Positions 1 through 64,000 of a DNA stretch of 64,000 nucleotides are shown in pieces. The notes under the pieces are model-generated. The model was not told the DNA's origin and did no database searches. It saw only the letters and a list, made by a program, of their open reading frames with translations. The translations under genes and the position numbers were made by a program. The stretch's first letter is position 1. The number at the start of each line of letters is the position of its first letter. The stretch lies in contig JAVLKG010000002.1 in assembly GCA_032128875.1 (NCBI GenBank), forward strand, positions 832,001 through 896,000, written 5' to 3'. The stretch is from Candidatus Melainabacteria bacterium 17Bon1m. GTDB lineage: Bacteria; Cyanobacteriota; Vampirovibrionia; Obscuribacterales; Obscuribacteraceae.

Positions 1-226
1 CATGTCTACTGTTTTTGCCTGAGCTATTCGCTCTTTCAGACTTGTTCTTGACTGTGTTTTGGATCTTGTCCTTGTCGTTCTCTTTTTCGTTCGATTTGGC
101 GTCAGCCTTATTTCCTGTGATGCCGACCATAAGAGCAGTGGCAATTCCCGAGAGAAGGTCACGCCTCGGTAGGCGCTCACCGTTCATAACAGATGACGAA
201 AACGGCAGGTTTTGAGAAAGCTCCAT
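1..226 (-). CDS. 5' part of a probable Tat-exported protein (runs off the window)
   Basis: Manual translation from ATG 226 gives MELSQNLPFSSSVMNGERLPRRDLLSGIATALMVGITGNKADAKS..., open to the window edge. It has a twin-arginine RRDLL motif, a hydrophobic stretch and an ADA cleavage site. Confidence 0.65.
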   Translation of the reverse strand, partial: MELSQNLPFSSSVMNGERLPRRDLLSGIATALMVGITGNKADAKSNEKENDKDKIQNTVKNKSERANSSGKNSRH

Positions 227-357
227 GCTACATACCCGACTAAAAGGGCGACAGCGAGATTTTAGCATTGTATAAGTTTTGCCGGCATCCCCTGTAAGTC
301 TTTGCTGGCGGACCTTTACGAGCAGAATTATTGGTTTTGACTGGCTTGTTCGCTCGA

Positions 358-381
358 TAGCAAAGTGATATCATTTTGCTA
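358..381. promoter_or_regulatory. 24-bp palindrome, candidate operator of the SPFH/Arc-like operon
   Basis: TAGCAAAGTGATATCATTTTGCTA is a dyad with one mismatched pair, 37 bp before the SPFH start codon. Confidence 0.55.
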
Positions 382-418
382 GCGGTTCGATATTAATTCC
401 GCAGCGAGGACATCGAAA

Positions 419-1309
419 ATGACACAAGAAAAACTCCACTGGCACTTAAGTGGTATCGCCGCATGGCTAGGCTTATTTGTCTTGCTGGCAATTATAGTTT
501 TCAGCATTGCATCGATCGCAAACATCATCTCCGGCTTTGCCACTCTGTCCATCAAGGATCCAAGCTTGTTGTATTTGCCGGTCGCGGTGCTTGTGGTGTC
601 GTGTTGGCTTCTGGGCGGATTTACAGTCATTCAACCGAACGAAGCGCTGGTGCTGGTTTTTGTAGGTAATTACAATGGCACGGTGAAGAACAACGGCCTT
701 GTACTGGTGAATCCTCTTTGTTCAAGAAAGCGCATCAGTCTCAAGTTGCAAAATTTGCATAGCGATATCCTTAAGGTCAATGACAAAAAGGGCAATCCCA
801 TAGAAATCGGTGCGGTTATCGTTTGGCAGGTTGCCGAGCCTTCTAAAGCAATTTTCGATGTGGATAACTACGCTTTTTTCGTCAAAATTCAAAGCGAAGC
901 AGCAGTGCGTCATCTAGCCAGCTCGTATGCGTACGACAGCGATGATGACCAGCACACTTTGCGCAGCAGTATTGACGAAGTTTCTCAGGCTCTGCGTGAT
1001 GAATTGAACCAACGTCTTGCCATCGCTGGTATCTCTATTCGCGAGGCTCGCATCGCACACCTTGCGTATGCCCCTGAAATTGCCAATGCCATGCTCAAAC
1101 GCCAGCAAGCCGAAGCTATAATTTCTGCAAGGCGTGCCATCGTCACTGGTGCAGTAAACATCGTGTCCGATGCATTGAAAGAACTGACTGCAGCGCAAGT
1201 CGTCAACCTTGATGACGAACGCAGGGCTGCCATGGTCAGTAACTTGCTTGTCGTTCTGTGCAGTGATACTCAGGCTCAGCCGATCGTGAATGCTGGTTCG
1301 CTGTATTAA
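419..1309 (+). CDS. SPFH (band 7) domain membrane protein
   Basis: Two N-terminal TM helices, KVNDKKGNPIEIGAVIVWQV, HLAYAPEIANAMLKRQQA and a C-terminal AQPIVNAGSLY typical of this SPFH subfamily. Confidence 0.92.
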   Translation: MTQEKLHWHLSGIAAWLGLFVLLAIIVFSIASIANIISGFATLSIKDPSLLYLPVAVLVVSCWLLGGFTVIQPNEALVLVFVGNYNGTVKNNGLVLVNPLCSRKRISLKLQNLHSDILKVNDKKGNPIEIGAVIVWQVAEPSKAIFDVDNYAFFVKIQSEAAVRHLASSYAYDSDDDQHTLRSSIDEVSQALRDELNQRLAIAGISIREARIAHLAYAPEIANAMLKRQQAEAIISARRAIVTGAVNIVSDALKELTAAQVVNLDDERRAAMVSNLLVVLCSDTQAQPIVNAGSLY

Positions 1310-1416
1310 AAGAGATCTCTGAATTATCCGATTCTCCGTATAAAGCATAACCACTAAACGACTGGACGAGCGAGCAACCGAGCAGCCCGATAGCCAAAAG
1401 AAAATAGAGGATTCCC

Positions 1417-1614
1417 GTGTCTCGAAAATCATTTCTTCTGCGAATAGATCAAAAGCTCTACGACGAAATCGAATCGTGGGCACAGCAAGAAATGCGCAGT
1501 GTCAACGGGCAAATTGAGTACATACTTCGCCAGGCGACCCTTAAGTACAAGGGAAAGGGCGGCATCCTCGATTTGAGAACCGGGCAGAAAGAGATGAATG
1601 ACACCCTGGATTGA
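1417..1614 (+). CDS. Arc-like ribbon-helix-helix DNA-binding protein
   Basis: RKSFLLRID...WAQQEMRSVNGQIEYIL is an Arc/RHH signature, and this type of gene commonly partners this SPFH subfamily. Confidence 0.85.
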   Translation: MSRKSFLLRIDQKLYDEIESWAQQEMRSVNGQIEYILRQATLKYKGKGGILDLRTGQKEMNDTLD

Positions 1615-1860
1615 GTGGGTTTCCTGGGTGCCGCGGTATGCGTTAGTCTCGGAAATCTTGCCAAGCAGTCCTGTTTTTGCTGGCTTATCGACATTAAACG
1701 TCCGCGCAGGTGGCATCAGTACACCGCAAAAGCCTGTCGACTGTATATCTTGCATCTTTTTAGGCAGACGGATTTCACATCGTAAGTTATAGTTATCAGT
1801 TCTGACTCTAGATTTTGAGTCAAGAACTTCTCATAACGGTAGCTCTCAGTCAAAAGTGTC

Positions 1861-3045
1861 ATGACTTCAACAATGTCCAAAACAGACGGTCTTCCAGCAC
1901 ACCTTGCAAAGCACCTGTCGCTGTTTTCAAACGATCAAAAGAAGTGGCTTGCCAAGTCCGCTGCCTTTGCCGATTCGATTTCGATGGAGGAGACCAAGCG
2001 CTCGGACACTGAGAATACTTTCCGTCGCGATCTTTTCGAAGCCGCATGCAAAGACGGTCTGGGCGCGCTGCCCTTTCCTTCGACTTACGGCGGCTCAGGT
2101 GGTGACTACTTGAGTTTTGTTCTTGTTAATGAAGAGTTCGCGCGCCGTTGCGTTCCGGTGATGAGCTCTCTGGGCGTGCACGTACTCTGCCAGGAGCCTG
2201 TCTACAAGCACGGCACCGAAGAGCAGAAGCAAAAGTATTTGCCCAATTCTGCCAATGGAAAGTATTTGGCTGCATTCGGTTTGACCGAGCCTAATGCCGG
2301 TTCCGACACAGCTGCAATCGCCACCACTGCAAAACTTTCAGGTGACGAGTACATCTTGAATGGGACCAAAACGTTTATTACCAGTGGTGCTTCAGCCGAT
2401 TATTTCATCGTGATGTCCAGGCTTCTCAATGAAGATGGCAGTAAGGAAGGTTCGCCAGGTATTACCGCTTTCATCGTCGAGAAAGATTTCAAAGGATTTG
2501 AAATCGGTCAGAAGTTCGACATGCTGGGAATGCGTGGATATTCGACATGCGAGCTTGTTTTCAGTGATTGTCGCGTTCCTAAGGCAAATATTCTAGGAGC
2601 ACCTGGAGACGGACGGAAGGTGGCATTGGGCAGTCTCGCCAAAGGTCGAGTAACTATTGCTGCCCAGGCTACGGGTTGGGCGCAAGGTGCTCTGGATGCG
2701 GCGTTGAAGGTAGTGTCTGCATCAGGTGGAGCGGATAATGGACAGCTCGACTATTTGATAGGGAGCCTGGTTCTTCTTGTAGAGTCCGCTCGTGCGCTCA
2801 CTTATCAGGCGGCACGCAGCGTGGATTCCGGAGAGGCTGATGTAACGCTGGCAGCAATGGCCAAAATTCAAGCTACTGACGCTGCGATGAAAGTGGCAAC
2901 GGAAGCAATCTCTCTGGCTCAGCAGAGGGGTCTCGAGTCTGATCTATTGTTAGAGCGCATTTTCCGTGATGCTAAAGCTGGACAAATATACGAGGGCACT
3001 AATCAGATTCAGCGTATGCTGATTGCTAGAAGCTTGCTGAAGTAA
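1861..3045 (+). CDS. acyl-CoA dehydrogenase family protein
   Basis: Motifs AFGLTEPNAGSD, LNGTKTFIT and IYEGTNQIQR. Confidence 0.92.
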   Translation: MTSTMSKTDGLPAHLAKHLSLFSNDQKKWLAKSAAFADSISMEETKRSDTENTFRRDLFEAACKDGLGALPFPSTYGGSGGDYLSFVLVNEEFARRCVPVMSSLGVHVLCQEPVYKHGTEEQKQKYLPNSANGKYLAAFGLTEPNAGSDTAAIATTAKLSGDEYILNGTKTFITSGASADYFIVMSRLLNEDGSKEGSPGITAFIVEKDFKGFEIGQKFDMLGMRGYSTCELVFSDCRVPKANILGAPGDGRKVALGSLAKGRVTIAAQATGWAQGALDAALKVVSASGGADNGQLDYLIGSLVLLVESARALTYQAARSVDSGEADVTLAAMAKIQATDAAMKVATEAISLAQQRGLESDLLLERIFRDAKAGQIYEGTNQIQRMLIARSLLK

Positions 3046-3071
3046 AAGCGAGCATTTTCTGAAGAACCAAT

Positions 3072-3665
3072 GTGATGGAAAAAACACCTGAAACACATGC
3101 AGCAGATATTCAACGCAGCGAAGCTGCTGCAGCTTATACTGCGGCATACAGCGGGCCTATTTCAGGAGAGTTGATTCCTGCCCAGTATAAAGTCGGCGCA
3201 GTTTTGGTTTTGATCGCGCTGGCGGTTCCTGTTTTTATGCAACCGAATTTGGTATCAGCGGCCAAAGTGCTGATGTTCTATTTCATGCTATCTGTCGGCT
3301 TAGTCTGCCTGGCTGTCTTCTTTTTCCAGGGCTGGATTCTGGATAAGCTTAGATTGGCTGAAGATATCGCCGACATGGTTCAAGATGAAGCGACTGTTCA
3401 ATTGACTATGGTGAATCACAAGCTGGCCGATTTGAATTATCGTTTTGTTGAAAAACATGATGCATCCACAAGTGAGATGTTGCCTGACTTTCTGAAGAAT
3501 CTCACGCCTTTTGCAATGCTGTTTTTGAATAAAGAAAAGAGCATGATGCGCTGGGCGACTTTGGGCATGAAATTTGCTAAGAGCGCGATGGATCTATATA
3601 AAGCCCGCGAGAATGACTCGAATAGGCATGTCTCACGTGACTATAGAACGCGTGATATTACATGA
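3072..3665 (+). CDS. hypothetical membrane protein (2 TM)
   Basis: 197-aa ORF with two hydrophobic segments; its stop overlaps the start of the next gene (ATGA). Confidence 0.7.
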   Translation: MMEKTPETHAADIQRSEAAAAYTAAYSGPISGELIPAQYKVGAVLVLIALAVPVFMQPNLVSAAKVLMFYFMLSVGLVCLAVFFFQGWILDKLRLAEDIADMVQDEATVQLTMVNHKLADLNYRFVEKHDASTSEMLPDFLKNLTPFAMLFLNKEKSMMRWATLGMKFAKSAMDLYKARENDSNRHVSRDYRTRDIT

Positions 3666-4762
3666 CCTCAAATATTTCCCAGGGCGTTCAGTCCGAGCCA
3701 GCTTTTAATTTCGAAGCGTATGTCAGTGCGCGTAAATCTCTTATAGAAGAACGTCTGGATCGCTATCTCACATCCGATAAGGGTGGCGTTCTCTGGGAAT
3801 CTATGCGCTATTCCGTCCTTTCGGGTGGTAAGCGTCTGAGAGCTATTCTTTGCCTGGCGGTTGCAGAGGCAATGGCGTCCAGCCGACTTGATGTTCAACT
3901 GGGACCTCAAGGCAGTCTGGCAGCAAGCCATGAAATACAGAAATTGGACCTCGCCGATATTATTGAAATTGCCCTGCCTTGCGCGTGCGCAATTGAGATG
4001 GTGCACGCGATGAGCTTGATTCACGATGACCTGCCTGCGCTTGACAATGATGATTTGAGGCGTGGCAAACCTACAAATCACAAGGTTTACGGAGAAGCTG
4101 TCGCCTTGCTTGCAGGTGATGCGCTGTTAATGTTGGCAAATCAGATCCTTATAGAAGAAACTCCTCGCAGTGTGGATTCCGACACGCTGTTGTCAGTAGT
4201 CTCTGAATTGGCTCGTGCAACCGGTCCTGATGGCATGGTCGGCGGCCAGGTTGCCGACATGATTTATACCGGTGTGCCCGGAAGAGACGGTACTGGTGGC
4301 GGTAAAGATATGTTGCAAAGGGGCGAGATTGCAACAGAATTTCAAGATAGTGTCGATGGGCAGGCGGTTCTCACTGCCAATGTTATGGAAGAGATACATA
4401 GAGCTAAAACCGGTGCGCTTATTAGGTTTTCCGTCTGGTCCGGTGCGCGCCTGGTAGGGGCTCCGCTTGACAGGCTTGATAATTTGGCGCTGTACGGAGA
4501 GGTCCTGGGCCTTGCCTTCCAGATTGCCGACGACCTTTTAGACGTGACCGGCGATGCTGCTACTCTGGGTAAGACACCCGGGAAGGATGAAGCTGCCGAC
4601 AAAGCAACTTTCGTACGTCTCTTCGGCGTCGATGGAGCGCGCGAACGATTGAAAGGTTTGGAAGAAACAGGATTGCGGCTTGTTGAGGAGTGCTGTACTG
4701 ACAAGAGCGGTGTCCCGGCTCTTAAAGCGCTTCTCCAGTATGCTATTCACAGGTCGAATTAA
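3662..4762 (+). CDS. crtE: polyprenyl (geranylgeranyl/farnesyl) diphosphate synthase
   Basis: Motifs GGKRLR, SLIHDDLPALDNDDLRRGKPTNHKVYGE (FARM) and FQIADDLLD (SARM). It is followed by DUF212 as in cyanobacteria. Confidence 0.9.
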   Translation: MTSNISQGVQSEPAFNFEAYVSARKSLIEERLDRYLTSDKGGVLWESMRYSVLSGGKRLRAILCLAVAEAMASSRLDVQLGPQGSLAASHEIQKLDLADIIEIALPCACAIEMVHAMSLIHDDLPALDNDDLRRGKPTNHKVYGEAVALLAGDALLMLANQILIEETPRSVDSDTLLSVVSELARATGPDGMVGGQVADMIYTGVPGRDGTGGGKDMLQRGEIATEFQDSVDGQAVLTANVMEEIHRAKTGALIRFSVWSGARLVGAPLDRLDNLALYGEVLGLAFQIADDLLDVTGDAATLGKTPGKDEAADKATFVRLFGVDGARERLKGLEETGLRLVEECCTDKSGVPALKALLQYAIHRSN

Positions 4763-4780
4763 CGGAGTCTTTCACTGTCT

Positions 4781-5359
4781 ATGGATTTTTTGTCAGTACC
4801 GCTTTCTTGGCTCGCAGCACTTTATGCGCAAGCTTCTCCCGGTACACAAGCCGCCGTTCAAGGCGCAATGCAAGGAGCGGTGCAAAACCCGCCTCACGAT
4901 CAGCGTGGTTGGCAAGTGATAGTCGTCACTGTGGTGTGCAGTTGCATCGCGCAGTTGGCTAAGATTGTCACTAAGCTGGTGCGCACAGGCCATCTCGATT
5001 TGAGATTGATCGCCAAAACCGGTGGCATGCCGTCCAGTCACAGCTGCTGCACCGTTGGAATGGCAGTTTCGGTGGGACTTATCGAAGGTTTCAATTCAGT
5101 TTCATTCGCTATCGCTTTGGCCTTTGCGATGATCGTTATGTATGACGCGGCAGGCGTAAGACGCACAGTAGGACTGCAAGCGAAGGTTTTGAATCAGATC
5201 ATGACTGAGCTGTTTTCGGAGCATCCGAAGCTCTCATCCGAGCGCATTAAGGAATTTCTAGGACACACGCCGGTCGAGGTATTGGTCGGTGCAGCCCTCG
5301 GAGCGGTCATTGCAGTAGTATTCAATAGCTGGTCTCTGAGCGCGTTTCCACGAGTTTGA
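4781..5359 (+). CDS. divergent PAP2 family protein (DUF212)
   Basis: Motifs TGGMPSSHS, IVMYDAAGVRR and LGHTPVEV. Confidence 0.92.
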   Translation: MDFLSVPLSWLAALYAQASPGTQAAVQGAMQGAVQNPPHDQRGWQVIVVTVVCSCIAQLAKIVTKLVRTGHLDLRLIAKTGGMPSSHSCCTVGMAVSVGLIEGFNSVSFAIALAFAMIVMYDAAGVRRTVGLQAKVLNQIMTELFSEHPKLSSERIKEFLGHTPVEVLVGAALGAVIAVVFNSWSLSAFPRV

Positions 5360-5455
5360 TCAAAGCGCCGCTGTGTCTAAAACGCTGCGCTTTATTAAAA
5401 ACATGTGATACATGACTACTGCTCTATTCCGGTAAAGTTGCACTATAATCAAGGT

Positions 5456-5821
5456 CTTGGAAAGGGTTGCCAGGAAAACTCTTAGAAAACCTCAAATGAG
5501 GAAAACGCTAAGAGGAGGGAGCTGGAGGTTATTTCCTCTAGTTTGTCATGCGCTCATTTTGAGTGTTGAACCTGGAAGAGTTTTCAAGAAGTCCGTTGAA
5601 CGCGTTCTCTAATATGCGCGGTAATCGACGGAGTGCGTTGGGAGGTAGCAAAAGCTACGGGTTACAGGCAGCAACGCTGTCGTAAAACAAAAAGCGAAGC
5701 TGCCGTTTAAAAGTAAAAGCAAGCTAGAACTTGCGATACCAGTCGGGTTCCGATTTTCTCAGAAAAGGAGGAAAGGCAGAACAATTAGTCGAAGCATAGT
5801 GCTCTCGTTATTGCTGCTGCC
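5456..5821 (+). ncRNA. candidate structured RNA or long 5' leader
   Basis: TATAAT at 5444-5449 is followed by a dense series of stems (listed in findings), and there is no ORF of 60 aa or more in 470 bp. Confidence 0.4.
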
Positions 5822-5830
5822 GAAAAGTCA

Positions 5831-6421
5831 ATGAACACAACGGTGCAAACAAACACTTCTGTGAAGACAACGTCCCCTCGCCGTTCCCGTTTCCCCGGCA
5901 AGGAATCAGGGTCGGTTTCATTCAACTTGACCGCTCTTGGCCGTCAACTGTTGAAGGAACAAGCGGCGTCTGCAGGCGTGTCAAACGGCGATTACGTCGA
6001 AATGCTCATCCGTGAGCGCGCTGGCATGAACCCCCTCAGACTTCCTGCTTCCGCTAAGCAGACAGGTCCTAAAGGTGGCGCCAAATCGTTCTTCTTCGGA
6101 AAGAATAGAGGTACAACAACCGCAGTATGTGTCACACCTATGGCACACAGACTGCTCGATGAACAAGTAGCTGCTTCTCGCATGAGCCGCGGCGACTATA
6201 TCGAGTATCTGCTGCGCGAAAAAGCAGGCTTGCTCGATGAAAGCATCAAAGCCGCTGTAGCCGCTGCTCAAGCACAAGCAGCACAAGCTCCTGCAGCTCC
6301 GATCGCTCAACCGCAAACCTCTTTTGCCCCCCCGGTACAAGAGCCGGTCGCTGTAGAACCAACTCCATACGTTCAACCGTTCCAAACACCGGTTACGAAC
6401 GACTGGGGATTCAACAGCTAA
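5831..6421 (+). CDS. protein with two tandem ribbon-helix-helix (CopG/Arc-like) domains and an Ala/Pro/Gln-rich tail
   Basis: Internal duplication SVSFNLTALGRQLLKEQAASAGVSNGDYVEMLIRERAG / TTAVCVTPMAHRLLDEQVAASRMSRGDYIEYLLREKAG, each with a beta-alpha-alpha pattern. Confidence 0.7.
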   Translation: MNTTVQTNTSVKTTSPRRSRFPGKESGSVSFNLTALGRQLLKEQAASAGVSNGDYVEMLIRERAGMNPLRLPASAKQTGPKGGAKSFFFGKNRGTTTAVCVTPMAHRLLDEQVAASRMSRGDYIEYLLREKAGLLDESIKAAVAAAQAQAAQAPAAPIAQPQTSFAPPVQEPVAVEPTPYVQPFQTPVTNDWGFNS

Positions 6422-6460
6422 CCTTGTAAATCCAACAGTACGTTCCTCCTTTCGTTTCTT

Positions 6461-6498
6461 GGAAGGTCCCTGCTTTGACGCAGGGACCTTTCCTTTTT
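6461..6498 (+). terminator. intrinsic terminator
   Basis: AAGGTCCCTGC-TTTGAC-GCAGGGACCTT followed by TCCTTTTT, 40 bp after the stop codon. Confidence 0.8.
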
Positions 6499-6539
6499 GA
6501 TATTTGGACTTGGTTGTCCAGAAGTTTGAAACTGCTAGG

Positions 6540-6674
6540 TCTCAGCAATCTGAGGAGACTGCAAAATCTCAGCAATCTGAGGAGACTGCAAAGTCTCGGC
6601 AATCTGAGGAGACTGCAAAGTCTCGGCAATCTGAGGAGACTGCAAAGTCTCCCCCATCTGAGGAGACTTCAAAG
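6540..6674. repeat. tandem repeat, 5 x 27 bp
   Basis: Unit TCTC(A/G)GCAATCTGAGGAGACTGCAAA(A/G) at 6540, 6567, 6594, 6621 and 6648 (last copy diverged), with a partial sixth copy to about 6690. Confidence 0.95.
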
Positions 6675-6695
6675 TCTTCCCAGTTAAGGAACCTA

Positions 6696-7517
6696 TTAAT
6701 CTCCCGACGCTCCGATACTGCGGGTATTCGATTTGTCACCCGACTTGGTTTCGCATTGATCAAAACTGCGCGTCTCTACGGCTTGTACGCTAGAGTTTTC
6801 GGCGGATGCCGCGGTACTAGCATCGCCGCCCCTTAGTTTTGCATCATATATGCCACCATTCGATTTTGACATTTTTTCTGACCGCACCGCCTGTGGTTGC
6901 GTAAGTCTTTTGCCGTTGGTGGATGTGAAAACGCTCATCATCTGCCGATTTTGCGCTATCGGTCTAGCTGCCAATTTGATGTCGTCGGACCATTTGAACT
7001 CGTTCAGCTTAGAGAGATCCAAGTATTGATTGTGCTGCCCGACGAAGTCTTTCATCATCGAAAATCTCACGGCAAAAGGGATTTCTGCCTTACTCAGCCC
7101 TTCTGCCCTTCTAAGGCCTTCTGTCTTTTCTTTTGCGTGAACCGCCGTCTCGTCTTGTTTTTGCCAGACGCTTGATTCATTGTCTGCCAGTGCCACCACA
7201 TTTAGTGAAGCAATTAATCCCACAGCGGCCACTGCAGACAAAAAAAGATTGGAAAGCAAACGCCCATCCTTATGGAGCGTGAAAAACGGCTGAATGGGCG
7301 AAACGCGTTTTTCCGCCGGGTGCCCCCATCTCGAGCGGCGGTAGCTTGTCTGAATCTTTCCGTCAGCCGAATATTCTGCTTTGAGCTTTCCTACCCACCA
7401 AAGAACGAGTGGATCTGGTTGCTCTTTGCCGAGGCCGCGTCTAGTCTCATACGGCTGACCGGTGCTACCGCCGCTTTTGCCGAACTCTATATAAGGATTG
7501 TTTTGCCCTGAACTCAT
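6696..7517 (-). CDS. hypothetical membrane-anchored protein
   Basis: Long ORF with an AGGAG RBS before ATG 7517 and one hydrophobic segment LLSNLFLSAVAAVGLIASLNVVALA; the start is uncertain. Confidence 0.6.
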   Translation of the reverse strand: MSSGQNNPYIEFGKSGGSTGQPYETRRGLGKEQPDPLVLWWVGKLKAEYSADGKIQTSYRRSRWGHPAEKRVSPIQPFFTLHKDGRLLSNLFLSAVAAVGLIASLNVVALADNESSVWQKQDETAVHAKEKTEGLRRAEGLSKAEIPFAVRFSMMKDFVGQHNQYLDLSKLNEFKWSDDIKLAARPIAQNRQMMSVFTSTNGKRLTQPQAVRSEKMSKSNGGIYDAKLRGGDASTAASAENSSVQAVETRSFDQCETKSGDKSNTRSIGASGD

Positions 7518-7681
7518 ATCGCAACTCCTCTTCGCCAGTGGCTTTCGGAGCTCCGGCTGTAAATACAGACTATCGGAAATAAACATGCGCTTATATAGGC
7601 CCATACCTGAGCCCGAAGCGCTTCGCCCCCTGAGTCCGTGCCAGGGTTATTACTGAGTTTTTTGGTCAGCTTGCGCTTGTG

Positions 7682-10168
7682 CTATTGCATTTTCACTGGA
7701 GTAGGCGCGGCGCCGGCAATCGGAGCAGGCATTTGCGACTTCACTTTGTGGGAGGCGTAAGAAAGAATCGCTTCCACCTGGCTCAAATAACTGGCTATGT
7801 ACTGAGCTCTGAAACCGCGTTGAATAAATGCCTCCAGGCGCAGCCAGTTCTTTATTGTCGAATGCAAGCTGGTGACGTCTTTCAGCACCGATTCGATCTC
7901 GTCAGACGAAGCTGTCGCATTCAATTGATGCAAAGAACGCTGGATACCGTCTATTTGAGTGAGTACGTCGTTGGTGCTGGCCTGGTCGGAAAGAATGTGC
8001 GTGCGAGGGTCTTGCAGATAGCGATTGACCATTGCTGCAAAATCATCGACGAGCAGGCGGCTGGCTTTGAGCGGTTCGGCTTGCGGCGTTAGCAGCGGCT
8101 GCTTTCTGTAAGGTCCGACTTTGAGCACGTTGAGCTTTTTGTCATCCAGGTGAGCGACCGCGAACATAGTCGTACCCAGGGTGCCCGTCTCTCTGGCTGA
8201 GTCCAGTTGCTCGATGAGACCGGCAGTATCCAACTGGCGAATGGAGAGTCCAGGATAGACAAGTGCTTTGTCGGCTGTAGATTCGCGAACGTAGGATGCC
8301 GCGGTCGTCAAATCTTTGGGGTCTTTGACATATGTCATCGGATTGAGCGTGTCGACCCAGCCGTTTGCCACCCAAGTCTCCCATTCTTGTTGAATGGCAG
8401 CAACTCTCAGGCGGCGCGGCATACCGTAGACGGCGGCGGAAATTTTGATATCCGGCTTGAACTTTCTGAGGGTGGTAGAAACGTCTTTGACGAAGTTGTT
8501 GATGTTCTGAACCTTCCAGGCGATCCAGATTTGACGGGTATTGTCGTCCAAATGGTCGAGAGACAGCCCCGTTTCTTGCTCGAAGCGCTGACGCCCTTGC
8601 CAGTCGTAGCCCATTTCCGTTCCTTTGTTGTTGAACGGGTAACGGATGTAATCGAGCTGAATACCGTCAACTTTATAGTTGGTGACGACTTCCATGATCA
8701 GGTCTTTTGGATACTGGCGAGCTTCTGGAACTGCCGGGTCAAGCCAGAATTCAGTTTGCCTGGGCGGCACAAACTGTCCATCTTTGTAAGCAAGAGCTTG
8801 ATTGAAATCACGAGTTGAAAGAACCGGACCTGGATATTCTGCGTCTTTGCCGATGATTGGATTGTGGCGGGTATTGCCGACAGCGAAGATCCAGAGCCAG
8901 GAATGCAATTCCATTCCGCGTTTGTGTGCTTCTTTCACTGCAACTGCCAGAGGATCCCAGCCGACCATGGCTGGATTTTGTGCGACCAATTTGCTGGGGA
9001 ACATGGCGAATCCAGCGTTGTTCGTCTCGAAATAAACGATGTTTATTCCGCAGGCTTTCAGCTTATCGAAGAGCTGAGCCAACGCTGCAGGAGAACGCAT
9101 CGATACGATGGTGCCGCGATCAAGCCATACTGAGCGAGCTTCGACTGGACGCACCGGCATGGCCTGAGCAAAGGACATGGAGAAGTCTTGTCGAGCTTGC
9201 GAAAGGTGCGAGTCTGCTTCGAAGAATTTGCGCTGAGAATACGCTTCTTTGAAGGCGTTGACGTGGGAAACACCGGAGTCGTAGAACTGCTGAATCAGTT
9301 TAAATGGTACGGCAAGTTCGGCTTGTTTGGCGGTTTTGATTGTTTCTTCAGTGCGCTTAGTCAGATATTCCAGTTCTTGGCTGATGCTTTGATAGTCGGC
9401 GTAGCTGATTTGCACTGCAGCTGTTTGCGTGATGCCAGGGACAAGTTCTTCAAGAGCCAAAGAGATCAAATTTGAGTTGGCCGTGATTTCACCTTGTAGT
9501 CCGGGTGCCCAGGTAAGAAATACACAACCGCCTTTGCGAACGATTGCAGGAGCCACTTCCTTTCCGGTGCTGTCCGTCCATTTAGCGAGTTGCTGAGCAC
9601 CTTCTGTAAGGGCAACATCGGACCTAACTGTGCCGATGGCAAATTCTTCTGATACCGCAAATGGTGTACGAGGCCATTCAACCTTTTGCTTGTCGCTCAA
9701 ATTGTTTTGCTTGCTGATGGTGACGCCAGCTAATCCGTCGATGGCGACGCCGTTAGGTTGCGGCATTCCATTGGCATCAGTGACGACAAGTTTGCCGCCG
9801 CCGCGGACAAATTCCGTGATAGCGTTAAGACCTTCGGGGGTAAGGTCTACCGAAAGCGGCATGATAATAAGCTTATAGCCACTCAGTTTTGCGCCGCCGG
9901 CCATGAGGTCTGCATCGCTCAATTCGTCAAAGCGAACATTGGCATTTTCGAGAGCGTGCCTGAACTGCAGATAGTCATCATCAAAGGTGCCCAAGTGCAT
10001 GTCCTGGTAGCTTTGAGAGTTGCGAGCGCTTTTCACTACGCCAATCGGCGAGGCTGCCAAAGCAGGTGGAGCCTGCAAGAGCAGAAACACACTCAAAGTA
10101 AGAACGCATCGAAAAATGGGATGCGCAATCAGTTTGAGAGCATGTTTTGCTACTTCATTTGCCGTCAC
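7682..10168 (-). CDS. exported glycoside hydrolase-like 10 (DUF187/GHL10) protein
   Basis: Signal peptide, EARSVWLDRG, AHKRGMELHSW, WLDPA and VDGIQLDYIRYP. The N-terminal region resembles a GATase-like/trimerisation domain. Confidence 0.88.
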   Translation of the reverse strand: MTANEVAKHALKLIAHPIFRCVLTLSVFLLLQAPPALAASPIGVVKSARNSQSYQDMHLGTFDDDYLQFRHALENANVRFDELSDADLMAGGAKLSGYKLIIMPLSVDLTPEGLNAITEFVRGGGKLVVTDANGMPQPNGVAIDGLAGVTISKQNNLSDKQKVEWPRTPFAVSEEFAIGTVRSDVALTEGAQQLAKWTDSTGKEVAPAIVRKGGCVFLTWAPGLQGEITANSNLISLALEELVPGITQTAAVQISYADYQSISQELEYLTKRTEETIKTAKQAELAVPFKLIQQFYDSGVSHVNAFKEAYSQRKFFEADSHLSQARQDFSMSFAQAMPVRPVEARSVWLDRGTIVSMRSPAALAQLFDKLKACGINIVYFETNNAGFAMFPSKLVAQNPAMVGWDPLAVAVKEAHKRGMELHSWLWIFAVGNTRHNPIIGKDAEYPGPVLSTRDFNQALAYKDGQFVPPRQTEFWLDPAVPEARQYPKDLIMEVVTNYKVDGIQLDYIRYPFNNKGTEMGYDWQGRQRFEQETGLSLDHLDDNTRQIWIAWKVQNINNFVKDVSTTLRKFKPDIKISAAVYGMPRRLRVAAIQQEWETWVANGWVDTLNPMTYVKDPKDLTTAASYVRESTADKALVYPGLSIRQLDTAGLIEQLDSARETGTLGTTMFAVAHLDDKKLNVLKVGPYRKQPLLTPQAEPLKASRLLVDDFAAMVNRYLQDPRTHILSDQASTNDVLTQIDGIQRSLHQLNATASSDEIESVLKDVTSLHSTIKNWLRLEAFIQRGFRAQYIASYLSQVEAILSYASHKVKSQMPAPIAGAAPTPVKMQ

Positions 10169-10270
10169 TTCGTAACCTCCATCAACTGCTTTTCTAAATT
10201 GGCTTTCTGTATAAGCTTTTTGATTATGCGGAATTCTTTTGCCGAATTCTTTTCTTGATCCGAATTCGCT

Positions 10271-10765
10271 TTATTTGTTGCGCATTTCCTTCATGACCCT
10301 GTCGATCTGGCGCTTCGTATCGCGCTTTGTAATCGATTCGCGTTTGTCGTAGAGCTGCTTTCCTCTTACTACGGCAAGATCGACTTTTGCCCAGTTGCCT
10401 TTGAAAAACAATTTCAATGGAATCAGAGTCAATCCTTTTTCCTGCGTCTTCTGTTTTAGCTTGACTATTTGCATGCGATGCATGAGCAGTCTTCTTTTGC
10501 GCAGAGGCTCATGGTTGAACCGATTACCATGATCGTAAGGTGCAATGTGGCAATGATGCAGCCACACTTGTCCGTCTTCAATGCGAGCAAAAGCATCTGT
10601 GAGATTGGCTTTGCCATTCCTCATAGATTTGACTTCCGTGCCCTGCAATTCTATGCCTGCCTCAAAGACTTCGATGATTTCGTATTCGTGCCGCGCACGA
10701 CGATTGTCGGCAATTATTTTTACCGACTTTCCTTCGCGTTCAATTGGCGCGGCATTCTTTTTCAT
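10271..10765 (-). CDS. smpB: SsrA-binding protein
   Basis: Motifs IADNRRARHEY, EAGIELQGTEVKS, NHEPLRKRRLL and GKQLYDKRE. Confidence 0.98.
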   Translation of the reverse strand: MKKNAAPIEREGKSVKIIADNRRARHEYEIIEVFEAGIELQGTEVKSMRNGKANLTDAFARIEDGQVWLHHCHIAPYDHGNRFNHEPLRKRRLLMHRMQIVKLKQKTQEKGLTLIPLKLFFKGNWAKVDLAVVRGKQLYDKRESITKRDTKRQIDRVMKEMRNK

Positions 10766-10974
10766 CAGTATCGAAGGGATATACGCGTGAGTCCGGTAAT
10801 TAACGAGTCAAACATTCAGTATAAAACGTTGACAGGCTGCGGATCCGCTCATTTTCAAAAGCTGTGCATTAAACGTGACAGAGTGAATAAACCCAGTATT
10901 TAGCCGGATAGCAGCGCCACTGAACGATTTCGAACCCGAGCGCTTTTCAACCTGCTGCAATCAGATATCTATCC

Positions 10975-11004
10975 AGAAGGTAAACCGTTATCTGTTTACC
11001 TTCT
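10975..11004. repeat. dispersed 30-bp palindrome, copy 1
   Basis: AGAAGGTAAAC-CGTTATCT-GTTTACCTTCT with perfect 11-bp arms. Confidence 0.9.
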
Positions 11005-11124
11005 AATTCATTACTAGTGAGGGGTGAGACAGGGGCTGTGCTTGACAATCGGATGTTATGATTTTAAGGATGATGCGGATACGCGTCGTATATATGACTG
11101 CTGCAGTTGCAGGCGCGAATACTA

Positions 11125-12258
11125 ATGATCAAGATAGGACCACTCTTTGCCACTGATACCGCGCAGACGCGTGCCCTCTTGCGCCATCAGAACGAACCAA
11201 TGCCGTTCGAAAGCTTTTGTGCTGAAGATGCCCTCGCTCTCAGGGGTTTCACTTTCTTTCAGCACTGGATGCCATGCAATTTGCACATTGCTCCCATGGC
11301 TTATATAGCTAAAGAAGATGGCATAGTTCTAGCTCTTATTTCTATTAGTTCAGTCGGCAAATCCAGAGCCTGCTGGCGCATAGAGCATCTTGTGGTCCAT
11401 CCAAACCATCGTGGTCGGGGAATCGCTCAAGAACTTTTGCGCTATGCGTTTGCTACTTTTGCCAGTCAAGGAGCGGCTCATTTCGTTGCTGAAGTTTCAG
11501 ATCAAAATTCCGCAGCGCTGTCCTTGCTCGGAAATACCGGGTTTAGACGCTGCTACCGCGTCACCCATTATCAGGTTCCTGTTGATTTCGAAGTGCCAGG
11601 ATTGTCTTCAAAGCCAGACGCAGACGAGGCTTCGCCATTTCGTCTGGCAATTCCTCAAGATCGCCAGGGTCTATATCATCTTTTTCAAGAGTGCTTGCCG
11701 CCTGATTTGAGGCTTACTTACGAATATGTGCCGGATGACTTTTATGTGAGCGAAGTACCCACAGAGAGTTTTGACAAGCTTACGCGCAAGCTTATCAACC
11801 GCAAGATTTGGTATTGGGTTTCTCAAGATCCTGATCGCAAGAGTTTGACAGCGGCCGTGCGCGTACTTGCTCATAGAGAGGGCGACTTCCACCTGGAATT
11901 TGCTGTGCACCCGGGCTGGGCGCATACTGCCGAAGATACGATCAACTTTACTTTAGGCATCATGCGGCGTCTTAATATGCGCGGCGTCATATCTATAAAA
12001 GGTTTTGACTACCAACCGCATGTAGTAAAAGCGATCGAAAAACTTGGATTGGAGCGGACCGGCACCTTTTCTTTAATGGCTCGCGACCACTGGGTCCGCG
12101 CCAAGCAAAAGCGCGTCGTCCGCAAAGAGGCGCCGATTACTTTGCCGAGTCCAGGTATCAATCTGCCTTTGCCCGCTGAAAGAAGGTTGTTGCCAGCGGA
12201 TTTGCGTATCTTCTCCACCGACCCTCGTTTGTTCAAGGATAAGAACGATAGCTTATAA
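11125..12258 (+). CDS. GNAT family N-acetyltransferase (tandem GNAT)
   Basis: VVHPNHRGRGIAQELL acetyl-CoA motif, NSAALSL...GF, and a second degenerate VHPGW motif. Confidence 0.88.
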   Translation: MIKIGPLFATDTAQTRALLRHQNEPMPFESFCAEDALALRGFTFFQHWMPCNLHIAPMAYIAKEDGIVLALISISSVGKSRACWRIEHLVVHPNHRGRGIAQELLRYAFATFASQGAAHFVAEVSDQNSAALSLLGNTGFRRCYRVTHYQVPVDFEVPGLSSKPDADEASPFRLAIPQDRQGLYHLFQECLPPDLRLTYEYVPDDFYVSEVPTESFDKLTRKLINRKIWYWVSQDPDRKSLTAAVRVLAHREGDFHLEFAVHPGWAHTAEDTINFTLGIMRRLNMRGVISIKGFDYQPHVVKAIEKLGLERTGTFSLMARDHWVRAKQKRVVRKEAPITLPSPGINLPLPAERRLLPADLRIFSTDPRLFKDKNDSL

Positions 12259-12463
12259 TCCGCTCATCAAGCAGCTTTCAAAGGGCCAGTCTCGGGCATG
12301 TTTTGCAAAGAATTCGCTCCAGGCTCTTAAACTAAAGTAAAGGCCGAAGGCGAAGCAGTATTAGATCTGATACTCTGGCTAAATCGCTGTCTGTCTCGGC
12401 AGTTCGAACCTTTTTGCCCTGCAAATTGCAGTCTTGAAGAGTCGGAAGCCCAACAGGCTCGCG

Positions 12464-12493
12464 TTGACATCGCACGGGCGTTGCCTTTATTAT
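12464..12493 (+). promoter_or_regulatory. sigma70-type promoter of the rpsL operon
   Basis: TTGACA (12464-12469), 18 bp, TATTAT (12488-12493), followed by a leader hairpin at 12513-12536. Confidence 0.6.
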
Positions 12494-12572
12494 TGCCAAC
12501 CGCCTAAGCGAACTGCCCCAGCATTACTGGGGGCAGACACTGTAATCAAGTTCTATTTTCAGGAGATTTGTG

Positions 12573-12974
12573 GTGCCTACCATCAATCAGCTCATCCGGA
12601 GAGAGCGGAAGAAAGTCACTTATAAGACGAAATCACCCGCGTTGAAATCATGCCCGCAACGTCGCGGCGTCTGCACGCAGGTGAAGACGACTACTCCTAA
12701 GAAGCCGAATTCGGCTCTTCGGAAGATCGCTCGTGTCCGCCTCACCAACAGTATGGAAATCACTGCATACATTCCAGGTATCGGTCATAACCTGCAAGAG
12801 CACTCTGTCGTCTTGGTAAGAGGCGGTCGGGTTAAAGATCTTCCGGGCGTTCGCTACCACATCGTCAGAGGCGCGCTGGACACCGCTGGTGTCAAAGACC
12901 GCATGCAAGGTCGTTCCAAGTACGGCGCTAAGCGCCCGAAAGCTGGAGCTGCCGCAGCCGCTAAGAAGAAATAG
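12573..12974 (+). CDS. rpsL: 30S ribosomal protein S12
   Basis: Motifs [19 protein letters not shown] and [15 protein letters not shown] start after AGGAG. Confidence 0.99.
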
Positions 12975-13022
12975 TTTTTCAGTCGTTATAGACCAGGATA
13001 AGCAAGAACAGGACCCGAAAGT

Positions 13023-13493
13023 ATGTCACGCAGATCAGCAGCACAAAAGAGAATTCCTCCGGCCGATTCGGAATTCAACAGTCAGCTCGTTATGCGCTTC
13101 GTTCATCGCATGATGCAGCGCGGCAAAAAGAGCACCGCTCAAAAGGCTTTCTATTCTTCTTTGGAACTCATCAAAGAGCGTACCAAACTTGAGCCTCTCG
13201 ATGTTTTCAACAAAGCCGTCAAAAACGTGACGCCGCTTGTTGAAGTGAAGGCTCGCCGTGTTGGCGGTTCTACCTATCAGGTGCCGATCGAAGTCAAACA
13301 AGCTCGCGGTGTTGCACTGGCTACTCAGTGGATCATCACCAATTCCAGAAAGCGCGGCGGCAGAAGCTTTGCAGAGCGTTTGTCGGCGGAACTGATTGAC
13401 GCCTCCAACGGAGCCGGCAACTCAGTGAAGAAGAAAGACGAAACGCACAAGATGGCAGAAGCCAACAAGGCGTTCGCTCATTACCGCTATTAA
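13023..13493 (+). CDS. rpsG: 30S ribosomal protein S7
   Basis: Motifs RRVGGSTYQVP and HKMAEANKAFAHYRY. Confidence 0.99.
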   Translation: MSRRSAAQKRIPPADSEFNSQLVMRFVHRMMQRGKKSTAQKAFYSSLELIKERTKLEPLDVFNKAVKNVTPLVEVKARRVGGSTYQVPIEVKQARGVALATQWIITNSRKRGGRSFAERLSAELIDASNGAGNSVKKKDETHKMAEANKAFAHYRY

Positions 13494-13582
13494 TCGGTAA
13501 GTCTCCTTATATAGGTAGGCCCCAAGCCTCATTCATAAGATGGTCTTAACGATGGGCATCAACACTGATGCTTAAGCGGTAA

Positions 13583-13618
13583 TTGTCCCCAAGAGCGTTT
13601 CGGTGTTCTTGGGGGCAA
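13583..13618 (+). other. long UUCG-capped hairpin in the rpsG-fusA spacer
   Basis: TTGTCCCCAAGAGCG-T-TTCG-G-TGTTCTTGGGGGCAA, about 16 bp including G-U pairs. Confidence 0.65.
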
Positions 13619-14018
13619 AGAACTATTGAGTCAATCGCCATTGAGACGTTGGGCAAAATAGTTTTTTTCGGGTTAGAGTTCGGGGTAGAAGATCTTTCCG
13701 CTGATCCGTCGGCAGGGAGAGCTTAAGATTCGACAGCCGATGCATTAAGTGCAGACGCTTTCGAATTGTCTGTTGGAAACCAGCTTTACATGCGGGTTTA
13801 GGCTGAATATCTCCAATATTCACCTTTTCAATTGTAAAGATCGGCAAGGAATTGAAAGAATCTTTGTTGAAGGTTTTTCTGGAAATATAAGAAGTCATGA
13901 TAAGGTGCAAAAGGTTTTCAGGGGAATATGACTCGGTCGAGCCGAGCCGTGTCCTCTGCAGCGCCAAAATAGACTTGGCAAAATCCAGGCAGAACATAAG
14001 AATACGGCGGAAGGAAAC

Positions 14019-16160
14019 ATGGAAGTCGCAACTCGTTCGGACGAAAGGAAACCCACTACCGTGATGACCAGGACAATCCCATTACGTGATATCCGTAATA
14101 TGGGTATCGCGGCTCACATCGATGCTGGTAAGACAACTACCACCGAGAGAATTCTCTTTTACTCCGGTCTTATCCACCGGGTTGGAGAAGTCCACGAAGG
14201 TACGACTGTTACCGATTGGATGGAGCAAGAAAAAGAGCGCGGCATCACAATTACCGCCGCTGCAATTAGTTCCAAGTGGAAAGGCAAACATATCAACTTG
14301 ATTGATACGCCTGGACACGTTGATTTCACCGTCGAAGTTGAGCGCTCCATGCGAGTTCTCGACGGAGTCGTTATTGTTCTTTGTGCCGTTGCCGGCGTTC
14401 AGCCGCAAACCGGTACCGTCTGGAAGCAAGCCAACCGTTACGAAGTACCGCGTATGGTCTTCGTCAACAAGATGGATCGCAACGGCGCCGACTACTTCCG
14501 CGTGGTTAAGCAAATTCAAGAGCAATTGCCTGGTTTGCACTCCACCTGGACGAACGGTCACCCGCTGCAAATTCCGATTGGTTCGGAAGTAGATTTCAAA
14601 GGCATCATCGATCTCATCGACCGCAAAGCATTCATGTATGCCGAGGACGATCCGATGGGCAAACTGGCTCGTGAAGATGCCATACCTGCCGACATGGCCG
14701 AAGAAGCCGAAGAATGGCGTACAAAACTCGTCGAAGCGATCGTCGAAACCGACGACAAATTGATGGAGAAGTACTTGGAAGGCGAACAGCCGACCGCCGA
14801 CGAACTTAAGGCTGCTTTGAGACAAGCCGTAATCAACAACAGAATCGTTCCGATTTTGGTTGGTTCTGCATTCAAGAACAAAGGCGTTCAGCCACTTCTC
14901 GATGCGATCGTCGACTACTTGCCGTCGCCTGAAGAAACTCCGCCTATCAAAGGCTGGACTCCAGATGGCGAAGAAGCAGAGCGCACTTGCAACGACGAAC
15001 CGTTTGCCGGTCTTGCTTTCAAAGTCATGACCGATCCTTTCGTGGGCAAACTGACTTTCGTCCGCGTATACAGTGGCACTCTGGCTGCAGGCTCTTACGT
15101 GCAAAACACGACCAAGGGCAAGAAAGAGCGCATCTCGCGTCTCATCCAGTTGCAAGCTGACCAACGTACTGACGTTCAATCGGCAAGCGCAGGTGACATC
15201 GTTGCTGTAGTCGGTCTCAAAGACACGACCACTGGCGATACTCTTGCGGTTGATACTCATCCGATCATTCTTGAATCGATGAAGTTCCCAGAGCCGGTAA
15301 TCTCGGTTGCTATCGAACCTAAGACCAAGCAAGACTCCGACAAGTTGGGCAATTCACTTGCTCGTCTTGCCGAAGAAGATCCGACTTTCAAGGTCAAAGT
15401 CGACCACGAAACCGGTCAAACAATCATCGCTGGTATGGGCGAATTGCACTTGGAAATCATCGTCGACAGATTGTTGCGTGAATTCAAAGTGGAAGCCAAC
15501 GTTGGTAAGCCGCAAGTTGCCTACCGCGAAACCATTCGCAATCATGTCAAGCAAGAAGGCAAATTCGTTCGTCAATCTGGCGGTCGTGGTCAATACGGTC
15601 ACGTCGTTATCGAGCTCGATCCATTGCCGGCTGGCACTGGTTTCGAATTCGTCAACAAGATTGTCGGTGGTGTCATTCCTAAGGAATACATTCCTGCGGT
15701 TGAAAACGGCATCAGAGAAGCTCTGGCAGGTGGTGTGTTGGCTGGCTACCCAGTCATCGACTTCAGAGCGACGCTCGTATTCGGTTCGTACCACGAAGTT
15801 GACTCGTCAGAAATGGCGTTCAAAATCGCCGGTTCGATGGCCTTCAAAGAGGGCTTCATGAAGGGTAAACCGGTTCTGCTGGAGCCTGTAATGAAAGTCG
15901 AAGTGGAAGTGCCGGAAGAGTACATGGGCGATGTCATCGGCGACATATCCGGTCGTCGCGGCAGAGTCGAAGGTATGGACACCCTCGATAAGCTCTCCAA
16001 AGTGAAAGCAGTTGTTCCGCTGTCCGAAATGTTCGGTTACGCAACCGACATCCGTAACAAGACACGCGGTCAAGGAACCTTCACTATGGAATTTGCTCAC
16101 TACGATGAAGTCCCGCATAGCATCTCGGACGGCATCGTAACGGCAAAATCAGCCAAGTAG
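14019..16160 (+). CDS. fusA: elongation factor G
   Basis: Motifs [36 protein letters not shown] and [12 protein letters not shown]. Confidence 0.99.
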
Positions 16161-16169
16161 GATGACCCT

Positions 16170-16199
16170 AGAAGGTAAACCGTTAACGGTTTAACTTCC
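16170..16199. repeat. dispersed 30-bp palindrome, copy 2
   Basis: AGAAGGTAAACCGTTAACGGTTTAACTTCC, about 10 bp after the fusA stop. Confidence 0.9.
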
Positions 16200-16210
16200 A
16201 AGCAAGTATC

Positions 16211-16244
16211 AAGGCAGCCGGTAAAATCGGCTGCCTTTTGCTTT
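16211..16244 (+). terminator. intrinsic terminator after fusA
   Basis: AAGGCAGCCGG-TAAAA-TCGGCTGCCTT followed by TTGCTTT. Confidence 0.8.
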
Positions 16245-16379
16245 ATAGGAATTGATCTTGATTTCTTGATGCCGGCTTGAACTGGCAGCGCTTTTCAATG
16301 GTATAAAATTTCCTCCAGGACCCAGCGAGATGGTCCACCTTGGCATCGCCAATAAGCCTTTGTTTCTCAGGAGTTTTCG

Positions 16380-16790
16380 ATGAAGTATCTGCACGGTGGT
16401 TACATCTTGTTCTGTGACCAGGCCGAACATGCAGACAATGGACGGGTGAACGCCCAGGGGCTCTTTGACGTCTTTGTCGGTGAGTTGCCGCTGAAAATGG
16501 ATTGCCAGATGGTAATCGGCTTTGGTACGCCGTTTGAAAGAAGGCAGTACAAAGGTCTGGTTGTTATCGAGAATCCCGAAGGCCATGAAATTTTCCGCAA
16601 AGAGTTTCAAGCCAACGATCCCAACGACATTTATAAAGGGCACTACATCGTCACGCCCGAAGTGACCATAGACAAAGAAGGAATGTGGACTGCCAAATGC
16701 GTTCTGCGCAATTACAAAGACGAAACTATGTGGGATGTTTCCAGGCAGTTCTGGTCAATGGTTGAAGGCTCCGCGCCTCCCGATCCATAA
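16380..16790 (+). CDS. hypothetical beta-rich protein (DUF6941-like)
   Basis: N-terminal ILFCDQAEHADNGRVNAQGLFD pattern; AGGAG RBS. Confidence 0.65.
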   Translation: MKYLHGGYILFCDQAEHADNGRVNAQGLFDVFVGELPLKMDCQMVIGFGTPFERRQYKGLVVIENPEGHEIFRKEFQANDPNDIYKGHYIVTPEVTIDKEGMWTAKCVLRNYKDETMWDVSRQFWSMVEGSAPPDP

Positions 16791-16828
16791 ATTACAAATT
16801 CTCCACTGCGTTCAAGTGCGTTCAAGTT

Positions 16829-16856
16829 CTTGAGCAGGCTTAATAGCTTGCTCAGG
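16829..16856. terminator. hairpin between convergent genes
   Basis: CTTGAGCAGGCT-TAAT-AGCTTGCTCAGG. Confidence 0.55.
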
Positions 16857-16922
16857 CTTTAGTCATCGGTCTGGTCAGTCATAGCTGAAGTTTCAGTCAG
16901 GACCACAAGATTCGGTAATAGC

Positions 16923-18149
16923 TTAAGCTTGAACGACCGGCAAAGTTTCGAATCGCTTGCCCAATACATCAACGCTGTCTGCCCCCAACCAGCTTTCCAA
17001 AACGGTGGCGTATACGGTGCGGAAGTCTACTGTATGTTTGAGATCGCCTGCATCAAGACTAGTCAAACTGGGCGCTTCTCCGTAAATTCCGCCTTTGACC
17101 GATGAACCTACCAAGAAAAGCGGTTCTGCAGTGCCGTGATCAGTACCTTTGCCACTATTTTCCTGAACTCTTCTGCCGAATTCGGAAAATACCAGAGTCA
17201 AAACATTGTCCTCTAAACCATGTTCTTTCAGGTCGCTCTGAAATGCAAGAAGCGCATCGGACAGTTGTTTCAGCAGCCCAGCCTGTGCTCTTTGTTGATT
17301 AGCGTGCGTGTCGAATCCGTCCAAACTGACTGTAAAAACCGGAGCGCTGACTCCACCAGTAATCATCTGCGAGATGAATTTCAGTCCATCGCCTAACTTT
17401 CCATTCGGATACTTGATGTTGCTCTTGTAGTTTTTCACGATCTTGAACAGACTGTCTGAGGCTTGATCCGCTTCCAATCCCGCTTTTCTCAGCATCTCGG
17501 CATGCGGTCGTTTGCTCTCGAAACTCTCATAGATGTTTTTGAACGCTTCAATTTGTTGGTCTCGATCTTTTCTAAAGTGTGGATCGCTCTTGAAGCGAAA
17601 CTCGTAAATGTTATTTACTGAAGGTACAACTATCTTTTTTGCATATAGTGTTTTGGGAAGCATTGGATCGACATTTATTGCCGGCAGTGCAATGTTGCTT
17701 TGCCCTGCGTAAGCAAGATCAAGATAACGTCCTAACCAACCTGTATCTCCGATTTTTTCCGGCTCGGCCGTTTGCCAAATTTCAATAGAGCGAAAATGTG
17801 AACGATTGGGACTACCGTATCCAGCTCCTTCGATTATGGCCAGTTTTCCGTCGCTGAAAAGCTCACGCATTCCTGTCATTGAAGGATGCAAGCCAATTTG
17901 ATCATTGAGTTTCAAAACATCTTTCTGTGAAATTGCTATTTGAGGGCGGGCGTCGTAGTATGCACCCTGCCCGTACGGAACAACCGTGTTCAATCCGTCA
18001 TTACCACCGCTCAGCTGTATCAGTACGAGCTGCTTTTGACCTTTCCGGACCGAAGCTTGGGCTTGCAGTTGGAATATCTCCTCGGCTGAGAGCATCAAAC
18101 CAAGCATGCCCAGTCCACCTTGAATAAACTTTCTTCTTGATAAAGTCAT
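16923..18149 (-). CDS. DUF1501 domain protein with Tat signal
   Basis: Motifs SRRKFIQ, LVLIQLSGGNDGLNTVVP, NRSHFRS, GFDTHANQ and FSEFGRRV...GTDHG. Confidence 0.93.
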   Translation of the reverse strand: MTLSRRKFIQGGLGMLGLMLSAEEIFQLQAQASVRKGQKQLVLIQLSGGNDGLNTVVPYGQGAYYDARPQIAISQKDVLKLNDQIGLHPSMTGMRELFSDGKLAIIEGAGYGSPNRSHFRSIEIWQTAEPEKIGDTGWLGRYLDLAYAGQSNIALPAINVDPMLPKTLYAKKIVVPSVNNIYEFRFKSDPHFRKDRDQQIEAFKNIYESFESKRPHAEMLRKAGLEADQASDSLFKIVKNYKSNIKYPNGKLGDGLKFISQMITGGVSAPVFTVSLDGFDTHANQQRAQAGLLKQLSDALLAFQSDLKEHGLEDNVLTLVFSEFGRRVQENSGKGTDHGTAEPLFLVGSSVKGGIYGEAPSLTSLDAGDLKHTVDFRTVYATVLESWLGADSVDVLGKRFETLPVVQA

Positions 18150-18158
18150 GGAATTACC

Positions 18159-19550
18159 TCAAGTCAGTTGATAGGTGGGCAGGGTCATAATTAAATGGAC
18201 TAACCCTCTCAGTTTGGCATCGAGTGTACGGTCGTCTTCAATCATACTCACCTTTTTGCCGTCGAGATCGCTGGAGACATATTCAACCAGTCTCTGGCGT
18301 GTCTGTTTTGGAACATCTCCGTCGACCAATAAGTCGACGAAGTAATTGACCATTTCAAGCGCATTAGTCAAACCGAATCTGTGCACCAACTCTGTGGGCG
18401 TGTATGTTTTTAGCAATTCGTCAAAACGGGATGTCGTTATACGTGCAGCGAAATTGAAGCGCTCCATCATGGTGTCACTAGAAATCCATGACTCTCCGCC
18501 ATCCCAGCCCTTAACCGATGGCGGGTGAAAGAGATCTTGCCCCATTGCACCCATTAGTTGTGGCAGATCGTTATCGAGGTTTTCTAGTTGCAGTGTTTTT
18601 ATCGAACCAACAACCAGTTCAGCCGGGCTCTTGATCTTGGCATGATAGGCTCTCTCACTTTGAAATGTTTTGTCCTCAAAAATGGATCGAAGCATTGCCG
18701 CCAGCGAAAAATTGTTTTCTCTAAATGATGATGCAACTCGCTCAACATAAGACTTGTCCGGGTTATCGTATGCAAAGAACGTGATTAACTTGCGCGCTAG
18801 AAATCTGCTCGTTTCAGGTCTTTTCACAAGGATTGATACGATGTCCTCTCCGTTCAAATTCCCGCTGACAGAAAGAACGGTTTTCTTGCTGAAATCGTGC
18901 TGACCTTTATTGAAATAGAATCCGTCCGGCCTTGTTTGCCAGCCAGTAAAGGCTCGTGCTGCTTCTTTGATGTCTGTCTCTGTATAGTTGCCTATGCCGA
19001 CAGTAAACAATTCCATTACTTCGCGAGCAAAATTCTCGTTTGGCTTGCCTTTGCGATTCTGCTGATTGTCCAGCCAAATTATCATAGCCGGATCTTTCGC
19101 CATTGCTATCAGCAAGTCATGGAAATTGCCGAGCGCATACTTACGCATCAACATGTTCTGTACATACATTGCATGCGGGTTTCGCACCTTTCTATCTGAT
19201 GTCGCGAAATGACCATGCAGAAAAAGAGTCATTTTTTCTTCGAGCGGTCGCCTTGAATAGATCATGCGATAGAGCCACCAGCGGCGCAAATCATTTGGAT
19301 TAGTAAAATCGAAAGATTGTTCTTTGATCGCCTTTTCCAAAAGTGTGTTGTCGACCTGCTTTGGATTGAGCAATTCGTTTAATGCGCCGTCATATCCAAG
19401 CGATTTGTAATACTGCAATTCCTTGGGCGTATAGCCGAAGCCCGCTCTGCGCAAAAGCTGGGCAATCCACATCGATTCTTTTTTAGATTGCGTTCTTATT
19501 GGCGCGCGAGTATTTGACACTAAAAATCTCGTTGCTAGATCGGAGCTCAA
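18159..19550 (-). CDS. DUF1800 domain protein
   Basis: Motifs LLRRAGFG, LEEKMTLFLHGHFAT, PNENFAREVMELFTVG, AARAFTGW and PPSVKGW. Confidence 0.93.
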   Translation of the reverse strand: MSSDLATRFLVSNTRAPIRTQSKKESMWIAQLLRRAGFGYTPKELQYYKSLGYDGALNELLNPKQVDNTLLEKAIKEQSFDFTNPNDLRRWWLYRMIYSRRPLEEKMTLFLHGHFATSDRKVRNPHAMYVQNMLMRKYALGNFHDLLIAMAKDPAMIIWLDNQQNRKGKPNENFAREVMELFTVGIGNYTETDIKEAARAFTGWQTRPDGFYFNKGQHDFSKKTVLSVSGNLNGEDIVSILVKRPETSRFLARKLITFFAYDNPDKSYVERVASSFRENNFSLAAMLRSIFEDKTFQSERAYHAKIKSPAELVVGSIKTLQLENLDNDLPQLMGAMGQDLFHPPSVKGWDGGESWISSDTMMERFNFAARITTSRFDELLKTYTPTELVHRFGLTNALEMVNYFVDLLVDGDVPKQTRQRLVEYVSSDLDGKKVSMIEDDRTLDAKLRGLVHLIMTLPTYQLT

Positions 19551-19551
19551 C

Positions 19552-20166
19552 TTATTTTTTCTCGCTTCCTGTTTGTTGCATAAGGTCCTCAGGTAGTTCG
19601 CCGCTTTTGAGCTTATCCAGTTCTTCCAATTGAGCGGGACTGAGTTTTGCCTGAATTTCCTCCCAGATTGAAAGTCTTTTGCTCCTTAGTTTTTGCAACA
19701 TATTGCGCGCTTTCAGCAGCAACTCAAATTCGTCAGATTTAGTCATCATATCCATTTGAGGCTCTTCTTTGCTCAACATTCTTTCAATCAGTTTGGCGGA
19801 CATTTTTTTGCGCAGCTCATTAAACTCTTGATTCAAGGGCGTGAGTTCGGCACGCCCTTTTTCGTAAGCTTTGACGACTGCCTCGCGCTGTTTTCCGTTT
19901 AGCGAGCCGATCAGTCTTACCTGCTCTAAATCCGGCGTTCCGGCTTGAATAAATATGCGTATTTCGTCTGCCGGTCTGGAATTTATTTTGTACTTGGGCA
20001 ACACTTCGGCAATATTTGCAGGACCGGAGAAAATAGTTTCTTCGGCGTTTGGTGGACTGAATTTCTGGCTCGAATTCGCCGTTTTCTCAAGCGCAAAACA
20101 GTCGGTTTGTGCTGAGAAAAATAGACTGACAGTAATCAATGCGGCTTGCCCGATTTGTTTTGTCAT
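19552..20166 (-). CDS. exported helical protein, Spy/CpxP-like
   Basis: Signal peptide, coiled-coil character and a C-terminal KLSPAQLEEL resembling LTxxQ. Confidence 0.55.
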   Translation of the reverse strand: MTKQIGQAALITVSLFFSAQTDCFALEKTANSSQKFSPPNAEETIFSGPANIAEVLPKYKINSRPADEIRIFIQAGTPDLEQVRLIGSLNGKQREAVVKAYEKGRAELTPLNQEFNELRKKMSAKLIERMLSKEEPQMDMMTKSDEFELLLKARNMLQKLRSKRLSIWEEIQAKLSPAQLEELDKLKSGELPEDLMQQTGSEKK

Positions 20167-20171
20167 CGCTT

Positions 20172-22466
20172 CTAACCTTGCGGTCGGTTGCCTGACGATA
20201 CGGTTTCTCCGGAGTCGCTAAGCAGCTCACGACAGCGTTTTAGCATAATGCTGGTCGGCAGATCTGAAGGCACCATTTTCAATATGGTTGAGAATAACTG
20301 CTCCGCTTCTTTGATGTCTCCTTCGTCGAAACTTTGCCTTGCGTTTCGGTAGATTGCTATAGCTTCTTCCATAGCTGCAGGCAATGAGCCTCGAGTGGTC
20401 AGCAGCTCATAAAGCGATTGTTTATCGCCCGAACCACTTAGAATGATGCTGTCGATTTGTCTCACTTCAAGAGTATCTTCGACGAGGTGTGCTGTTCCTG
20501 AACCTAAGATAAAACTTGTTCCGTACGTGTTATTTAGTGCTTCTAGTGCCAGCGCCTGTTCAACCGGGTCGCCCATGACGCTGTATTGCGCGAACTGAGT
20601 ATCTCGAGAACCCGCATCGATGGTTCCACAAAAGGCTTCACCGGTTTCGATACCGCAAGATGAGCGCAAAGCAAGGGAGGCTAGATCGTCCGTTTGTGTT
20701 TCGCAGTAATTGTTTATTTTGTCTTTGATTGATAGCGCGCACTGCGCCGCTTGCCTGGCTTGCTCATTGCCAGCCAAAGGCAACGGTGCCCCCCAAAAGG
20801 CAATTACTCCGTAGGAGGCAATTCTGTCGACTATTCCGCGATGTTCAAAAACCTCATTCACCATAATGCCAAGGCAATCATTGAAGATTTGAAATATTCT
20901 GTCCGGTGGAAGTGGATCGACCTGATCCATGAAGTCGCGTACGCGGCAAACCATAACGGTTACCTGACAGCGCTTTCCATCGAGTCCAAGTTCGGCTAGC
21001 TGCGCTCGGTCTATCTGGTGAGCAATGTGTTTTGCAGTCATTGAGCGGAATAGTCGCGTGTGCCTTCGTCGCTCCCTAAAGAAATAAAAGTTTTGATCGG
21101 CCAGAACCAGCAGCCAACAGGGAATAACAACTGCTGTTATCGGCACTACAGTTGGTATCACTTGCCCGAAGTTGAGAAACAGGAAGAACGAAATTGCAAA
21201 CCAACCCAGAGAAATTCCGGCAATCGAAAGGAAGCTTCCCAACGGTCGACCAACAAGTATTCCAAGTACTTGTCCACATGCGAGCGCAGCTATAAGAACT
21301 GCGATGATTATTTTCCATCGTGAATTTGGAGGCAGGCATTTGCCGCTTACTAGATTTGAAATGATATTGGCCTGAATTTCAATAGCCGGCATGCGATTAT
21401 CAAATTCGGACACTGGTGTCGCAAAGCTTGATTCGTAAATCGGTGATTGTCGCGGTTGGTTACTGCCTGTGTCCATAAAGCTGCTTTCACCAAAGCCGAT
21501 TAAAACGACTTTGTGTAAAAACGGGCTGTTGGTTGTACCGCTGGAAGTATCATTTGTTTTTGCAATAGTGGCTGACGATTGAAAATGTTTTTGCCAATCA
21601 AGTGCTCGCCATAATGGAATTGTAGTAAAACTGCCTTTGCCGCCTGCATAGTTGATACGGAATTCTGCAGGAAAAATTTTGTCTTTGAGAAAGACACGGT
21701 CGTGCCCTTGATCGACCATCGATCTTGCACCCAGAAATTTTTCAGCCACTCTTAGCGCAAATGATTTGTAGAAAGCTGTTGAATGACCGAATTTTTCAAA
21801 AACCAAAAAGGCTTTTCGAACTAGACCATCTCGGTCTACAGGGATGTACGCGTTACCCAAGCAGGCTCCGTCAGCGCCCAATGCCACGACGAATTGTTCG
21901 TAAGGCGCGTGTACTCGCGGCTTTGATTTATTCCCTGTGCCACCCTCCAGCGTATCGACATTAGTGGAGACGACAATGTTTTTCACTCTCTTGAAGACGT
22001 CGCGCAGGATCTCATCTTCTTTTTCAATGGCTCGGCTTTCCGTTTGGTTTAAACGATTTGATTCGCCAGATGGTTCTTCCAAATCGACATCGAAACCAAT
22101 TACCTCAGCGCCACCTTTCGTAAGTTGATCTATGGCACGGGCAAATAAAGTTCGATTCCACGGCTGCTTGGAATTCAGTCCCAAGCGTCTTGCAGATTCA
22201 GGGTCAAGCGTAACTAGAACAACTGAGTTTGTTTCCTGTGCGCGCTTTTCTTTATAGGACTCAAGACCGTCTCTGAAGCGAATAAAGTGATCGGTTACTG
22301 AATTTTCGAGTGTTATTAACGAGTCTGAAAGAAAAGGAACGTTGAAGAATTCGATTGAAAGAACCGCAATTCCCACAAAAAAACAGACAGCCAGCGCGCG
22401 CCAAGAGAGGTCCTTCGACGAAACGCCGACAACTTTCGACACCTTTTTTGCCAAACCATCTTTCAT
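20172..22466 (-). CDS. CHASE2-domain class III adenylate/guanylate cyclase homolog (degenerate active site) with C-terminal TPR
   Basis: CHASE2 motifs PWNRTLFARAI, VDRDGLVR and MPAIEIQANII; three TM helices; cyclase fold IAFWGAP and GIETGEAF. Confidence 0.88.
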   Translation of the reverse strand: MKDGLAKKVSKVVGVSSKDLSWRALAVCFFVGIAVLSIEFFNVPFLSDSLITLENSVTDHFIRFRDGLESYKEKRAQETNSVVLVTLDPESARRLGLNSKQPWNRTLFARAIDQLTKGGAEVIGFDVDLEEPSGESNRLNQTESRAIEKEDEILRDVFKRVKNIVVSTNVDTLEGGTGNKSKPRVHAPYEQFVVALGADGACLGNAYIPVDRDGLVRKAFLVFEKFGHSTAFYKSFALRVAEKFLGARSMVDQGHDRVFLKDKIFPAEFRINYAGGKGSFTTIPLWRALDWQKHFQSSATIAKTNDTSSGTTNSPFLHKVVLIGFGESSFMDTGSNQPRQSPIYESSFATPVSEFDNRMPAIEIQANIISNLVSGKCLPPNSRWKIIIAVLIAALACGQVLGILVGRPLGSFLSIAGISLGWFAISFFLFLNFGQVIPTVVPITAVVIPCWLLVLADQNFYFFRERRRHTRLFRSMTAKHIAHQIDRAQLAELGLDGKRCQVTVMVCRVRDFMDQVDPLPPDRIFQIFNDCLGIMVNEVFEHRGIVDRIASYGVIAFWGAPLPLAGNEQARQAAQCALSIKDKINNYCETQTDDLASLALRSSCGIETGEAFCGTIDAGSRDTQFAQYSVMGDPVEQALALEALNNTYGTSFILGSGTAHLVEDTLEVRQIDSIILSGSGDKQSLYELLTTRGSLPAAMEEAIAIYRNARQSFDEGDIKEAEQLFSTILKMVPSDLPTSIMLKRCRELLSDSGETVSSGNRPQG

Positions 22467-22622
22467 CTGGAACCTTTGCCAGAAGATATCAGCGGGAGGC
22501 CTTTCCCGGGTAATTGGACATATTCCCTGTTTTGAAGCCTATTAAGTAGCCAAGCAATTAATAAGCTCTTCTGATAGCCGAGCCTGTCAAGTGAAAAATC
22601 GCCATTGAACGCTTGGACAAGG

Positions 22623-22660
22623 CTGTAGAAGTTAAAGGGTTAACGATTTAACTTCTACAG
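22623..22660. repeat. dispersed palindrome, copy 3
   Basis: CTGT-AGAAGTTAAAGGGTTAACGATTTAACTTCT-ACAG. Confidence 0.85.
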
Positions 22661-22760
22661 CTCTGCGTCCTTGACAATTGAAAAGCGCCGCAAGGAAAGC
22701 CGGCAGACTTTTAGACGGCGTCCGATAACTGCTCGAAGGCTAGATTTAGGTAGTAAAAAA

Positions 22761-22833
22761 TGGACAGTACTGGATTCGAACCAGTGACCCCCACTATGTC
22801 AAAGTGGTGCGCTACCAACTGCGCCAACTGTCC
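22761..22833 (-). tRNA. tRNA-Val (GAC)
   Basis: Cloverleaf GGACAGT...CCACT-TTGACAT-AGTGG...TTCGAAT...ACTGTCC-A; CCA is not encoded. Confidence 0.97.
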
Positions 22834-22960
22834 ACGGGAAAACCTTGGAAGAGACATTCTATCGTGCTCGGTGCCAGAGGTAAACCGCTGCCGTTACTCT
22901 TAGACACTTGAGATAAATTACAGCCAGACCGCTGCAATCCAGGGTTTTCTTGAATTAAAT

Positions 22961-23034
22961 TGGAGGCGGCACCCAGATTTGAACTGGGGGTGAAGGTTTT
23001 GCAGACCCTTGCCTTACCACTTGGCTATGCCGCC
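22961..23034 (-). tRNA. tRNA-Cys (GCA)
   Basis: Cloverleaf GGCGGCA...AGGGT-CTGCAAA-ACCTT...TTCAAAT...TGCCGCC-T-CCA. Confidence 0.97.
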
Positions 23035-23194
23035 GCAACCAGTAAAAGCTTATCGTAGACGGTCTGTTTCCAGCTTGTCAAAAAAGGCCAAACTTTTCCA
23101 AAGTTTGTAAGCGGGAATGAAGCCTGTATCATACGACTTGGCTGAATGCTGTTTCGAACGGCAGCGGCTTCATTTGCGCTGAAGGAGAATCGGC

Positions 23195-24217
23195 TTGCTT
23201 GAACTGTTGCTCAGACGATGTCTGCAAGCAGTTCCGCTGCTGGCTATCTTATCAATTGTCACATTCGCTGCTGTCCTGAGCCTTCCGGGAGACCCGGTAG
23301 ATGTGCTTGTTGGCAATGCTCAGAAAGATATGGATCCCCAAGAAATACAAGTATTAAGGCAGGAATTCGGTCTCGATAAATCACCAGTTGAGCAATATTT
23401 ACTCTGGCTATCGAATGGTGTGTTCAAGGGGAATTTAGGCAGGTCGTATAAAGACGGTCGGCCTGTTGTGACGATCATTCAGGAGCGACTCCCTTCGACA
23501 ATACGATTAGTCGCAACGGCTCTTATTCTCGCTTTTGCAGTAGGGATGTTTTGGGGGCTGGCGATGGTAGCACTCAAGCAGTCGCAGCTTGGAAAGTGGG
23601 TCGAGGCGGTCCTTTTCGTTACCGCGCTAATTTTGTACTCGGCTCCGGGATTTTGGATTGGTTTTATTGCCCTGACGATGGCTGGACGAATCAGTGCATT
23701 TGGTGATGTTCCTCTATTGGCTGTTCATGCCGCTGGCTCTCCACCTCTGAATCCGATGGTCGCGTTTTCAGCGCTTAGTTATGTTTTGCTGCCGGCGTTC
23801 GTTTTGTCGCTTAGGCGAATGGCGAAAATCGCACTTTTCGTCCGAACGGCTACTCTGAATGAATTAGCCGAAGAGTATGTGACAACGGCACTAGGCAAAG
23901 GTCTTTCTCGAGTGCGCGTCTTGACCAGACATGTTCTGAGAAACAGTCTGGCTCCGATTATTAATCTGGCAGGACTTTCCCTTCCGTCATTGTTAGGCGG
24001 GTCGGTATTGATTGAAACAGTGTTTGCCTGGCCTGGCATGGGCAGACTGGCTGTCGAATCTACATTCGGAAGAGACTATCCGATGATTCTGGCTCTTGTG
24101 ATGATGTACGGTGCTCTAGTTATTTTTTCCAATATGGCTGCAGATGTTCTTGAGCTAATGACTGATCCTCGCAGGCGTGATGCCTATCTTTCAGAGATTG
24201 AAGGAGCCAGAGCCTGA
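23195..24217 (+). CDS. peptide/nickel ABC transporter permease (OppB/DppB-like)
   Basis: Motifs LPGDP, GLDKS..EQY, GNLGRS, EYVTTALGKGL and ETVFAWPGMG. Confidence 0.92.
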   Translation: MLELLLRRCLQAVPLLAILSIVTFAAVLSLPGDPVDVLVGNAQKDMDPQEIQVLRQEFGLDKSPVEQYLLWLSNGVFKGNLGRSYKDGRPVVTIIQERLPSTIRLVATALILAFAVGMFWGLAMVALKQSQLGKWVEAVLFVTALILYSAPGFWIGFIALTMAGRISAFGDVPLLAVHAAGSPPLNPMVAFSALSYVLLPAFVLSLRRMAKIALFVRTATLNELAEEYVTTALGKGLSRVRVLTRHVLRNSLAPIINLAGLSLPSLLGGSVLIETVFAWPGMGRLAVESTFGRDYPMILALVMMYGALVIFSNMAADVLELMTDPRRRDAYLSEIEGARA

Positions 24218-25152
24218 TGTCGCAAGCCAGATTTGCTATCTCCGATCCGCGCCACAGCTCAATTCGTATGTGGGTTGGTGCACTTTTAATCGCTTTGGTG
24301 TTCTCATCTGCTCTTTTGGCTCCATTAATTGCACCGTCGAAGACATTACTCTGGCCTGTGCCTGTGAATTTGGAGGCGATCAACTTGCCGCCGTTCAGCC
24401 AAGGTCATGTGCTGGGCACGGACTTGCTGGGGCGGGATATTCTTGCCGAAGCGCTCTGGGGCGCTCGTATGTCTTTGGTAATAGGAATAGTGGCAGCTGT
24501 GACTGCCGTTACATTTGGTGGCGTATGGGGTGCTCTATCGGCTTTCCTTGGCGGGCCAATCGACACTCTAATGATGCGCTGCGTTGACGGTTTATTAGCG
24601 ATTCCAAATATAGTTTTGCTGCTGACAATAAACACCATTCTTTCGGCTGGTTCGTTTTGCTCCTTTCCTGATTGGTCTTTGCGTTTTCTGAAAGTAACTT
24701 CTTTCTCAAGTGGCTATTTGCCGCTATTCACTGTCATTGTTGTAATCAGTGCAACTACTTGGTTAGAAGCTGCGCGAATAAGCCGATCAAAGATACAGTC
24801 GATTCTTCTGGAAGAGTATATATACTCGGCAAAAGCGCTCGGAATCGGAGTTCTACGCATGCTCTTTCGGCATTTACTGCCAAATGCGGCGCCAGTTCTA
24901 CTTGTCGAGGCAACTCTTCTTGTTTCAGATGCAATTTTGATGGAAGCCGGATTAAGCTTCCTGGGGCTGGGATTGGGGCCGTCGACACCAAGCTGGGGCA
25001 GCATGTTAACGTCTGCTCAGTCGAGTTTGATTGAAGGGAACTGGTGGGCCGTTATGGTGCCGGGGGTGTTAATCACTACAACTGTAGTAGGAGTAAATCT
25101 TGTCGGAGAGGGCATCCTGGAAGGACAGGGCGGCAAAAGGCAGGCTGCGTGA
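24217..25152 (+). CDS. peptide/nickel ABC transporter permease (OppC/DppC-like)
   Basis: Motifs HVLGTDLLGRD, EYIYSAKALG and EAGLSFLGLG...PSWGSML. Confidence 0.92.
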   Translation: MSQARFAISDPRHSSIRMWVGALLIALVFSSALLAPLIAPSKTLLWPVPVNLEAINLPPFSQGHVLGTDLLGRDILAEALWGARMSLVIGIVAAVTAVTFGGVWGALSAFLGGPIDTLMMRCVDGLLAIPNIVLLLTINTILSAGSFCSFPDWSLRFLKVTSFSSGYLPLFTVIVVISATTWLEAARISRSKIQSILLEEYIYSAKALGIGVLRMLFRHLLPNAAPVLLVEATLLVSDAILMEAGLSFLGLGLGPSTPSWGSMLTSAQSSLIEGNWWAVMVPGVLITTTVVGVNLVGEGILEGQGGKRQAA

Positions 25153-25237
25153 GTGTTGTGAAAGGTTGATTCCATTCGGATACAATTACAGTCAGCCTAG
25201 AATTGAACGTTTAGTAGTAAGGAGCAAGTTTCTCGCG

Positions 25238-25762
25238 ATGAAAAAATGTCTTGCCGAAAAGGCGAAGGTTCGCAAGCTTGCCATTCTGGTTTTGCCACTG
25301 GCAGTTTTTTGCCTCACTGCTTGTGGAAACAGCAAAGATGTTACCTACAAATCCGGCGGAATGACACACACGATCGCCCAGGGCGAAGGGTCAATTCCCG
25401 ACGAATTCAAAGCTCTAATCTATCCAGATGCGCAGGCAACAGGCTCTGTGTCTGCAGATGGAAACGATCAAGAGCAGTCGAAATTCGTTATGTTGCAGGC
25501 AAAGGCTACAGCTGAAGACGTCAGCAAGTGGTACCAAGAACAGCTGCAAAACAATGGATGGACGGTTGGAAATGTTCAAAACAGCGCCGATGTAATTAGC
25601 ATCAGCGCTCAAAAGAAAGACATTGAAATGAACGTCATGATTGATGAAGACCAAGGTAAGACCACAATAAATCTCTCGCTGGCAAAAACAGTGGATCAGG
25701 TGCCTGACGAATCAGAAACTGAGAATTTTGTACCGAATAAAGCAGCGCCACCAACGGACTAA
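25238..25762 (+). CDS. putative lipoprotein
   Basis: AAGGAG RBS, ATG 25238 and lipobox LTAC. Confidence 0.75.
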   Translation: MKKCLAEKAKVRKLAILVLPLAVFCLTACGNSKDVTYKSGGMTHTIAQGEGSIPDEFKALIYPDAQATGSVSADGNDQEQSKFVMLQAKATAEDVSKWYQEQLQNNGWTVGNVQNSADVISISAQKKDIEMNVMIDEDQGKTTINLSLAKTVDQVPDESETENFVPNKAAPPTD

Positions 25763-25776
25763 CTCAGCGAGGAAAA

Positions 25777-26406
25777 ATGCCTCACGATAATGCACCACTT
25801 GCCGAAGTGATCTCTTCGTCCATTACTGGTGTGGTGGCACAGTGTTTGATGTCTTCCGACAAGGACGGGATGCCCGATACGCCCAAGCCACGTTTTGGCA
25901 GTTTCTTGAAAATCCGTACTGTTAGTAATCTAGATGTTTTAACTGTTGTGCATAATGTCATAACAGGCTCTCCTGATGCTGTGCACCAACCCTGGGCACT
26001 AGGGCTTTCACGCGAACAGTTACGAGAAGAGCAACCGCATATTTTTTCTCTTTTGCGAACGGAAGTTCATGCAGTTGTTGTCGGTTACATCGAAGGCGGC
26101 CATGTATTTCAGCATTTGCCGCCTGTACCACCCGAGGTGCATGATTTTGTGTATTTAGCCAGCGATGAAGAAATTCGTCAGGTTACGGAAGGCTTTGATT
26201 TCCTGCGATTGATTGCGACAGTCACAACAGTTCCACAGGATGAGCTGGCTGCAGCGAGTATTCGCGAAGCACATAAGGCACATGGGAATGACTATTCATT
26301 TCTAGTTGAAGCGGGACAAGCGCTATCGCATGTTTTCAAAAACGATTTCGATCGACTCGTAACGATCTTACGCAAGATTCGCCCGGGAACACCTGCTCGC
26401 TCGTAG
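25777..26406 (+). CDS. HAS-barrel domain protein (HerA/NurA-associated, cyanobacterial type)
   Basis: Motifs LAEVISSS, PRFGSFLK, ALGLSREQLREEQPHIF and QHLPPVPPEVH. Confidence 0.8.
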   Translation: MPHDNAPLAEVISSSITGVVAQCLMSSDKDGMPDTPKPRFGSFLKIRTVSNLDVLTVVHNVITGSPDAVHQPWALGLSREQLREEQPHIFSLLRTEVHAVVVGYIEGGHVFQHLPPVPPEVHDFVYLASDEEIRQVTEGFDFLRLIATVTTVPQDELAAASIREAHKAHGNDYSFLVEAGQALSHVFKNDFDRLVTILRKIRPGTPARS

Positions 26407-26422
26407 CGCGAAATGGAGCATT

Positions 26423-26466
26423 GAGGTTTAGAAGGTTAACCGTTATCGGTTAACCTTCCAAACCTC
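26423..26466. repeat. dispersed palindrome, copy 4 (longest, 44 bp)
   Basis: GAGGTTT-A-GAAGGTTAACCG-TTAT-CGGTTAACCTTC-C-AAACCTC. Confidence 0.92.
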
Positions 26467-26541
26467 TTCTTTTGGGGCCGAAAATTTTGTTGTCAGTATT
26501 AGATTTGTTTTGAACTTTTTGTCCGTAGGACTCGTATTCAA

Positions 26542-27588
26542 ATGTATGAGTTCGAGGGAACGGATATGAGTGTTAAGCGTCCAGCCGATATTGCATATGA
26601 ACTTGCACAAGCAGCGTTACCTGCTCTAGTGGCTGAGTTTGGACCGGAAGCGAAAGCAAAATCCATAGTGCTTGGAAAGCTTGCGCAGAGAGAAGTTATT
26701 GTTTGTGCTCATTGCAGAGCCGAAAACAAAATTCCGTCGGAAGAAATCCGGATGTTTTTGTGCTGCGAATGCCGAAAGCAGATTTGGGTTACTGCAGACA
26801 CGAATTTCCGCAGAGTGCGCTTGTTCTTTGTACGTCTCGGCATTATGCGATTGCAGGAAATGGGAATCTGTATCAACGCCAATCAGGCGTCCAAATTGTT
26901 CGGTGTTTCTTACAACACGGTCAGCGGATTTTACAAGAAATTGGGAATCTCTGTAATTTCTTTGATGCCAGATCGCTCCGTGGAAGTCCCGACCAGCTTT
27001 AGCATCTCCGTTGTCTGCAGGCGTACAAGACAAACACAGGCAGAGAAAGCACCTTTTGAAGAAGAGTTTGAAATGCAAAAAAACGCTGCTGAATCCCCGG
27101 ATTCGCCATTTCAAATGAGTATTGATACTTTGAATTCCACACTCTCTGAATTGGAATTACAGATTCTGGAAATGCTAAAAGACAAGACAGTTTCGTTAGA
27201 AGAGTTAAATGCAGAAATAAAGGACAGTAGTGCTTCTATATCGAGCGCGCTGACAATGCTCGAGTTGAGTGGACATATTAAGGCAAGCTTTGGCAATAAA
27301 TTTTCGCTCGCCAATTCTCTATCCTTGAAAAATCTGGATTGTGGCGAAAAGGAAAAGGCGATCGCCGAAAGCTTCAATCAGTTCATAAAGGACTACTTTC
27401 AGGGAATCGGAAGAAAAAATCTCCAAGTTTATTCTTCGTTCAATTGGTTCGCATTTGATCGAAATTTCTGGTCAATCAACCGCCTGAGAGACTTTTTCAT
27501 TACGTTTCCATATATTCCACATGAGGAGATTCTTGATTTTGTAACTCCACTAAGCTTCAAGATCATTCCGCGGTTTGATAGTTCGTAA
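26542..27588 (+). CDS. IS1595-transposase-derived protein (Zn ribbon, HTH, DprA-like winged helix; no DDE core evident)
   Basis: CAHC...CCECRKQIWVTADTNF, INANQASKLFGVSYNT, LSELELQILEML...SSALTMLELSGHI and FQGIGRKNLQVY. Confidence 0.7.
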   Translation: MYEFEGTDMSVKRPADIAYELAQAALPALVAEFGPEAKAKSIVLGKLAQREVIVCAHCRAENKIPSEEIRMFLCCECRKQIWVTADTNFRRVRLFFVRLGIMRLQEMGICINANQASKLFGVSYNTVSGFYKKLGISVISLMPDRSVEVPTSFSISVVCRRTRQTQAEKAPFEEEFEMQKNAAESPDSPFQMSIDTLNSTLSELELQILEMLKDKTVSLEELNAEIKDSSASISSALTMLELSGHIKASFGNKFSLANSLSLKNLDCGEKEKAIAESFNQFIKDYFQGIGRKNLQVYSSFNWFAFDRNFWSINRLRDFFITFPYIPHEEILDFVTPLSFKIIPRFDSS

Positions 27589-27620
27589 AACAATGATTGG
27601 AAGTGCAGCAGAGGTAGAGG

Positions 27621-28457
27621 TTAAGCCTTCACCGTGTCAGTTTCGCCGTACTTCAAATAGATCCAGATTGCGGCAGCGACAATTATGATGAGCAGTGTTG
27701 AAACTGCGCATCCAAACGCCCAATCTCTGACTGCAAGAAATTGGTTCTGAATCAAATTGCCTATAAACATCGTTTTGCCACCTCCGAGTAAGTCAGGAGT
27801 GACATAGTCTCCTAATGCCGGAACGAAAACCATGATGCTACCTGCGATTAGTCCTCTTGAACTTAGAGGCACAGTGACCTTGAAAAAGGTTTGAAAAGGA
27901 GTTGCACCTAAATCAGATGCAGCTTCTATCAGCCTAACATCGAGTTTTTCCAATGCTGCATACACAGGAAGGACCATGTACGGCAGATAGTTGTAAACCA
28001 TCCCTAAAAGGACTGCGTATGGCGAGTAGAGAAGAAAGGGAGGATTTATCCAGCCGAATGCCGACAAAATATCAGACAAAATTCCAGTTGGGCGAAGAAT
28101 CGTTATCCATGCATAAATGCGCAGTAAGAATGAAGTCCAAAGCGGCAACACGAATAAAGTCATAAGCAGACTTTTGTATTTTGTCGGCACCGAAAATGCC
28201 ATCCATGTTGCCGTTAAAGTGCCTAAGACCAAACAAATGACAGTCGTCATTGCTGCCAGTGTCATCGACCTCATGAGCGTTTGTAGGTAAGGTCCGGAAA
28301 AAAAGCGCATGTAATTGTCAAAATTAAGGCCGGATAGTGCAACTCTTCCTAGATCATCACGGTGCCCGACACTAAAGACGAGAAGAATGACCAGCGGGAC
28401 GACCATAAAAACAGTCAGCCACAATCCGGCAGGCAAAAGTATCAGGCGCGCTTTCAA
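27621..28457 (-). CDS. polyamine ABC transporter permease (PotB-like)
   Basis: Motifs LPLWTSFLLRIYAW, YLPYMVLP and LIEAASDLGA (EAA motif). Confidence 0.92.
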   Translation of the reverse strand: MKARLILLPAGLWLTVFMVVPLVILLVFSVGHRDDLGRVALSGLNFDNYMRFFSGPYLQTLMRSMTLAAMTTVICLVLGTLTATWMAFSVPTKYKSLLMTLFVLPLWTSFLLRIYAWITILRPTGILSDILSAFGWINPPFLLYSPYAVLLGMVYNYLPYMVLPVYAALEKLDVRLIEAASDLGATPFQTFFKVTVPLSSRGLIAGSIMVFVPALGDYVTPDLLGGGKTMFIGNLIQNQFLAVRDWAFGCAVSTLLIIIVAAAIWIYLKYGETDTVKA

Positions 28458-28581
28458 AAGTCCCTGCCAGCTTTACGTTTTGCCATTATTACCCCTGTCT
28501 TCCCCATCACCGGGGCAAGGCCTGATATCTTACCGTATATAGGCTTTAAGCCTTTAAGTCGACCTGGCGGAGGGTGTGGTT

Positions 28582-28782
28582 ATGTCGCAGGGAAAAGAGC
28601 GTCTGTTTCTCAGGCAGTGGATTGGTGAGAACGTTTCCGTTGTCACGCGTGAACAATGGAAATACTCAGGTCAATTGACCAATATAGTTTTTGACGGCAC
28701 CCGGCTTATGTATATTACGCTGGATGACAAGCAGTGCCTGAATTTCGACCATATTGTAGAGATTAGCCTTCAGGGCGAATAG
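28582..28782 (+). CDS. small Sm/Hfq-like fold protein
   Basis: GGAGG RBS; FLRQWIGENVSVV...YSGQL...ITLDD...HIVEI matches the helix plus Sm1/Sm2 pattern. Confidence 0.6.
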   Translation: MSQGKERLFLRQWIGENVSVVTREQWKYSGQLTNIVFDGTRLMYITLDDKQCLNFDHIVEISLQGE

Positions 28783-28792
28783 GACGTGTCCC

Positions 28793-29740
28793 TTGAGAGT
28801 GCTTTTCTTAGGAACGCCCGAGTTTGCAGTTCCCACCTTAAACGAACTAATCGCCTTTCCAAAGACTGAGGTGGTTGGAGTTGTCTGCCAGCCGGACAGA
28901 CCGGCTGGGCGCGGCAATAAAGTTCATGTTCCGCCCGTCAAAGAAGTGGCCCTGAAGCATGGCATACCCGTTTTGCAGCCTATCAAATTGGCTAAAGAAC
29001 CTGAAGTCGTTCAGGCTATGCGCGATCTCGATCCCGACTTAATTGTCATGGTTGCATTCGGGCAAATTCTCAAGAAAGAAGTTCTCGAACTTCCCAAAAA
29101 AGGGGTTATGAATTTGCATGGCTCCTTGCTTCCCAAGCTGCGAGGCGCCGCGCCGATCAATTGGTCGATTATGAATGGTGATACTGTGGCCGGTATCACA
29201 ACCATGTTTACCGATGTCGGCGTTGATACGGGTCCAATGCTTTTGAAAGCCGAGGTGCCGCTTACCGACGAAATGACCTCTATTGATTTAGCTCATGAGT
29301 TGTCTACAGTTGGAGCCAAGCTAGTCATTACAACTATCGAGAAAATGTTGGATGGCAGCCTGGTTGCAGAACCACAAGACGACAGCCAACATACTTATGC
29401 ACCCATTCTTACCAAAGATATGGGCGTCATCGACTGGAAGTGGGACGCCAGAAAAATTCACAATAGAGTGCGCGGTCTTCAGCCGTGGCCAGGCACCGTT
29501 GCTACATTCAAAGGAACCCAACTGAAAGTCTGGAAAACTAGAGTCAAAGCTGGCTTACATGGTACAGCGCAACCAGGAACGCTTTTGATAGAAAATGGGC
29601 AACTATTGGTATGCTGCTCGGAAAACGGCTCAGAACGCCTCGAATTGATAGAAGTGCAACCGGCAAATAAAAACAAAATGTCTGCACAGTCATGGGCAAA
29701 CGGCATTCACATCAAGAGTGGCGAGGAGCGTTTCGACTAA
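28793..29740 (+). CDS. fmt: methionyl-tRNA formyltransferase
   Basis: Motifs FLGTPEFAVP, QPDRPAGRG, NLHGSLLPKLRGAAPI and VDTGP. Confidence 0.97.
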   Translation: MRVLFLGTPEFAVPTLNELIAFPKTEVVGVVCQPDRPAGRGNKVHVPPVKEVALKHGIPVLQPIKLAKEPEVVQAMRDLDPDLIVMVAFGQILKKEVLELPKKGVMNLHGSLLPKLRGAAPINWSIMNGDTVAGITTMFTDVGVDTGPMLLKAEVPLTDEMTSIDLAHELSTVGAKLVITTIEKMLDGSLVAEPQDDSQHTYAPILTKDMGVIDWKWDARKIHNRVRGLQPWPGTVATFKGTQLKVWKTRVKAGLHGTAQPGTLLIENGQLLVCCSENGSERLELIEVQPANKNKMSAQSWANGIHIKSGEERFD

Positions 29741-31404
29741 TGGCAGAAGATTCTGAAGATTCATCAAAGTCGCAAGATTCATCGAAGTCGCAGGATTCGT
29801 CAAAGTCGTCCCGTTCTCGCTCACGCATTGGTCCCAAAAAAGCAGCTCGAATTGCCGCAGGCGAAGACTTGAAAAAGGGTGGCAAGAAAGACGGACAAAT
29901 AAGCGGACAAAAAAACACCGAAAAGGGGTTTTCCAAGGTTGGAAGTGCACAAAAGCGCGGTCAAACAGGCAAGTCAGAAGCAAACGCTCAAGGCATGGCT
30001 TCGCGAAAACTTGCATTAGAAACTTTGATAAAAATCGAAAAAGACGGTGCCTATGCTAACTTGGCTCTGTCTGCAGGTTTTGAAAGGCAGCAATTGAGCG
30101 AGAAAGACCGCGCCTTTGTTACTGCTCTGGTTCAAGGTGTTCTTCGAAATCAGAATCTCCTCGATCAAAAAATTCAAACTGTCAGCAAAGAACCACTGGA
30201 GAAAATGCCACCACTGTTGCGCAATTTATTGCGAATGGCTATTTTTCAGCTGGAGAATCTTAGCGAAACCCCTCAGCATGCTGTTCTCGATACCTCGAAC
30301 AAATTGGCTCGCGCACTCGGTCACGAAGGACTTGTAAGGTATACGAACGGTGTCTTGCGTGGCTATCTGCGCAAGACCGTGGACAATACAGAAGAGACAA
30401 CGTCAAATGACGCTCAATCACTGAGCATTAAGTATTCTCTGCCTGTGTGGCTGATCCAAAAATGGATCGACTTCTATGGACCGCAGGAAGCTCAAGCTTT
30501 GCTCGATTGGTCCCAAAAGGAGCCCGGGCTAACTGTTCGAGTTTCTGACGTCAACGTTGAGCCTAAGACAATGCTCGACATCATGAATAAGAATGGTTTT
30601 GCCGCGAGGGAAGGGCACCTGGTTCCTTCTTGTCTGATTTTTGAGGGCAAAGAAGGTGGCAAATCTTTTAGTGGCTCACCGCAAAAGTTGCCGGGATACG
30701 ATGACGGATTATTTGTTGTCCAAGACGAAGCTGCAGCTTTTGTTTCTTTGGTTGTCGCTCCTCAAAAAGGCGAGACGATCGTTGATCTGTGCGCGGCTCC
30801 CGGCGGAAAAACAGTGCATTTGGCTGAGATGTTGGAAAACACAGGGCGCGTTGTTGCAGTCGACAAACACGAGTCAAGGTTGAAACTCGTCAAAGAGGCA
30901 CGGCTAAAACAAGGATTGAAAAATCTCGAAACTGTCGCAGCTGATGGAAGAGAATTCACTCTCAATAAGCTTGTCGACAGAGTTTTGCTCGATGCACCCT
31001 GTAGCGGCACCGGAGTTATTAATCGCCGCACTGATATCCGCACCAATCGAAAACAATCTGATATCGAGGAGCTCAATACATTACAGAAAGAATTGCTTGC
31101 TAATGCAGCGAAGATGGTAAAACCGGGTGGAGTGCTCGTTTACTCAACTTGCTCTCTAGAGCCAGAGGAGAATATTCAGGTTGTCGAATGGTTTCTCAAT
31201 GAACACTCGAACTTTCAAGGTTCTTCATTGCTGCCGTTCTTAAGTGCGGAAATTCAGGAAAAGTGGTTTGCAAAGGAAAACGAAGAATCACTCCCGCCTG
31301 TTTCAACAAAAGCGGCTGCTGAAAAGGGCTATATACAGCTGATTCCAACGCGTCATGGAGTAGCTGGATTTTTCGTATGTCGGCTGGAAAGAAAGCCCGA
31401 TTGA
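29740..31404 (+). CDS. rsmB: 16S rRNA (cytosine967-C5)-methyltransferase RsmB/Sun
   Basis: NusB-like N-domain, VQDEAA, DLCAAPGGKT, DAPCSGTG and YSTCS; TAATG overlap with fmt; low-complexity N-terminal extension (DSSKSQ repeats). Confidence 0.95.
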   Translation: MAEDSEDSSKSQDSSKSQDSSKSSRSRSRIGPKKAARIAAGEDLKKGGKKDGQISGQKNTEKGFSKVGSAQKRGQTGKSEANAQGMASRKLALETLIKIEKDGAYANLALSAGFERQQLSEKDRAFVTALVQGVLRNQNLLDQKIQTVSKEPLEKMPPLLRNLLRMAIFQLENLSETPQHAVLDTSNKLARALGHEGLVRYTNGVLRGYLRKTVDNTEETTSNDAQSLSIKYSLPVWLIQKWIDFYGPQEAQALLDWSQKEPGLTVRVSDVNVEPKTMLDIMNKNGFAAREGHLVPSCLIFEGKEGGKSFSGSPQKLPGYDDGLFVVQDEAAAFVSLVVAPQKGETIVDLCAAPGGKTVHLAEMLENTGRVVAVDKHESRLKLVKEARLKQGLKNLETVAADGREFTLNKLVDRVLLDAPCSGTGVINRRTDIRTNRKQSDIEELNTLQKELLANAAKMVKPGGVLVYSTCSLEPEENIQVVEWFLNEHSNFQGSSLLPFLSAEIQEKWFAKENEESLPPVSTKAAAEKGYIQLIPTRHGVAGFFVCRLERKPD

Positions 31405-31586
31405 AGGCACTCATAACGCAATCGAGAAAGTCCAGATTCTTGAAATTCTTCACTCATTGCTCAGCGACGGTAACTAAGAGTGAGCGGGAAACGCACGAAC
31501 GCTCGTAGGTCCGAAAAATGTGATTCAACACCGATACGTGGTAGGAAATAAGGGGGCCTGTACTTCCTCATAAAAGGAGCAAGACT

Positions 31587-32399
31587 TTGGACTTTCTGGT
31601 TGATGCGGGCATCTTCTGTGCCGTCGCTTATGTTCTGGCCTCTATAAAAATAGTCAAAGAGTACGACCGGCTTGTAATCTTTAGGTTCGGTAAGGCCATC
31701 GGTACCAAAGGTCCGGGCATAACTATGGTTTGGCCGATTGCCGATAGTTACAAGAAGGCCGATCTGCGCATCATTACCATGTCTATTCCGATGCAAGAAA
31801 TCATCACCAAAGACAACGTTTCCGTTCGCACAGCTGCAGTCTGCTTCTTTCAGGTCGTTGATCCTTTTAAAGCGGTGACGAAAATCGAAGATCCCATTGA
31901 AGCCACACGTCAGATTGCGCAAACGACTTTGCGAAGCGTGTTGGGACAACATGAGCTTGACGAACTCCTCAGTGCCAGAGACTCAATCAACGCTCAACTC
32001 TCCGCGATTATCGACCGGCAGACAGAGGGCTGGGGGATCAAGGTCAATTCAGTAGAAGTGAAGGACGTGGAAATTCCAGAGGGGATGCAGCGCGCAATGG
32101 CTCGGCAGGCGGAAGCCGAAAGAGAAAGACGAGCCAAGGTTGTCGCTGCTGAGGGTGAACACCAGGCTGCGGAAAAACTTGCGCAAGCCGCCAAGCTTAT
32201 TGCTGCACAACCCGGTGCAATGCAATTGCGACAACTTCAAACAATGGTGGAAGTTTCTGCAGAGAAAAATTCCACACTTATATTTCCGATTCCCATCGAG
32301 TTTATGTCCGGCATTCAAACTACTCAAAGCCAGCCGACAGATGGTGAAAGCCTTGACGTGTCCGCGGCAAATAGACAGATTGAAAACGAGCCGCGGTAA
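31587..32399 (+). CDS. stomatin/slipin family SPFH protein
   Basis: Motifs QEIITKDNV, AQTTLRSVLG, MQRAMARQAEAERERRAK and QLRQLQT. Confidence 0.95.
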   Translation: MDFLVDAGIFCAVAYVLASIKIVKEYDRLVIFRFGKAIGTKGPGITMVWPIADSYKKADLRIITMSIPMQEIITKDNVSVRTAAVCFFQVVDPFKAVTKIEDPIEATRQIAQTTLRSVLGQHELDELLSARDSINAQLSAIIDRQTEGWGIKVNSVEVKDVEIPEGMQRAMARQAEAERERRAKVVAAEGEHQAAEKLAQAAKLIAAQPGAMQLRQLQTMVEVSAEKNSTLIFPIPIEFMSGIQTTQSQPTDGESLDVSAANRQIENEPR

Positions 32400-32444
32400 G
32401 ACGTTCGCTTGAGCGTACTTTTTATTGGCTGGGTAAAAAGAGGG

Positions 32445-33017
32445 CTATTTGTCTTTGAGAAACTCGACGAGAGTAGTTTCCTTTGGCCTCGTCATAATCC
32501 ACACACAGGCCTCTGTGATTGCCTCTTTGAGCGGCGCGTCATGGGCTTCGCTGACATCTGCCTCAAATATCAGTTTGTAAGGCGCAATGTTCTCGCCGTA
32601 CCAAACGAATACCTTTGGCTGATTTCCACGGCTAAAGTTAATTAGTAAGTGATCTAGGTCCTGAGGAGGTGTAACATCAAAACCTCGCTTGAACTCTGTC
32701 ACCGTGTCTACTGCAAAAGGAACATCGAGTCCGGCGTTCCATTTAGCAAACAGTCCACCTTGCGAACATGCCCGACCGCGCAGAATTACTAGCCCGCAGT
32801 TCGATTTTCCACCTTGTGAGTCGGAAGCGTCTTTGCGTCTGTACGAGAGCCAACCTTTCCAATCCTTTGGAATTGGGTCAGTCAGCTTTATACCTACTTC
32901 TTGTTCAATTGCTTGCAGGCAAAGTTCGCATTCGTACGGTAAATCAGTAAGTCCGGCCGCGCACTCTTGCTTAGCTAAAAGTTCTGATTCTAATTCTAAT
33001 AATTTGTGATTGAACAT
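32445..33017 (-). CDS. hypothetical protein
   Basis: 190-aa ORF co-oriented with its neighbours; no family recognised. Confidence 0.65.
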   Translation of the reverse strand: MFNHKLLELESELLAKQECAAGLTDLPYECELCLQAIEQEVGIKLTDPIPKDWKGWLSYRRKDASDSQGGKSNCGLVILRGRACSQGGLFAKWNAGLDVPFAVDTVTEFKRGFDVTPPQDLDHLLINFSRGNQPKVFVWYGENIAPYKLIFEADVSEAHDAPLKEAITEACVWIMTRPKETTLVEFLKDK

Positions 33018-33060
33018 TCTTTCTTCGACTGCCTGTGCGCCTGCGATCTATATGCCCAAC

Positions 33061-33897
33061 TTAGAACGGTGTGGCAGGCAGCAACTCGCGCATCGCCAAA
33101 ACAACTGACATTATTAGCATTATCACTCCAAAGCCGCGCCGCAGAAATGAGTCCTTCAGCTTGAGTGCTAGAGCGCTTCCTAGAAGAGAGCCAGGAATTG
33201 AGCCTGCGATCATCAGCAAAGCAAGTGTCAGGTTTACATGCATAAGAGCAAAGTGCGATAGTGTGCCTGGAATGGAAACAGCTGCAATAACGATAAGTGA
33301 TGTTCCAAAAGCTGCTTTGACGCTGAAACGATAGAAATAGAGCAGGCAAGGGACCATTAGAAATCCACCGCCCACTCCGAAGAAACCTGCAAACAGCCCG
33401 GCCGCCAGTCCGACTGCGAATGGACCGATGCCTTTAGCCGGCACCGGCTCGGAATTGGGCTTCGCAGCAGCATCCCCGCCTTCCTTTTCGCGAGACTCTT
33501 TCTCTCTTTGTCTTTTTAGATTCTCACCAATTGAAAACGAAAGGTCGATGCCTGCAATACACACAAGCAGTGCAAATAGCAGCATTAGAATCTGCCCTTC
33601 CACCCATTGAGTGGCGGCGGCACCGGCTATGGTGCCTAGAACCGCAGTTGGTGCTAATTTGGCCGCCATATCTCGGTCGAACTGTTTTCTTTTGATGTAG
33701 TTAAGCGCGCCCGCTACGGATGTGGGAATAATCAGCGCCATTGTGGTTCCGACTGCCACATGCGGGTCTATGTCGAGAAACATGCGCACCAGAGGTGTGC
33801 AGAGGATGCCGCCTCCTACGCCGAAACAACCCGACATTAGTCCGGTTAAAAAACCAATGACGACAGCTTTTGCAATGAAAGCGAGTTCTACGATCAC
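33061..33897 (-). CDS. sulfite exporter TauE/SafE family membrane protein
   Basis: Duplicated G.FGVGGG motifs, AVGTT/AFGTSL and about 8 TM helices. Confidence 0.92.
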   Translation of the reverse strand: MIVELAFIAKAVVIGFLTGLMSGCFGVGGGILCTPLVRMFLDIDPHVAVGTTMALIIPTSVAGALNYIKRKQFDRDMAAKLAPTAVLGTIAGAAATQWVEGQILMLLFALLVCIAGIDLSFSIGENLKRQREKESREKEGGDAAAKPNSEPVPAKGIGPFAVGLAAGLFAGFFGVGGGFLMVPCLLYFYRFSVKAAFGTSLIVIAAVSIPGTLSHFALMHVNLTLALLMIAGSIPGSLLGSALALKLKDSFLRRGFGVIMLIMSVVLAMRELLPATPF

Positions 33898-34442
33898 ATG
33901 TAAGTCGAGAGCAATTTCCCTAAATCAGGATTCTCGCCTATCATGCGGTGAAACATCGGATTGCGAGCCAAAAGTTTGGAAATCTTACGGTCTCTTTTGA
34001 CCGCACGGTAGATCCCTTCAGGGTCACGTGCGATAACTTTGTCGCACTGCGGGTTGAGCGCAAGCCTGCGGGCAACGTCTTTCCATCGTGTCAGCCGTCT
34101 GCACAGATAGTGATCCGCTTCGGCAATTTCTCCAAGGCGCGGATGTTTAGCCAAAAGCATTGCGGCCGCGTGAAAATCGGTGATTGACTCAATCAAATCC
34201 GGGTTGGACATTGCAGCACGATCGAGCCAGTGATATTTAGCCATTGCAATGGCTGCGCTTCTGTCTCTTCTGATTCGATTTGGTCTGATTGACTTTGCCG
34301 AATTGTTTGTTGCTAGGCCCGGACGCAGTTGCGTATTCGGGTCATTAGACGAAACGTCTGCAAAAGAAGCTGAAGCGCAGGCAAAAAGGACAGGCGTGAC
34401 TAGCGATATTGCCTTAAAAAACGACGATCTGCTGTAAATCAT
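33894..34442 (-). CDS. exported helical hypothetical protein
   Basis: Signal peptide ending ASFA; helical repeats with HP/NP/DP turns; ATGA overlap with the TauE gene. Confidence 0.7.
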   Translation of the reverse strand: MIYSRSSFFKAISLVTPVLFACASASFADVSSNDPNTQLRPGLATNNSAKSIRPNRIRRDRSAAIAMAKYHWLDRAAMSNPDLIESITDFHAAAMLLAKHPRLGEIAEADHYLCRRLTRWKDVARRLALNPQCDKVIARDPEGIYRAVKRDRKISKLLARNPMFHRMIGENPDLGKLLSTYM

Positions 34443-34670
34443 CTCAACCTCAAGGGGTTTTTAGAATCCGACTTACTGACCGGTTGAGGCAAGTAAGCCA
34501 TCAATATTTTAACCATTTGTCGACCTATAGGGGATAGTAATTTGGCTCTAAATCACGCGCAGATCTGCGCTTCGACCCTTCAAAGCCCCCGCTGCGGGCA
34601 CCTTTGGGTACAATACCTTAGGGAAGGATCTTGCAAAACTAGAATTTATGAGACTTTCCGTTGCGCGTAA

Positions 34671-36557
34671 TTGCTAGCAAAGCATATGCAACAGGCATCC
34701 CCAGCTCATTTGACCCTCAGGAGACCGGCAGCGGTGAGTACGGTGAGCAACCAGGGACCTACAGGCAGTCAGCCTGAGAAGGTCGAAAACAAGGGACAAC
34801 CGGAGGTCGCCCGAGATAAGCCGGACGATGGGCTTTCGCTTGGGGATATGGTCGCTCGTGGTGATCGTTTGCAGGCTGCCCAACAAGGTCAAATAAGGGA
34901 CCATGGTATTACCGAAGAGCAAAAACTTGAACAGCTGAATAACCAGCTTACTCCTCATATTTCAGGCAAACCGGGCAGGGGGGCACTTTCCCGGGGCTTG
35001 GGGCTGTCTGAGGAATTAGGGCGGGAGCTTTCTCGAGAGGCTGGTTCGCAGCCATACAGGGACAGAGTTTTGAAGGGCGAGACAAATTTGCCTGTGCGCG
35101 AGTTTACGTGGTCAAATCAGCGCCAGATGGACCAGTCTGCCAATGCAGGGCTCGGTATACCGCTGGGTTTAAAACAGTTTTTCCAGTTGCGAAAGTCGGA
35201 ATATCAAACTCCGCCTGAAAAATCGGACTCGCAGACAAATGTCAAGGTTGAGAATTTTTTGAACCAAACTCCTGTTAAGGATAACGATAAACGCTCACCG
35301 GCTGAAGAGAAGGAGCTGGAGCAGTCTAGAGAAGCTTTGAAGTCCGCCGTCAGCCCCGAAGACACACTATCAAAAGCGCTTCATCTAGCAAGGCTTTATC
35401 AGCATTTGCGCTATATTGATGAGGCTAAAAAAGCCACTGAATTAGCTCTGGGAATTGATCCCGACAATATGGTGGCACGACAAATGTTCAAGGAACTAGA
35501 ACGGATGCATCCAGTAGATATAGGCGTCGCCACACTTCCAATCACTGTGCCAAATGCTGTGACTAAGTCGGCATTGCGCAAGCGAATTCTCGGACTTTCT
35601 GGCGGTAAAGTTGCTGTCGTCGGTGATCTGCTTATCGACGAATTGATGGAAGGTAAGCCTGAGAGAATTTCGCGCGAAGCTCCAGTTCTGATTCTCGAGC
35701 ATGTCGATACCGTTCATATTCCAGGTGGTGCAGCCAACACGGCGAGCAACGTTGTTGCGCTCGGTGGTGAGTGCATGGCGGTTGGAGTATGCGGAGCCGA
35801 TGAGTATTGCGAGAAATTGTCGAATATGCTCGACAGATATCGCATTCGACACAGTTTGGTAAAAGACATAACCAGACCCACGACAGTAAAGACAAGAATT
35901 TTGTCCAAGTCGCATTCATTGATGCAGCAGCTTCTGCGCCTTGATCGAATCTCTCACAATCCGATTAGCTCGATTATCGAAAAGATATTGATTCAACAAA
36001 TTGAAGAAGCTGTTGTCGGATATAAGGCTGTCATTCTTTCGGATTACAAAGCTGGCGTCATCACCGATGGTGTCATCAAGTCATTGCGTGCTTATGCTGA
36101 AAGAGAAAAGGTTTTGCTTATAGTTGATGCTCAGGGGGATTTCACTCGCTTCCAGGGTGCCACGTTGTTGACTCCCAATCAGCCTGACACAGAGGGCTTC
36201 TTAGGCTATCGCATTGATTCCGATTCGGTTGAAAAGGCGGGCAAAGAAATGCTCGAAAAAACTGGAGCTGAAGCTGTTTTGATAACTCGCGGTGCAGAAG
36301 GCATGGCGCTTTTCGAAAGAGGCAAGCAATATGCTGAAATGCCTGTATTCAATCGCAGCGATGTATTTGATGTGACTGGTGCGGGTGATACCGTAGTTGC
36401 CACTATGGCTCTTGCTCTGGTATCCGGGGCCAGCTACGTTGAAGCCACTGCCCTGGGCAATCTTGCTGCAGGCATCGTAGTTAGAAAATCAGGAACGGCA
36501 ACGACCAACCAGAAAGAAATGCTCGAAACACTTGAGCAGCTGAATATACCTGAGTAA
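34671..36557 (+). CDS. heptose-7-phosphate kinase (RfaE/HldE domain I, PfkB family) with long N-terminal extension containing a TPR
   Basis: Motifs VVGDLLIDE...ERISREAPV, PGGAANTA, ILSDYKAG and FDVTGAGDTV; the start is uncertain. Confidence 0.88.
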   Translation: MLAKHMQQASPAHLTLRRPAAVSTVSNQGPTGSQPEKVENKGQPEVARDKPDDGLSLGDMVARGDRLQAAQQGQIRDHGITEEQKLEQLNNQLTPHISGKPGRGALSRGLGLSEELGRELSREAGSQPYRDRVLKGETNLPVREFTWSNQRQMDQSANAGLGIPLGLKQFFQLRKSEYQTPPEKSDSQTNVKVENFLNQTPVKDNDKRSPAEEKELEQSREALKSAVSPEDTLSKALHLARLYQHLRYIDEAKKATELALGIDPDNMVARQMFKELERMHPVDIGVATLPITVPNAVTKSALRKRILGLSGGKVAVVGDLLIDELMEGKPERISREAPVLILEHVDTVHIPGGAANTASNVVALGGECMAVGVCGADEYCEKLSNMLDRYRIRHSLVKDITRPTTVKTRILSKSHSLMQQLLRLDRISHNPISSIIEKILIQQIEEAVVGYKAVILSDYKAGVITDGVIKSLRAYAEREKVLLIVDAQGDFTRFQGATLLTPNQPDTEGFLGYRIDSDSVEKAGKEMLEKTGAEAVLITRGAEGMALFERGKQYAEMPVFNRSDVFDVTGAGDTVVATMALALVSGASYVEATALGNLAAGIVVRKSGTATTNQKEMLETLEQLNIPE

Positions 36558-36566
36558 GACTGAGAA

Positions 36567-36640
36567 AAACGTCGAAACGTCGAAACGTCGAAACGAAGAT
36601 ACAGAGAATCATAGAAACGTAGAAACGTAGAAACGTGGAA
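36567..36640. repeat. two short 8-bp tandem arrays
   Basis: (AAACGTCG)x3+ at 36567-36595 and (TAGAAACG)x3+ at 36612-36640, between convergent genes. Confidence 0.85.
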
Positions 36641-36678
36641 CTGCCGGCGAGCTAAGAGTTCGTGGGGACGAAAACAGG

Positions 36679-37071
36679 CTACGCCAGCGAGCTCTTCACT
36701 ATTTGAGCAAATAACGGGAATTGTCCGTGTTTTGGTTGCAGGTTCAGAGATTCAAGAACGCTTGCGCGCATTTCTTCCGGCAAACCACTGAGCTTTAGTT
36801 GGAAGTGACTGACGAGTTCTTCTTGGGCTTTCAAGAAAGATTCATCGATTGCACATGCCGACAATTCGTTGTGGCTGACGTTCATGATTTCTGTTGCTTG
36901 CATTACTGAGTGAAGCTCCGGATTTTTGTGGCTGATGGAAAACGAGTCGTTTTGCTCGATAGGTTTCGATTCACCTAATGAATAGCTTTGCAAACCTTCG
37001 GCTTGGTCTTGCGCGAAATCCTCAACGGTCTCGAAATCATTTGAATTAGTAACGTTCTCGAAAGGTGGCAT
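36679..37071 (-). CDS. acidic hypothetical protein
   Basis: 130-aa ORF with GGAG upstream of the ATG. Confidence 0.55.
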   Translation of the reverse strand: MPPFENVTNSNDFETVEDFAQDQAEGLQSYSLGESKPIEQNDSFSISHKNPELHSVMQATEIMNVSHNELSACAIDESFLKAQEELVSHFQLKLSGLPEEMRASVLESLNLQPKHGQFPLFAQIVKSSLA

Positions 37072-37209
37072 GTTCGACTCCGAGGTTTGTGGTTCGCGTG
37101 TTTGTGTCTATCTGTTTGCCGACACTTTTGGACAAGGGTCTTCGTATTTCCCGCAGTATGATTTAATTGCTCAAACGCCCGTGTCCGAATCCGCCAAGAG
37201 GTATATACA

Positions 37210-37725
37210 GTGGCTCTCCTGCCGCGCGCTCGCGCCAATTTCATCGACTTTACCGCCATAGCCTTGCTTTGCGCCGCCGGACTTGGTTTCGGTCTTGCGA
37301 AAGCCGGTCACGCTGGAGTTAATCAGGTGATCACAGGTACACCTGATGTAGAGATAGACGTATATATCACTGGATTAAAAACCAAGGATCTCAACCTGTT
37401 TAAGGTGGGAGAACCCTCAGCGATCACTATCCGCAACCAGCCAGTCAAACCGCCGATGACAATCACAAAGGTAGAGCACACACCAAAACAAGTTGCTTTT
37501 CTTGCTCAGGACGGAAAGAAAGCCGTTTCATTCGACGATCCAGCCAACCCAATCGCTCACGATTTCACCGTTACTGTAAAAGACAAGGCTGAAGAAACCG
37601 ACGATGGATATGTGATTCGCGGAAACAAGATTAAGGTCGGTAATCAGATTGAGCTTGAATGGAAGAAATATAGAGTGCAAGGCGTTGTTGTAGACGTTCG
37701 TCCGATCGCTCCAGCTGCGAAGTAA
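37210..37725 (+). CDS. DUF4330 domain protein
   Basis: N-terminal NFID plus TM helix, ITIRNQP and GNKIKVGNQIELE, typical of cyanobacterial DUF4330. Confidence 0.82.
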   Translation: MALLPRARANFIDFTAIALLCAAGLGFGLAKAGHAGVNQVITGTPDVEIDVYITGLKTKDLNLFKVGEPSAITIRNQPVKPPMTITKVEHTPKQVAFLAQDGKKAVSFDDPANPIAHDFTVTVKDKAEETDDGYVIRGNKIKVGNQIELEWKKYRVQGVVVDVRPIAPAAK

Positions 37726-37733
37726 TTTCATCG

Positions 37734-39170
37734 ATGCAACACGTTCTTGATTCCATTTCTTGCGCGCTTTCTCTTGAGCCGCAAGACAGTAAATTGAGAA
37801 AGGCTCTTCAGGAGTCGTTTCTCGCCAATTTAATTGCGATGCCGTTTCGGCTTGCTGCTCAAACGTTTTCTAAAGTGGCAAACATGGCCAAGGTCGGAAG
37901 CTTGCTTCAATTGTTGGCTTTCGTTTTCACAGCCGTGATGATTTTTAGCCTCTGGTTGCCGATGTTTGCGTCTGACAAAGAGACTCTGGCATACATATCA
38001 CTCGGCTCGCTAATTCTATATATAGGTGGAAGTCTGCTGGGCGGAAAAGAAAAACGGCAAGCCTCCGCTGTAGATGCACTTGTAGTGCTATTTCTCGGGA
38101 TCAATCTGGTAGCTGCCTGTGCTTCAAGGTATTTCAGCGAAAGTTTGCCCGGTCTGGCGAAGCTAGTTATCTATGTCTCCAGCTACTTCTTATTTTCTGC
38201 CGTAGCGAATACTCCCCGTCGCCGATTGATCTTGATGTGTGCTGCAGTGGCTGGCGGTCTTGTTGCTGCGACCTACGGACTTTACCAATACAAAATAGGC
38301 GTTGCTCCGTTGGCCACATGGGAAGATCCTTCGGTCGAATCGCAAGCGACACGAATCTACTCGACTCTGGGAAACCCGAATTTGCTGGCTGGTTACTTGA
38401 TTCCGTTGGTTGCGGTTTCGTCGGCCATGTTCATCGGGGCAATTGAGAGCAAAAGGTGGCTGTTCGCTCTTTTGGCGGGACCTTCAGCCCTAATTCTCAT
38501 TGCAGCTACTGTGTTGACCGGCAGTAGAGGTGGATTTATGGGAATAGCTGCCGCACTTGCAGCCTTATTCCTGCTCTCGGCCGGATGGTGTTGGGCCAAA
38601 TATCCAAAAGCTCGCCCGGCAATTGTTGTTTTGGCAATCGCATTGCCGGTAATTGCTGTTGCCTGCGTCTTTCTTGTGCCTAGTATGCAGCAACGAGTCC
38701 TTTCGATATTTGCCGGCTGGCAGCATTCATCAAATGCTTTCCGCTTGCATGTTTATCAATCTTCGCTTGAGATGTTCAAAGACAACTGGTGGATCGGAGT
38801 CGGTCCCGGCAATAAAGCTTTTCGCCTCGCTTACGGTCTATATATGAATAGTCGATTTGACGCTTTGGGCACTTATTGTGTCCCGCTCGAGATCGCCGTC
38901 GAAGCCGGAATTTTCGCGCTTATTGTATTTGCTGCATTTTTTGTCTCTCTTCTTGGACGAGCTCATATTGCCTTCTACAGTCGAACCATCGGCTGGGAGC
39001 GCTGGCTTTGCGCCGGAATGGCTGCTGCTCTTTTCGGAATAGCAATGATGGGTATGGTCGACACCGTCTTTTATAGACCCCAGGTCCACTTCATCTTCTG
39101 GCTGCTTGCTGGATGCCTTGTCTCCGCCGCCCTCCAGGCCCGTTCTCGCGACAATCAGGCAATTTCATAA
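37734..39170 (+). CDS. ictB: IctB family (O-antigen ligase-like) membrane protein
   Basis: Motifs LATWEDP, TRIYSTLGNPNLLAGYLIP, TGSRGG, GVGPGNKAF and DTVFYRPQV. Confidence 0.9.
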   Translation: MQHVLDSISCALSLEPQDSKLRKALQESFLANLIAMPFRLAAQTFSKVANMAKVGSLLQLLAFVFTAVMIFSLWLPMFASDKETLAYISLGSLILYIGGSLLGGKEKRQASAVDALVVLFLGINLVAACASRYFSESLPGLAKLVIYVSSYFLFSAVANTPRRRLILMCAAVAGGLVAATYGLYQYKIGVAPLATWEDPSVESQATRIYSTLGNPNLLAGYLIPLVAVSSAMFIGAIESKRWLFALLAGPSALILIAATVLTGSRGGFMGIAAALAALFLLSAGWCWAKYPKARPAIVVLAIALPVIAVACVFLVPSMQQRVLSIFAGWQHSSNAFRLHVYQSSLEMFKDNWWIGVGPGNKAFRLAYGLYMNSRFDALGTYCVPLEIAVEAGIFALIVFAAFFVSLLGRAHIAFYSRTIGWERWLCAGMAAALFGIAMMGMVDTVFYRPQVHFIFWLLAGCLVSAALQARSRDNQAIS

Positions 39171-39176
39171 CGGTTT

Positions 39177-39206
39177 AGAAGGTTAACGGTTATCGATTAA
39201 CCTTCT
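39177..39206. repeat. dispersed 30-bp palindrome, copy 5
   Basis: AGAAGGTTAACGGTTATCGATTAACCTTCT, 6 bp after the ictB stop. Confidence 0.9.
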
Positions 39207-39651
39207 GAGATTGAATGGGTAGACAAGCAGATTAGCCTCGGTTAATCCAATTCCGGGTACATCTATATATAGGCGAGCGGGTTGACTTGATATCGTTAGA
39301 TACAAAACAGCCAGATGAAGCCTGAAGATTAAATCCTAAGAAAAATTCATTAAGCAGCGCTTATTTTATATTGTTTCTTGACCTCAAGGGTAAGAAATAT
39401 GAGGTAGCGCTAATGTACCTGTGTCCAGTTCCCGGTCTTTGCTAGTTACGCAAAACACCAGCTAATGATTCGGTGAGCCCTGTAAAGAGACGAAACCTTG
39501 ACAGCCTAGCAACATTAACGGACAATAATGAATAGGATTTTACTATTTCGCCAGGGTCAGTCGAAACCCCAACAATCCAAAAATCGGCTGGTCCAACTAA
39601 AAAACACTTACCGGCTATGCTGCCGGTCCTTCTTCGGAGGAGAACAAAGCA

Positions 39652-41961
39652 ATGAAATTACGTAGACGACGAGGAGCTACGTTAGGGTTGGTGGCAGTCA
39701 TCGTACTGTTCATCGCCATTCTAGGAATCGGCTTCTTCTTCCTGTCCAAAATCATGGGCGGTGGAAGAGAAGTTGCTAACGCTACCGACGCCGGCGCCAT
39801 GAACGTTGCTAAGCGCGCTTTGATGGAACCAACCGTCAATGCTCCCGCTAACGACGAATTCGATGGTCTCGGTGTCGACACCGCAACCGGTATTCCTAAC
39901 AACTCCGGACAAATCAACTTGCTCGCGTACAACCGCGCAGTAGGCAGAGCTCTCTTGGTTGCTCTTAACGCAAGAGCGATCGGACCTGCTTCCAGCAAGC
40001 TCGCCGGTGATGTTATCGATAAATTGGAAACACTCGGTAAGAACCTGCAAACCCAATTGAACGGCGGCGGTATGTTGCCCGGTTACTTTGACACCATGGC
40101 TAAAGCCCAGAACGTCAAAATGATGGGACCGACCTCGGACGTCAAATTGAGCATGAACATTCAACCGGCTTGGATGATCACCCAAGACGGCGATGGCATG
40201 CAAAAGACCAACGTCTACATCAATAAGCAAGTTGTAGACATGATGGGCAACCCGACGGTGAGCAACCTCTACACTGCCACCACCGTCAATTCTGCTCAGA
40301 TCAAGTCGAAAGGTTCTTGGCCACAAGGCGCTTTCTCAAGCTCGAGTGGACACAACTTCATCAGAGCTTATGACAAGAACATGACCCTCAGCAATTACCT
40401 TGATAAAGCGATTCTTGGTGCTGCTGTAGGTCCTCAAGACAGAGCCCACTTGGTGCACCTCGGACAGTTCGATAACTGCTCGAATGCAATCGGATACGCT
40501 CCCCCCAATTCCTGGAAGACTCAATCGCAGTCTCAAAATACAAACAAAGGTCAAGGCAACTTCGGTGGTGCAGTAGCATGCGCAGTCGTAGGCTCCTTGA
40601 ACGCAGAGTACGAAGCCGCCATTCCGCGTGGCTACGTAAGAATCTTGAACTATGTTTCCGCAGCTAACTTGCCTGGTGCAGTTCCTGTATCTGGACAAGA
40701 CGTTAACGGTGGCACAAGCATTTTCAATAACGAATTCTGGAATGGTACCGGCGGCTCTGGACCAACATCCTATGCAGCCAATGGTGCTCTTTTCACTGAC
40801 AGAAACGGTGCAGGTAATCTTGCTGACTGGCAAGCTTATGTAGCAACCATCAACTCATCCTTGGCAGTGTCACCTCCGCAAAATACCGGATCTAACACCG
40901 ATAGAGATGAATTGGGTGGATTGCGCTCAGCTTGGCCGTCGGGTTTTAACGGCACCACCGCTGAATTGGGTCAAATGACTCAAATCAGATACAACAAACC
41001 ATCGCCTGCTCTCAACCAGTTCGCAACCAAAGGTCAAGTTATCAGCGAACTTAAGAACGGCGGTAGATCTGGAACTTGCGATCAAAACAACTTCGCTTCC
41101 GATTCCGACGGCGCTACTGCTGCAGATCTCTTCTGCCGTGCTAGCAATGACGGTGGTAGTGGATTCGTTACTGACGCATCGGTCAACTATGGACGCGGTA
41201 TCGCAGGTGGCGGCGGCGGTGGAAACATGGCCCAAGGCATGAACGGTATCGAGTACCTCAAAGCCAGAGTTGTTGAAGCCTTCGGTTCCGGTGCACGTTG
41301 CGCACGTAACGTCACTGTAGCTGGCGACAAGAAAGCCGGTATGAAAGTGTACGACCGTCCGAGAGAAACTCCGAGCAAGGCATACAACACACCTGCGGTT
41401 GATGTTCAGTTCGCTAACGTAGGCAGCCCGTACGAACTCTTGATGCACACCACCAAGAGCGGAACGAACGGATACTGCAATGGTACAAACGACGTAATTG
41501 GTTACATCCATCAACGTGCTAAGGAAATTCTCCCTACCGTTGAACGTGCTGAAGTAGAAGCTCTGATGAAGAGCCAAGATCTCCCACCAGGTGCGACGAT
41601 GTTTATCTTCTTGCCGCAAGGCAGTAACAAACTCGCTATGCAGCCTACAGTGCCGAAGACACATGCAGGCTCGGAAGATCCGTTCAACATCAAAGCTGAA
41701 GGAACAATGCCTAACTACTGCGCTTCCACTCCTGACAACCAAATCCGTAACTACGATTTGAACTCCAAGGACGGCGTAGCAGGCAACGGAAAAGGTGACA
41801 CTGGTATTCACGACCAACCGTACACCCAATTCAAAGGAACCGATTTCAGCTCGACTGACATCGTTGAATGGAAACCAAGTTGTGGTGCTCATAACTTCCT
41901 CGGCGAACTCTCGTTCCGCAACGAGACAACCGGTGGTGGTGAGTTCTGCAAACCTAACTAG
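39652..41961 (+). CDS. large TadG/Flp-pseudopilin-like surface protein
   Basis: MKLRRRRG|ATL followed by a hydrophobic helix and EVANATDAGAMN (Tad-like N-terminus); Gly/Asn-rich body with several Cys. Confidence 0.7.
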   Translation: MKLRRRRGATLGLVAVIVLFIAILGIGFFFLSKIMGGGREVANATDAGAMNVAKRALMEPTVNAPANDEFDGLGVDTATGIPNNSGQINLLAYNRAVGRALLVALNARAIGPASSKLAGDVIDKLETLGKNLQTQLNGGGMLPGYFDTMAKAQNVKMMGPTSDVKLSMNIQPAWMITQDGDGMQKTNVYINKQVVDMMGNPTVSNLYTATTVNSAQIKSKGSWPQGAFSSSSGHNFIRAYDKNMTLSNYLDKAILGAAVGPQDRAHLVHLGQFDNCSNAIGYAPPNSWKTQSQSQNTNKGQGNFGGAVACAVVGSLNAEYEAAIPRGYVRILNYVSAANLPGAVPVSGQDVNGGTSIFNNEFWNGTGGSGPTSYAANGALFTDRNGAGNLADWQAYVATINSSLAVSPPQNTGSNTDRDELGGLRSAWPSGFNGTTAELGQMTQIRYNKPSPALNQFATKGQVISELKNGGRSGTCDQNNFASDSDGATAADLFCRASNDGGSGFVTDASVNYGRGIAGGGGGGNMAQGMNGIEYLKARVVEAFGSGARCARNVTVAGDKKAGMKVYDRPRETPSKAYNTPAVDVQFANVGSPYELLMHTTKSGTNGYCNGTNDVIGYIHQRAKEILPTVERAEVEALMKSQDLPPGATMFIFLPQGSNKLAMQPTVPKTHAGSEDPFNIKAEGTMPNYCASTPDNQIRNYDLNSKDGVAGNGKGDTGIHDQPYTQFKGTDFSSTDIVEWKPSCGAHNFLGELSFRNETTGGGEFCKPN

Positions 41962-42011
41962 AACGCAAACCAACTGGACTGATTGAGCTGGACTCGATCA
42001 CCCGATAGATA

Positions 42012-42064
42012 AAGCGCCCACCCTCTTGAATCGTGTAAGATTCTAATTGGGTGGGCACTTCTTT
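42012..42064 (+). terminator. terminator-like hairpin
   Basis: GCCCACCC...GGGTGGGC with an inner GAATC/GATTC stem, followed by ACTTCTTT. Confidence 0.55.
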
Positions 42065-42138
42065 ATATGTAGTGCGTCATTTCGCCTATTCAATTAATAG
42101 CGGTTTTCTATCATTTAGTTCGAGGGGAGGATAATGTC

Positions 42139-42642
42139 GTGTCTGTAGAAACATGCAAGCCCAGACGAGCTTGGAGTCTTCTGATTGCCTCTGCCCTTTT
42201 GCTTTCTTTTGCCGTCGGACAGCAGATTTCAAGTGCGCAAAACACGGCGCCGGCGTATCGCACCAAGCCATACCAACTCAATCCCGAGGACAATCACAAA
42301 CTCGATCAACTGAAAGATAAGGTTGATCTGCCGGACCTACCTTCCTTCACCGGCAAAGCCAAATTCGTAACCGGAACTGTAGAGCAGGGCTCCAAAGGCG
42401 GACCGCGCTACTCAATGGTGTTTGAGGCGGAAGAGCCTCAGAATCAAGTAATTGACTGGTACGACAACGTTTTTCGCATGTATAAATGGAACAACATTCA
42501 GAAAGCGACCAGCTCTGTATCAGCTTCTCACAAAGATGGTCACTTCGCTTCGGTAAGTACAGATGCTGTGGTTAAGACTGGTGCTAGTAATGCCAGAATC
42601 CACAGCAGTTTTACAGTACATTATCAGATGGCGGTTCGCTAA
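42139..42642 (+). CDS. exported hypothetical protein
   Basis: GGAGG RBS and signal peptide; LPDLP..TG and VIDWY motifs resemble the lipoprotein at 25238. Confidence 0.72.
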   Translation: MSVETCKPRRAWSLLIASALLLSFAVGQQISSAQNTAPAYRTKPYQLNPEDNHKLDQLKDKVDLPDLPSFTGKAKFVTGTVEQGSKGGPRYSMVFEAEEPQNQVIDWYDNVFRMYKWNNIQKATSSVSASHKDGHFASVSTDAVVKTGASNARIHSSFTVHYQMAVR

Positions 42643-42651
42643 AGCGCTTGT

Positions 42652-43599
42652 TTGCGACGCTTGAGTTACCCAGCGAGTGGTTTGAATTCTAGACCTGTGA
42701 ATTGGTCTATTGCACTTGCATTGGCCGCGATGTTTTTCTTCTATAGCTCCATCGATCAGTGCGCTAGAGCCAGTACAAATTCTCTCAAGCTTGGTCCGCT
42801 GGCGGTAATGCCTGACGGTTCTCCGCTTTATCTCAATCGCACCCAGGCTTTCAATTATTTGTCTAAAGAAGATGTACTAAGACAGCGCATTAACGCGGTC
42901 ATGTCCGTGTCGTCACTCGTCAACACTCCGTATACGCCTACGTCCGCTGTATTTGATGAAATAGTTGACGGCAAGCCGTGGTGGGGAATGGCAGGTCAAT
43001 ACATCTGGGGCGAAGGCCAACGAAGTATTGAGGGACCATCAGAAGAGTCGCGTTTCATTCTCAATCCGTATCTCCTGGTTGCTGCAAACCCATGGACGGC
43101 TAAGATTTGGAATCAAGAACAAATCACTGAAGACGATTTGAACAATCAAGACTTTCCGTATACTTGGACGCCGCAAGAACTCCGCTATTGGCCTCGTAAG
43201 AAGATGGCACAGGTGATTTATGATGTCACCGCATTTAATGGCAAACTGAAGTCGATGAGTAATAAATTGGACAGCACAGAACCAAACTTGCGCTTTGGTC
43301 TGGTGGCATATAATGCGCGAGACTTTGGATACGGTTTTCTCTTCCTCTCGCCTCAACATTCGCTGAATGTTGAAAATTCCTACAGGGGAAATTATCCGAT
43401 TGAGATCAAGCAATACATCCATAGCGGAGACAGTTCCAAATTTCCGGGCGGCTGCAACAATATGAGCCCTGCTATGGACGAGATAGACAAGCTGACGATA
43501 AAGCAGTTGCCCGCGCGCGCCGTTGTCTATCTCTGGAAAACTAGACCGCCGCTAGCAACTGATCCAGCCGACTTCACTTTTGTTCTGGATTTCAAATAA
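42652..43599 (+). CDS. exported hypothetical protein
   Basis: 315-aa ORF with an N-terminal hydrophobic segment and conserved-looking DGKPWWG, EGPSEESRFILNPYLL and GGCNNMSP motifs. Confidence 0.75.
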   Translation: MRRLSYPASGLNSRPVNWSIALALAAMFFFYSSIDQCARASTNSLKLGPLAVMPDGSPLYLNRTQAFNYLSKEDVLRQRINAVMSVSSLVNTPYTPTSAVFDEIVDGKPWWGMAGQYIWGEGQRSIEGPSEESRFILNPYLLVAANPWTAKIWNQEQITEDDLNNQDFPYTWTPQELRYWPRKKMAQVIYDVTAFNGKLKSMSNKLDSTEPNLRFGLVAYNARDFGYGFLFLSPQHSLNVENSYRGNYPIEIKQYIHSGDSSKFPGGCNNMSPAMDEIDKLTIKQLPARAVVYLWKTRPPLATDPADFTFVLDFK

Positions 43600-43753
43600 C
43601 CTGGTATCAGATACAGTGCGCGTGCATTATCGGATACCGGACTTGGAAATTTGCCTTTTGGAGTTTCATTTTCAGGTTACTGAGGTTTTCAGTAAGAAGA
43701 CTTCAGGGTTAACCCTAGGGCGAACGATTATCTCTTGACGCTATTCTGATTCT

Positions 43754-43867
43754 ACTGACCGTTGGACTCGTTGCGTCCCGAGAAAGATTAACCAATCACC
43801 GACGGTTAGTTGCCGAAACAAATCAAAAGAGGGGATGAGCCGCAAGCGAGTCCCTTCTTTAGTTTTT
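43754..43867 (+). ncRNA. candidate small RNA between convergent genes
   Basis: A 12-bp stem (43754-43765 with 43799-43810) followed by a terminator-like stem (43826-43835 with 43851-43860) and a T tract. Confidence 0.35.
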
Positions 43868-43907
43868 AATGCTTGCAGCTTGGCGATCGGCCGGATAATT
43901 CTCGGTC

Positions 43908-44696
43908 TTAAACAAAGGCCACAACCCTGGCCGGCGCGGCACTTGCACCTACCAGAGGAATCGGGAAAAACGCTACCTTAAACCCATGTGGGGGAAGCTT
44001 ATCCAAATTGGCCAATTGCTGGATGACATACACCTCGACATCCCTATAAGCAAAATGGGCGTCCCAGATTTGCGATTTGTCTTTGGTCTCTTGGTAGGCC
44101 TCGACCATTTTAGGAAACGGTCTGTCCCATCCCAACGCATCTGTGCCACCAATTTTGGCACCACGCTCTGCTAAAAACAGCGCTGACTCGCGAATCATTC
44201 CAGGATAGTTATAGCGAACAGGGTCAGTAAGCGGAAACTTGTCGTGATCGGTGCGAATAAGCACAGCATCACCGCCTTTAATTTGATATTGAACTTTATC
44301 GAGCGCTCGTTTTATATCGTCGACAGTAATGGCTTCCCCGGTGCCTTTCTTATGAGTCATATCCAGCACGACTGCATCGCAATAGAGGTCTTCCAACGGA
44401 ATCTGATCGACTGTTTTTGCTGGGGCACCACCGCAGGTGCTGCCGTAATGCAATGGCGCATCCACATGAGTTCCCAGGTGACTTGATAAAGTGACCATCT
44501 CCTCAGCCCAGCCTTCTCCGTTTGGCAGGTCACTTTTTGGACAAGCAAACAGCTCGCACATGATATCGGCGCCACGATCGTTTCCGACGAAATCAACTTC
44601 TGGCGAAATAATTCTGAAAAGTGGTTGCAGCGGCGGCGGAAATGCGTTTTTGTCTATAGTGACAAGCGGTCTGGTCAAGTCGATGAGTTTTGCCAT
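43908..44696 (-). CDS. cyclase family (kynurenine formamidase-like) metal-dependent hydrolase
   Basis: HLGTHVDAPLH (HxGTHxDxPxH), LIDLT, GGTDA and ARVVA. Confidence 0.92.
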   Translation of the reverse strand: MAKLIDLTRPLVTIDKNAFPPPLQPLFRIISPEVDFVGNDRGADIMCELFACPKSDLPNGEGWAEEMVTLSSHLGTHVDAPLHYGSTCGGAPAKTVDQIPLEDLYCDAVVLDMTHKKGTGEAITVDDIKRALDKVQYQIKGGDAVLIRTDHDKFPLTDPVRYNYPGMIRESALFLAERGAKIGGTDALGWDRPFPKMVEAYQETKDKSQIWDAHFAYRDVEVYVIQQLANLDKLPPHGFKVAFFPIPLVGASAAPARVVAFV

Positions 44697-44904
44697 CAGA
44701 AAATCGTTTCCTGGTTAAGGAGCTGGACAACTTGGAAAACCGAAAAAATCGGAAATTCAAACAAGAAGCAGATTTTCGCACTCCTACACATAGCCAGTCA
44801 GCGCTGTTTAATTAAGTTAGACTAGCTGTTGGAATCTATTCCAGCGCAATTCCTGTCCCACCGGCATTTGTCCAGTGCTTGACGACTTTTATCGGTTCAG
44901 ATTT

Positions 44905-45384
44905 ATGTCAAATTCCTCCACATTCTCCCTCTCACAGGCTCAGGCATTGCTTCCTCGCTTGCGCGAGCAACTCTCCAAAGCCAATGACGAACTCGACTCC
45001 ATTAGCATTAAGATTGCGGCTGCCTCTCAAGAGTGTGAAGAAGCCGAAATAGCTCTCATGGCGGTTAAAACGAAAAACGGAGAGGTCGCAGACCTGACTG
45101 CCTTGCGAGACGCAAGACAGCGTTATGAGTCTTCAATTGATAGCCTTACGTCGGCTAAACGTGAGTATCTAGAGTGTTTCGAGCGCTGGATGGTCGAGAT
45201 TACGGAGTGCGGCGTCATTCTTCGCGATATCCGCTCAGGTTTACTCGATTTTCCCGCCAAGAAGGGCGCCGTCGACTACTTCCTTTGCTGGCGATTAGGC
45301 GAGCGCGATATTGACTATTGGCATCTTGAAAATGACGGATTTCAGGGGCGTCGCCCGCTTGCCGTTTTAGATGAGTACTTCTAA
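44905..45384 (+). CDS. DUF2203 domain protein
   Basis: Motifs FSLSQAQALLP, GLLDFPA and LCWRLGE...YWH...GFQGRRPL. Confidence 0.9.
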   Translation: MSNSSTFSLSQAQALLPRLREQLSKANDELDSISIKIAAASQECEEAEIALMAVKTKNGEVADLTALRDARQRYESSIDSLTSAKREYLECFERWMVEITECGVILRDIRSGLLDFPAKKGAVDYFLCWRLGERDIDYWHLENDGFQGRRPLAVLDEYF

Positions 45385-45482
45385 TTCGGAATGGCATATG
45401 ATCTGTATGTCTGATGCGTGACCCTGGGCTATCGGTTGTGGTGTTGTCCGGGCATAATTAAATACGCTTTGAGATATTCACG

Positions 45483-48400
45483 ATGCCTCCTGACGAAGAG
45501 CCGGAAACACGCGAACCAAAAGAAAAGGAGCCGCAGGCGAATGACGGCAGTCCGAAAGAGTCTGCGCGTCGAATGACTTTTCATCTGTTTGGCGCAGGTA
45601 AGTCTGGTTCGGAAGTTGTCGTTGAGCGCGATAGCGACACAACGGAAAAGGATTTGAGAAACAGCAAGGCATCAGCTTCTTCTGCCAGCAGACGAAAGTT
45701 GATTTCAATCGACGAGCTGAAACAACTTGCAGAGAGTGGTGGCACCGACGCTCGCTTTGCTCAAGACCTTCTTGCAAATGTCGTCCACTGGCAGAAAATG
45801 CCTGAAGGTGAAGACAAAAACGCATACGCAAAAAAACAGCAAATCACAGCAATGGGTATGCTTGGTCGCGCGATTCTAGAGTTAGAGCCGCAAGAAGAAT
45901 CTCAACAACAGTCGCAAGCAAACCAACAGCAGCAACAACTTCAGAGGAAACAGCAGGAAAAGCTGCCGGACAAAACTGCGGACACAACTGCGGAAAAATC
46001 GGCGGAGAAACCTGCATCAGCAGTGAATCCGAACATTGTTGAGACAAAGGCAGTATTTCTCGAGACGGCAGATTTACGAGCTCTTCGAGAAGAAGATCTG
46101 GCTCTCGGACGAAAGGGCGGTCCGGCAGAACACTTCCTTGCATTGCTGGACAACTTCAGAAAGATTTTGAAACCAGGACAAGAGCAAGATGCCGCAGTTC
46201 GGCGCGTCAAGCGAATGGCAATTTCACTTCTATCCGGGCGATTGAAAGAGCTGCAGACCAAGAAAGTCACCGCAGGTGATACTGGAGCTGTTAATCAGTA
46301 TGCGGCTGGGTCCGACGAAGATAAACAGTTCATCCTCGCTCTCAAGGAAAAGGTGCGTGGTGAAACTCATCAACACAAAATTCCAGCTCAATTTTATGAA
46401 CGGCGCCAAACTGTTCAAGAATGGGCTAAGGAATTAGAGTCACATGTTGAAAAATTGAACGAGCTCAATCGCTCTGCTGATGTTGCTGAGCACCAAGAGC
46501 AGCCAGTCGGTCTCAATGCTGCTATGAGTCGTGCCAATTCAAAGAAGAAGGCGGTTATACATAGCGAAACCGAGATTCGAAAAGCATTGGCCATGATGCC
46601 GGAAAGAGAAATCAAAGATCTGCAAAGCAAAGACGAGTATAAGCAAATTGTCAGTGACCTCCTGTACAGCGCCAATATTTCTTCCGCAACAAGGCAAGCT
46701 GCGCAGATTTTCTTGACTCCGGGGTGGCAAAAGTCTCCGGAGTCGGTTCGACAGTTAGCTGTAATTGCACTTAAGGACAATAGTTTTGAACTGCTTAAAT
46801 CTACGTGCAGATATTGCACTGCTGACGTACGCCAAGGTTTTCGCCAAACCGCTGAAGCAGCAGAAGCTCATAAGGTTTTTTCGATGTATGGGAAGCACCT
46901 CAACGAAGTTCTCCAGTATGGCCAAGAATCACTGACTACCCAGCTTGGAACAGCTGAAGGATTTGCTTATGGCTGGTTTGGTCTGGCGAACAAAGAGGAG
47001 ATCAAGAAATTCGTTGATAAGGCTTCTTCGGAGGATCGCCACCGCTATCTGCTGGGCGAAAAGCTCGCTGAGCGTGCGAACCTTGACGCGGAAGAAAAGC
47101 AAGCAGTTAGCTTTTACAAGGAAGTAGATGCGGCTTTACGCGCGGCAACCAATCCAGTTATAAATTCGAAGCAATACGATTTGCTGCGCAATAAGTTGGT
47201 TGGGGGCGAGGAGATTTACGCTGCCCTCAGAGAGCTGCATAAAGACGAATACTTTGGTCTTGTTCGCTCGAATGATATGAAGGGCATGAGACGTGCCGTA
47301 GAACTGCTGTCACTTAAGGACTGGACAAGTTTGCGCGACAATCCCGGGCGATTTGCCGATCTCGATATGCGACTCAGGAAGTTCCTCAACAAACAAGAGC
47401 ACCATGAAATTATGGGCATGCTCAGGGCGAAGGTTGGCGATAAGGACAAGGATAATCTTACTTTTGAAGAATCGCAGAAGCGAGGCAGAGTGCCGATCGA
47501 GATTTCGCTACTCGGTTCTGACCCGGAAAAGTGGAATTTCGTTTGGACCACACAAAACACAAATCAATTCGAGAAGCTTCAGACAATCTTGCAGATGTCG
47601 CAATTAGAACTGAATTCATATTTGAAAGACAAGGGCAATCCAAAATATTTGGATACGCTCGTCGACGCCCAGTTGGATGGTGACTGCAAGTTGATTGCTG
47701 AACGCACCTTGAAACTTGCATTGCAAACAGCAAAGCTGGAATTAGACGAAATCAGCAGTGCGCTTATTGCAAGACTCTCCGGCGAGCCAATGTCAGAGCA
47801 AATGAAAAAGTTCGAGCTGATTTTGACGCGACCGGGCGTAATGGCTCGACTCCGATCTCCTCAAGACGCAGAGACTAAATCCTTGCGCAGCGCTCTAGAT
47901 TTTATGGTTAAGGAATTCGTTGAAGCAATGAAACGCCTTGATCTGAACGTTGGCAAAGTCAATTCTCTCACTGCTGCCGAGTATTCTAAAAGGATTTTTG
48001 AGAGTGGAGCGCTACCGATTGATTTGCGCCTTCTCCTTTCTGATGATTGCAGTCTATCGTTAAGTGAATTGATGAGACTCACTCCTGAGGAAAAAAAAAT
48101 TCTCACTGCGGAGCCTCAAGCCGGAGGCAACGCGTTTTTGCAAAAAAAGGTGTTTACCACCTACGAGCAACAGAAGTTCGCTGTCCATCTATTCTCCTCT
48201 TCAAGGAAGGAGCCTTCTGAGGTCGATTTTATGCGCGCTGCCATAATCGGTTTTTCCGAGGACAAAGGCAAGCTCATTTTACGTCTTTCATCAATGAGCC
48301 CTTCCGAGCTGACCAAGACAACCAAGGCCTACCATGAAGAGTACAATTCTTCACTGGCGCATGATTTCTTTGTTGCAGCGGTTGGTCGTCATCGCACACA

Positions 48401-49754
48401 AGTGCAAGAAATTTTTGCGCAAGAGCTAACCGGTATGATGGTCCCTTCGGGTGCGCTGAAAGCATCTGCGGCACTTCGTGAGTTTTGCAAATCACAGCGA
48501 ACAGCGTTAGCTGAGCTGCCTGATGAAGAGCAGGAAATATTTGAAGAGCTGGCTTTCAATTATGCGTTGTGTCGAGAGATCAATTTGCTTTCGGTAAAGT
48601 CAGGGTTTTCCAGCTTAACTGCGGTCGTTCCATTGCGCGAAGCGATCACACTTTTGTCAGCTAGTCTGGCTGGACAGACCAATCTGACGGGGGCGGCTGG
48701 TCGGTCTCCTCGTCCTTCGGCACCAGCGAAAAACACAAAACTGTCACTTGTAAAATCGATAATGGGCGAAGATTTTGATCATTCCCTCTTCGTTGATGTA
48801 GCAGCAAAACGTCCTATTCAACTCGATCTATTAGCCCTCAATGAATCAATCTCATGCAATTTGCTGTGTTTGAAAATTCAAGAGCACGCATGTAAACATT
48901 TTGATGAGGGTAAGGGAAAGCGATTCTTGCAGATGATGGACGTACTACAAAAGCGGATAGCTAACACACCCGCAAGACTGTCATTCTGGAATGAATTTAG
49001 GTTGTTGTTCTTAGGGGACGAAAAGACACAGGCTTCAAGTTCGGCTGTCACCACATCAGATCGACTCTGGCTTGCTGAGCAGGTCTTATGTGATTGCGCA
49101 TTTCCGAATAATGTGAAGCCGGGAATTGGCAACGATACAAATACACTGGCCATTGCGTGCAATCTTCTTTGCGATAACAAGCCTTCCACGTATGTTTCTC
49201 TGATCACCAAGTCGGCGATTGATGACTACTTTGAGACCAACGACGGCACGGCGGTGATACCAAGCGATTATGGTAGTTTCTGTGATGATCTTGACGTAAT
49301 TGAGTTGAGAGCGCGAGCCTGCGCCAGTGATTATAGTGATCTGGTTGGAACAACCGATAGACCTCTGCGGAATTTGGCTGGGAAAATTGCTCAGACAGTA
49401 TTGGCAAACATATATTGGAAGCGGCACGCAGTCTCGATACCAGTAATTGAGGAAAACGGTGTTTGGAGATTGTCACCTGACGATGAGCAATATCCTGCCA
49501 CCCAGTTTAATGCTGGTGAGGTCTCATTTATGTCCACTGAAAGTGGGCACGAGCTGCACATTTTACGGGGCAGCGAGAAGAAGATTCTGCATGAGTACAT
49601 GAATGACAGAACACCGGTTTTAGTGCCCAGTCGCAGCCCGAGAATCGACCCGGATTTTCTTCCGGATATCTACAATCAAGTTGCTTTAAACCAGAGAGCC
49701 GAACCTCAATTACTGAATACTGTAGACAATTCGGAGGCGACTCGTGCTTTTTAA
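45483..49754 (+). CDS. large (1423 aa) helical protein with annexin-like repeat(s)
   Basis: Uninterrupted ORF containing the segment MRAAIIGFSEDKGKLILRLSSMSPSELTKTTKAYHEEYNSSLAHDF. Confidence 0.7.
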   Translation: MPPDEEPETREPKEKEPQANDGSPKESARRMTFHLFGAGKSGSEVVVERDSDTTEKDLRNSKASASSASRRKLISIDELKQLAESGGTDARFAQDLLANVVHWQKMPEGEDKNAYAKKQQITAMGMLGRAILELEPQEESQQQSQANQQQQQLQRKQQEKLPDKTADTTAEKSAEKPASAVNPNIVETKAVFLETADLRALREEDLALGRKGGPAEHFLALLDNFRKILKPGQEQDAAVRRVKRMAISLLSGRLKELQTKKVTAGDTGAVNQYAAGSDEDKQFILALKEKVRGETHQHKIPAQFYERRQTVQEWAKELESHVEKLNELNRSADVAEHQEQPVGLNAAMSRANSKKKAVIHSETEIRKALAMMPEREIKDLQSKDEYKQIVSDLLYSANISSATRQAAQIFLTPGWQKSPESVRQLAVIALKDNSFELLKSTCRYCTADVRQGFRQTAEAAEAHKVFSMYGKHLNEVLQYGQESLTTQLGTAEGFAYGWFGLANKEEIKKFVDKASSEDRHRYLLGEKLAERANLDAEEKQAVSFYKEVDAALRAATNPVINSKQYDLLRNKLVGGEEIYAALRELHKDEYFGLVRSNDMKGMRRAVELLSLKDWTSLRDNPGRFADLDMRLRKFLNKQEHHEIMGMLRAKVGDKDKDNLTFEESQKRGRVPIEISLLGSDPEKWNFVWTTQNTNQFEKLQTILQMSQLELNSYLKDKGNPKYLDTLVDAQLDGDCKLIAERTLKLALQTAKLELDEISSALIARLSGEPMSEQMKKFELILTRPGVMARLRSPQDAETKSLRSALDFMVKEFVEAMKRLDLNVGKVNSLTAAEYSKRIFESGALPIDLRLLLSDDCSLSLSELMRLTPEEKKILTAEPQAGGNAFLQKKVFTTYEQQKFAVHLFSSSRKEPSEVDFMRAAIIGFSEDKGKLILRLSSMSPSELTKTTKAYHEEYNSSLAHDFFVAAVGRHRTQVQEIFAQELTGMMVPSGALKASAALREFCKSQRTALAELPDEEQEIFEELAFNYALCREINLLSVKSGFSSLTAVVPLREAITLLSASLAGQTNLTGAAGRSPRPSAPAKNTKLSLVKSIMGEDFDHSLFVDVAAKRPIQLDLLALNESISCNLLCLKIQEHACKHFDEGKGKRFLQMMDVLQKRIANTPARLSFWNEFRLLFLGDEKTQASSSAVTTSDRLWLAEQVLCDCAFPNNVKPGIGNDTNTLAIACNLLCDNKPSTYVSLITKSAIDDYFETNDGTAVIPSDYGSFCDDLDVIELRARACASDYSDLVGTTDRPLRNLAGKIAQTVLANIYWKRHAVSIPVIEENGVWRLSPDDEQYPATQFNAGEVSFMSTESGHELHILRGSEKKILHEYMNDRTPVLVPSRSPRIDPDFLPDIYNQVALNQRAEPQLLNTVDNSEATRAF

Positions 49755-50331
49755 AACAAACGGCGCTTTGGAAAGAATGCATGTTTTTGGCGCATGGCGC
49801 CCGGTTTTTATCATCAATGACTCCAGGCGGATGAACAGCGTCTGGGGAACTGAGACATCGTTCTTGTTGCCGCATGAAGAGCATGATGACGTTTTTATGG
49901 GAGTTTACTTTTCGGGCGATTGCAGCGACGAAAGTTTGGGCTCGTTGCGTCGAACAGAAATTTATGACCGCGCTTTGCACTTGCGCGGTGACGGCAAAGA
50001 GCTTAAGCGAATTCTTGTATTAGCCGGACGCCAGCTCATCGCTCACTCTCACATTCAGTGTAATTCGCTTTCAACTGCTGATTTCAACGGACGAAGGGCG
50101 GTCATCGTTGAACAAGAATGGCTGTCGACTCGACAGACCTCATATCAGATGTTCGTCGACACCTTAGGCGATGGACGAGTCATCTACAACCTCACGTACG
50201 TGGCGCCTAAGAATGTTTACTCTAAGTTTTTCGAACAAGCCAAAGCTTCTTTCGAGACATCTTTGTGGCGTACTGATTTCAATTCACGCGACGCATTGCG
50301 CTTGCTTCAGGATGGTTCGACAGACGATTGA
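49744..50331 (+). CDS. hypothetical protein, PsbP/DcrB-like fold
   Basis: C-terminal DFNGRRAVIVE...IYNLTYVAPKNVYSKFFEQAKASFET; overlaps the upstream stop by 11 bp. Confidence 0.6.
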   Translation: MLFKTNGALERMHVFGAWRPVFIINDSRRMNSVWGTETSFLLPHEEHDDVFMGVYFSGDCSDESLGSLRRTEIYDRALHLRGDGKELKRILVLAGRQLIAHSHIQCNSLSTADFNGRRAVIVEQEWLSTRQTSYQMFVDTLGDGRVIYNLTYVAPKNVYSKFFEQAKASFETSLWRTDFNSRDALRLLQDGSTDD

Positions 50332-51656
50332 ACCTGAAATTCCATAGACGGCATCAAATGCGCGCTCCGGTAATACCAGACAAGGATGCCCATGAGGCAG
50401 CAGTTCAGAATGAAAAATCCTACTCCAAGAATTTCATGACCAAATGGAATGAATGCAGGAATTTCAGTCAATAAATAAATACAAAAACTAATTAGAGGAT
50501 AGAGCACCATGATGCGGCTCCAAACAATTGCAGCCGCCGGCAACCCTGTGGTCTCGAAAAAGCTTCTCATTGGCACTACCGCGACTGCGGCGGCGAATAT
50601 CACGAGGTCATAAATATGCGTATGCGGGCTGCTCAGAATGCACATCATTAGCGTCATGGCTATGGCGATGCGAATCTTTGTTTGCGATGCTTTTGATTCC
50701 TTTGATTGCTTTGATTCTTTAGCGACAAATTTGAGCCAGAGGACTAGCATTGCTAAAAACGTAATCGCAAAAACAATCGTGGAAATGTTTAAAGCCAAAT
50801 CGAGGTCCATCAATAGGCTGAGCGGACCTCTGATTGAAACCATCCAGGTTGGGAAAACGGCCGGGTCTGTTTTCTCTGTCTGATGCAAAAGGGCAGGATA
50901 ATCCATTATTGTTTTTACGCCAAATATGAGCGCCGAAACCACTACAAGCAACGCACCACCTACAGCGGCGGAAATAAGAACTTTCCACCGTTGCATTGCA
51001 ATCACTGGTATGACGAGAAAAACAGCATACTGGGGTTTGATTGACATCAGCGCAAGTCCGACACCGCAGGCTGCATCGTTGCCGCGAAACCAACTGTAGA
51101 GCATGAATGCGGCCGCCGCCAAAATGAAGGCGCTGTTTTGCCCGTCGTCCATGAGGTGCTCATATGGATAACTGCCGCCAACACCAAGCAAAAAGAGCAC
51201 GCAAAACAATGTGGAGTACCCATTTTGCTTGAGTATTTTCCACAACCAGAAGCCACTTAACGAGAGCCCAGCAAGACACCAGGCGATGTAAGAAATCAAA
51301 ATCGGCATAGTGGAAAAAGGCGCAAGCATGGCAAAAAACCACGGCACTGATTGTCCCAAAGGAATATGATCGACGCTTATCTTGGCACCAAGAGTCTCGG
51401 TAAGCGTCTTGTTGTAAGCAGCTAGTTGAGTCGCAAATTGATAGATCTGAGAGCGCGCATCAGAAAGAACAATCTTTCCGGCTGAATAAAAGGCTACGTA
51501 GTCGATGAATGAGAACGAATTTTGACCATTGGCTCGAAAGAAGTGGATATTCAGGGATATCTTGAGAACAATGCGGTAGAGAAAACCGATTGCAATGCAC
51601 GCGACAAGCGACAGATAGCCAAAGCAGAGCCGGTTTCGCATTGGTTTACTTAACAT
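50307..51656 (-). CDS. GT87 (DUF2029) family GT-C glycosyltransferase
   Basis: Motifs DYVAFYSAG, GQNS, SIKPQY and SPHTHIYD; many TM helices. Confidence 0.85.
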   Translation of the reverse strand: MLSKPMRNRLCFGYLSLVACIAIGFLYRIVLKISLNIHFFRANGQNSFSFIDYVAFYSAGKIVLSDARSQIYQFATQLAAYNKTLTETLGAKISVDHIPLGQSVPWFFAMLAPFSTMPILISYIAWCLAGLSLSGFWLWKILKQNGYSTLFCVLFLLGVGGSYPYEHLMDDGQNSAFILAAAAFMLYSWFRGNDAACGVGLALMSIKPQYAVFLVIPVIAMQRWKVLISAAVGGALLVVVSALIFGVKTIMDYPALLHQTEKTDPAVFPTWMVSIRGPLSLLMDLDLALNISTIVFAITFLAMLVLWLKFVAKESKQSKESKASQTKIRIAIAMTLMMCILSSPHTHIYDLVIFAAAVAVVPMRSFFETTGLPAAAIVWSRIMVLYPLISFCIYLLTEIPAFIPFGHEILGVGFFILNCCLMGILVWYYRSAHLMPSMEFQVQSSVEPS

Positions 51657-51821
51657 CGCACCGCCCTTTCAGTCATTTATCAGCCTGCCGGTCGCTGTTT
51701 CGACACTTGGCTTGCCCCGTCACTGCTATTATTTAGAGGATTAGACAGCAGTTGTCTATCAGGCTTGGCAACCCGGTCGCTATTACGAATACTGGCCGCC
51801 GAATCCCCTATTGCGGTTTTT

Positions 51822-54251
51822 ATGAAAGCAAACAAGTACGTCTACAGCGGCATCTTTTTGGCATCACTTGCCACATTGATGTACGAGTTGTTGCTCACTC
51901 GAATCTTCAGCGTTACCACGTGGTATCACTTCGCCTTCCTCGCAATTTCAATGGCGATGTTCGGTACCACAATGGGCGCGATTATCGTTTATCTTGCTCC
52001 CAATAAGTTCACGCCTGAGAACACGAGTAAGTATCAAGCGCAATCGATTCTCGCATTCGCCATAAGCTGTATCCTCGCGATCGTCATCCATATTTCAGTC
52101 CCAGCTTTTCTGCCGCTCGATCCTTCTATAGTCATCGTAGCTTCGCTGTTCATCGCTGTTCCATTTCTTCTTGTTGCTTTCACCCTCAGCAGCATTTGTA
52201 TTTCGCTCACCCTGACGAGATACCCAGAGCAAACTCACAAGCTTTACGCTGCAGACTTTATTGGTGCAGCTGTGGGATGCGTACTTCTAGTTGTTAGTTT
52301 GAATGTAATTGACGGTATCACTGCTGTTTATCTGATAGGCTTTGTTGCCGCTTTATCTGCAATCTGTTTTTCTCTCAATGCCGAGAATCAGAAACTCAAA
52401 TTGATTGCCGCAGCCGTTGCTCTTGCAACTGCCGGATATGTTGGTGTCAATGCATATCTTGCCAATCAAGAGAAGCCGGTAATCAGTTTGACCTGGTCAA
52501 AAGGCGAAAAGGAAAAACTCGTACATTTTGAAAAGTGGAATACGTTTTCACGTATTCGAGTTTTCGGAGAGCCTGATGCTTATCGACGCCCTTTGGAGTT
52601 CGGCTACAGCAAACTTTTGCCAGATGTGAAAATCCGTCAACTCTGGCTGGATATGGACGGTTGCGCTGCTGCGATTCTTTATAAATTCAACGGCAATCTC
52701 AAAGAATTCGAATTCTTCAAATATGATATTTCCAACTTTGCTTATGAATTGATTCATGACGGTAATGCACTGGTCATCGGTGTAGGCGGCGGAAAAGATA
52801 TTCTTGCTGCTCTGGCGCTGGGACAGAAGACAGTTACCGGCGTCGAAATCAATAACAACACCGTTGCCACTATAACAGGCAGGTACGGCGATTACATCGG
52901 GCACTTGGACAACATGCCCGGGGTGAAACTCGTGTGCGATGAAGCACGCAGTTACATTACGCGCTCGAAAGAAAAATACGATTCAATACAAGCGACTCTA
53001 GTTGATACTTGGGCGGCAAGTTCAAGCGGTGCCTATGCACTCACCGAAAGCTCGCTATACACGGTTGATGCTTGGGAAACATTCATAAATCATCTCAGCG
53101 ATCGTGGCATTCTGACGATGACTCGATGGTACAGCCATTATGTACCGTCTGAGATTTACCGCCTTGTCGGTGTCGGCAATGCAGCTCTGAAAGGGGTCGG
53201 TATAGAGAATCCGAGAGCTCACATTGTGCTTGTTCGCTTGATGAACTCAGAACTTGGTGACTCTCTCCATGCCGAAGACGGTTTGGGCACCATCTTGGTC
53301 AGTCGTAGCCCGTTTACTGACGAGCAGCTCGCTTTGGTTGAAGCGCGCTGTAAGGAACTTGGATTTGAGGTTGCTCTAACACCCAAGTTTGCTATCGATC
53401 CAAATCTTGCACTTGCTGCGGAAGGTAAAACTGGTGAGATTGAAAAAACAGTTCCGTATAACTTGAAGCCATCGACCGATGATTGTCCGTTCTTCTTCCA
53501 AACACTCAATCCTTCGCAAGTCTTCAACAAAACCATCTATGCAGGCGGCAGAACGGCGAACAACATCAATTCTGCTGTTGCGCTTTTGTTGGTTTTAGTA
53601 ACTGTCACATTCTTTACCTTCTACTGCTTCCGCCTCCCGATTTTGAGAACCAAAGACAAATCGCAGCTCAAAGGTTCGCTGCCGATATTCGCTTATTTCT
53701 TCTCGATTGGTATCGGCTTTATGCTAATCGAATTGTCGCAAGTTCAGCGCTTTTCGATTACTCTGGGACACCCGATTTACGCACTGGCGGTTGTTCTTTT
53801 CACCCTCTTCCTTGCCACTGGTTTGGGAAGTGTATCCTTCGGCAAACTGTGTGAACTGACTAATAACCGTTTGCATTTACTTCTTGCTTCTGTTCTCGTC
53901 GTTACGGCAATTTTTGGTTTGGCGACTCCCGCACTCGTTCATGCGCTCGCGCCAGAGTCCACTCCTGTGCGAATTGCAGCCAGTATCGCCAGCCTCTTTC
54001 CGGTTGGTTTCGTGCTCGGACTGGGTTTTCCGGCCGGGATGCGTTTAGGTTTCAAACACAGCCAGGTTTTGACACCATGGCTGTGGGGGATCAATGGAGC
54101 CGCGTCTGTTCTCGGTTCGGTACTATCAGTGGTGATTTCGATGTTCCTTGGAATATCAGTAAGTTACTGGTGCGGATTCATTTTCTATGCAATAGCACTT
54201 TACTGCTGCATGCAATTGGAAAAGAGAGAGTCTACTGAGTCTGCCGGGTAA
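51822..54251 (+). CDS. membrane protein with central spermidine-synthase-like SAM-binding domain
   Basis: YELLLTRIFS, LYAADFIGA, VIGVGGGKD, GVEIN, DEARSY, STDDCPFF and WLWGINGAASV. Confidence 0.85.
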   Translation: MKANKYVYSGIFLASLATLMYELLLTRIFSVTTWYHFAFLAISMAMFGTTMGAIIVYLAPNKFTPENTSKYQAQSILAFAISCILAIVIHISVPAFLPLDPSIVIVASLFIAVPFLLVAFTLSSICISLTLTRYPEQTHKLYAADFIGAAVGCVLLVVSLNVIDGITAVYLIGFVAALSAICFSLNAENQKLKLIAAAVALATAGYVGVNAYLANQEKPVISLTWSKGEKEKLVHFEKWNTFSRIRVFGEPDAYRRPLEFGYSKLLPDVKIRQLWLDMDGCAAAILYKFNGNLKEFEFFKYDISNFAYELIHDGNALVIGVGGGKDILAALALGQKTVTGVEINNNTVATITGRYGDYIGHLDNMPGVKLVCDEARSYITRSKEKYDSIQATLVDTWAASSSGAYALTESSLYTVDAWETFINHLSDRGILTMTRWYSHYVPSEIYRLVGVGNAALKGVGIENPRAHIVLVRLMNSELGDSLHAEDGLGTILVSRSPFTDEQLALVEARCKELGFEVALTPKFAIDPNLALAAEGKTGEIEKTVPYNLKPSTDDCPFFFQTLNPSQVFNKTIYAGGRTANNINSAVALLLVLVTVTFFTFYCFRLPILRTKDKSQLKGSLPIFAYFFSIGIGFMLIELSQVQRFSITLGHPIYALAVVLFTLFLATGLGSVSFGKLCELTNNRLHLLLASVLVVTAIFGLATPALVHALAPESTPVRIAASIASLFPVGFVLGLGFPAGMRLGFKHSQVLTPWLWGINGAASVLGSVLSVVISMFLGISVSYWCGFIFYAIALYCCMQLEKRESTESAG

Positions 54252-54253
54252 TT

Positions 54254-56455
54254 CTATTTCTCGCTGCCGCCACCGAGCTTCGCGTCAAATTCATTGGCGA
54301 TGCCTTTTTCGTTATGTACTGCATCTGAGTTGGTCCATGGACCCTTCCAGGGAAATTCCGGAATTGCAACAGACAGATCTTCTCTCACATGTTCATCCCA
54401 AAATATTTTCACATTAGGCTTGCGCTTTTTAAGTTTGGCTTCGAAGGCACGCTGCTGCGCGTCTGTCCATTGAACTTTCACTATTTCCAATTCTTTCAAG
54501 TCCGTAATTTCGCAGAGCGCATCGACGCACTTTGGCGTAATGCTGGTTCCTCGAAGAACAATGACTTGCAGCTGCTTCATCTGCTTCAAATGTTCGATAC
54601 CAGCATCTGTAACTTTGGTGTTGCAGGCTACATTCAAGATTTTCAGCGATTTGTTTCTGCTCAAAACGGCAAGGTCATCATCGGTAACATCACAACTGTC
54701 CGCCACCAGCATTCTCAGGTTGTTTAGATTGGCCGCCTCACGAACTACGAGTCGCCCGTTCTTTATATCGATGATGTCGAGAAAATTGAGATTCGGAAGA
54801 CACTTCAATGTAAGTATGTCTTGACCCTTTACCCTCTCGCAAAAGCCAAAAGTAATTCCCCGCAAGGCTGGTAGTGAATCGATGTATTTAAGCTCATCCG
54901 AGCTAAATGTGGATTTCCCAACGTTCAAAAACTTAAGCCCGGTAAAACGAGGAATCACAGAAAAAACTTCTGCCCCACCCTTATTGCGCACGCCACCAAA
55001 ATCAAGTAACCCAAAGTCATTAGGGCCAAAACCATTCCAATACCGCGGGTTTGCAATCAAGTCTTCGCCGGCTTGAAAGCCGATCAAACGTCCCGGCGGA
55101 ATTGCAACCTTAAGCCAGGTCTTTCGCTCGTACCTCTCGTCAAAAGCGAGTAAGCCGAGTTTTTTCATGCCCGCAGGAAAATGGAAATAGCGCGTAGTTC
55201 CGTTGGATTTAAGAAACGGCTCTATGTGTTCTACTACCGGAGCGATCTTTTCTTTATTAGAAGGCTTGGTTACTGTTTCTGTTTCTGGCTTCCTCGTCAA
55301 CGAATTTGTTGCAAAACCAAGTGAGAAACAGACGATTGCTGTGCCTGCCAAAATCGCTATGTTTCGACCTGTTTGTTTTTTCGCTGGAGCCGCGCTCTCG
55401 CGTGGCAAAAACTGCGTTGTTTGTCCTTGCTTGCTGAGAGCAGCCCTTTGAATCTCAAGTTGCTGGGTCTTTGGATCGTCGAGGCTCTGTGACAATGGAA
55501 TCAAATCCAACGCTAATGCATTGCCGGTTTGATATCTGCGATTAGGATCTTTCTCTAAAAGCTTCGCGACGATTTGTTCCACTTCCGGCGGAAAGTTCGC
55601 TCCCAGAGATGCTTCTTTCAACGAAAGCGGTATTTCAGTCTGATGTTTCATCATTGTGCTTAGCGCATTTTCGCCTATGAAAGGCGGAGCGCCCGTGAGC
55701 AAGTCGTAAAATACACATCCAATGGAGTAAAGGTCTGATCGGTGATCGACCATGGTGCCTGTGCACTGTTCAGGACTCATGTACAAAGGGCTGCCAAAAA
55801 TTTCACCGGTCTTCGTTAATGTCTGCTGATTAAACTCATCAATACCAGTCAGTTTTGCAATACCGAAATCGACAAGTTTGATGCCTTCCTTTCCACCTTC
55901 CGTTTCCGGCGGCGTCACCATAATGTTGGTCGGCTTCAAATCTCGGTGAATAATGCCTTGGTCATGTGCGTACTGAATTGCAAATGCAACCTGGATCATA
56001 ATTTCGATGACTCTTTTAACAGGCAAAGATCCTGTGCTTTTGGTCAGATCTGAAAGAGTAGTTCCTTCCACAAGGTCCATGAGAATGAATGGACGACCGT
56101 CCGGCATCAAATCAAATTCATGCACTTTGATCAGATTAGGATGGTCCAGCTTGCTGGCGGCCTTTGCTTCATTTTGAAAACGGCGCCAACTGACGTCGTT
56201 TGCCTGCTGCTTGTTAAGGCACTTCAAAGCAAATTGCCTGCCTAGAAATAAGTGGTCAACACGGTAGACGCTGCCCATTCCGCCCGATCCGAGCAAATCG
56301 ACGATTTTGAACTTTCCCATGATTGTTTCGCCGGGATGCATCGCCAGCGGTGCATCCGTCGATGCAGACTGTGCCGAGACATCTTCTTTTGTGTGGTCGA
56401 AGTCGGTCATATGAAACATTAACGGGGACAATATCCATTTTAGGCCAAAAATCAT
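54254..56455 (-). CDS. Hanks-type Ser/Thr protein kinase with TM helix and C-terminal leucine-rich repeats
   Basis: LGSGGMGSVY, ALK, HRDLKPTN, DFG and GSPLYMSPEQ, followed by LxxLxL repeats; the start is uncertain. Confidence 0.93.
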   Translation of the reverse strand: MIFGLKWILSPLMFHMTDFDHTKEDVSAQSASTDAPLAMHPGETIMGKFKIVDLLGSGGMGSVYRVDHLFLGRQFALKCLNKQQANDVSWRRFQNEAKAASKLDHPNLIKVHEFDLMPDGRPFILMDLVEGTTLSDLTKSTGSLPVKRVIEIMIQVAFAIQYAHDQGIIHRDLKPTNIMVTPPETEGGKEGIKLVDFGIAKLTGIDEFNQQTLTKTGEIFGSPLYMSPEQCTGTMVDHRSDLYSIGCVFYDLLTGAPPFIGENALSTMMKHQTEIPLSLKEASLGANFPPEVEQIVAKLLEKDPNRRYQTGNALALDLIPLSQSLDDPKTQQLEIQRAALSKQGQTTQFLPRESAAPAKKQTGRNIAILAGTAIVCFSLGFATNSLTRKPETETVTKPSNKEKIAPVVEHIEPFLKSNGTTRYFHFPAGMKKLGLLAFDERYERKTWLKVAIPPGRLIGFQAGEDLIANPRYWNGFGPNDFGLLDFGGVRNKGGAEVFSVIPRFTGLKFLNVGKSTFSSDELKYIDSLPALRGITFGFCERVKGQDILTLKCLPNLNFLDIIDIKNGRLVVREAANLNNLRMLVADSCDVTDDDLAVLSRNKSLKILNVACNTKVTDAGIEHLKQMKQLQVIVLRGTSITPKCVDALCEITDLKELEIVKVQWTDAQQRAFEAKLKKRKPNVKIFWDEHVREDLSVAIPEFPWKGPWTNSDAVHNEKGIANEFDAKLGGGSEK

Positions 56456-56577
56456 GCCGCCAAACCGAAAGCCGTTTATCTGCCGTCAATTCCGGTGTAT
56501 TCTGCCCCGCGAAATGGCCAGAGTCGCCAATTTTGCGTTTCCGCATCCTTGGCGACCCAGCATCCCCAGTCTACACT

Positions 56578-57231
56578 TTATGCGTTTCGTCCGCCCCATC
56601 TGAGCGCTTGTTGGTCGCTCTGACTCAGTTTATTGTTGTTTGCGGCGACTCTCACTTCTGTCATGGTGATTCTTCCGTCGTGGTTGCGGTCTATAAGCTT
56701 GCGGTTTCTTTCTACCGCTTGGTCAAATTGTGCCAGGTGTTCTTGCTGTTCCCCCGCTCTGCGCTCACCTCTGACTCGGCCTTCAATGTCGCCACGGCTT
56801 ACGCGACCATTGCCGTCCCAATCCATTGTCGAAAAGTTTTGGTAAATGTCTTTCAGTGCTCGCGCTTCATTGCTGCTCAATTTCGTGCCTAATCTGTTTG
56901 CGATTTCGTCTCTAGAGAGTCGATTGTCATTGTTGGCGTCGGCTCTGTCGACCAGTCCACGAACTCCACCATCAAGCTCAATTTCGCTCTGTGATTGTCC
57001 TTCTTCTTTCATTGCGACGATTTTCTTCGCCTTGATTACTTTGTCGTCTTTGCTAGAGCTGGCGATTTCGATAGCTGGCAGATAGGACGCTGAGGTGTCT
57101 GAAACGCACATTGCATAAGCAGGTTTGCTTCCTTCGTGTTGAAGAATGTTTTGAATTGACGTGCGCAGTTCAGCTGCGTCCATACGGGAACTTTGGTTCT
57201 CTCTGATTACGTATGCATCACGTTCGCTCAT
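56578..57231 (-). CDS. EF-hand calcium-binding protein
   Basis: EF-hand loops DANNDNRLSRDE, DWDGNGRVSRGD and DRNHDGRITMTE. Confidence 0.82.
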   Translation of the reverse strand: MSERDAYVIRENQSSRMDAAELRTSIQNILQHEGSKPAYAMCVSDTSASYLPAIEIASSSKDDKVIKAKKIVAMKEEGQSQSEIELDGGVRGLVDRADANNDNRLSRDEIANRLGTKLSSNEARALKDIYQNFSTMDWDGNGRVSRGDIEGRVRGERRAGEQQEHLAQFDQAVERNRKLIDRNHDGRITMTEVRVAANNNKLSQSDQQALRWGGRNA

Positions 57232-57298
57232 GGGTGTCGGGCCTCTCTAGTAAGAATCTGGGGGTGTAAGAGGCGAATTGCGCTGCCTCGTGACTCCT

Positions 57299-57354
57299 AC
57301 TTTAGGGGGCACCTGTGATAGAGAGGCGACGAAACGGTGACAGAACTGTGACAG
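57299..57354 (-). promoter_or_regulatory. OmpR/PhoB-type (Pho-box-like) promoter
   Basis: Minus strand CTGTCAC-AGTT-CTGTCAC-CGTT-TCGTCGC-CTCT-CTATCAC (11-bp period), then 10 nt, then TAAAGT. Confidence 0.6.
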
Positions 57355-57397
57355 CCCCCAAGAGCGGCTGAAAGTGTTTTATTCTTACACAAAGGAG

Positions 57398-59677
57398 CTA
57401 TGGAGCAGTTGTTTTCTCTGGACCGACAGTTAATCCTGAGTCCATATGGAAATTGACTCCACCCTCGCTGCGGAAACCCGTGATTGAGAAGCCATTGGAT
57501 GTTTTCTTCAATCCGAAGTCTGCCTTACCACGTCCGGTGGGAAGCGATTTTATATTGACCTGATGGATAAAACTCGGCATAAACGGTCGTTTTATATTGA
57601 GCTGCCCTTGAGCACCTTCGACGTCAATTCCTATGCATGCTTCTAGCATTTGAAACAAACAGCCGGACGCCCATGCCTGGGGCACACAAGATACAGGATA
57701 TGAAACTGGAGGGGCTCCTTTAGCCCGCGTGAATCCGCAGAAGAGTTCTGGTAAGCGATTGTCCCCGAACGCCGTCCCTGCATCGAAGAGTCCAGAGAAA
57801 ATGCGTCCGGCGTCTTCTTTGTGGTCGTTTTCTGCAAGCCCGGAGGCGATGATCGCATTGTCGTGGGGCCAGATAGAGCCGTTGTGATAGCTAACAGGAT
57901 TGTAGGCAACTTCATTGCTTGAAAGAGTGCGGATACCCCAACCGTTGAAAAGGTGGCTTTCCATCAAGGTTTTGCAAACAGCTTCCTTCTTGTCGTCAGC
58001 TACTATTCCACTTATTAAAAGCTGACCTGGGTTTGATGCTACGACATCACATTGCTTTCCGCCAGCTGATAAAGCCATCGCATAATAGTTTTTGCTAGGC
58101 ATCCAGAATGCGGCATTAAAGTCCTGCTTCAGCTTTTGCGCGCTTGCTTCCAATTGTTTGTGTTTGTCCACCTTGCCAAACATTCCGTAAATAAACCCAG
58201 CGTCTACAAGAGCTTTGTATAAATAGCCCTGGACTTCACAGGCTGCAATTGGTGCGTTCGCGAGCTTGCCGTCAGAGTACATCATTGAGTTGCCGGAGTC
58301 TTTCCAACACTGGTTAGCTAGTGCTCCTTCGCCACCATAAGTCAGAAAGCCTTTGCTGGAAGCATCGAGCAAATAAGCGACAGCGCGATCTAAATTAGGC
58401 AATAGTTTGTTGACTGTATCCATGTCTCCAGTGCACTGCAAATACTTGCGCATAAGCATTACCCAAAGCGGAGTGGCGTCGATCGTTCCGTAGTAAGGAT
58501 GGAATGGAACTATGCCCTTGGTAGCAAGTTCGCCCGTCCTCAATTCGTGCATGATCTTGCCTGGCGCCTCATCTGTTTCTGCATTCCTTTTTGAACCTTG
58601 ATATGCAGCTAACATCAACAAGATTTCTTTGGATGTATTTGGCATAAATAAAACTGTCTGCAATCCGGTAATCGCTTGGTCTCGCCCGAACGGCACCGCG
58701 TACCATGGAAGTCCGGCAGTAAGAGCGGTTCCGCCCTTTACGGGCTGGCGCAAGAGATAAAGATCAAGATATGCCTGATTCAGCATTTTGTTGAATTCAA
58801 TATTGTCGGTCGTGATTTGTCCGCAATCAGAAAACCACTTCTGAAACGAGTTGTTTGCCTGTTCGAGCCTTGCATCATAAGACCAGGTTTGGCACTCTTT
58901 CTCACTTACACTAGAATCTTTTGAGAGAGAGGAAATTGTCAGCTCTGACGAACTTGATTGTCCAGGCTTCAATTTCACAGTCCAATTAAAACCGCCTGTG
59001 GACATGACTGCAGCTGGCTGAGATGCCAAATTCAGTTCGGTATAAACATTATCCACCGGGTATCCATAACGTAGATAGGCACCGATTGTGGTATCAATGC
59101 TTCTAGGTTTTTCCTTTGACTGAAATCCCCTGACTTCAAACATATCTTTGAAGTCTGCATTTGTGCAAATTGAAATTACTGCACTGATTTCTTCTGTTGA
59201 ATAATTTGTAATTGTGATGCGTTCACTAACTCCTTGATACATAGCTACTTCGCGCCGCAGCACAATTGATCGGTCTGCATCTTTTTTATTTTGCCTAATT
59301 CCATAGATGAAAGTTCCACAAAAACCTTTCACATCTTTGGATAACAATTCCGGAGCCTGACCATTCAAAACATATCTGAGTTTGCTAAGCGTTCTTGTGT
59401 CATCTCGGTAGAGTCCATAGGCCGAGTTATCACCTCCAGGAATCATTCCTGATTCGTCTAGAACATACATGAGCGCATCGTGCTTCATTACTATGCGTGG
59501 CTCACTCAGCGGATCAAGGGTTTTCTCCGGATCCTTTCCACAAGCGCTTTCATGTATTTGAACTGTGGTCTTTTGTACTGAATTATCTGCGAATGCAGGT
59601 TGACGCCACGTAATCAACGCTGTGAAGATCAAAATGATGGCAAACACTTGTCGGAAAAAATAAGACTCTCTATGCAA
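57398..59677 (-). CDS. amylo-alpha-1,6-glucosidase (glycogen debranching enzyme family) with predicted signal peptide
   Basis: GLYRDDTR, ADFKDMFEVRG, AGLPWYAVPFGRD, PGKIMHELR, YYGTIDATP, NQCWKDS, YHNGSIWPHDN, LPELF and PQAWA. The start was reassigned to TTG 59677. Confidence 0.88.
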   Translation of the reverse strand: MHRESYFFRQVFAIILIFTALITWRQPAFADNSVQKTTVQIHESACGKDPEKTLDPLSEPRIVMKHDALMYVLDESGMIPGGDNSAYGLYRDDTRTLSKLRYVLNGQAPELLSKDVKGFCGTFIYGIRQNKKDADRSIVLRREVAMYQGVSERITITNYSTEEISAVISICTNADFKDMFEVRGFQSKEKPRSIDTTIGAYLRYGYPVDNVYTELNLASQPAAVMSTGGFNWTVKLKPGQSSSSELTISSLSKDSSVSEKECQTWSYDARLEQANNSFQKWFSDCGQITTDNIEFNKMLNQAYLDLYLLRQPVKGGTALTAGLPWYAVPFGRDQAITGLQTVLFMPNTSKEILLMLAAYQGSKRNAETDEAPGKIMHELRTGELATKGIVPFHPYYGTIDATPLWVMLMRKYLQCTGDMDTVNKLLPNLDRAVAYLLDASSKGFLTYGGEGALANQCWKDSGNSMMYSDGKLANAPIAACEVQGYLYKALVDAGFIYGMFGKVDKHKQLEASAQKLKQDFNAAFWMPSKNYYAMALSAGGKQCDVVASNPGQLLISGIVADDKKEAVCKTLMESHLFNGWGIRTLSSNEVAYNPVSYHNGSIWPHDNAIIASGLAENDHKEDAGRIFSGLFDAGTAFGDNRLPELFCGFTRAKGAPPVSYPVSCVPQAWASGCLFQMLEACIGIDVEGAQGQLNIKRPFMPSFIHQVNIKSLPTGRGKADFGLKKTSNGFSITGFRSEGGVNFHMDSGLTVGPEKTTAP

Positions 59678-61493
59678 GAGGAAGTGTGAATTTGAATATG
59701 CTGCCTTCACCAATTTTGCTCTCCACCCAAATTTTGCCGCCATGTAGTTGAACAAAGGCTCTGCAAATTGCCAATCCCAAACCGGAGCCTTTCTCCTGGT
59801 TGTTTTCAGAACGACGTTCAACTTGTTGGAACTTTTCAAAAATATTCTCCAGCTTGTCTTCCGGAATGCCTTCGCCTTCGTCTCGGACGGCAATCACTGC
59901 AAAATTACCATCTCCAGTTTGACTGTCCTTATTTGCCGAAAGCGTTATTTTTCCGCCTTTAGGCGAGAATTTTACGGCATTGCCGACCAGATTATTGAGT
60001 ATACGATCTATTCGCTCCTCATCTCCCATCACAATCAGATCTGTTTCAACAAAATCCAGTTTTACGTCCTTTGATTCGGCAAAGACTGTAAGACTGGCGA
60101 CACAGGCATCAAAACACTCGTTAAGTGAAACTTTTGCCTTCTCAATATGCATCTGACCACTGTCAGCTTTTTCAACGTCCAGCAGATCATTCACGAGAGT
60201 AAGGAGACGATCTACATTTCGACCGCCCGCGTTTATGAAGTCATTGCCCTTTTCATCAAGCTTGCCGTGTTTTCCAGTTTCTAAGAACGTAAAAATGTGC
60301 CGAAGAGTCGATAGCGGCGTGCGCAAGTCATGAGTGACCATAGCCATAACTTCCTGCTTCAGAGTCTCTGCTTTTCGACGCTCTGTAATGTCGTGAATCA
60401 CACAGAAAGTTGCATCTTCTTCTTTTGAGAAGTGCGCTGAGAGCAGCACGTGGACAATGGTCCCGTCATCCCGTTTCATTCTTAGCTCAACCGGACTTGA
60501 ATCACCTTGTGTTTTCAAATTTGCAAATAGTTGAAGAACATTTTCGCGACTATCGGCAACGTAATCAGCAAAGTGTGTACCTAGTAAGTTTTCTGGCGCG
60601 CGATGTAAAACTGCTTGGCTGGCTGGATTCGCGGCAGAGAATTTTCCATTCGAATCAATTGAACAAATGAAATCTCTGGCATTGTCTATGATTGCTCTCT
60701 CTTTCTTCGCCGCTTCTTTTAGTGTCGTTGCCATACTGTGAAAAGTTTTGTCTACTGCTGCAATTTCGTCGTTGCCACCGATAGGAGTATGCAATGGTAC
60801 ATCAGCAGCCAGTCTGAAACTATTCTCGTTAAGGATGCTCAGTCGATTTGCGATCGTTCTCGTCAAGTAAATTGCCACTGCGATGGCAATAATGGTGTCA
60901 GCAACGGCGATCAGAATCATCAACTGTTTCGACAACTCTCTCAATCTCGCCTGCTCTACAGCATCGATTTCGGCAAGTTTCTTTTGTTGCGCTGCGTGCT
61001 CCAAAAGCCCGCCACCAAGAATTGATTTGACGTCTTTGCGTACGTCTTTCCAAAGTTTCTTACGTAGTTTTTGAATTTGCTCCGGACCATCTTCGGGTAT
61101 TTCCTCGAGACGTCTGATAAGCCCAAAAGTCTTATACGCTGCTTGCTCGGATGCAACAACACATTCGTAGAGCTTCGCATCATGCTGAACACTGTCTTTC
61201 AGTTGTTTGTAATGAACCTCATGCCGGCGATGCAGACTCTGCAGTTTTTCATCGCCAGTTGTTACATGGCGCAGCGGATTGTCGCGCCCAAATTCGCCGA
61301 TGTACTCATAAACATCCTGTGAAAGAACATTAATTGCGTCCGATATCTTTTTCGCGTTGATAGACTCGAGAAGGAGCACTTCGGCATCATTCTCCAGTTT
61401 CGCGACCCAGAACAAAGTGGCCAACTGCAGCACCAACGGCACAAGAACCAGGGCCAGTACCTTTGTCGATAGCGATAATCGTGGACGTCGCAT
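59670..61493 (-). CDS. membrane sensor histidine kinase (HAMP-PAS-HisKA-HATPase)
   Basis: Two TM helices, THDLRTPL, NLVGNAVKFS, DEGEGI and GSGLGL. The start was reassigned to ATG 61493. Confidence 0.93.
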   Translation of the reverse strand: MRRPRLSLSTKVLALVLVPLVLQLATLFWVAKLENDAEVLLLESINAKKISDAINVLSQDVYEYIGEFGRDNPLRHVTTGDEKLQSLHRRHEVHYKQLKDSVQHDAKLYECVVASEQAAYKTFGLIRRLEEIPEDGPEQIQKLRKKLWKDVRKDVKSILGGGLLEHAAQQKKLAEIDAVEQARLRELSKQLMILIAVADTIIAIAVAIYLTRTIANRLSILNENSFRLAADVPLHTPIGGNDEIAAVDKTFHSMATTLKEAAKKERAIIDNARDFICSIDSNGKFSAANPASQAVLHRAPENLLGTHFADYVADSRENVLQLFANLKTQGDSSPVELRMKRDDGTIVHVLLSAHFSKEEDATFCVIHDITERRKAETLKQEVMAMVTHDLRTPLSTLRHIFTFLETGKHGKLDEKGNDFINAGGRNVDRLLTLVNDLLDVEKADSGQMHIEKAKVSLNECFDACVASLTVFAESKDVKLDFVETDLIVMGDEERIDRILNNLVGNAVKFSPKGGKITLSANKDSQTGDGNFAVIAVRDEGEGIPEDKLENIFEKFQQVERRSENNQEKGSGLGLAICRAFVQLHGGKIWVESKIGEGSIFKFTLPLA

Positions 61494-61556
61494 GCGAAGT
61501 AGCGGATCACAATGGGTATACTCAGTATTATTACCATTGTCAATGTATGCGAAACG

Positions 61557-62249
61557 ATGGCAAAGATACTGCTTGTCGAAGACGATCAAGATCTCTCCAT
61601 GATGGTGAAAGCCGGACTGGAAGGGGAAAGGCACGTAGTTGAATGCGCTTTTGACGGCGATGAAGCTATGCATCTGTTGCAGAGCGAAGAATATGATCTT
61701 GTAGTCCTTGATTGGCAATTGCCAAAGCTTTCCGGGATCGATGTCCTGAAAAAACTTCGTCAGATGGGAAAATCTGTTTCAGTGATAATGCTCACCGGAA
61801 AGTCTGCAATCGACCACAAAGAAGAAGGCATTGATACCGGCGCTGATGATTATCTGACCAAGCCTTTTGATATGAGGGAACTCCATGCGCGCCTGCGAGC
61901 ACTACTGCGACGTCCAGGTGGCGCTACTGGAGTGACCGGAAACACTCTAGTCGCGGGTGATTTGGAGCTTGACCCAGTTAAGTATCGCCTCAAAAGAAGC
62001 GGGAAGGATGTGCACCTCACCCCTAAAGATTTTGCCCTGCTCGAGTTTTTCCTGCGCAACCCCGATCATGTTTTCAGTGTGCAGACAATTCTTTCTCGTG
62101 TTTGGAGCTATGAATCCGATGCTTCACCTGAAGGACTACGAGCGGCAATCCGTCGAATTCGCAAAGCTGTGGATATCACCGACGATCCGAATGAGTCGAT
62201 AATTGAAAACGTTGCAAGAGTCGGCTACAGACTGCGAAAACCAAATTAG
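61557..62249 (+). CDS. OmpR/PhoB family response regulator
   Basis: KILLVEDD, VLDWQLP, GADDYLTKPF and a winged helix ending IENVARVGY. Confidence 0.95.
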   Translation: MAKILLVEDDQDLSMMVKAGLEGERHVVECAFDGDEAMHLLQSEEYDLVVLDWQLPKLSGIDVLKKLRQMGKSVSVIMLTGKSAIDHKEEGIDTGADDYLTKPFDMRELHARLRALLRRPGGATGVTGNTLVAGDLELDPVKYRLKRSGKDVHLTPKDFALLEFFLRNPDHVFSVQTILSRVWSYESDASPEGLRAAIRRIRKAVDITDDPNESIIENVARVGYRLRKPN

Positions 62250-63782
62250 TTATTTACTTGGGTTGTAGTCGTATGCAATTGACTGCTGCAAGCGGAGTTT
62301 TGATTCTTCAGTCTGACCGAGCGCACCAAGGGCCTTGCCGAGCCAATAATAGGCAGAACCTGTCGTCTCTTCCAGTGCGATTGATTTGCGAGCTGCTTCT
62401 ACGGCATCGGCATGTCGGCCCAGTCTTTCGTATATCTCGGCAAGACGGCTATAGTAAAAGGTATTTTTGTCGGGAATTGTTTTGCATTCGTTTAAGGCAG
62501 TTTGAAAATCACCTACAGCTAAGGACGCATCGATAAGGCCGTTCGTAACAGATGATTTGTTTTCTTTATTCTTGATTGCAGTAAAGCATCTTATGGCACT
62601 GGCGTAGTCTTTCATTCCCAGATAGCTGTACGCGCGCTCTTTCTGCAATGTCATATCACCAGGCTTCTTCTTCAGCTTTTGTTCTACTGCGGCAATTTCC
62701 TGCGCGTAAATGTCTTTTGCTTTAGCTGCTTGGCCTGCCTCTTCGTAAACGCTTGCGAGCCAATTATTGATCCAGGCTGATTTTCTCTTTTTGAGTTTTT
62801 CAATGACGAATTCAAAGTCATTCATCGCTTTTACTCTATCATTCAGATCCAGATAAATGCGTGCGCGCGATAATCGCCAGTCTTCTTCTTCCGGTTCTTG
62901 TGCAATCAGTTCATCCAGATAAGCGATGTGTTTCTTCTGCGCATCTGCCAAACCAGCACTATCACCTAGTGCCCTTGCAGTCGATGCTGAATAGTCGTAT
63001 GCACTTTCTTCTTTTGATGTGTCATTTAACCAGGCATTCGCTGCATCATTGGCTTCTCTAATTCTTCCTTTTGCAATCAAAAGATCAATCAAATCGGAAA
63101 ACGGTGACTCTTCTGCTGAGTCGTTCGCATTTGAAGAAAATGAACTACTCTCCTCTGGATATTTTGTGGATTCTTGAAACTCAAAGATTGCCTTGTCCAG
63201 CTCTTTCCTTTTCTTAAGCACCCGGCCAAGGGCATTGTGTACCCGACGTTTGTCGTAATCAAAGGTCAGCGATTTTTCATAGTCTTTTTGAGCTTCTGAA
63301 AGTTTGTCTTTCCAGTGGTATGCAATTCCCCGCTGGTAGTACAAACTTCCATCATTTTTCTCAAGTTCGATAGCTTTATCTAAATCGCGGATCGCATCAT
63401 CATATTCATTCTTGTGAGTGTGTAGCTGCCCGCGATAGCTGAGGCACAGATAGTCTTTTGGGTCCAACTCAATTGCTTTGTTGAAATCAGACATCGCCTC
63501 ATCTTTTCTGTCCAGCCACCAGCGAATGAGACCCCTCTCTCTGTACAAGTTTGCACGGTGAGGGTACTTCTTTATCTGTGCTGTAAAAAGTTTTTCTGAC
63601 GCCTTCCAGGCGTCTTCACTTGAAAATTTAGGATGTGCCCAACTAGGTATGAGCTTGTCCATGTCCTTCGGAGGACTTTTGGACAGCTGAAAGCAAATCG
63701 CCGTTATACCGCCGATCACGATAAATATGGCGCAGCCTAGCCAGACACCGAGCTTCTGGCCGAAGGTTAGCTTTGAAAACAT
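62250..63782 (-). CDS. membrane-anchored TPR repeat protein
   Basis: N-terminal TM helix and multiple TPRs (AMSDFNKAIELDP, AIRDLDKAIELE). Confidence 0.9.
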   Translation of the reverse strand: MFSKLTFGQKLGVWLGCAIFIVIGGITAICFQLSKSPPKDMDKLIPSWAHPKFSSEDAWKASEKLFTAQIKKYPHRANLYRERGLIRWWLDRKDEAMSDFNKAIELDPKDYLCLSYRGQLHTHKNEYDDAIRDLDKAIELEKNDGSLYYQRGIAYHWKDKLSEAQKDYEKSLTFDYDKRRVHNALGRVLKKRKELDKAIFEFQESTKYPEESSSFSSNANDSAEESPFSDLIDLLIAKGRIREANDAANAWLNDTSKEESAYDYSASTARALGDSAGLADAQKKHIAYLDELIAQEPEEEDWRLSRARIYLDLNDRVKAMNDFEFVIEKLKKRKSAWINNWLASVYEEAGQAAKAKDIYAQEIAAVEQKLKKKPGDMTLQKERAYSYLGMKDYASAIRCFTAIKNKENKSSVTNGLIDASLAVGDFQTALNECKTIPDKNTFYYSRLAEIYERLGRHADAVEAARKSIALEETTGSAYYWLGKALGALGQTEESKLRLQQSIAYDYNPSK

Positions 63783-63794
63783 CAGCTATCCGAA

Positions 63795-63920
63795 TTAGAA
63801 TTCGGCGACAAGTCCGAAACAGGCGATCATGATGATGAAACCGAAGTAGAGCAGAAGGAACCACATCCAGCGAATGTTCAGCTCGATGTCGGACATTTTC
63901 TCTTTCTTTTCTACTGCCAT
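63795..63920 (-). CDS. 41-aa single-TM small protein
   Basis: Manual translation MAVEKKEKMSDIELNIRWMWFLLLYFGFIIMIACFGLVAEF; it ends 12 bp before the TPR gene start. Confidence 0.55.
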   Translation of the reverse strand: MAVEKKEKMSDIELNIRWMWFLLLYFGFIIMIACFGLVAEF

Positions 63921-64000
63921 GACTTCAATCCTTTGATTCTTTGATTCTGAGACCTTGGGAGCTGTTATTTGGCTTCCGGTGCGGCGAGATTGTTCAATGT

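Follow-up and report, generated by a model that had tools for sequence, protein, structure and literature searches.

To our knowledge, bacterial domesticated transposases with their own repeat families are represented by essentially one known case, the HUH-type RAYT/REP system. In the portions of the literature cited here, RAYT (TnpA-REP) is a vertically inherited, low-copy transposase derivative, domesticated from the IS200/IS605-type HUH-Y1 transposases, that keeps its catalytic domain (PMC8266576; PMC3116915; PMC5581495; 10.1101/2021.07.10.451892). According to the same portions, each paralog is paired with its own extragenic palindromes (REP/REPIN), protein and palindrome co-vary, the copies are long-lived, the RAYT gene is flanked on both sides, and REPs number in the hundreds genome-wide. 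The protein family described here is similarly low-copy and vertically inherited, and its paralogs are likewise paired with their own long-lived palindromes, one of which adjoins the gene and which co-vary with the protein. In contrast to RAYT, it is derived from the DDE transposases of the IS1595 type, its catalytic domain is gone and a DprA winged helix is inserted. Its palindromes also differ, as there are 5-18 copies per set, mostly near the gene, and the gene is flanked on one side, with a downstream palindrome as well at 1 of 18 loci.

IS1595 transposases combine the domains Zn_Tnp_IS1595 (PF12760) and DDE_Tnp_IS1595 (PF12762), and the zinc-ribbon/HTH module in transposases binds the ends of the element. 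The protein found here has N-terminal helices, a zinc ribbon, an HTH and C-terminal helices that are homologous to and collinear with those of IS1595 transposases, but it lacks the DDE sheet, the acidic triad, terminal inverted repeats (TIRs) and recent copies, and it falls below the threshold of the Pfam models. It shares with DprA the winged helix (PF17782), set here within a transposase scaffold, and lacks the Rossmann-like core. Transposase-derived proteins whose binding sites are remnants of the ends of their own transposon include SETMAR/Hsmar1 and CENP-B in eukaryotes and the TnpB-derived TldR repressors in bacteria. They belong to other superfamilies, but the present family would be like them in that the DNA-binding module of a transposase outlives catalysis and the sites descend from element ends. 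The titles and abstract openings that we found on domesticated IS1595 concerned eukaryotic, ciliate or unrelated topics, and no bacterial IS1595-derived case was found among them.

The initial annotation had proposed that the gene encodes a transposase-derived protein paired with dispersed palindromes in the manner of RAYT/REP. This idea is supported by the results below. An intact RNase H fold, TIR-flanked homologs and a lack of association between homologs and palindrome, the three outcomes that it had named as counting against it, were each looked for and not seen. The family would then be a second, independent case, in which a DDE-derived protein is no longer catalytic and carries a domain whose counterpart in DprA recruits a recombination helicase. 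The family is large, occurs in the non-photosynthetic lineage that is sister to Cyanobacteria, and has so far been unannotated except for a DprA_WH match; the present analysis provides a name and a hypothesis for it.

Domain architecture and the missing catalytic core

The gene lies in a window of 64,000 nucleotides, which is the whole stretch of DNA that was analyzed. An intact open reading frame of 348 aa extends from 26542 to 27588 on the + strand, as the initial annotation had stated, and all of the peptides quoted there were found in it. The start codon is likely at 26566 (M9), giving a protein of 340 aa, since the orthologs are 340-341 aa long and begin at the M9 equivalent. The gene had also been described as AT-rich, and its G+C content of 42.8% is indeed lower than that of the upstream gene (48.1%), the downstream gene (45.2%) and the window (48.0%). 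At 20 of 21 family loci a TTGAAC box, a putative promoter, lies about 55-75 nt 5' of the start; a scan with the sigma-70 consensus did not call it at 26510..26540. The features of the gene are as follows:

26510..26540, + strand: promoter-like box TTGAAC-TTTTT...CGTAT(T), conserved in the family, between the palindrome and the start codon
26566..27588, + strand: coding sequence of the DDE-less chimera of IS1595 transposase and DprA winged helix, 340 aa from M9 (the longest open reading frame starts at 26542)
26623..26961, + strand: N-terminal module homologous to that of IS1595 transposases, comprising a pair of helices, a CxxC...CxxC zinc ribbon and an HTH of three helices (from hhalign; boundaries approximate)
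26962..27123, + strand: linker starting with VEVP, a short strand where strand beta-1 of the RNase H fold would be (from alignment and models)
27124..27309, + strand: winged helix of the DprA C-terminal type, occupying the expected position of the DDE core (from Pfam, hhalign and fold search)
27325..27585, + strand: C-terminal helical tail homologous to that of IS1595 transposases, with the family motif G-I-S-R-K-Y-L-Q-x-Y (GIGRKNLQVY in this gene)

By sequence comparison, the protein is a chimera of an IS1595-transposase N-terminus, a DprA C-terminal winged helix and an IS1595 tail. The zinc ribbon and HTH noted previously at the N-terminus were confirmed with hhalign, which matched this region to IS1595 transposases with a close-ortholog alignment (97.7%, E 1.5e-12) and with a broad family alignment (99.8%, E 1.9e-29), although the IS1595 models of Pfam and NCBIfam gave zero matches to the protein (Pfam HMM up to E 1). 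The four cysteines of the zinc ribbon are 99-100% conserved in 74 family sequences, and the whole-length comparison with IS1595 transposases covered 283 columns (99.7%, E 7.3e-27). The IS1595-like tail, another claim of the initial annotation, was recovered with the broad 74-sequence profile only (94.5%, E 7.6e-8, compared to E 0.17-0.27 for negative controls), as the close-ortholog profile alone gave an insignificant match (E 0.11-0.19). No match to an HUH-Y1 (IS200/IS605-like) transposase was found in Pfam or NCBIfam.

The middle of the protein had been read as a DprA-like winged helix, and both domain and fold searches agree that a winged helix of the ArsR/MarR type is present. Pfam matched DprA_WH (PF17782) to aa 199-248 (E 5e-7; 30.1 bits, with a cut-off of 22.9), and hhalign aligned the domain to the last 68 residues of the DprA encoded by the same genome (residues 349-416 of 418; 98.7%, E 2.9e-16), including the LTMLEL(A/S)G motif. 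Within it, an L-E-L-x-G motif is conserved at 96/88/74/78% in 74 family sequences. The match is restricted to the C-terminal winged helix in both Pfam and hhalign, and the Rossmann-like DNA_processg_A core of DprA is absent. Residues 174-251 of the structural model aligned to wHTH domains with a Z of about 10 (VIA-align). Searches of the PDB by sequence and fold returned winged-helix and zinc-ribbon look-alikes and no transposase; the winged helix dominated the fold lists, so these searches barely probed the N-terminus and tail. PADLOC and PHROGs gave nothing beyond weak winged-helix-type matches. When the family profile was run against the gene's own genome, it retrieved the sole bona fide IS1595 transposase through the N-terminus (E 4.2e-19) and DprA through the winged helix (E 1.6e-18).

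The catalytic core is missing. The AF2 model of the protein (pLDDT 92.9, pTM 0.80) has no five-stranded RNase H sheet, whereas the model of the IS1595 transposase from the same genome has one (strands 133-141, 159-167, 172-180, 204-207 and 222-225); the order of secondary structures at the N- and C-termini agrees between the two models. DDE_Tnp_IS1595 (PF12762) had no match in Pfam. Among 74 family members the sole invariant acidic residue is one Glu, and there is no conserved acidic triad. The equivalents of IS1595 residues D137, D208 and E269 are non-acidic or unaligned in hhalign, and the third catalytic position is Ala or Ser. Thus, the non-catalytic, DDE-less middle proposed earlier agrees with both the model and the alignment. 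The initial annotation placed the loss of the first catalytic Asp at VEVPT, where VEVDE would be expected. This residue is indeed missing, but hhalign puts its position at "ISVV", right after "VEVPTSFS" and therefore beyond VEVPT. In the AF2 model, "VEVP" forms a short strand where strand beta-1 of IS1595 would be. The linker that begins with this strand has insignificant similarity to the IS1595 core (hhalign, broad family alignment, E 0.22), and it holds the best-conserved motif of the family, R-S-R-x-T-P-A-x-x-H-P-x-x-E, which in this gene is RRTRQTQAEKAPFEE. The R and E of this motif are conserved at 100%, the T at 99% and the P at 96% in 74 family sequences.

Palindrome sets paired with paralogs

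Five palindrome copies were located in the window, none of which is assigned a strand:

10975..11004: copy between the divergent smpB and GNAT acetyltransferase genes, at an orthologous position in genomes G057, G144 and G169
16171..16198: copy 10 nt past the stop of fusA (EF-G), with a G+C-rich terminator hairpin immediately after it; each of the four genomes compared within the genus has this copy
22622..22661: copy whose arms are imperfect, located between the CHASE2 sensor gene and the oligopeptide-permease operon, directly 5' of a conserved TTGACA
26423..26466: gene-proximal cognate palindrome of 44 bp, with 20-nt arms that are 95% complementary and 4 nt between the arms
39177..39206: copy with two arm mismatches, 6 nt past the stop of a Wzy_C/O-antigen-ligase-like gene; the G057 palindrome at this position is perfect

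The gene-proximal palindrome ends 75 bp before the ATG at 26542, as had been reported, and 99 bp before the start at 26566. It is among the longest copies of its palindrome family in the genome, it is at the same position in G057, G144 and G169, and it contains the shared 28-mer GAAGGTTAACCGTTATCGGTTAACCTTC at 26431-26458. The half-site has 7 matches in the window at no more than one mismatch, compared to about 0.65 expected by our own arithmetic; at 3 mismatches the number is about that expected by chance.

The initial annotation cautioned that the link between protein and palindrome rested on one adjacency. This caveat no longer applies, because the association is general among homologs. At 23 of 35 family loci, the 400 nt upstream of the gene contain a palindrome whose arms are 10 nt or longer, compared to 3/35 downstream and 1/34 far upstream. 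The other 12 loci have no long upstream palindrome at this arm threshold. In our own reading of the same table, a palindrome centered on C(C/G)G-WWWW lies 36-133 nt from the estimated start in 24/35 loci. Such palindromes are absent in all four genomes without the family.

The palindrome of each paralog is about 28 bp long and combines a core common to the family, CCG-WTWW-CGG, with arms private to that paralog. One of the longest copies lies about 100 bp 5' of the gene and 9-60 bp upstream of the TTGAAC box, and there are 4-17 further intergenic copies, most of them no farther than 60-130 kb from the gene (six sets, two genomes; P between 1e-3 and 1e-16). In the gene's own genome, G000, with the gene's own upstream copy excluded, 8 of the 17 copies of family A and 9 of the 10 copies of family B are within 60 kb of the cognate gene, and all four copies of family C are within 100 kb (P from 1.5e-3 to 6e-16). 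The other nine family-A copies are distant, either on other contigs or 150 kb away. Clustering was also seen in the closed genome G080, where 10/10 sites of one set fall in a 122-kb span, 14/14 sites of another in 265 kb and 14/15 of a further set in 0.58 Mb, with all pattern controls at zero. This genome also has a broken paralog, of whose set the upstream copy alone is left, and a dispersed palindrome subtype that has no adjoining family gene.

Inheritance of the gene and evolution of the sites

The family is found at full length only in Obscuribacteraceae-like genomes of Melainabacteria (47/47 sampled) and comprises 670 clusters at 50% identity (E up to 1e-10), with between 1 and about 12 diverged paralogs per genome. 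Three paralogs in G000 are 28-36% identical, and G100 has at least 10 paralogs with a top pairwise identity of 81%; no identical copies were seen. The position of the gene is collinear across four genomes of the genus, including G057, G144 and G169, at 71-94% nucleotide identity. Its dN/dS against the G057 ortholog is 0.18. The gene is inherited vertically and is under purifying selection. An inverted-repeat search of the flanks found no convincing inverted repeat spanning the gene, which agrees with the absence of TIRs noted earlier. Homologs are not flanked by TIRs either, since an arm-like sequence 3' of the gene occurs in only the 1/18 family loci mentioned above. A candidate downstream half-site or TIR at 27609-27635, with 10/14 matches, was rejected as it was not above background (background fraction 0.13).

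Each of the five window sites has a counterpart at the orthologous position in both G057 and G144, and copies are stable at such positions over about 8-25% nucleotide divergence. Their arms nevertheless change in concert. In G144 the arms are altered identically at every window site and likewise at one distal site, so that 6/6 orthologous positions compared have GAAGTTAAAGCGATATCGC... in G144 compared to GAAGG(T/A)(T/A)AACCG... in G000, and both versions stay palindromic. The center tetranucleotide flips between orthologous copies. The distal copy C6:52796 exists in G000, shows decay in G057 and is missing from G144, G169 and G196; no target-site duplication was seen in this single comparison of a filled and an empty site. 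Each perfect 28-bp set belongs to one paralog, and the paralogs share no more than 25-36% identity, suggesting that the copies were made or homogenized after the DDE-less architecture arose.

Conservation of the palindromes was similar to that of other intergenic DNA, at 0.90 compared to 0.93 in G057, where two of five sites could be scored, and 0.78 compared to 0.74 in G144. Selection on the palindrome sequence itself is therefore unsupported. Palindromy reaching into the copy-specific flanks was not above the shuffled-partner control.

Possible roles of the protein at its palindromes

We consider it probable that the protein descends from an IS1595-type DDE transposase, has been domesticated, is catalytically dead and recognizes its palindromes. 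Under this explanation, the DDE/RNase H core would have been exchanged for the DprA C-terminal winged helix, while the N-terminal module and tail were retained. A dimer may bind both arms of the cognate palindrome through the transposase-derived N-terminal module. The palindrome resembles a pair of transposon ends in head-to-head orientation. Through the upstream palindrome the protein probably regulates its own expression at the promoter, and it may act preferentially in cis on neighboring copies. The winged helix could provide extra DNA contacts or recruit the ComM helicase, as it does in DprA during natural transformation. The DprA winged helix binds ComM and, in Helicobacter pylori, is reported not to bind dsDNA, according to the part of the source cited here (PMC12012524). 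Because of the latter report, the winged helix here may not read DNA at all. If the explanation holds, the family offers a tractable system for studying the re-use of transposon-end binding modules, the joint change in specificity of a protein and its 10-20 sites, and the reason why sites remain no more than about 100 kb from the gene, be it cis action, local recombination or chromosome structuring.

A possible alternative, which we hold with less than even confidence, is that the system is still propagating like REP/RAYT. The protein would then act with host factors to copy, re-write or homogenize the palindromes, for example by recruiting ComM through the winged helix, with branch migration and repair at hairpins or cruciforms to follow, and the copies would be maintained repeats and not regulatory sites. 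The concerted arm changes between G144 and G000, the center flips and the patchy presence of C6:52796 all favor this alternative, and it is implausible that point mutation produced a perfect 28-bp palindrome 10-17 times over. The copies also have a REP-like bias in position, as 12/34 lie between convergent genes and 12 of the 16 copies in a tandem context lie closer to the 3' end of the gene before them. The genes beside the copies are housekeeping genes unrelated to one another and with no common function (smpB, fusA, GNAT, the CHASE2 sensor, opp, the Wzy-like gene, nuoK and an OmpR-type regulator). Finally, the genome encodes both ComM (G000:C3:521624-523129) and a DprA bearing the winged helix. 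The family L-E-L-x-G motif matches the pattern that holds the ComM-contact residues E353 and L354 of Vibrio cholerae DprA, a correspondence that is our own unverified mapping onto the part of the source cited (PMC12012524). Against propagation are the lack of conserved catalytic residues, the missing target-site duplication, the stability of copies at orthologous positions, and copy numbers that are 10-100 times below those of REPs.

One specific version of this process is decidedly doubtful. The N-terminus would sit on the private palindromes while the winged helix brings ComM, and branch migration and repair at hairpins or cruciforms would re-write the neighbors from the gene-side master copy. 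If true, a domesticated transposase could in this way maintain and homogenize a repeat family, and spread it locally, with no need of a nuclease. The paralogs, which number up to a dozen in a genome, would each mark their own neighborhood of about 100-250 kb, and this would constitute a new kind of locus-specific recombination or chromosome-domain system.

Less probable than propagation in general, and in our view unlikely, is that the protein is an ordinary autoregulated local transcription factor with a wHTH/HTH fold of transposase descent, for which the palindromes are the operators of a surrounding regulon. Local regulators commonly have targets clustered near their own gene, so the clustering would fit. 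The ArsR/MarR-type winged helix and the position of the palindrome 9-60 bp 5' of the conserved TTGAAC box in most family members also fit, as do two window copies located between divergent genes and beside a TTGACA. However, only 5/34 copies are between divergent genes, and many are 6-60 nt past stop codons or between convergent genes. An outward TTGACA occurs within 90 nt of only 4/34 copies, compared to a background of 3.5%, and a general association of the palindromes with promoters is thus unsupported. The flanking genes have no common function, and a concerted change of all sites would be hard to reach operator by operator.

It is very improbable that the adjacency is incidental and that the palindromes are terminators or RNA hairpins of neighboring genes, unrelated to the protein. 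Some features do resemble terminators: the gene-proximal copy begins 17 nt past the stop of the upstream gene and is followed by TTCTTTT, many copies are at gene 3' ends, and in family B a short G+C stem is surrounded by A- and T-tracts. A terminator scan of 26300-26700 found none, though, and most copies lack a T-run, so this reading is unsupported. A distinct canonical terminator comes after the fusA copy. Moreover, terminators do not have a common 28-nt sequence, the upstream neighbors of three paralogs are unrelated and yet a palindrome is kept at each, arm type follows the paralog in six sets, and the palindromes are missing from all four family-free genomes. A still-active, unusual IS, an IS1595 variant whose transposase uses the winged helix, is next to untenable: homology to IS1595 transposases, multiple copies in some genomes (such as G100) and the AT-rich gene would suit it, but the RNase H fold, the acidic triad, TIRs and identical copies are all absent (top identity 81% in G100 and 36% in G000), the position is conserved genus-wide, and dN/dS is 0.18.

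The region was also seen in three public runs labeled as RNA, which contain it as contigs of tens of kilobases with flat depth (run maxima of 138-148 kb). Since the region sits in long contigs at flat depth, these runs look like DNA. Contigs of these three runs end at palindromes.

Origins of the chimeric protein

The window corresponds to G000:C2:832001-896000, and the gene and the sequence ahead of it contain the following features.
26423 to 26466: palindrome of 44 bp (arms of 20 nt with 1 mismatched pair, 4 nt between the arms)
26510 to 26540: box TTGAAC-TTTTT-(~12 nt)-CGTAT
26542 to 27588, + strand: unbroken ORF of 348 aa encoding the chimera (IS1595 transposase N-terminus, DprA winged helix, IS1595 tail)

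The frame is intact, as stated in the initial annotation. Eighteen database relatives, mostly 340-341 aa long, have their first residue at the position of Met9, which makes 26566 the likely start. The palindrome ends 75 bp before 26542, the distance given originally, and 99 bp before 26566. The gene was also correctly described as more AT-rich than its neighbors, with 42.8% G+C compared to 48.1% for the upstream gene, 45.2% for the downstream gene and 48.0% for the window.

Pfam reported a sole model for the chimera, DprA_WH (PF17782; aa 199-248, E 5e-7, 30.1 bits vs a cut-off of 22.9). The IS1595 models in Pfam gave no match at E up to 1, and no NCBIfam model scored above its cut-offs. The IS1595 kinship, missed by single HMMs, was seen by profile-profile comparison. 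Three alignments were used: A1, 19 close relatives of the chimera; A2, 36 IS1595 transposases, for which the seed was the only bona fide IS1595 transposase (on contig C13) in G000, the window's own genome; and A3, 74 diverse members of the family. A3 was drawn from 1.84 billion searched representatives, among which 1220 proteins matched at E<=1e-3, 670 at E<=1e-10 and 341 at E<=1e-30.

Profile-profile comparisons with IS1595 transposases (comparison; probability, where noted; E value)
A1 N-terminal 116 columns vs A2; 97.7%; 1.5e-12
A3 whole length, 283 columns, vs A2; 99.7%; 7.3e-27
A3 N-terminus vs IS1595 N-terminus; 99.8%; 1.9e-29
A3 tail vs IS1595 C-terminal half (ends aligned); 94.5%; 7.6e-8
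A1 tail alone vs A2; 0.11-0.19
A3 linker vs IS1595 core; 0.22
Mismatched halves vs A2 (negative controls); 0.17-0.27

These comparisons support the proposed IS1595 Zn ribbon and HTH at the N-terminus and, with the 74-member alignment, the IS1595-like tail. The DprA-like winged helix proposed for the middle was recovered both by PF17782 and by A3 against G000's own DprA (418 aa), which matched at 98.7% probability (E 2.9e-16) across the last 68 DprA residues. Pairwise identity to the DprA winged helix is 28% for the chimera and 36% for the paralog on C3, which has LTMLELAG in common with G000 DprA. Judged by sequence, the middle domain of the chimera is the C-terminal winged helix of DprA.

The AF2 model of the chimera, built from A3 (mean pLDDT 92.9, pTM 0.80), runs from two helices through a four-strand zinc ribbon, three helices, the four-residue strand VEVP and short helices to the winged helix (model residues 188-241) and long C-terminal helices. 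A model of G000's IS1595 transposase (pLDDT 82.6) has the identical N-terminal and C-terminal order, and its RNase H strands (133-141, 159-167, 172-180, 204-207 and 222-225) are absent from the family when the two models are compared. Fold searches with model residues 174-251 returned only winged-helix look-alikes (VIA-align Z ~10, Foldseek E 0.028 or weaker). Invariant or near-invariant in the 74 sequences are four Cys, one Arg and one Glu of R-S-R-x-T-P-A-x-x-H-P-x-x-E, and the tail motif G-I-S-R-K-Y-L-Q. No acidic triad is conserved across them, and hhalign of A3 against A2 places the three IS1595 catalytic positions at non-acidic or unaligned positions. An intact RNase H fold with a catalytic triad had been named beforehand as evidence against a non-catalytic protein; neither was found in the AF2 model or the 74 sequences. 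The reading of VEVPT in place of the catalytic VEVDE held in part, since the Asp is missing and VEVP forms a strand at the beta-1 place, but hhalign puts the Asp ~8 residues after VEVPT. The IS1595 transposase gene on C13 (L005, 1114-2031; 305 aa, PF12762 E 8.6e-17) is the only bona fide one in G000, and no convincing terminal inverted repeats were seen there, the best pair being 71-74% complementary.

Inheritance and distribution

No inverted repeats spanning the chimera gene were found, and arm-like sequence was present downstream of the family gene at 1 of 18 loci, in agreement with the lack of terminal inverted repeats noted at first. The window is collinear with three other genomes of the genus, G057 (88-94% nucleotide identity), G144 (76-84%) and G169 (71-79%), with the chimera gene in place. 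The dN/dS suggested as a check is 0.18 for G000 vs G057 (dN 0.051, dS 0.282); more distant pairs were saturated. G000 has three full-length paralogs (C2, the window gene; C4; C3) at 28-36% identity. In another genome, G100, the paralogs number at least 10, are 394-414 aa long and share no more than 81% identity in any pair. The chimera gene is not a live mobile element.

The family profile matches 146 of 201 sampled genomes of the class, G000 counted. Within the bacterial family to which the window belongs, all 47 sampled genomes matched (1-20 matches each). Matches in other bacterial families were single and weak (E ~1e-4 to 1e-11) and are presumably DprA winged helices. Relatives of the chimera are labelled Candidatus Obscuribacteraceae, Obscuribacterales or Melainabacteria.

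Palindrome sets of the individual paralogs

G000 was scanned genome-wide for palindromes on CG-W-T-W-W-CG-type octamer centers with <=3 arm mismatches. The scan gave 37 sites from 1344 centers, 31 of which fell into three families; three imperfect members were added by hand, giving 34 sites. In every palindrome family, one copy lies ~100 bp upstream of a paralog and the others cluster near that paralog.

Palindrome families in G000 (counts near the gene leave out its own upstream copy)
Family A; GAAG(G)T(T/A)AA(C/G)CG-TTAT-...; 18 sites; within 60 kb, 8/17 observed, 0.27 expected, P 9e-11
Family B; GAAAAAAG(A/G)(C/T)CG-TTAA-...; 11 sites; within 60 kb, 9/10 observed, 0.16 expected, P 6e-16
Family C; (A)GAACCGAATCG-TTAT-...; 5 sites; within 100 kb, 4/4 observed, P 5e-7; within 60 kb, 2/4 observed, P 1.5e-3

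The same clustering was found in G080, whose closed genome (5.0 Mb) belongs to a different genus. There, 10/10 sites of the paralog at 2.379 Mb lie at 2.339-2.462 Mb, 14/14 of the paralog at 3.558 Mb at 3.424-3.689 Mb, and 14/15 (<=2 mismatches) of the paralog at 4.416 Mb at 4.06-4.64 Mb; backward-pattern controls gave 0 sites in all. At ~3.966 Mb (G080:C1:3965214-3966210; L053, L054) a family gene is broken into two ORFs of 231 and 145 aa, and its palindrome type occurs only once in G080, as its own upstream copy. G193 has smaller clusters near two paralogs. In four class genomes without the family, all matches to the core pattern were chance ones and not palindromic.

The suggested enrichment beside homologs was observed: a palindrome with arms >=10 nt lies within 400 nt upstream of 23/35 family loci, compared to 3/35 downstream and 1/34 far upstream, in a set from many genomes that includes some mutual orthologs. 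By our own reading, a C(C/G)G-WWWW-type center is present in 24/35 loci, 36-133 nt from the estimated start. Upstream, the three G000 paralogs each have a different, unrelated neighbor (a HAS-barrel protein, an OmpR-type regulator and nuoK) and, thus, the palindrome travels with the gene, not the neighbor.

By crude ORF calls, 33 of the 34 G000 copies are intergenic and one is ambiguous. Twelve (8 loci) lie between convergent genes, five between divergent genes and 16 between tandem genes, 12 of the latter closer to the 3' end of the upstream gene. In the window, the copies adjoin smpB, a GNAT acetyltransferase, fusA, a CHASE2 sensor, an opp-type permease and a Wzy-like gene. An outward TTGACA occurs <=90 nt from only 4/34 copies (background 3.5%), and T-runs are missing at most. 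The fusA palindrome lies between the stop codon and a separate, real terminator, a canonical G+C-rich hairpin and T-run at 16211-16237 (GGCAGCCGG...CCGGCTGCC-TTTTGC) that is kept in all four genus genomes. Placement of the copies is REP-like rather than operator-like.

The TTGAAC box lies ~55-75 nt upstream of the start in 20/21 family loci, with the palindrome 9-60 nt further upstream; besides the window, the loci are L002, L003 and L006-L053. The box is strongly conserved even among paralogs ~25% identical, and a sigma-70 consensus scan did not call it. A promoter or leader common to the family genes is its probable role.

G057 and G144 have all five window copies at orthologous positions. 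G169 has at least three, its contig stopping short of the fifth. Palindrome bases are no more conserved than other intergenic DNA in G057 (0.90 vs 0.93, two sites scorable) or G144 (0.78 vs 0.74), and despite this ordinary conservation the copies are still near-perfect palindromes. G144 has GAAGTTAAAGCGATATCGCTTTAACTTC at all window copies and at the distal C1:524703 site, where G000 has GAAGG(T/A)(T/A)AACCG..., so that identical paired changes occur on both arms at 6/6 positions. The center tetranucleotide flips between TTAT and ATAA among orthologs. Another distal copy of G000, C6:52796, is in decay in G057 and missing from G144, G169 and G196, with no target-site duplication visible in this comparison. 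Distal G000 copies bear arm variants typical of G169 and G144. The concerted near-perfect palindromy requires either copying or homogenization of the sites, or an unusual degree of parallel co-evolution with the protein.

Several further repeat arrangements were seen. Outside the window, palindrome copies also form tandem arrays with a 37-38-bp period (three copies at G000:C2:824415-824517, two at G000:C4:515426-515490), and loci L032 and L035 of other genomes have similar palindrome pairs at 31-34 bp; these are reminiscent of iteron or centromere-like arrays. A dispersed subtype in G080, AACCTAAACCGATATCGGTTTAGGTT (C1, ~0.45-3.2 Mb), has at least 12 sites over 2.7 Mb and no adjoining family gene. 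Each arm is 1-2 nt away from that of the 4.416-Mb paralog's palindromes, and the subtype could be an orphan or ancestral set. G000 also has unrelated palindromes centered on CGCATGCG (179 scan matches including nested stems, e.g. GGGAGCCGCATGCGGCTCCC; e.g. L005 2284-2309) and ~25 hairpins of the type CTCCGAAAA(A)/TTTTCGGAG. Contigs of public runs holding this DNA stop or restart exactly at the palindromes at window 22624-22659 and 26433-26448, showing that the repeats fragment short-read assemblies of these genomes.

Proposed working and relation to known systems

With the chimera's origins, loss of catalysis and vertical inheritance established, along with the paralog-specific pairing, clustering and concerted persistence of the palindromes, a working can be proposed. 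The N-terminal module would bind the palindrome arms, as transposase N-termini bind element ends. Since the palindrome resembles two ends head to head, a dimer would be expected on it. The copy ahead of the conserved promoter-like box suggests autoregulation, and the clustering of copies near the gene suggests action in cis.

PMC12012524 (2025) reports that ComM is recruited for branch migration through its binding to the C-terminal winged helix of DprA, that the H. pylori DprA winged helix does not bind dsDNA, and that L350, E353 and L354 are interface residues in V. cholerae. The most conserved winged-helix motif in the 74 family sequences is L-E-L-x-G (96/88/74/78%), to which, in our own mapping by pattern alone, these residues appear to correspond. 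G000 encodes a ComM/YifB helicase at C3:521624-523129 (L103; 621 bits, above cut-off). If it recruited ComM, a palindrome-tethered chimera could explain the homogenization of copies. DprA with its C-terminal winged helix is encoded at G000:C2:1070397-1071653 (L048), and DprA and ComM are core natural-transformation recombination parts, here in an uncultured lineage.

The closest known system is RAYT/REP, which the family resembles in logic. It differs in its superfamily, the loss of catalysis, the DprA-domain fusion, the copy number and the local distribution of copies. Searches of the main text of open literature gave no account of a domesticated protein derived from IS1595 in bacteria or of these palindromes, and no relevant case among bacterial transposase-derived transcription factors. 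Papers on IS1595 and domestication were judged to treat eukaryotic, ciliate or unrelated subjects.

Elsewhere in the window, an RsmB-like ORF (29692..31404) starts with a low-complexity stretch, DSSKSQ x3 (29692-29940), which overlaps the end of fmt.
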